Part shown: positions 1 through 48,979 of the stretch, one piece after another
Layout: each line of letters starts with the position of its first letter
Position numbering within the stretch: position 1 is the stretch's first letter
IMG/VR virus record: IMGVR_UViG_2529293142_000029
Location: 1 to 48,979 of that record
Origin: a virus
Lineage: Duplodnaviria > Heunggongvirae > Uroviricota > Caudoviricetes
Reading direction: 5' to 3' (one strand)
Length of the DNA: 48,979 nt
Notes under the pieces: generated by a model
Database searches by the model: none
Told to the model about the DNA's origin: nothing
Seen by the model: only the letters and a program-made list of their open reading frames with translations
Position numbers and translations under genes: made by a program

Positions 1-21272: not shown

Positions 21273-22091
21273 TCATTTTCTATCTATCCCAGGGATAACA
21301 GGAGACCACGTACAACGGCAGTTGATAGCCTCTCCAGGCAGCACCCATTCACCATCGAGATACAGCCCTTTATCGAGGTCGAACTCTTTACCGTCAGCTT
21401 TCACATGGGACGGCCTTGGCTGCTTCCCGGCGTGTGAGTGACGCCAGATACCTTTGGTGATACCTAACTTCTTCTGTCGCTCAGACTGAATTACCGCTGT
21501 AGCTTTGTTGTTCTGATCGCGTGCAATCGTCTCAGCGCGTCTGCGTGTAATGCCATATCGCTTAACCAGTTCATCAGTGAGATAGCCAAGGTCACGACCA
21601 CGGCTGACAGACTGCATGACTATCGTCTCAACCTGTGTGTGATAGTGTTCAGGTATGGATTTAATCAGGTTGACGTTCTCGTTAACGACAGCCTGCATCA
21701 CGTTCTTAAGCTCGTCATTCATTGTGAACTTAACGGTAAATCCGCCAGCCTTTAACGCTGAGTGTAACGAAACGTCGGTGTTGCGCAGTGTCTTATCAAC
21801 GAAGCGATCAGCCAGTTTCTTAGCCAGTTCATTGAATTTATGCTCCCACTGCTTGCCTAGTCTGGATAATCTGCGCCTTAACTCATTCGCAGGACTGGAA
21901 TCCATCGCCATGTTGTTTTTGTATGCGCCCTCAAGCCAGTATCGGTATGACTTATCCATCTCCCTAACCAGTTTAAGAAGCTCAGAGCGATACCACTCAT
22001 GAACTCCGGCGTTAGCTCTGACTGGACGAAGGGTTTTCCGGGTCTTCGAATCCTTCTTCGATGGACTCGTTTTCGTACTCTTCTTCGTCAT
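21273..22091 (-). CDS. Head morphogenesis protein (Mu F-like minor head protein); start uncertain
   Basis: C-terminal ...[13 protein letters not shown] motif typical of Mu-F family; overlaps portal 3' end by 80 nt. Confidence 0.55.
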
Positions 22092-23547
22092 ATTCAGATT
22101 CCATCATGTGGTATGGGCTGGCCTTATCCGACTGGCGCATGCTTCTTATTGCATCAAGATCGAACACGCCAGCTTCGGCATAGTTCTTGTCAGCCTCAGA
22201 CTGATGTTTCATGATCTCGGCTTTCTCTGCTTCTGTAAGCTCATACAGAGGCAGGAACTCAAAATCAATGTCAGGGTCAATCTCGCCAAATTCGTTTAAC
22301 TGGATCACATCCAGTACTGTTTTCAGTGGTACTCTGAACAGATTCTCCTGCATGGCGTGTATTGAGTCATAGAAGACGCGGATTTCGCCATCAGATGAAG
22401 CGTTTAGCCCGTTAGGAGTGATGCCAAGGAGCTTAACCAGAGGAATGCTTGATACCGATGCCATTTGTTCCTGCGCTTGCGCCTGAAGAGCATCAACTCC
22501 GGACAGACTTGTCACAAACTGGAAGAATTCTTCTCCATCCTTATCAATAAGGAACATTCCGCGATTGTCGCGAACCTTATTGAATAGCTCGGCACGCATA
22601 AACAGGTTTGGGTCTGCAATTCCAGACAAGGCATTCTGCATGTTCGTCTTCAGCCCGTGGACCACAAACGAATGAACCAGATCGCTAACGCTGTCACGTG
22701 TTCTCAGCCAGTTTTGCACATATGGCTCTGCCATCTGACTCAGCGACAAGCCGCCGAAGTTGTACGCCGCTTTGAGAATGTCTGGCACCTGGCGAGAAAT
22801 CATTGTCAACATACGGCTGGCGTGAACAGTACGCCCCATGACATACCATTCAGATGGATTGAAGAAATCAGGACTGAGAGGGTTATCAGCGTTATACACA
22901 CCAGGGTATGTCCACATGGCCTCGATAACGCGGAAACCATTCAGGCTTCCTTTGGTAATCTTGCGCGGGCTGATATAGAGCTTCTTATCCAGTTCGTCGG
23001 GAACCAGCCAGGCTGAGTTACCGCTTGGCGTCTTCACGTCGATATAAATCTGTCCACGCCCGAAGTAACCGTCATGTTCCGCCGCCTCGCGAAACTTCTC
23101 TCGCACTCTGAAACGCTTTAATGCGTCGTCAAGCTGGCGAATCTTATCGGCCTTGTCGTCACCATCGTCTTTACCTACATGCTTCAGCTCAATCCATTTT
23201 CGCGTCATCTCTTCTGCTATCGTGCCAGTAATCTTGCGATACTCCGGCAACTGAGCAAGTTGAGACAGATATGGGTAGCCAGGGAATCCACCGTAGCCAT
23301 ATGCGGTGATGTTTGCTGAGTTAAGGTAACTGTACGGCGTGGAGTCCATCGCCAGAGCTGACTCCCCAATATGTTCAGGAATAACGCCTGGCGGGGGTAC
23401 GTATCTCTCAATTCTACGCAATGCCTCGCCTTCATTTTTAATTCGCTCCTGTTCGTTAATAATCGCAAGAACATTCGCCAGAGACATTGGCTGTTTCGCC
23501 TCTTCTTTCTGAGGCTCAGATTTTTTCTTTCTCAAAAAATTAAACAC
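22012..23547 (-). CDS. Portal protein
   Basis: 511 aa with acidic C-terminus, directly downstream of terminase large subunit. Confidence 0.55.
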
Positions 23548-25066
23548 TATGCGAGCCTCAAAAGGTCTTCAGATATACGTAACGGACCATTGCCATTTTT
23601 CATCTCATCGATGGCATCCATCATCGGATCAAGCTGGTCGTCGTGCGTATTGAAATCAGGATTAATGGCTTCCATCTCAACGAGGAAGTCGTTGATGAAT
23701 GGTGCGCTGCTGGGCAACTTGATGTAACCGGACTCGATATAACCCTGTACGTCCATCAGTCGTGTGTACTTATCCTTATCGCGCTGAATTGCTTTGATGG
23801 GGCATATCGCTTTTTTACGGATGTTCTGTATCAGGCCTGTGCCAGATGACTTGTCCTCTATCGCCATGTGGCGAAGCGGCCCATTCTTCAGAGTTTTGCA
23901 CTTTTCCCAGAATGCAACAGCACGGCGTTGTAATTCATCGGCCTCCCATTTACCGCGAATCATATCGATCAGATAGATGTACCCGTCAGTACCAAGCCCC
24001 CAGTGCTCGAATACTGAGAAGTCGTTGACCTCTTTTGTTTTCTGTGCGGTGTCTCCATAGACGGCACGCCATTGCATGGGAGGGAGTACCGAATATTCAC
24101 CAAACCATTCAGACTTAATAAGCCCCCGCCTTTGGCGGTTGGTCGTTGCTGATAAAGGGCATTCCATACAAGAGAACCGCGCTGTTTGCACTTCTCTACG
24201 AACTCTCTCGGCATGCGCTCAGGAAACAGAATTTCACCGGGATTGCGCAGTCGATACACATTACCGTTGAGTTCATGAATCTCTTCCTTTTCAGCCTCCA
24301 TTGGGAAGCTAACTACGCGCCAGCGTTCCCCGCCCTCTTCAGCTAGTTTTAATAACTGTCCGGCGAGATCGTTTTGATGCCAGCGTGTCAGGATGATGAC
24401 AATTCCGTTTATCTTCGGGTCAACACGAGTGAAGAATGTCGTGTCATACCAGTCCATCACCGCTTCCTGGTAAGTTGGAGACGATGCGGTTTTGTAATCT
24501 TTCGCGGGGTCATCAATAACCCCAATGTTCATACCCTGCCCGGTGATGCCACCGTTAACACCAGCAGAACGATATGAGCCGCCGTGTAGTTCGCCTTTGG
24601 CATCAACTGGTTCCCATAGCTCGGTTTTGTTGATGCCTCCAGCCAAACTGCGTCCTGAGGGTATTTTCACGTCAGGGAAAACATCAGCGTACTTATCAGA
24701 GGTGATAATGCGTTTAACGTCACGGCTCATTCGGTCTGACAGGTCAGAAGAATATGAGCACGAGATAATGTTCCATGATGGATGCTGTCCTAACACATAC
24801 GCTGGGAAGCGGCGAGAGCACAACTCACTCTTTCCTGAGCGCGGAGGGGCAAACACCATTAGCCTGGGCATGTTTCCGGCTTTAACTTCATCCAGAAAGT
24901 GATCCAGCTCAGCACAAAGCAGCTCGTTAAACCAACCTGTTTCGTATTGCGGATTAGTGTACAAAGTGAAATCGAGAAGGTTTTTTCTTGCTGAGCGGAT
25001 AGCCAGCTCTTTGTGCAACTCATAAATCTGAGCGTTTCGATTCAAGCTGATTGGAGCGCCTGCCAT
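23547..25066 (-). CDS. Terminase large subunit; frame break at plus-strand C5 run 24123-24127
   Basis: Walker A (APPRSGKS) in N-part; N-part ...[11 protein letters not shown] and C-part [10 protein letters not shown]... join if the G run is G6. Confidence 0.8.
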
Positions 25067-25610
25067 TACCAAGCTCCTTCAGTTTCTCTTCAAGTAACTC
25101 TTCTGACATATCGGCATAACGAACAGGCCCGCCATCAGCGCCAGTTATTTCTGTAGATGTTTGCTCTTTAAACGCCTGAACAGAAACATGCTTACCAAGA
25201 AGTTCGAGATTTTTGACCTTATCAGGCCATTTGATTTTCTTCAGGAGAGCAGCGCTATCAGCAGATGCCATCTCGACGACATCCATACCCGATAGAGTCG
25301 TTCTCCATACTTTGGGCCAGTCTTTAATCGGCTTCAGTTCGCCATTGGCAAGCAGAATGTCAAGCACGTCCATCTGATCGATTTCAGTCAGCCGTCGCAA
25401 TACATAGGCAGCGTCTATACCTACCTCTTCATTGCGTTCAGCCTTTAGCTCAGCAATGCGATCTGCTATGTCAGGTTTTGACAGGTTCTCGCTACCAGTG
25501 GCGCGAGCAGTTTTCTCGCTGTAACCCGCCCTGATAGCTGCCTGAGTGGCGTTTAAATCTTTCAGGTACTCACGGGCAAACAGCTCTTGTTTGTCGGTGA
25601 GCTTTGCCAT
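25020..25610 (-). CDS. Terminase small subunit
   Basis: N-terminal LTDKQELFAREYL...NATQAAIRAGYSEKTA is the classic small-terminase HTH motif. Confidence 0.75.
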   Translation of the reverse strand: MAKLTDKQELFAREYLKDLNATQAAIRAGYSEKTARATGSENLSKPDIADRIAELKAERNEEVGIDAAYVLRRLTEIDQMDVLDILLANGELKPIKDWPKVWRTTLSGMDVVEMASADSAALLKKIKWPDKVKNLELLGKHVSVQAFKEQTSTEITGADGGPVRYADMSEELLEEKLKELGNGRRSNQLESKRSDL

Positions 25611-25741
25611 TATTTGTGCTCCGTTTATCCGTTAAAAGGGATATCAGTTAAGTTATCCCGTGTAGGGTATAAGCCATTATCAAAGCCACCAGTAGATGGG
25701 CTTTGTAATGGAGAGCCGTTGTGAAAGTGGCTCTCAGACTG

Positions 25742-25945
25742 TCATTTTTTCCCTTTCTGTTTACCTGCCCACTGTTTTGCAATGTACAGGCAGTCATCGA
25801 AAATTCGGCCTTTTCTGCTGGCTTGTGAACAACGGCGGTAATGTTCCACCGCCATGTCAGCGCCAGTCATAGCCGCGTTTTGGTCGTATCCAAGCTTTAT
25901 TAACTCGGTTGTTACATTTTTATGTATGAAATCAATCGGAGTCAT
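25742..25945 (-). CDS. Hypothetical protein (67 aa)
   Basis: ORF between lysis cassette and terminase. Confidence 0.35.
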   Translation of the reverse strand: MTPIDFIHKNVTTELIKLGYDQNAAMTGADMAVEHYRRCSQASRKGRIFDDCLYIAKQWAGKQKGKK

Positions 25946-26538
25946 GCTGGTTTACCATCAGGGAAATCCCCCATGTCACATAGCTTGAACTGAATCAGAT
26001 CCTTCACAAGCTGCTCAGCCTTTTTAATGGCCTTCTTCTCTTTCTTCCGACGAGTCATGAGAGCGCTACCTGCTTGACCGTGCATTTCAAATGAGAACTT
26101 CTCAGCAGCCGCGACACGGTTTTGCATTTCGCTGATTGCCATATCGGTCAGGCCAGAGAAATCGAGGAGGTTAATGTCCTTCCCACCCTCAAGCTCAGTC
26201 ATGTGGTCATACACCTGCGCCTGAAGCTCATAGCTGTAGCTCATTGCCATGAGGCAAGCTTCACGCTTGGGAAAATTGCAAATATCCCTCTCCACAACAC
26301 CACCTGTTCCGTTGATATAGGTATCAGTTGCAAAAAATTTTGCAGCTGCATCCCCGAGAACCTTGGGTACTTTCTTCATGAAACTGCGGTGTTCGAGTTT
26401 GCGATATTTCTTACAGGGGAACGCAAGCCCCTCCGCCTCCGCTTTGGATTTCCGATCAGCATTAATGTAATCCACCATCTCAAGACTGCTCATGGTCGGG
26501 TATTCGCCAGAAGGAAGAACGGTTAATGATTTGTTCAT
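25942..26538 (-). CDS. Hypothetical protein (198 aa), function unknown
   Basis: ORF between Rz and terminase genes; no confident motif. Confidence 0.4.
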   Translation of the reverse strand: MNKSLTVLPSGEYPTMSSLEMVDYINADRKSKAEAEGLAFPCKKYRKLEHRSFMKKVPKVLGDAAAKFFATDTYINGTGGVVERDICNFPKREACLMAMSYSYELQAQVYDHMTELEGGKDINLLDFSGLTDMAISEMQNRVAAAEKFSFEMHGQAGSALMTRRKKEKKAIKKAEQLVKDLIQFKLCDMGDFPDGKPA

Positions 26539-26673
26539 GTCGGTATTTCCTTTAGAAAGTTGAGCCTGTTCGCACAGAAAAGCCGTCCCCGAGAGGTCCT
26601 CACCTATACGGCAGTTCTCAGGCTCAGCTTTCTGAAAGACTCGGGATTGTTACGCGCTGCGATACGCTGTGAA

Positions 26674-26697
26674 ATTCAGATGTAAAAAAAGCCCCGC
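26674..26697 (-). terminator. Rho-independent terminator downstream of the lysis cassette
   Basis: Minus-strand hairpin GCCUCGC-GAU-GCGGGGC followed by U7. Confidence 0.55.
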
Positions 26698-26740
26698 ATC
26701 GCGAGGCTCATTAAATTGACTTTGTGATTTGCAAAAAAAT

Positions 26741-27178
26741 TTATTTCAGGCACTGAGTCCTGATGTACTCCTGCAGGTAGTTAACCTGCGCGGTTATCCT
26801 GTCGATTCCGCTTCGGAGACGGTAATAATTGAGTTCAGCATCTGCTGTAAGTCTTGGGCTTTCTCCATCGCCCATGCCGCTGGCTCCGGTCGTTGACTTT
26901 GCACAGGTGGCGGCGACTTGCAGGCGCTTACGACCAGCAGAAACATCAGCACGGAGACTTTCGATAGTCGCGTTAGCATCAGCAAGCTCCTTTGTGTATC
27001 TGGCATCGAGTTCTGCTACATCACGTTGACGCTTCTGCATGTCAGCGATAATGGATGTGGCTTTATCGCGCTGCTCTTTGTAGGTAATGGCGTTATCACG
27101 GTAATGATTAACAGACCATGACAGGCAGACGATGATGCAGATAACCAGAGCGGAGATAATCGCGGTTACTCTGCTCAT
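26741..27178 (-). CDS. Rz: Spanin inner-membrane subunit Rz
   Basis: N-terminal TM segment plus coiled-coil; near-identical to recalled lambda Rz N-terminus ([21 protein letters not shown]). Confidence 0.85.
26794..26979 (-). CDS. Rz1: Spanin outer-membrane lipoprotein Rz1, embedded in Rz in the +1 frame
   Basis: Lipobox LLVVSAC followed by Pro-rich segment; fully inside Rz. Confidence 0.7.
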
Positions 27179-27651
27179 ACCTCAATCTCTCTGACCGTTC
27201 CGCCAGCTTCTTTGAATTTTGCAATCAGGCTGTCAGCCTTATGCTCGAACTGACCATAACCAGCGCCCGGTAGTGAAGCCCAGATATTGCTGCAACGGTC
27301 TATAGCCTGACGAATATCACCGCGATCAATCATTGGTAAAGCGCCACGCTCTTTAATCTGCTGCAATGCCACAGCGTCCTGGCTTTTCGGAGAGAAGTCT
27401 TTCAGGCCAAGCTGCTTGCGGTAGGCATCCCACCAACGGGAAAGAAGCTGGTAACGTCCGGCTGCTGTTGATTTGAGTTTGAGGTTTAGCGTGACAAGTT
27501 TGCGAGGGTGATCAGAGTAATCAGTGAATAGCTCTCCGCCTACAATGACGTCATAACCATGATTTCTGGTTTTCTGCCGTCCGTTATCAGTTCCCTCCGA
27601 CCACGCCAGCATATCGAGGAACGCCTTACGTTGATTATTGATTTCCACCAT
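27175..27651 (-). CDS. R: Endolysin R (lytic transglycosylase)
   Basis: 158 aa; [39 protein letters not shown]... matches recalled lambda R almost residue for residue. Confidence 0.95.
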
Positions 27652-27958
27652 CTTCTACTCCGGCTTTTTTAGCAGCGAAGCGTTTGATAAGCGAACCAAT
27701 CGAGTCAGTACCGATGTAGCCGATGAACACGCTCGTTATATAAGCGAGATTGCTACTTAGTCCGGCGAAGTCGAGAAGGTCACGAATGAACCAGGCGATA
27801 ATGGCGCACATCGTTGCGTCGATTACTGTTTTTGTAAACGCACCGCCATTATATCTGCCGCGAAGGTACGCCATCGCAAACGCAAGGATTGCCCCGATGC
27901 CTTGTTCCTTTGCCGCGAGAATGGCGGCTAACAGGTCATGTTTTTCTGGCATCTTCAT
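27635..27958 (-). CDS. S: Class I holin S with dual start (Met1-Lys2-Met3)
   Basis: 107 aa; [39 protein letters not shown]... matches recalled lambda S. Confidence 0.95.
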
Positions 27959-28542
27959 GTCTTACCCCCAATAAGGGGATTTGCTCTATTTAATTAGGAA
28001 TAATGTCGATTACTGATAGAACAAATCCAGGCTACTGTGTTTAGTAATCAGATTTGTTCGTGACCGATATGCACGGGCAAAACGGCAGGAGGTTGTTAGC
28101 GCAGCCTCTTGCCCCCCACGCTTTCACGAAGGTCATGTGTAGAAGGCCGCAGCATAACTATCACTGATGAATTCAGGATAGCCAGTGGCTACGGCTCAGT
28201 TTGGGTTGTGCTGTTGCTGGGCGGCGATGACGCCTGTACGCATTTGGTGATCAGGTTCTGCTTCCGGTATTCGCTTAATTCAGCACAACGGAAAGAGCAC
28301 TCGGTGCATTTAAGCCAAGCCCCATAATGGAGAATGCTCTTACCTGTTGTGAAAACAAAAAAGCCCCGACGTTTCTGCCGAGGCTCTTACCTAATCTAGC
28401 CAGTATGTCGACCCTAAATATTATCGACGACCGGGGAAATCAGGATTTCAATTTCGCTGCTCAGTTCGCTTTTGCTCCGAGCATATACGAAAAATACCAC
28501 TTTCATTTCTCGGAAGCAACGCATTTACAAAATTATTTCAGT
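27959..28542 (-). promoter_or_regulatory. Late regulatory region between Q-like gene and S (pR'/qut-type promoter, short leader RNA, tR'-like terminator)
   Basis: 27959-28320 matches the recalled lambda Q-S intergenic sequence; 28321-28542 is non-lambda and carries candidate -35 TTGCTT / -10 TATTTT elements. Confidence 0.55.
28353..28384 (-). terminator. tR'-like rho-independent terminator
   Basis: Minus-strand hairpin GCCUCGGC-AGAAAC-GUCGGGGC (two G-U pairs) followed by U-rich tract, ~160-190 nt downstream of the Q-like stop. Confidence 0.5.
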
Positions 28543-29157
28543 TCAGGCCGCTATTAATGGAATTTCTTTCTCCAATTCTCGTTTCATTGCATAAAACATT
28601 TCTGACTCCAGCACTTTCTCACACCACACCACTCGCTTACGACAATACTGAATATCAGCACCTGTTATATAAGAAATCATCCTGGCTATATCTTGCGTGC
28701 AATTGCGATTGCAATATCGCTTAATAGCTACATCGCGGACAGGGCTTTCACGGTGAAACGTCTTGACCATCACACGTTCAACGAAAGCCGCATCATCTGA
28801 TTCTTTGGCGAGAGTGATGATGTGGCTAAACGATGATTGAGGAATGACCAGTTCGCGAGCTTTCTTGTATAGCTCATCTCCGCGCAGCCCATCTTCTTCG
28901 TACAGGCGCATGACGACAGACTCTATCTGCTTAGCCTTGTCATCGCTCCACTGACTGCGAATCATCAGACGACCGATAACGTTAATTGCACCACCTGGAG
29001 AGCAATCTCCGGCGTTAACCTTGCCCCATACCTGTAACATGTAATGAACCCATGCTTTCTGGCTAGAGTTGATGGTTTTCTTCGGATGTCTCCATACGCG
29101 GCGAAAGTGCGCGTCATTAATGAAGTTAACCATGCTGAATACTGGAGTTAACCGCAT
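28543..29157 (-). CDS. Late-gene antiterminator, Q-like (non-lambda type)
   Basis: Positioned immediately upstream of pR'-S-R-Rz; Cys-rich segments; start placed at Met after the upstream small ORF (GGAGG-N-ATG); assignment mainly positional. Confidence 0.45.
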   Translation of the reverse strand: MRLTPVFSMVNFINDAHFRRVWRHPKKTINSSQKAWVHYMLQVWGKVNAGDCSPGGAINVIGRLMIRSQWSDDKAKQIESVVMRLYEEDGLRGDELYKKARELVIPQSSFSHIITLAKESDDAAFVERVMVKTFHRESPVRDVAIKRYCNRNCTQDIARMISYITGADIQYCRKRVVWCEKVLESEMFYAMKRELEKEIPLIAA

Positions 29158-29300
29158 CAGACCTCCCATCCTTTGCAATGACACCACACTTCAAACATTC
29201 GTTTCACAATTTCACGACAGTAGAAACCGTCAACATCTCGCGTCAGGTCATAGCGATTGCCGTAACGCTGACGCACATATCGTTCGAATGCTTTGTTCAT
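29158..29300 (-). CDS. Small protein (47 aa) between rusA and the Q-like gene
   Basis: ATG overlaps rusA stop (ATGA); not in the ORF track because under 60 aa. Confidence 0.35.
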
Positions 29301-29659
29301 ACGTTCTCCAGTTCGGTGATTTTTATTCCAAGCCTTCCGCCTGGTACTTTCACGCCACGAATTACGCGAATGTCATCGAATTGCTCGTCGTCTTCCGCAA
29401 ATCCGGCGTGGATAAGGGAGTCGAGTAAACCCTTCAGGATGTTATCGAGGTCGCGGCGGCGGGAGTCTGGAACGTATGCGATGACTTTGATACGGAGTCG
29501 TGATTTGGTGAAAATGTCTAACTTGAGTTGGCGGATGATTTGCTGAACGTCTTTTCGGTATTTCTGGCCTTTATCGCTTATGTAATATTGGCTTCCCCGT
29601 CTTCGCCAGTAGGTATTCACCGACGGCGGGTATGGAAGCACAAACTGATATTCGTTCAT
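29297..29659 (-). CDS. rusA: Holliday junction resolvase RusA
   Basis: 120 aa; motifs YPPSVNTYW and DSRRRDLDN characteristic of RusA. Confidence 0.85.
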   Translation of the reverse strand: MNEYQFVLPYPPSVNTYWRRRGSQYYISDKGQKYRKDVQQIIRQLKLDIFTKSRLRIKVIAYVPDSRRRDLDNILKGLLDSLIHAGFAEDDEQFDDIRVIRGVKVPGGRLGIKITELENV

Positions 29660-29946
29660 GACTTAATCTTCCCCTCCCTCAGCAGTATCGCCTGCGTTCT
29701 GATCACGCCTTCGAGGTGGTAAAGTCTGGCGTCTTTGTTGTCGAGATTATGGGTGCGTCGGTCGATTTCATCGTGACACGCGCTACAAGCCCATGCGCCG
29801 ATCAGGTCGTCAGGCTTCATTCCAGTTCCGCAAATTCCAGCCATCCGGTAATGTGCCAGAACTGTAGTTTCAGGATTGCCATTGCATACGCCGTAAATAC
29901 GTACCTGACATTCTCTGCCGCGCGCTTCTTTGCGTAGGTTAGCCAT
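29656..29946 (-). CDS. DUF1364-family protein (YbcO-like putative nuclease)
   Basis: 96 aa with Cys/His motif (CQVRIYGVCNG...CSACHDEID); immediately upstream of rusA as in DLP12-type nin regions. Confidence 0.55.
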   Translation of the reverse strand: MANLRKEARGRECQVRIYGVCNGNPETTVLAHYRMAGICGTGMKPDDLIGAWACSACHDEIDRRTHNLDNKDARLYHLEGVIRTQAILLREGKIKS

Positions 29947-30674
29947 TAAGCAGCCTCCCCTGTTACTTTCAGCATTCCGTTATCGAGCAGCTTTCTGGTC
30001 AGCCACTGTTGACCACGCCCGGTTATTTTTGTGGTGAACGATATCTGTATTCCGTGATTTGTGTTGACCGCTGTTTCTTTCACTGTGAAATAGCCGCGAT
30101 CCATATATTCCTGCATTGGCACATTTCGCCGGGAACCTGAAGCAATAAGGATTTTGTGATCGCGCATCCACGCAAACAGTTTGTTTGGACCAATACCAAC
30201 AACTTTTGCAAAGTTTCCAATCAAAATTCCGCTGGCCTCGCCAACGCGATCGGCAAAATCAACTTTAGGTGCTGCGAGAGCAAGCTGTTTCTCCAGTTCA
30301 GCCTTCTGGTCTTCAAGGTCAGCCGCGAGGCGCAATGCTTCAGAGAAGGTTTGTGGGATTTTCGCGGTTGCCCCTTCGAGTTCTCGCCAGCGGTCAACAA
30401 GGCGAGCGGTGAACTCTGGCGACAACTGGGCGACGACAATGATACTATCGCGCTTACCTTGTTCGCCTTCGAATATATACACGCTTGTGAATTTGTTAGG
30501 GCTAATTGTTTGTTTATTTTCAACTTTTTGCATTGGAGGAAGTTGAATCACCCCACGCTTTGCCAGACGTTCTATTGATATTCTGACATTACCGTGTTGG
30601 CTTCCCACCAACTCAGCGATTTCAATGCTTGTCATTTTGATGGCATTGTTATTTATCAGCTCATTCATTGTCAT
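29946..30674 (-). CDS. Antirepressor with Rha-like N-terminal domain and KilAC-like C-terminal domain
   Basis: N-terminal TSIEIAELVGSQHGNVRISIERL resembles Rha domain; C-terminal region resembles KilAC. Confidence 0.55.
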   Translation of the reverse strand: MTMNELINNNAIKMTSIEIAELVGSQHGNVRISIERLAKRGVIQLPPMQKVENKQTISPNKFTSVYIFEGEQGKRDSIIVVAQLSPEFTARLVDRWRELEGATAKIPQTFSEALRLAADLEDQKAELEKQLALAAPKVDFADRVGEASGILIGNFAKVVGIGPNKLFAWMRDHKILIASGSRRNVPMQEYMDRGYFTVKETAVNTNHGIQISFTTKITGRGQQWLTRKLLDNGMLKVTGEAA

Positions 30675-30701
30675 GTCCTCTCACATTGAAAATTCAGCAA
30701 T

Positions 30702-30726
30702 AAAAAACCCAGCCGAAGCTGGGTTT
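30702..30726 (-). terminator. Rho-independent terminator, same sequence as the 8960-8984 element
   Basis: AAAAAACCCAGCCGAAGCTGGGTTT read directly; between the ORF6N-like and Rha/KilAC genes. Confidence 0.55.
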
Positions 30727-30742
30727 GTTAAGTTGTCAATTG

Positions 30743-31423
30743 TCAGTAGCGATGCAGTGAAGGCGGCAACTCTTTGTTATTAAGCCTTTCCCATGCCAGA
30801 AGGTTCGTCGGCCCGTCAGGCTCATAAATATCTATATCCCGCGTGTGATTAATTAAAACGCCCCTCGCCCTCCCGATGATATACGAGAACTCATAGCCGT
30901 AGTCGTGGCATATGCCGGAATAGCCAGACTGAATCAGTTTTAATGCGGGATACAACTCACGGAACAATGCCTGTGAGCGGTTGGCATAATCCCACAGCCA
31001 TACAAGGATGTCTGTTTCTTTTGCGGAAAGCCCGTTGGGCTTCTTCTCTTGTTTGCCAGTATTTTTCTCGCACTGGCTGAAATAGCAGTCTTCCAGTTTT
31101 TCGAACACATCCCACGCCTGATCGGTTTCGAGCATTTTTGCATGACGGGCTGCTCCGCGTTCTGTCCAGAGGATAAGGGAGCGGGCTTTGGGAGATATGG
31201 GGTTTTGTGACTTACTTAAAGTAAGTCGCAAATTTTTTAATTCCTCACCAGATGCTTTAAAAAAGTGCTTTCCTTCGACAAAACGCTCTTTGTTTCTGGT
31301 GAAGTTAACCTGGATGTTCAGAATTTCTGTGCCATAAAGCTGCGCCAAAAGTTCGGTGGTAATAACAGGAATCTGGTTATGGGTGATCGGGGAGAGAGTT
31401 TCAACAGAGATTTGAGTTGTCAT
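30743..31423 (-). CDS. ORF6N-domain-like phage protein (putative antirepressor/regulatory)
   Basis: N-terminal [14 protein letters not shown]...[23 protein letters not shown] resembles ORF6N-type domains. Confidence 0.45.
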
Positions 31424-31586
31424 AATGACGCCCTCGAGTGGTTTCTAAACTATCACCACCGTCAGGTTCCTAATCATCGGGTGGTGAGACGTACAGGGTT
31501 AGGAACTACCGGGAAACCAACCGGCGAGCTTTTCAGCTCCCCCATACGCCCCACCATAATTCAGATGTGCGCGTGCATACGACAAT

Positions 31587-31608
31587 AAAAAACACGCTCG
31601 CGGCGTGT
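31587..31608 (-). terminator. Candidate rho-independent terminator
   Basis: Plus-strand A6 then ACACGC-TCG-GCGTGT hairpin, giving hairpin plus U6 on the minus strand. Confidence 0.4.
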
Positions 31609-31700
31609 GTCTGTCGCGGTCTCTATCCGGGGTTCCTAATCCCGACGCCAGATTTTGCTGGCGCGTGAAGAATATAGCCCCAAATAAATCATCGCGTCAA

Positions 31701-31883
31701 TCACCTTGTATTCCTCGCACGATGTCTTAGCCACCGGATATCCCACAGGTGAGCCGTGTAATTGAAGGTTTTTACGTCAGATTCTTTTGGGATTGGCTTG
31801 CGTTTATTTCTGGAGCGTTTCGTTGGAAGGTATTTGCAGTTTTCGCAGATTATGTCGGTGATACTTCGTCGCTGTCGCCTCAT
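31701..31883 (-). CDS. Small basic hypothetical protein (60 aa)
   Basis: ORF whose start overlaps the stop of the PAPS-reductase-like gene. Confidence 0.3.
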
Positions 31884-32725
31884 GCCGCATCCTCAAAATT
31901 AAATCCAAGCTGACATGAAAATGCTTCACATGATTCAGAACACGAACCTGAATCATACTGTCGCATTGATGTCATTCTTGAGGCTAACTCATCTCTTGAT
32001 ATATCACTAAACAAGGCAATCAGTGATTTAAGTGTATTATTCCCTCGATACATAACCGGTTCCTTTCCTGTTTTTATTTCTGTATCAAGGATGTTGATAA
32101 ATGCATCTGCAAGTTCTGGCTCATCCATGGCTGCCAGCGCCACCTTTTGCATACTTTTTTTTATGCAGAAAACACAATTACCAAGATGCTCCTGTATGCC
32201 AAGATCAAACTTCTGCTCACTCCACCAATCAAGCACATCCTGTTTTTCAAAATCGCTTATATCAGCCAGGTACCGAAAACCATTAGCCCTTTTAAGCCTG
32301 TTTGGTTCATCTGTGCGAATGCCAAGCCATGTGATGTAATTTCCTTTCCCAAACTTTTCCTGACAATATTTGGTGAATGGAACAGACTTCATTCTGTCGG
32401 TACAGAACGCACCGCCGATATATGGATGTCCGTATTTATTCAACATCCTTTTCCACGGTATAAGATCTGGACCAATATCAGTGACACCTATCTCTTCATA
32501 ACTACTGGCCTTCCCCATTTCTGGATTAGGTATTACACGAAGGCAATGTAAGTCTATTTTCCAGTTACTGACGATATTTCGAATGAACTCATATGTTTTA
32601 GGGTGCTCTGCTCCTGTATCCATGAAAACGTAATGCACGTCTTCACCTGCCCGTCGCTTTTGCTCCATTAGCCAGAGCAAATATGCTGACGTCCTGCCAC
32701 CTGAGAAACTAACGACATTAATCAT
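31880..32725 (-). CDS. Phosphoadenosine-phosphosulfate reductase-family protein (PP-loop ATP pyrophosphatase fold)
   Basis: PP-loop motif SFSGGRTS near N-terminus; start set at internal ATG 32725 (AGGAGGG SD), overlapping Dam stop as ATGA. Confidence 0.7.
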
Positions 32726-33252
32726 GCTGCCCTCCTGACGCCCTGCCCGATCGCCATCAATGCCGCTTTGGATACGGTAGTAAACATCCGTCGAGGACTG
32801 ATGAACGGTCGCCAAATCAGCAGCATGGAACCTTTGCTGTTTCCCTTCTTCTCCAGCCCTGTCGATGGTTCGATAAAATTAATCCGTCCATCAGTAATGA
32901 TGCGAACTTCGTCAACACTCTCCAGAGCCTTGCTGAACCATCCGACAGACATATCCTCTGGCACAAGCATCACTACCGTCTGTCGCTGTTGTATGCACTG
33001 CTCAGCGGCTTTTTCCACCCACGGCCTGATATTGCTGTACGGTGGGTTATTCCAGATTGCACCGTGGCTTATCCACTCAGAATTTAGCGCGTCGTCGGCC
33101 TCAGTTAACCAGTGAGCGCACAGAGCATTTTTGTCGCTCGCTGCCGAATCCAGCCAGAATCCAAACTCAATATCCAGTGCATCAAAAAGCCAAAGCGGCG
33201 TTTGCCAGCAGTCTCTAACTTCTTTTGGTGTTTCTGATTTATGCTTAATCAT
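32722..33252 (-). CDS. Phage-type DNA N6-adenine methyltransferase (Dam-like)
   Basis: 176 aa with NPPY catalytic motif and WQTPLWLFDALD N-terminal motif. Confidence 0.8.
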   Translation of the reverse strand: MIKHKSETPKEVRDCWQTPLWLFDALDIEFGFWLDSAASDKNALCAHWLTEADDALNSEWISHGAIWNNPPYSNIRPWVEKAAEQCIQQRQTVVMLVPEDMSVGWFSKALESVDEVRIITDGRINFIEPSTGLEKKGNSKGSMLLIWRPFISPRRMFTTVSKAALMAIGQGVRRAA

Positions 33253-33774
33253 TCAACCCTCGCATATTGTCCGTGATATTTGTTGATAGCCTCACTGGCA
33301 ACCAAACCAGCAAGCTCAAGATCTTCATAGAACCCAAAATGCAACCGGCCAAAATCTGTGCGCACTTGAACGGCCCATTTATTTTTTGCTTGTTCCATAA
33401 AACATTTTTATTCCAGAACGGCTATTGCACTTAGTTTTCTGATTTCGGCTGTTTGCTATCCGGCTTGCCTCCCTAAGATTTTTTGGGGAATTGTCCAGCC
33501 TGTTTCCGTTAATATGGTCAATATTTTTCAATGGCATTCTTTTGTTGTGCAGCGCAAAAACAACTACGTGAACAAACATCTGAATGCCTGCAAAACACAC
33601 CTGTCTATACCCAGATCCATTTATCGATGTTTTAATTTCATCTCCGGCCCGGTGGCTGTGGTTGGGGTGTTTTAGCGAGTCCTTTTTGTATCTGACTGTA
33701 TCTCCGTCTAAATACAGATAATCCTCAATAACCCGATACCTATCTGACGCTGGCGTATTTGATTTGATAGTCAT
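33249..33774 (-). CDS. HNH homing-type endonuclease with C-terminal AP2-like DNA-binding domain; frame break near plus-strand T run 33382-33387
   Basis: HNH motif IDHINGNRLDNSPKNLREA; downstream 49-codon frame KWAVQVRTDFGRLHFGFYEDLELAGLVASEAINKYHG resembles AP2; the two frames join with a 1-nt change in the A run. Confidence 0.55.
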
Positions 33775-34210
33775 GCAGCCCGGTCTCCCCATCTCGCTTT
33801 CCACTCCAGAGCCAGTCGCGCTTCGTCTGACCACTTAACGCCACGCTCTGTACCGAATGCCTGTATAAGCTCTAATAGCTCCGCAAATTCGCCTACACGC
33901 ATCCTGCTGGTTGACTGGCCTATTACCACAAAGCCATTCCCGGCAAGGTTAGGAACAACGTCCTGCTGCTTTAATGCTGCGGTAAACACACACTTCCAGC
34001 TTTCTGCATCCAGCCAGCGACCATGCCATTCAACCTGACGAGAGACGTCACCAAGGCAAGCCCAAAGCTTTCGGTTTGGTCTAAGCTGCGGTTGCGTTCC
34101 TGAATGGTTACTACGATTGGTTTGGTTGGGTCTGGAAGAATTTGCTGTACCGCGTGAATAGCGTTTTGCTGATGTGCTGGAGATCGAATTTCAAAGGTTA
34201 GTTTTTTCAT
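33771..34210 (-). CDS. ninB: NinB (recombination mediator); frame break near 34075-34077
   Basis: MKKLTFEIRSPAHQQNAIHAVQQILPDPTKPIVVTIQERNRSLDQ and ...FTAALKQQDVVPNLAGNGFVVIGQSTSRMRVGEFAELLELIQAFGTERGVKWSDEARLALEWKARWGDRAA match recalled lambda NinB; the middle is out of frame at an A3 run. Confidence 0.85.
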
Positions 34211-34283
34211 GACTTCCCTCTCCCCCAAATAAAAAGGCCTGCGATTACCAGCAGGCCTGTTATTAGCTCAGTGATGTAGATGG

Positions 34284-35660
34284 TCATACGTCAGCCCCTT
34301 GTGCATATCGTCTGCCACGTGCAGCGGGTGCATTTGATGTTGTGCAAATCTGTCTGGCTTCATCCTGGTCACATGCAACAAAGTGTCCGTTGCAGAACCG
34401 CTGGTAAACCGTACCAAGTGAGCCAAAACGGTTTTTTGTCACAATGATTTCAGCAAATGGCGCGGCGCTACTGTTCTCGTCATATACCGCTTCCCGATAG
34501 AGCATGATGATTGAGTCTGCGTCCTGTTCAATGCTTCCTGAATCACGCAAATCTGCGTTTGTCGGTCGTTTATTTGGTCGCTTCTCAACATCGCGCGAAA
34601 GCTGACTCAGGGAGATAACTGGCGTTTTCAGGTCTTTCGCCATCGCCTTCAGGCTTCCGGAGATGTGAGCAATTGCGAGGTCGTTGCGATCTGCTTTCGG
34701 CTTCTCAATCAGGCCAAGATAATCCGCCATGATGAGTGACAGGTTTGGATTTTCCTGTTTATGCCGTTCTGCGATTGAGCGTATTTCTTCGACCGATAAC
34801 CGCGAGGCATCGACTACCCATACATCCAAATCTGCAAGCTGACTCATGCCGTTAGCAACACGCGCCCAGCCTTCGTCATCCATCGATGCAGGATTTCGCA
34901 GCACGCTAACCGACATCCTCCCGGCGTTGGCAATACTTCGCTCTGCAATCTGCAATGCGCTCATTTCCATTGAGAAAATCAATACTCCGCGCCGGACGTC
35001 AGAACCAGGAATAACACGACTTGCAACGCCTTCGGCAATCTTCAGCGCCAGTTCGGTTTTCCCCATACCAGGACGAGCAGCGATTATCACCAGGTCTTCC
35101 GCGTTCATCCCTCCGGTGATGGCATCAAGTTCTTCGATTCCGGTCTTCAGGGTATCTGACTCTTCTCCGTTCCTCAGACGCCTGTCAAGCGTGTCAGTGT
35201 AGTCGGTGATGATTTCCCCTAACCGTACAGGTTTAACCTCGTCACGGGGCTTTCTGATAGCTGAAAGACGCTTTACAAGCTCATCCATCGCCTGACTCGA
35301 TGCGTCGATGGTTCCGCTTTGGATTGGTTCACGCATTTCATCCATGATTTCCAGCACCAGACGGCGGTGATAGTTATCCGCGACCATTCCGGCATATCCC
35401 TTCAGGTTTGCGGCACTCGGGCAGTTTTTGCTGGTCATCAGGATTGACGTGAAATGCTCCTCTCCGCACGCCTCGGCAACCATCAGCGCGTCGATTAGGT
35501 TTCTGTTTCTCGCCTGCTTGCGGATAACCTCGAAGGCTTTCCGGTAGAGCGGAATTGAAAACGCTTCCGGCTCCAGCGTTGCCAGAACGTCGCTGGCGGT
35601 TGGTGTTAATCCACCAATCAGCAGGCCACCGATAACGCTCGCTTCGATATCCTGTTTCAT
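34284..35660 (-). CDS. Replicative DNA helicase, DnaB family
   Basis: 458 aa; Walker [10 protein letters not shown] and DnaB-type C-terminal domain. Confidence 0.85.
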
Positions 35661-36603
35661 GCAATCCCCCTGTCTGCAAACTTCCCTTCCCGAACTCCCG
35701 TTAACGAATCTTCCCTCAGCAGGTAATCAAAATCAGCCGTCCAGCCCGTGTCGTTGTCTCCGAAGTAAAACGGCTTGGCCTGATGCACAAATGCCCTGAC
35801 ATACGCCCTGAAACCGTCCACGTTTGGCGTTTTCAGTTGTGGGATGATTTTCTTCAGGCGGCGTTTTCGTTTCTCGTTGACCGCAACAGCGTGTGGCAGT
35901 CTGTCACCGACTTCGGTGTTGTAGGCGTTCAGGAAGGATTCGTAGTCGATTCGTTCTGCCTTGCGACGTTCAGGTTTAACCTGCCCATCGCCTCCCCCAT
36001 TGGGGGGTAGGGGGTATTATTTATATTCTTGTTAATACCTTCTTGTTCATGATGTGCGGTTGTTTGTGCGGCTTCATGTGCGCTTTCATGTGCGGCATGT
36101 ACGCTGGAAGCCGCGCCATTACTGGCTTCATCATGTGCGGCATCATGTGCGGTTGTTTGTGCGGCTTCATGTGCGGGTGAATTGTCCATTTTTTGAGCAT
36201 ATTCATGGTAATTTGTGATAGTGATCACACGACCTTTTTGCTTCTCTCCATCAATGGAGATCATCCCCTCTTTCACAAAAACCTGAAGCATCCGCTCAAC
36301 CTGATCACGGCTTGCCGGCTTGCCATGCCTGTCGCATAACTGAAGACCTAAATCAGCTGCTGTCACAACCAGTTGACCGGGTTGCAGATGCCATTCATGA
36401 CCTTTGAAATTCGCTTTGTATGGCTTTCTGGCGGCATTCAGGAGAAGGTTTTCCCACAGGGTGCGAAGATAAACATCTTTCGCCCATGACTGTTTCAGAA
36501 TGCTCCGGTACAACGGAATGTAACCAGTTTTCTGGTTCTCCATCCTGTTGCTCCTGCGCTCGTGTGCGGCGCTGAAATCGTAGATTTTTGCTGTATTGCT
36601 CAT
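35657..36603 (-). CDS. Replication initiator (lambda O-like) with internal iterons; frame break in C/G runs 35994-36014
   Basis: N-terminus [10 protein letters not shown] resembles lambda O (MTNTAKILNF); downstream frame (...[26 protein letters not shown]...) is open to an ATGA overlap with the helicase start; frames join with +1 nt in a C5/G6/G5 run. Confidence 0.6.
36041..36190. repeat. Iteron-like direct repeats (CATGTGCGG units; ~32-bp block repeated at 36050-36081 and 36155-36186) within the O-like gene; candidate origin
   Basis: Repeats read directly; they encode the AAH-repeat segment of the protein; an AT-rich tract lies adjacent (36012-36040). Confidence 0.5.
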
Positions 36604-36605
36604 AA

Positions 36606-36878
36606 CTACCTGCCTTGACGAAAGACCTTAAGAACATCGTTAAACTGACTTACGGATATGTCTTCTTTGAGCAGCTTTTCCAGAAATGCGTTTGGAATGA
36701 ACGTATATCCCTCCTCTTTTGGTAGAGACGGGAGCAACGCCCTCGCCTCAGCCTTCAGAAGCTCAGTTCTGGCAACTTTCACAAAAGAGATTTGAGTTCT
36801 TTCATCAATGGAACGAAGAAAGCGCAAACGCTTAGCTTCTTTGTGTGTATCAGGTGGATTAAAGTCTTTGTTTCGCAT
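36606..36878 (-). CDS. Hypothetical protein (90 aa) between cII and the O-like gene
   Basis: Internal ATG at 36878 with GAGG SD; the longer 193-aa track ORF is an out-of-frame overlap of cII. Confidence 0.4.
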   Translation of the reverse strand: MRNKDFNPPDTHKEAKRLRFLRSIDERTQISFVKVARTELLKAEARALLPSLPKEEGYTFIPNAFLEKLLKEDISVSQFNDVLKVFRQGR

Positions 36879-36900
36879 ATAATTACCTCGTTGGATGTTG

Positions 36901-37194
36901 TTAAAATTCCATTTGTATTTGATCAGAACGCTCGGTTGCCGCCGGGCGTTTTTTATTGGTGAGAATCGAAGCAACTTGTCGTGCCAATCGAGCCATGTCG
37001 TCGTCGACAACACCCCATTCAAGAACAGCAAGCAGCATTGAGAACTTTGGAATCCAGTCCCTCTTCCACCTGCTGATCTGCGACTTATCAACGCCCACAG
37101 CTTCCGCTGTCTTCTCAGTTCCAAGCATTGCGATTTTGTTAAGCAACGCACTCTCGATTCGTAGAGCCTCGTTGCGTTTGTTTGCACGAACCAT
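36901..37194 (-). CDS. cII: Transcriptional activator cII
   Basis: 97 aa; MVRANKRNEALRIESALLNKIAMLGTEKTAEAVGVDKSQISRWKRDWIPKFSMLLAVLEWGVVDDDMARLARQVA... matches recalled lambda CII. Confidence 0.95.
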   Translation of the reverse strand: MVRANKRNEALRIESALLNKIAMLGTEKTAEAVGVDKSQISRWKRDWIPKFSMLLAVLEWGVVDDDMARLARQVASILTNKKRPAATERSDQIQMEF

Positions 37195-37263
37195 ATGTCA
37201 GTATTTCCTTAGATAACAATTGATTGAAGGTATGCAAATAAATGCATACACCATAGGTGTGGT

Positions 37264-37295
37264 TTAATTTGATGCCCTTTTTCAGGGCTGGGATG
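37264..37295 (-). promoter_or_regulatory. nutR-like site (boxB GCCCUGAAAAAGGGC plus boxA-like element) between cro-like gene and cII
   Basis: Reverse complement of 37264-37278 is GCCCTGAAAAAGGGC; boxA-like AGCTCTTACA at 37286-37295 (minus sense). Confidence 0.7.
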
Positions 37296-37313
37296 TGTAA
37301 GAGCTGGAATGTC

Positions 37314-37529
37314 TTAAGCGGCTTTGTGTTCCGGCGGGAACACGTCATCAAGACTGACTTTTGCGCCTAACTTGTTTAGGCACTCAACAAGAGCACGGCA
37401 TGTTTTAAGGTCTGGGAAGCGACGACCAGATTCCCAATGTCCGATAGCTCCCTGTGTGCATCCAACTGCCTTAGCAAGTGTTGTTTGAGAGATATTCAGT
37501 GACTCTCGATATTTTCGTAGGTTGCTCAT
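37314..37529 (-). CDS. Cro-like HTH repressor (XRE family)
   Basis: 71 aa from ATG 37529 (GGAGGG SD); HTH ISQTTLAKAVGCTQGAIGHWESGRR; divergent from the cI-like gene. Confidence 0.65.
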   Translation of the reverse strand: MSNLRKYRESLNISQTTLAKAVGCTQGAIGHWESGRRFPDLKTCRALVECLNKLGAKVSLDDVFPPEHKAA

Positions 37530-37640
37530 ATGCCCTCCATAGTAACCATGAAACAATAATACGATATGTACTTTTAGAATGCAAACAAAAAATACATCTT
37601 GTGCATGGATGGTTTTAGTACAGAGCGTAATAATAAGGGT
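37530..37640. promoter_or_regulatory. Divergent promoter/operator region (OR-like) between cro-like and cI-like genes
   Basis: Contains AATACgatatGTACT (37558-37572), AATACatcttGTGCA (37591-37605) and AGTACagagcGTAAT (37617-37631), related to the AGTAC-N5-GTACT palindrome found at pL. Confidence 0.45.
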
Positions 37641-38298
<658 letters not shown>

Positions 38299-38423
38299 CA
38301 GCCTCACAACTCTAAAACACACAACAATAACCCGACCTTAGCGTCGGGTTTTCTTTTTCCAAAATATAAACCCATTAAATACAAAGCGTTATAAAAAACT
38401 AATTATATTTAGAACATTTTGTA

Positions 38424-38453
38424 TTGACTCAATAAAGTACAAATCGTACTATT
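38424..38453 (+). promoter_or_regulatory. pL-like promoter with overlapping operator palindrome
   Basis: -35 TTGACT (38424-38429), -10 TACTAT (38448-38453); palindrome AGTACaaatcGTACT at 38436-38450; downstream CATCAGCAGGACG matches the recalled lambda pL transcript start region. Confidence 0.5.
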
Positions 38454-38491
38454 TAGCCATCAGCAGGACGTACTAACCACCATGAAGGTGA

Positions 38492-38522
38492 CGCTCTTAA
38501 AAATTAAGCCCTGAAGAAGGGC
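38492..38522 (+). promoter_or_regulatory. nutL site (boxA CGCTCTTAA, boxB GCCCTGAAGAAGGGC)
   Basis: Read directly; matches recalled lambda nutL. Confidence 0.8.
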
Positions 38523-38632
38523 AGCATTCAAAGCAGAAGGCTTTGAGTAGCGCGAAATGCAGCTGCAAGACAGCAACCGTGGAGATAAGCATCACGGCGC
38601 GTTACTCAAAGCTAACTGACAGGAGAATCCAG

Positions 38633-38959
38633 ATGGATGCACAAACACGCCGCCGCGAACGTCGCGCAGAGAAACAGGCTCAATGGAAAGCAGCAAATCC
38701 CCTGTTGGTTGGGGTAAGCGCAAAACCAGTTAACCGCCCTATTCTCTCGCTGAATCGCAAACCGAAATCACGAGTAGAAAGCGCACTGAATCCGATAGAC
38801 CTTACGGTGCTGGCTGAATACCACGAACAGATTGAAAGCAACCTGCAACGTATTGAGCGCAAGAATCAGCGAACATGGTACAGCAAGCCACGCAGTGAAA
38901 TGGGTGTGACTTGTGTTGGTCGCCAGAAAATGAAATTAGGCAGCAAACCACTTATTTGA
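38633..38959 (+). CDS. N: Antitermination protein N
   Basis: MDAQTRRRERRAEKQAQWKAANPLLVGVSAKPVNRPILSLNRKPKSRVESALNPIDLTVLAEYH... matches recalled lambda N; AGGAG SD upstream of ATG 38633. Confidence 0.9.
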   Translation: MDAQTRRRERRAEKQAQWKAANPLLVGVSAKPVNRPILSLNRKPKSRVESALNPIDLTVLAEYHEQIESNLQRIERKNQRTWYSKPRSEMGVTCVGRQKMKLGSKPLI

Positions 38960-38970
38960 GAGGAATTAAT

Positions 38971-39594
38971 ATGTCATCAATCCGCTTAACTACGACAATA
39001 AAAGAAGTAATAGCACGCAACGCTTTAATTAAGTCCGGGGTATTCACTGAACTTGAAGAAGTAACAAAGTTAAAGAACCAGCTTGCACTTGATGCCAGAG
39101 TTATTGCGTTTGGCGGGAAAAAGAAAACCGAAGAAGTGGACCAGCTGGCATCAAAGTTAATGGCTGCAAGTGAGGAACTTCAAAAGCTGGGATGTTCATT
39201 TTACTCATGCGATGTCAGTTCAAGTTCGATTTATCTGACTGTATCTGGAAGAAGGGTTGGCTGGCATTCATACGGAAAAGACGGCAACGGTGAAGATATA
39301 TTGCTCCCTACCCCCGACAAAGATAAATGCATGTTTGACGCAGAACACAAAATAACAAAAAGGTTTGATGAAATCTGCGCATTGCAACAAAAACTTGAAG
39401 CCAGGAAAAAGGATATCGAATCAAATGTATGGGCTGCTTTGAACTCAGTCACAACAGTTAGGCGACTTATTGAGGTCTGGCCTGAAAGCAAAGAGTTGCT
39501 ACCAAAAGAAGCAGATAAAGCAAGTGCAGCACTTCCTGCTTTACGGGTAGAAGATTTGAATAAGATGATTGGACTTCCTTCCGAGGCCGCATAG
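38971..39594 (+). CDS. Hypothetical protein (207 aa) immediately downstream of N
   Basis: GAGG SD plus ATG at 38971; AT-rich codon usage; no recognised motif. Confidence 0.5.
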   Translation: MSSIRLTTTIKEVIARNALIKSGVFTELEEVTKLKNQLALDARVIAFGGKKKTEEVDQLASKLMAASEELQKLGCSFYSCDVSSSSIYLTVSGRRVGWHSYGKDGNGEDILLPTPDKDKCMFDAEHKITKRFDEICALQQKLEARKKDIESNVWAALNSVTTVRRLIEVWPESKELLPKEADKASAALPALRVEDLNKMIGLPSEAA

Positions 39595-39609
39595 TCGGCC
39601 TTTATTTTT
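39585..39609 (+). terminator. Rho-independent terminator overlapping the stop of the 207-aa gene
   Basis: GGCCG-CATAGT-CGGCC hairpin followed by TTTATTTTT. Confidence 0.6.
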
Positions 39610-39715
39610 GGAATAAACAACAGAATAAACGTAAGCGTAAACCGACCGCCGTATGTAGCCATTAGACAAGAATTGGTAACTTAGACGCCCATCTGACACA
39701 GACGGACATCTAAGT

Positions 39716-40135
39716 ATGGAATTACAGGACTGGCGAAAAGAACCTCGTAAAAAGTATTCGAATGAATTCAAACTTCGTATGGTTGAACTGGCATCACAAC
39801 CCGGTGCTTGTGTGGCTCAGATTGCACGAGAAAATGGCGTCAATGATAATGTTATTTTCAAATGGCTCAGACTCTGGCAAAACGAAGGGCGTATATCACG
39901 GCGTCTTCCGGTGACAACCACTTCTGACGCAGGCCTTGAATTATTACCTGTAGAGATAACGCCTGATGAGCCGAAAGAACCGATGGCTGCTCTTACTCCG
40001 CCCTTATCCACTCAGACTACTGTCAGTGCCAGCTCCTGCAAGGTGGAGTTCCGTCACGGTAACATGACGCTGGAAAATCCTTCACCAGAGCTGCTCACTG
40101 TATTGATTCGTGAACTGACCGGGAGGGGAAGATGA
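39716..40135 (+). CDS. tnpA: IS66-family accessory protein TnpA
   Basis: 139 aa; N-terminal KKYSNEFKLRMVELA... HTH typical of IS66 orf1. Confidence 0.8.
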   Translation: MELQDWRKEPRKKYSNEFKLRMVELASQPGACVAQIARENGVNDNVIFKWLRLWQNEGRISRRLPVTTTSDAGLELLPVEITPDEPKEPMAALTPPLSTQTTVSASSCKVEFRHGNMTLENPSPELLTVLIRELTGRGR

Positions 40136-40482
40136 TCTCACTCCCATCCGGTACCCGTATCTGGCTCGTTGCCGGGATAACCGATATGCGTAAGTCTTTC
40201 AACGGGCTGGGTGAACAGGTACAGCATGTGTTAAATGTTAATCCCTTCTCCGGTCACCTGTTTATCTTCCGTGGCCGACGGGGTGACACCGTTAAAATTC
40301 TTTGGGCTGATGCTGATGGTCTGTGCCTGTTCACCAAACGTCTGGAGGAAGGCCAGTTTATCTGGCCTGCGGTGCGTGACGGTAAGGTATCCATTACCCG
40401 CTCGCAACTGGCAATGCTCCTCGATAAGCTGGACTGGCGTCAGCCAAAAACATCCCGCCTTAACGCCCTGACAATGTTGTAA
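40132..40482 (+). CDS. tnpB: IS66-family accessory protein TnpB
   Basis: 116 aa; IWLVAGITDMRKSFNGL...HLFIFRGRRGD typical of IS66 orf2; ATGA overlap with tnpA. Confidence 0.8.
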   Translation: MISLPSGTRIWLVAGITDMRKSFNGLGEQVQHVLNVNPFSGHLFIFRGRRGDTVKILWADADGLCLFTKRLEEGQFIWPAVRDGKVSITRSQLAMLLDKLDWRQPKTSRLNALTML

Positions 40483-40512
40483 AAAACGCCTGGCCGCATT
40501 ATAAAAACGGCC

Positions 40513-42104
40513 ATGAGTCAGAAATACCTCATTCGCATTGCAGAACTGGAAAGCCAGCTCCGTCAGAAAGACCAGCAACTGAGTCTGGTTGAAGAGACGG
40601 CGGCCTTCCTGCGCTCTGCACTGGCACGTGCCGAAGAAAAGATCGAAGAGGATGAACGGGAAATAGAACATCTGCGGGCTCAGATAGAAAAACTGCGCCG
40701 GATGCTGTTCGGTACCCGTTCTGAAAAACTGCGTCGTGAAGTTGAACAGGCTGAGGCCCTGCTGAAACAACGCGAACAGGACAGCGATCGTTGCAGTGGG
40801 CGGGAAGACGATCCACAGGTTCCCCGCCAGTTGCGACAGTCGCGCCATCGTCGTCCGTTACCGGCACACCTTCCCCGTGAAATACACCGTCTGGAGTCTG
40901 AAGAAAGCTGTTGCCCGGAGTGTGGCGGTGAGCTGGATTATCTGGGGGAAGTCAGTGCAGAACAACTGGAACTGGTGAGCAGCGCCCTGAAAGTGATCCG
41001 CACAGAACGGGTAAAAAAGCCTGTACAAAATGTGACTGCATCGTTGAAGCACCGGCGCCGTCCCGCCCGATAGAGCGTGGTATCGCGGGCCCCGGATTAC
41101 TTGCCCGCGTGTTAACGGGAAAATACTGCGAACACCTGCCACTGTATCGTCAGAGTGAAATCTTTGCCCGACAGGGTGTCGAACTGAGCCGTGCATTACT
41201 CTCCAACTGGGTTGACGCGTGCTGCCAGTTAATGACACCGCTGAATGATGCCCTGTACCGTTATGTGATGAATACCCGCAAGCTTCACACTGACGACACA
41301 CCGGTAAAGGTACTGGCACCGGGCCTGAAAAAGACGAAAACAGGGCGCATCTGGACGTATGTCCGGGATGATCGCAATGCGGGTTCGTCATCTCCTCCGG
41401 CGGTCTGGTTCGCGTACTCACCGAACCGGCAGGGGAAACACCCGGAGCAACACCTCCGCCCCTTCCGGGGTATCCTGCAGGCGGATGCGTTCACAGGTTA
41501 TGACAGGCTGTTCAGTGCAGAACGTGAAGGTGGTGCGCTGACAGAAGTTGCGTGCTGGGCCCATGCCCGGAGAAAAATCCACGATGTATACATCAGCAGC
41601 AAAAGTGCGACGGCAGAAGAAGCCCTGAAGCGAATCAGTGAACTGTACGCCATCGAGGATGAAATACGGGGATTACCAGAGTCAGAGCGTCTTGCAGTCA
41701 GACAGCAGCGAAGCAAAGCGTTACTGACGTCGCTGCATGAATGGATGGTGGAGAAGAATGGTACGCTGTCGAAAAAATCCAGACTGGGCGAAGCGTTCAG
41801 CTATGTACTGAATCAGTGGGACGCCCTCTGTTATTACAGTGATGACGGACTGGCGGAGACGGACAATAACACAGCGGAAAGAGCGCTTCGTGCAGTCTGT
41901 CTTGGAAAGAAAAATTACGTGTTCTTCGGTAGCGATCACGGCGGCGAGCGTGGTGCACTGCTGTACGGGCTGATCGGCACCTGCCGTCTGAACGGTATCG
42001 ATCCGGAAGCGTATCTGCGCCATATTCTGAGCGTACTGCCGGAATGGCCCTCCAACCGTGTTGACGAACTCCTGCCATGGAACGTAGTTCTCACCAATAA
42101 ATAA
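40513..42104 (+). CDS. tnpC: IS66-family transposase TnpC; frame break at A6 run 41015-41020
   Basis: Track ORFs 40513-41073 and 41109-42104 join (…RVKKACTKCDCIVEAPAPSRPIERGIAGPGLLARVLTGKYCEH…) if the run is A7. Confidence 0.8.

Positions 42105-48979: not shown

Follow-up and report, generated by a model that had tools for sequence, protein, structure and literature searches.

A NinC-family PP-loop protein and a Dam methyltransferase encoded side by side in the nin region of a lambdoid Escherichia coli prophage, a probable DNA-directed pair

The stretch of DNA analysed here (the window, 48,979 nucleotides) contains the nin region of a lambdoid E. coli prophage, in which every gene lies on the minus strand according to the ORFs of the window. 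In the direction of transcription, a tR2-like intrinsic terminator (34235..34258, minus strand) is followed by ninB (33771..34210), a free-standing HNH_3 homing-type endonuclease gene that is split in two (33249..33774), an intact gene for a phage N6-adenine DNA methyltransferase of the Dam family, PF05869, with 176 aa (32722..33252), a gene for a NinC-family PP-loop protein of 281 aa (31880..32725) and ninE (31701..31883; Pfam NinE, 2.1e-43). In the terminator scan the first of these elements showed a stem of 8 bp with 6 G-C pairs, then TTTTATTT, and a second terminator-like hairpin with a T-run was located downstream of ninE (31592..31608, minus strand), closing the ninB-to-ninE unit. In phage O276, tR2 is annotated at the position matching that of the tR2-like terminator, which marks the start of an N-antiterminated delayed-early nin operon. 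The genes listed make up the first part of the prophage's delayed-early nin operon, where the interval from ninB to ninE has accumulated mobile cassettes. The location of the operon downstream of the replication genes, together with the terminator-like sites at both of its ends, fits expression during phage DNA replication.

Two of these genes are interrupted. In ninB, which encodes a recombination mediator of the Orf family, two ORF pieces both match Pfam NinB (profile positions 2-48 and 74-131), and the gene measures 440 nt as against 441 nt in lambda-type ninB, with a 1-nt gap near 34076 according to the alignment to relatives. The HNH gene had been taken as one intact ORF in the first-pass annotation of this DNA, but here the A-runs around 33386 and 33409 have each lost 1 nt (A6 to A5 in one, A7 to A6 in the other), which breaks it into an HNH part (33774-33379) and a C-terminal part (33398-33249), as seen by comparison with E. 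coli S51, whose intact gene has 528 bp and encodes 175 aa, and with 33 other genomes. In ninB and the HNH gene three single-base deletions fall in homopolymer runs, and the frameshifts of both genes are probably assembly errors. The HNH half of the earlier label, HNH-AP2, is well founded, with a match to HNH_3 (PF13392) at 2.7e-11 in the window piece and at 5.2e-10 in the intact S51 homologue, and with assignment to PHROG 99 'HNH endonuclease'. The AP2 half is not, since Pfam gave no AP2 match at E up to 1, whether the 49-aa piece or the unbroken 175-aa homologue was searched; the resemblance of the C-terminal piece to AP2 (KWAVQV...LGxF...E.A) is one made out by eye.

The first-pass annotation had described the HNH, Dam and PP-loop genes as a single block, coupled by ATGA stop/start overlaps. 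These overlaps are real and all on the minus strand, between ninB and the HNH gene (33774-33771), between the AP2-like piece and Dam (33252-33249) and between Dam, whose stop codon is at 32724-32722, and the PP-loop gene (32725-32722), and a fourth one, absent from that annotation, joins the PP-loop gene to ninE (31883-31880). About 30 qualifying ATGA junctions are present window-wide, as against 3.2 in shuffles, and lambda-type nin genes show the same coupling. Since the coupling is genome-wide, it does not argue for a dedicated three-gene block; the genes of the nin operon are normally packed with such overlaps.

The distribution of the HNH gene bears on the same question. Its position exactly between ninB and dam in 34 of 34 E. 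coli carriers (34/5426 genomes), and its seamless ATGA overlaps on both sides, would suit a small restriction-modification or homing-protection cassette made of all three genes, in which the HNH protein would be the nuclease arm and Dam, perhaps with the PP-loop protein, the protective arm. Such a system is nonetheless very improbable, given that the HNH gene is missing from around 98% of the genomes with this dam (34 versus 1674), that HNH relatives are found at other nin sites, downstream of ninE, in related loci (L012, L013, L052, L069 and L072), that the copy in the window carries two frameshifts, and that comparison with PADLOC returned a weak 'homing endonuclease' match only. Because of this distribution, the frameshifts and the PADLOC match, the HNH gene is best described as a site-specific selfish insertion, a homing endonuclease placed at the ninB/dam junction and standing outside the Dam-NinC module. 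Its genome distribution also led us to reject the HNH protein as a functional partner of Dam.

The identification of Dam is borne out by both collections of profiles, with 1.1e-65 and 220.9 bits for Pfam PF05869 (cutoff 28.1) and 262.2 bits for NCBIfam TIGR01712, phage_N6A_met (cutoff 97). The catalytic NPPY motif is present, the sequence reading WNNPPYS, and the protein aligns without gaps, at 99% identity, with that of the related locus L007. Its specificity is presumably GATC, which we assume from characterised members of the family. A search for a solved structure of a PF05869 Dam found none.

The PP-loop gene has an AGGAGG sequence 6 nt before its ATG at 32725, from which the protein is 281 aa long and not 282 aa as first annotated; its placement among PP-loop/PAPS_reduct proteins was correct (Pfam PAPS_reduct, 1.7e-8). 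Much stronger matches were obtained with PHROG 33262 (1e-112) and PHROG 424 (2.2e-73). What the first-pass annotation had overlooked is that the protein is, on the basis of its sequence, an orthologue of lambda NinC, the product of a long-known non-essential gene: over 99% of its length it is 57% identical to the NinC that phage O276 has annotated as 'Lambda gp NinC', and its gene likewise lies between ninB and ninE, downstream of the tR2-like terminator. Lambda ninC is annotated as belonging to the PAPS-reductase family and is non-essential (PMC10695390; PMC3224144). In the literature on lambda NinC we found only the statements 'non-essential' and 'no interactions found', and our search gave no report of unusual modification of lambda DNA. 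As in the window, the gene for lambda NinC (Orf290) lies between ninB, which it follows directly in lambda, and ninE, with ATGA coupling, and the protein has the PP-loop, the Cys triad and a C-terminal CSESC tail; unlike the window, lambda lacks a phage Dam, and its ninC is followed by ninD. The window allele is closer to alleles of Vibrio (62%) and Salmonella (99%) phages than to that of lambda.

The window protein contains the motifs SxSGGRTS and MDTGxEHPxTY, a cysteine at position 108, GNC184xxC187xKK and a C-terminal CxESCE. In alignments of the NinC family C108, C184xxC187 and C266 are invariant and C262 is nearly so; PP-loop, Cys triad and tail cysteines are all invariant or close to it in relatives down to around 30% identity. 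The tail itself (GSCSESCE) is predicted to be disordered, residues 255-281 falling below 50 in an AF2 model with a pLDDT of 89.7. Homologues of NinC amounted to 2184 database clusters at E<=1e-5 and were present in 539 phage records. Phages, prophages and plasmids commonly carry them.

A CysH-like enzyme of assimilatory sulfate reduction, carried as an auxiliary metabolic gene, could be suggested by the name of the Pfam family, by the 'auxiliary metabolic gene' category in PHROG and by the solved structures that match best, which are APS/PAPS reductases (2goy, 6vpu and 1sur; TM 0.36-0.54). CysH is of the same fold class as NinC and also has a DTG..P.TY motif and a flexible, cysteine-bearing C-terminal tail, but differs in the C-terminal half and in the tail, where CysH has an ECGLH-type catalytic cysteine. 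Neither this cysteine nor the degenerate PP-loop of CysH was found in the NinC-like protein, which keeps the SGGxxS ATP-pyrophosphatase loop (SFSGGRTS, versus SSSFGIQA in CysH). Membership in the CysH, DndC and TilS families was decided with curated equivalog models and their cutoffs, and QueC was judged from the Pfam and NCBIfam matches. The CysH models stayed far below cutoff (PRK02090, 18.5 bits versus 154; TIGR02057, 12.9 versus 254; TIGR02055, 16.7 versus 235), as did the DndC model TIGR03183 (11.7 versus 290) and those for TilS, and QueC or 7-cyano-7-deazaguanine synthase was absent among the Pfam and NCBIfam matches at E up to 1. Sulfate assimilation, DndC, QueC and TilS were rejected as families for the protein on these results. 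The genomic context also differs, NinC being fused in other phages to DNA methyltransferases, as described below, and encoded here in an early operon of DNA transactions, so that a role in sulfate reduction is hardly credible. The earlier view that this enzyme is not metabolic was right in this respect, and the proposed separation by profiles into CysH-, DndC- and QueC-like families leaves the protein in none of the three.

A closer resemblance was found to the PP-loop 'PAPS reductase' subunits SspD, BrxP and DndC, which install phosphorothioate in DNA in the Ssp, BREX type 4 and Dnd systems. In PADLOC, the N-terminal half of the NinC-like protein matched SspD (2.8e-14), to which it is closest, BrxP (7.6e-8) and DndC (5.7e-4). 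These proteins share with NinC a true PP-loop, conserved cysteines and a similar N-terminal nucleotide-binding half, but the likeness covers only about 140 residues, with profile positions 3-122 of 277 in SspD, 136-256 of 779 in BrxP and no full-length match, and they are encoded in defence islands whereas NinC is encoded by phages. Beside the NinC-like gene, whose neighbours are ninB, Dam and ninE, there was no DndD/E, SspB/C, DUF4007 or cysteine desulfurase. Each of these enzymes has a DNA-recognition module as its partner or fused domain, which is DUF4007 for BrxP (PMC12839542) and Dam for the window protein. Among solved structures, a PDB search with the single NinC-like sequence gave marginal CysH matches only. 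The one solved phage relative obtained, PptA from Vibrio phage vB_VhaP_VH-5 (PDB 21fy, chain C), came from the profile search, with an hhalign probability of 97.5% across 196 columns. The alignment with PptA includes the cysteine motifs C..TxxLK and NCxxCxK, although identity is about 22% and the loop reads SCGAPS instead of SGGRTS. The gene for PptA lies after the RNA polymerase gene in a T7-like phage, and our literature search found no paper describing its function.

In E. coli, Dam is mostly found without this NinC. This Dam allele is present in 1674 of 5426 genomes, in around 1650 of them without this NinC; the Dam-NinC junction occurs in 18 of the 5426, and the full four-gene order in one complete E. 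coli genome only. The combinations ninB-Dam-ninE, ninB-Dam-NinC-ninE, ninB-HNH-Dam-ninE and ninB-NinC-ninE were all found, and in Salmonella phage SE16 a 99.3% identical NinC directly follows ninB, without Dam. Each of Dam, NinC and HNH has an independent distribution among relatives, which makes the block a mosaic, and the proposal of one three-gene system finds no support, with the HNH gene, the Dam-NinC junction and a Dam-free NinC in SE16 distributed as they are. Dam and NinC both sit in a known insertion hot spot, and their adjacency in E. coli, taken alone, could be coincidence. This leads to the alternative that the three genes are unrelated cassettes, with NinC in this phage acting on its own, either on a substrate other than DNA, such as tRNA or some small molecule, or on DNA with no need of Dam. 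Besides the rarity of the junction and the generic nature of the overlaps, lambda itself, with NinC and no methyltransferase, speaks in its favour, as do the fold matches of the NinC-like protein, which also include tRNA thiolases and three enzymes that act on small molecules (LarE, NAD synthetase and GMP synthase).

Loci from IMG/VR weigh against coincidence. Of those analysed, all 80 of which have a NinC-like gene, 20 encode NinC::Dam fusions and 3 encode NinC fused to (D/N)PPY-domain proteins; an unfused Dam is located immediately upstream in 9, immediately downstream in 1 and 1.2 kb away in 1; the remaining loci (46/80) have no Dam within 5 kb, which does agree with independent cassettes. 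Where Dam is present, it is fused to NinC or less than 300 bp from it in 33 of 34 loci, not scattered over 10 kb, and after clustering at 90% identity the link with Dam is seen in 15 of 27 clusters. Among the representatives at 50% identity, P0121, P0127 and P0148 are NinC::Dam fusions, P0122 and P0126 are Dam::NinC, matching the gene order of the window, and P0124 joins NinC to MethyltransfD12, an unrelated family of adenine methyltransferases. The fusions retain the PP-loop and GNCxxCxKK, and most also the CxESCE tail and an NPPY-type motif. With both domain orders and two unrelated methyltransferase families, these sequences indicate that fusion of NinC to adenine methyltransferases is an independent and recurrent event, and with the catalytic motifs kept we regard the coincidence of unrelated cassettes as unlikely, though it is to be taken seriously. 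P0122 is located in a prophage. The match in Vibrio phage 99E28-4b (37% identity) was considered as a further fusion and rejected, as it is a stand-alone homologue of 346 aa.

The relative that connects this pairing with a phenotype is p0018 of the Vibrio crassostreae podovirus 44E38.1, a 479-aa PAPS-reductase::Dam fusion. The NinC-like protein of the window is 62% identical to it (E 4e-122) over approximately residues 1-278 and the window Dam 38% identical (E 3e-32) over residues 301-478, so that the two jointly cover the whole of p0018. In both cases a NinC-type PAPS_reduct domain and a PF05869 Dam domain are encoded together, as one polypeptide with the PAPS domain N-terminal in the Vibrio podovirus and as two ORFs with Dam first and a 4-nt overlap in the temperate E. 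coli phage. A phage engineered with p0018 and p0019 escaped Dnd, a link that is genetic and concerns the two-gene segment p0018 + p0019 (Piel et al., bioRxiv 10.1101/2021.05.05.442762). No homologue of p0019 (DUF6475) was seen adjoining the Dam-NinC pair of the window. From the recurrent fusions and the homology to p0018 it follows that Dam and NinC probably form a DNA-directed modification or anti-defence module, as far as sequence comparison can tell; we infer that the split E. coli pair acts like the Vibrio fusion and that DNA is its substrate. Of the DNA-modification or anti-restriction role put forward in the first-pass annotation, the link between Dam and the PP-loop protein is the part that gains support, while the inclusion of HNH and the argument from ATGA overlaps are lost.

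No modification was identified when the fused homologue was linked to escape from Dnd (bioRxiv 10.1101/2021.05.05.442762), and this, along with the resemblance of the N-terminal half of NinC to SspD, BrxP and DndC, could also be explained if NinC were a non-catalytic or semi-catalytic decoy that mimics DndC or SspD and poisons or sequesters Dnd or Ssp components or the sulfur supply from IscS. We consider this quite improbable, because the near-invariance of loop, triad and tail cysteines down to such low identity is what would be expected of an active enzyme, a fusion partner that is itself a methyltransferase with intact catalytic motifs suggests that DNA is acted upon, and a blocked modification arm alone would leave DndFGH restriction running.

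The explanation that best accounts for the locus as a whole, and which we hold to be modestly probable, a little better than even, is that Dam and NinC jointly act on phage DNA, the HNH gene being a selfish insert in a mosaic nin region. The two proteins would cooperate during lytic replication, with Dam methylating adenine and supplying the DNA and the sequence recognition, and the NinC-like enzyme, with its intact SGGxxS PP-loop, using ATP for a second reaction. This would most probably be sulfur transfer, considering that the enzyme has a site of three cysteines, as is typical of PP-loop sulfurtransferases of the Fe-S type, and a flexible C-terminal Cys-x3-Cys tail; it is the conservation of these cysteines that suggests both the Fe-S site and the sulfur chemistry. 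The outcome would be phage DNA shielded from Dnd and other phosphorothioate-based defences, or from defences related to them. A more specific version is possible but doubtful: NinC would be the catalytic half of a two-component phage system for DNA modification, targeted by Dam, that installs a sulfur mark and thereby camouflages the DNA from PT-based immunity. Such a mark could be a phosphorothioate or a thio-base, made without DndDE or SspBC, and the adenine methyltransferase would be fused or adjacent or, for lambda, possibly that of the host.

NinC is among the last lambda genes without an assigned function, and its recurrent fusion to methyltransferases offers a concrete and cheaply testable hypothesis, namely that NinC together with a phage or host Dam modifies DNA and overcomes Dnd, Ssp or BREX type 4 systems. 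The pair in the window, at 62% and 38% identity, is related to the only relative that has been experimentally implicated. If the hypothesis is false, the window would represent a typical mosaic nin region. If it is true, a DNA-modifying enzyme of compact size would come to light along with a widespread strategy against host defences, and a sulfur mark in particular would give lambda ninC a function after decades and define a minimal machine for DNA thiolation.

The genes considered here are on the minus strand and belong to the delayed-early (nin) operon of a prophage of lambdoid type, and the closest relatives of the region are lambdoid phages of E. coli, Shigella and Salmonella. From 5' to 3', genes for a DnaB-type helicase and a replication protein precede a tR2-like intrinsic terminator (34258-34235, terminator scan), ninB (34210-33771, Pfam NinB, frameshifted), an endonuclease gene (33774-33249, Pfam HNH_3, with a split ORF), the phage Dam methyltransferase gene (33252-32722; Pfam Dam, 220.9 bits; TIGR01712, 262 bits), a PAPS_reduct/PP-loop gene (32725-31880, Pfam PAPS_reduct), ninE (31883-31701, Pfam NinE) and a second terminator-like hairpin 3' of ninE (31608-31592, terminator scan), and two antirepressor-type genes, a DUF1364 gene and rusA follow. 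The antirepressor-type pair between ninE and DUF1364/rusA (29946-31423, minus strand), formed by an ORF6N plus P22_AR_C gene (30743-31423) and a Rha/KilAC ANT gene (29946-30674), is arranged alike in E. coli S51 and adds a further moron cluster to the nin region.

The first-pass annotation had described HNH-AP2, Dam and PP-loop genes as one translationally coupled block, and the ATGA stop/start overlaps it reported are indeed present (33774-33771, 33252-33249 and 32725-32722), with a fourth joining the PP-loop gene to ninE (31883-31880). This coupling is real but generic: around 30 such junctions occur in the window, versus 3.2 in shuffles (ORFs of at least 45 codons), and the nin genes of lambda type are likewise packed with ATGA overlaps. 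The idea of a single block does not hold, as the cassettes occur independently in relatives. The common form, ninB-Dam-ninE, is carried by about 1650 E. coli genomes and hundreds of phages; other orders that exist are ninB-Dam-NinC-ninE, ninB-HNH-Dam-ninE and ninB-NinC-ninE, while the full four-gene order was found in only one complete E. coli genome, that of strain S51. The Dam-NinC junction is present in 18 of 5426 genomes, and Salmonella phage SE16 has a 99.3% identical NinC directly after ninB, without Dam. The HNH gene appears in 34 of the 5426 genomes, every time exactly between ninB and dam, and its relatives are located at other positions in other nin regions, a distribution that marks it as a site-specific homing endonuclease and not as a component of a system. 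A three-gene nuclease/modification cassette is very improbable.

For the HNH-AP2 label, Pfam matched HNH_3 but gave no AP2 match in this gene, even in the intact homologue, and the gene itself is not intact. Compared with the 528-bp gene of S51, one A is missing in an A6 run and another in an A7 run 22 nt on, so that the ORF falls into two pieces, the HNH part of 131 aa and the C-terminal part of 49 aa; 34 complete E. coli genomes have the gene, and of the 25 listed records among them 24 show the undeleted length. The ninB frameshift results from a 1-nt deletion near 34076. In total, seven single-base deletions relative to close relatives were located (33386, 33409, 34076, 36014, 37592, 37885 and 37906), six of them in homopolymer runs (A7 to A6, A6 to A5, G6 to G5, T6 to T5); those at 36014, 37592, 37885 and 37906 are in G5, A6, A5 and T5 runs, and the one in ninB would be T4 to T3 relative to lambda only. 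The pattern suggests that the assembly under-called homopolymers, rather than that genes have decayed into true pseudogenes. Several structural-gene ORFs in other parts of the window likewise appear split (for example 6270-7055/6955-7944, 14808-16403/16292-16873 and 23547-24191/23969-25072). The Dam and PP-loop genes show zero gaps against a 99% identical relative.

The PP-loop protein, 281 aa long and not 282 as previously given, is orthologous to lambda NinC: with NinC of the lambda-like phage O276 it shares 57% identity across 99% of its length, and its gene occupies the NinC slot, after ninB and before ninE. One identical protein represents 435 sequences in the database, where matches at E<=1e-5 extend to 2184 clusters. 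In alignments of relatives down to around 30% identity, the PP-loop SxSGGRTS, Cys108, Cys184-x-x-Cys187 and Cys266 are invariant, Cys262 is nearly so, and an MDTGxEHPxTY motif is conserved. The AlphaFold model (pLDDT 89.7) is confident outside the C-terminal tail (255-281), which bears the CSESC dyad, and the best PHROG match, 33262, is a 495-position profile of which the protein covers positions 1-278. Sorting among CysH, DndC and QueC, as had been proposed, places the protein in none of the three: CysH equivalogs scored 12.9-18.5 bits (cutoffs 154-254), DndC 11.7 bits (cutoff 290), and the profile-model search gave no match at all to QueC. The top fold matches are solved APS/PAPS reductases, with TM of only 0.4-0.5, followed by LarE, TtuA, NAD synthetase and GMP synthase. 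A sulfate-assimilation auxiliary gene, which those top matches might evoke, is scarcely credible, and in the alignment NinC has retained a genuine ATP-pyrophosphatase loop, unlike CysH. Searched against the PADLOC library, its N-terminal half resembles the PP-loop proteins that install phosphorothioate in defence systems, with SspD (2.8e-14) ahead of BrxP (7.6e-8) and DndC (5.7e-4). Such resemblance would also fit NinC being a decoy of DndC or SspD, an improbable explanation to be read beside the invariant loop and cysteines.

The first-pass annotation had also proposed a DNA-modification or anti-restriction role for Dam and the PP-loop protein; the connection between these two stands, with the HNH gene outside the module. 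Judged on sequences independent of the window's locus, the Dam-NinC link is real. NinC-like genes (53-100% identity) were compared across 80 IMG/VR loci: 20 encode a single NinC::Dam polypeptide, three a NinC fused to a (D/N)PPY domain, nine have Dam immediately upstream of NinC as in the window, one immediately downstream and one at 1.2 kb, and in 46 Dam is absent within 5 kb; clustering at 90% identity gave 27 clusters, 15 of them with the link. Representatives at 50% identity include NinC::Dam fusions (P0121, P0127, P0148), Dam::NinC fusions in the order of the window (P0122, located in a prophage, and P0126) and a fusion of NinC to MethyltransfD12, an unrelated adenine methyltransferase family (P0124), which are separate fusion events. 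The PP-loop and CxxC motif are kept in the fusions, and the Cys tail and NPPY-type motif in most. In relatives with an 86% identical NinC (L021:4893-6391; L029), Dam lies immediately downstream with an overlap of about 13 nt, so both orders exist as separate genes too. Pure mosaic coincidence, with a non-DNA substrate for NinC, would agree with the 46 loci lacking a nearby Dam and is set against the fusions; we consider it rather unlikely.

Together the two window proteins span p0018, a 479-aa protein of Vibrio crassostreae phage 44E38.1, residues 1-278 matching the NinC-like protein (62% identity, E 4e-122) and 301-478 Dam (38%, E 3e-32). Moving p0018 and p0019 into a sensitive sister phage led to escape from host Dnd (Piel et al., bioRxiv 10.1101/2021.05.05.442762), which a 2026 survey cites as the sole functional evidence on PAPS reductases of phages; in another paper these proteins are said to 'deserve further investigation'. 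The co-transferred p0019 (L092:1911-2501) carries DUF6475, and next to the Dam/NinC pair of the window no such gene was seen.

Characterised PF05869 members act at GATC. From the lambda paradigm and the tR2-like terminator, transcription of the operon would start at pR and pass tR2 by N-mediated read-through, during phage DNA replication. Dam would methylate adenine, and the NinC-like enzyme, given its ATP-pyrophosphatase loop, three-Cys site and mobile Cys-x3-Cys tail, may adenylate a target and transfer sulfur to it; its three-Cys site resembles that of the Fe-S PP-loop sulfurtransferases TtuA, LarE and DndC (PMC10853773 for DndC). In defence systems the same enzyme class is paired with a DNA-recognition module, BrxP being fused to DUF4007 and SspD acting with SspB/C (PMC12839542), and by analogy the methyltransferase probably fills that role here. 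The predicted product would be a phage DNA modification blunting phosphorothioate-based immunity. That the pair works together on DNA is reasonably likely; protection against phosphorothioate-type defences is plausible, at somewhat under even chances, and DNA sulfur modification as the chemistry is a tentative proposal, on the unlikely side.

Several observations concern the wider family. The solved structure of 'PptA' from Vibrio phage vB_VhaP_VH-5 (PDB 21fy chain C) is that of a distant NinC relative (hhalign probability 97.5%), sharing the CT..LK and NCxxCxK motifs and having a degenerate loop, SCGAPS; its gene (L091:3743-4495) directly follows the RNA polymerase gene of a T7-like phage, and a literature search returned no paper on PptA and nothing on its function. 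The family is not confined to phages, since members are plasmid-borne: 137 Acinetobacter plasmid records, most of them conjugative, have NinC-like genes of about 30% identity, followed 1.2 kb downstream by an 'N-6 DNA methylase' (for example A. baumannii NZ_CP017647.1, L088:3483-4256 and 5497-6273), and 84-99 kb plasmids of E. coli and Salmonella have alleles of 54-55% identity, beside ead/Ea22-like genes (for example the 96-kb E. coli plasmid L087). Some NinC-like proteins (P0096, P0065) are extended at the C terminus by about 120 conserved residues distinct from a methyltransferase (GKF...SPYDY...GGGV...W.W.EIDK; columns ~400-551 of alignment A2), and in P0266 a NinC fragment is joined to a metallo-beta-lactamase-fold domain. 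Stand-alone Dam genes labelled 'phosphoadenosine phosphosulfate reductase' in some RefSeq and GenBank phage records (NC_009514.1, phage cdtI; PP925833.1, phage Kati), a label presumably passed on from fused PAPS::Dam proteins, are an annotation trap for this family.

The genes themselves were already known, the identical PP-loop protein being common in databases, and the association of a PAPS domain with Dam, as well as an anti-Dnd phenotype, has been published for one fused Vibrio protein. Recognition of the PAPS/PP-loop protein as the lambda NinC family was not found in the searchable literature, nor was the breadth of fusions, in both orders, with two methyltransferase families and with a split form in E. 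coli prophages. The Dam-NinC pair belongs to a known, mechanistically unsolved kind, and its value is that the old question of the role of lambda ninC becomes directly testable.
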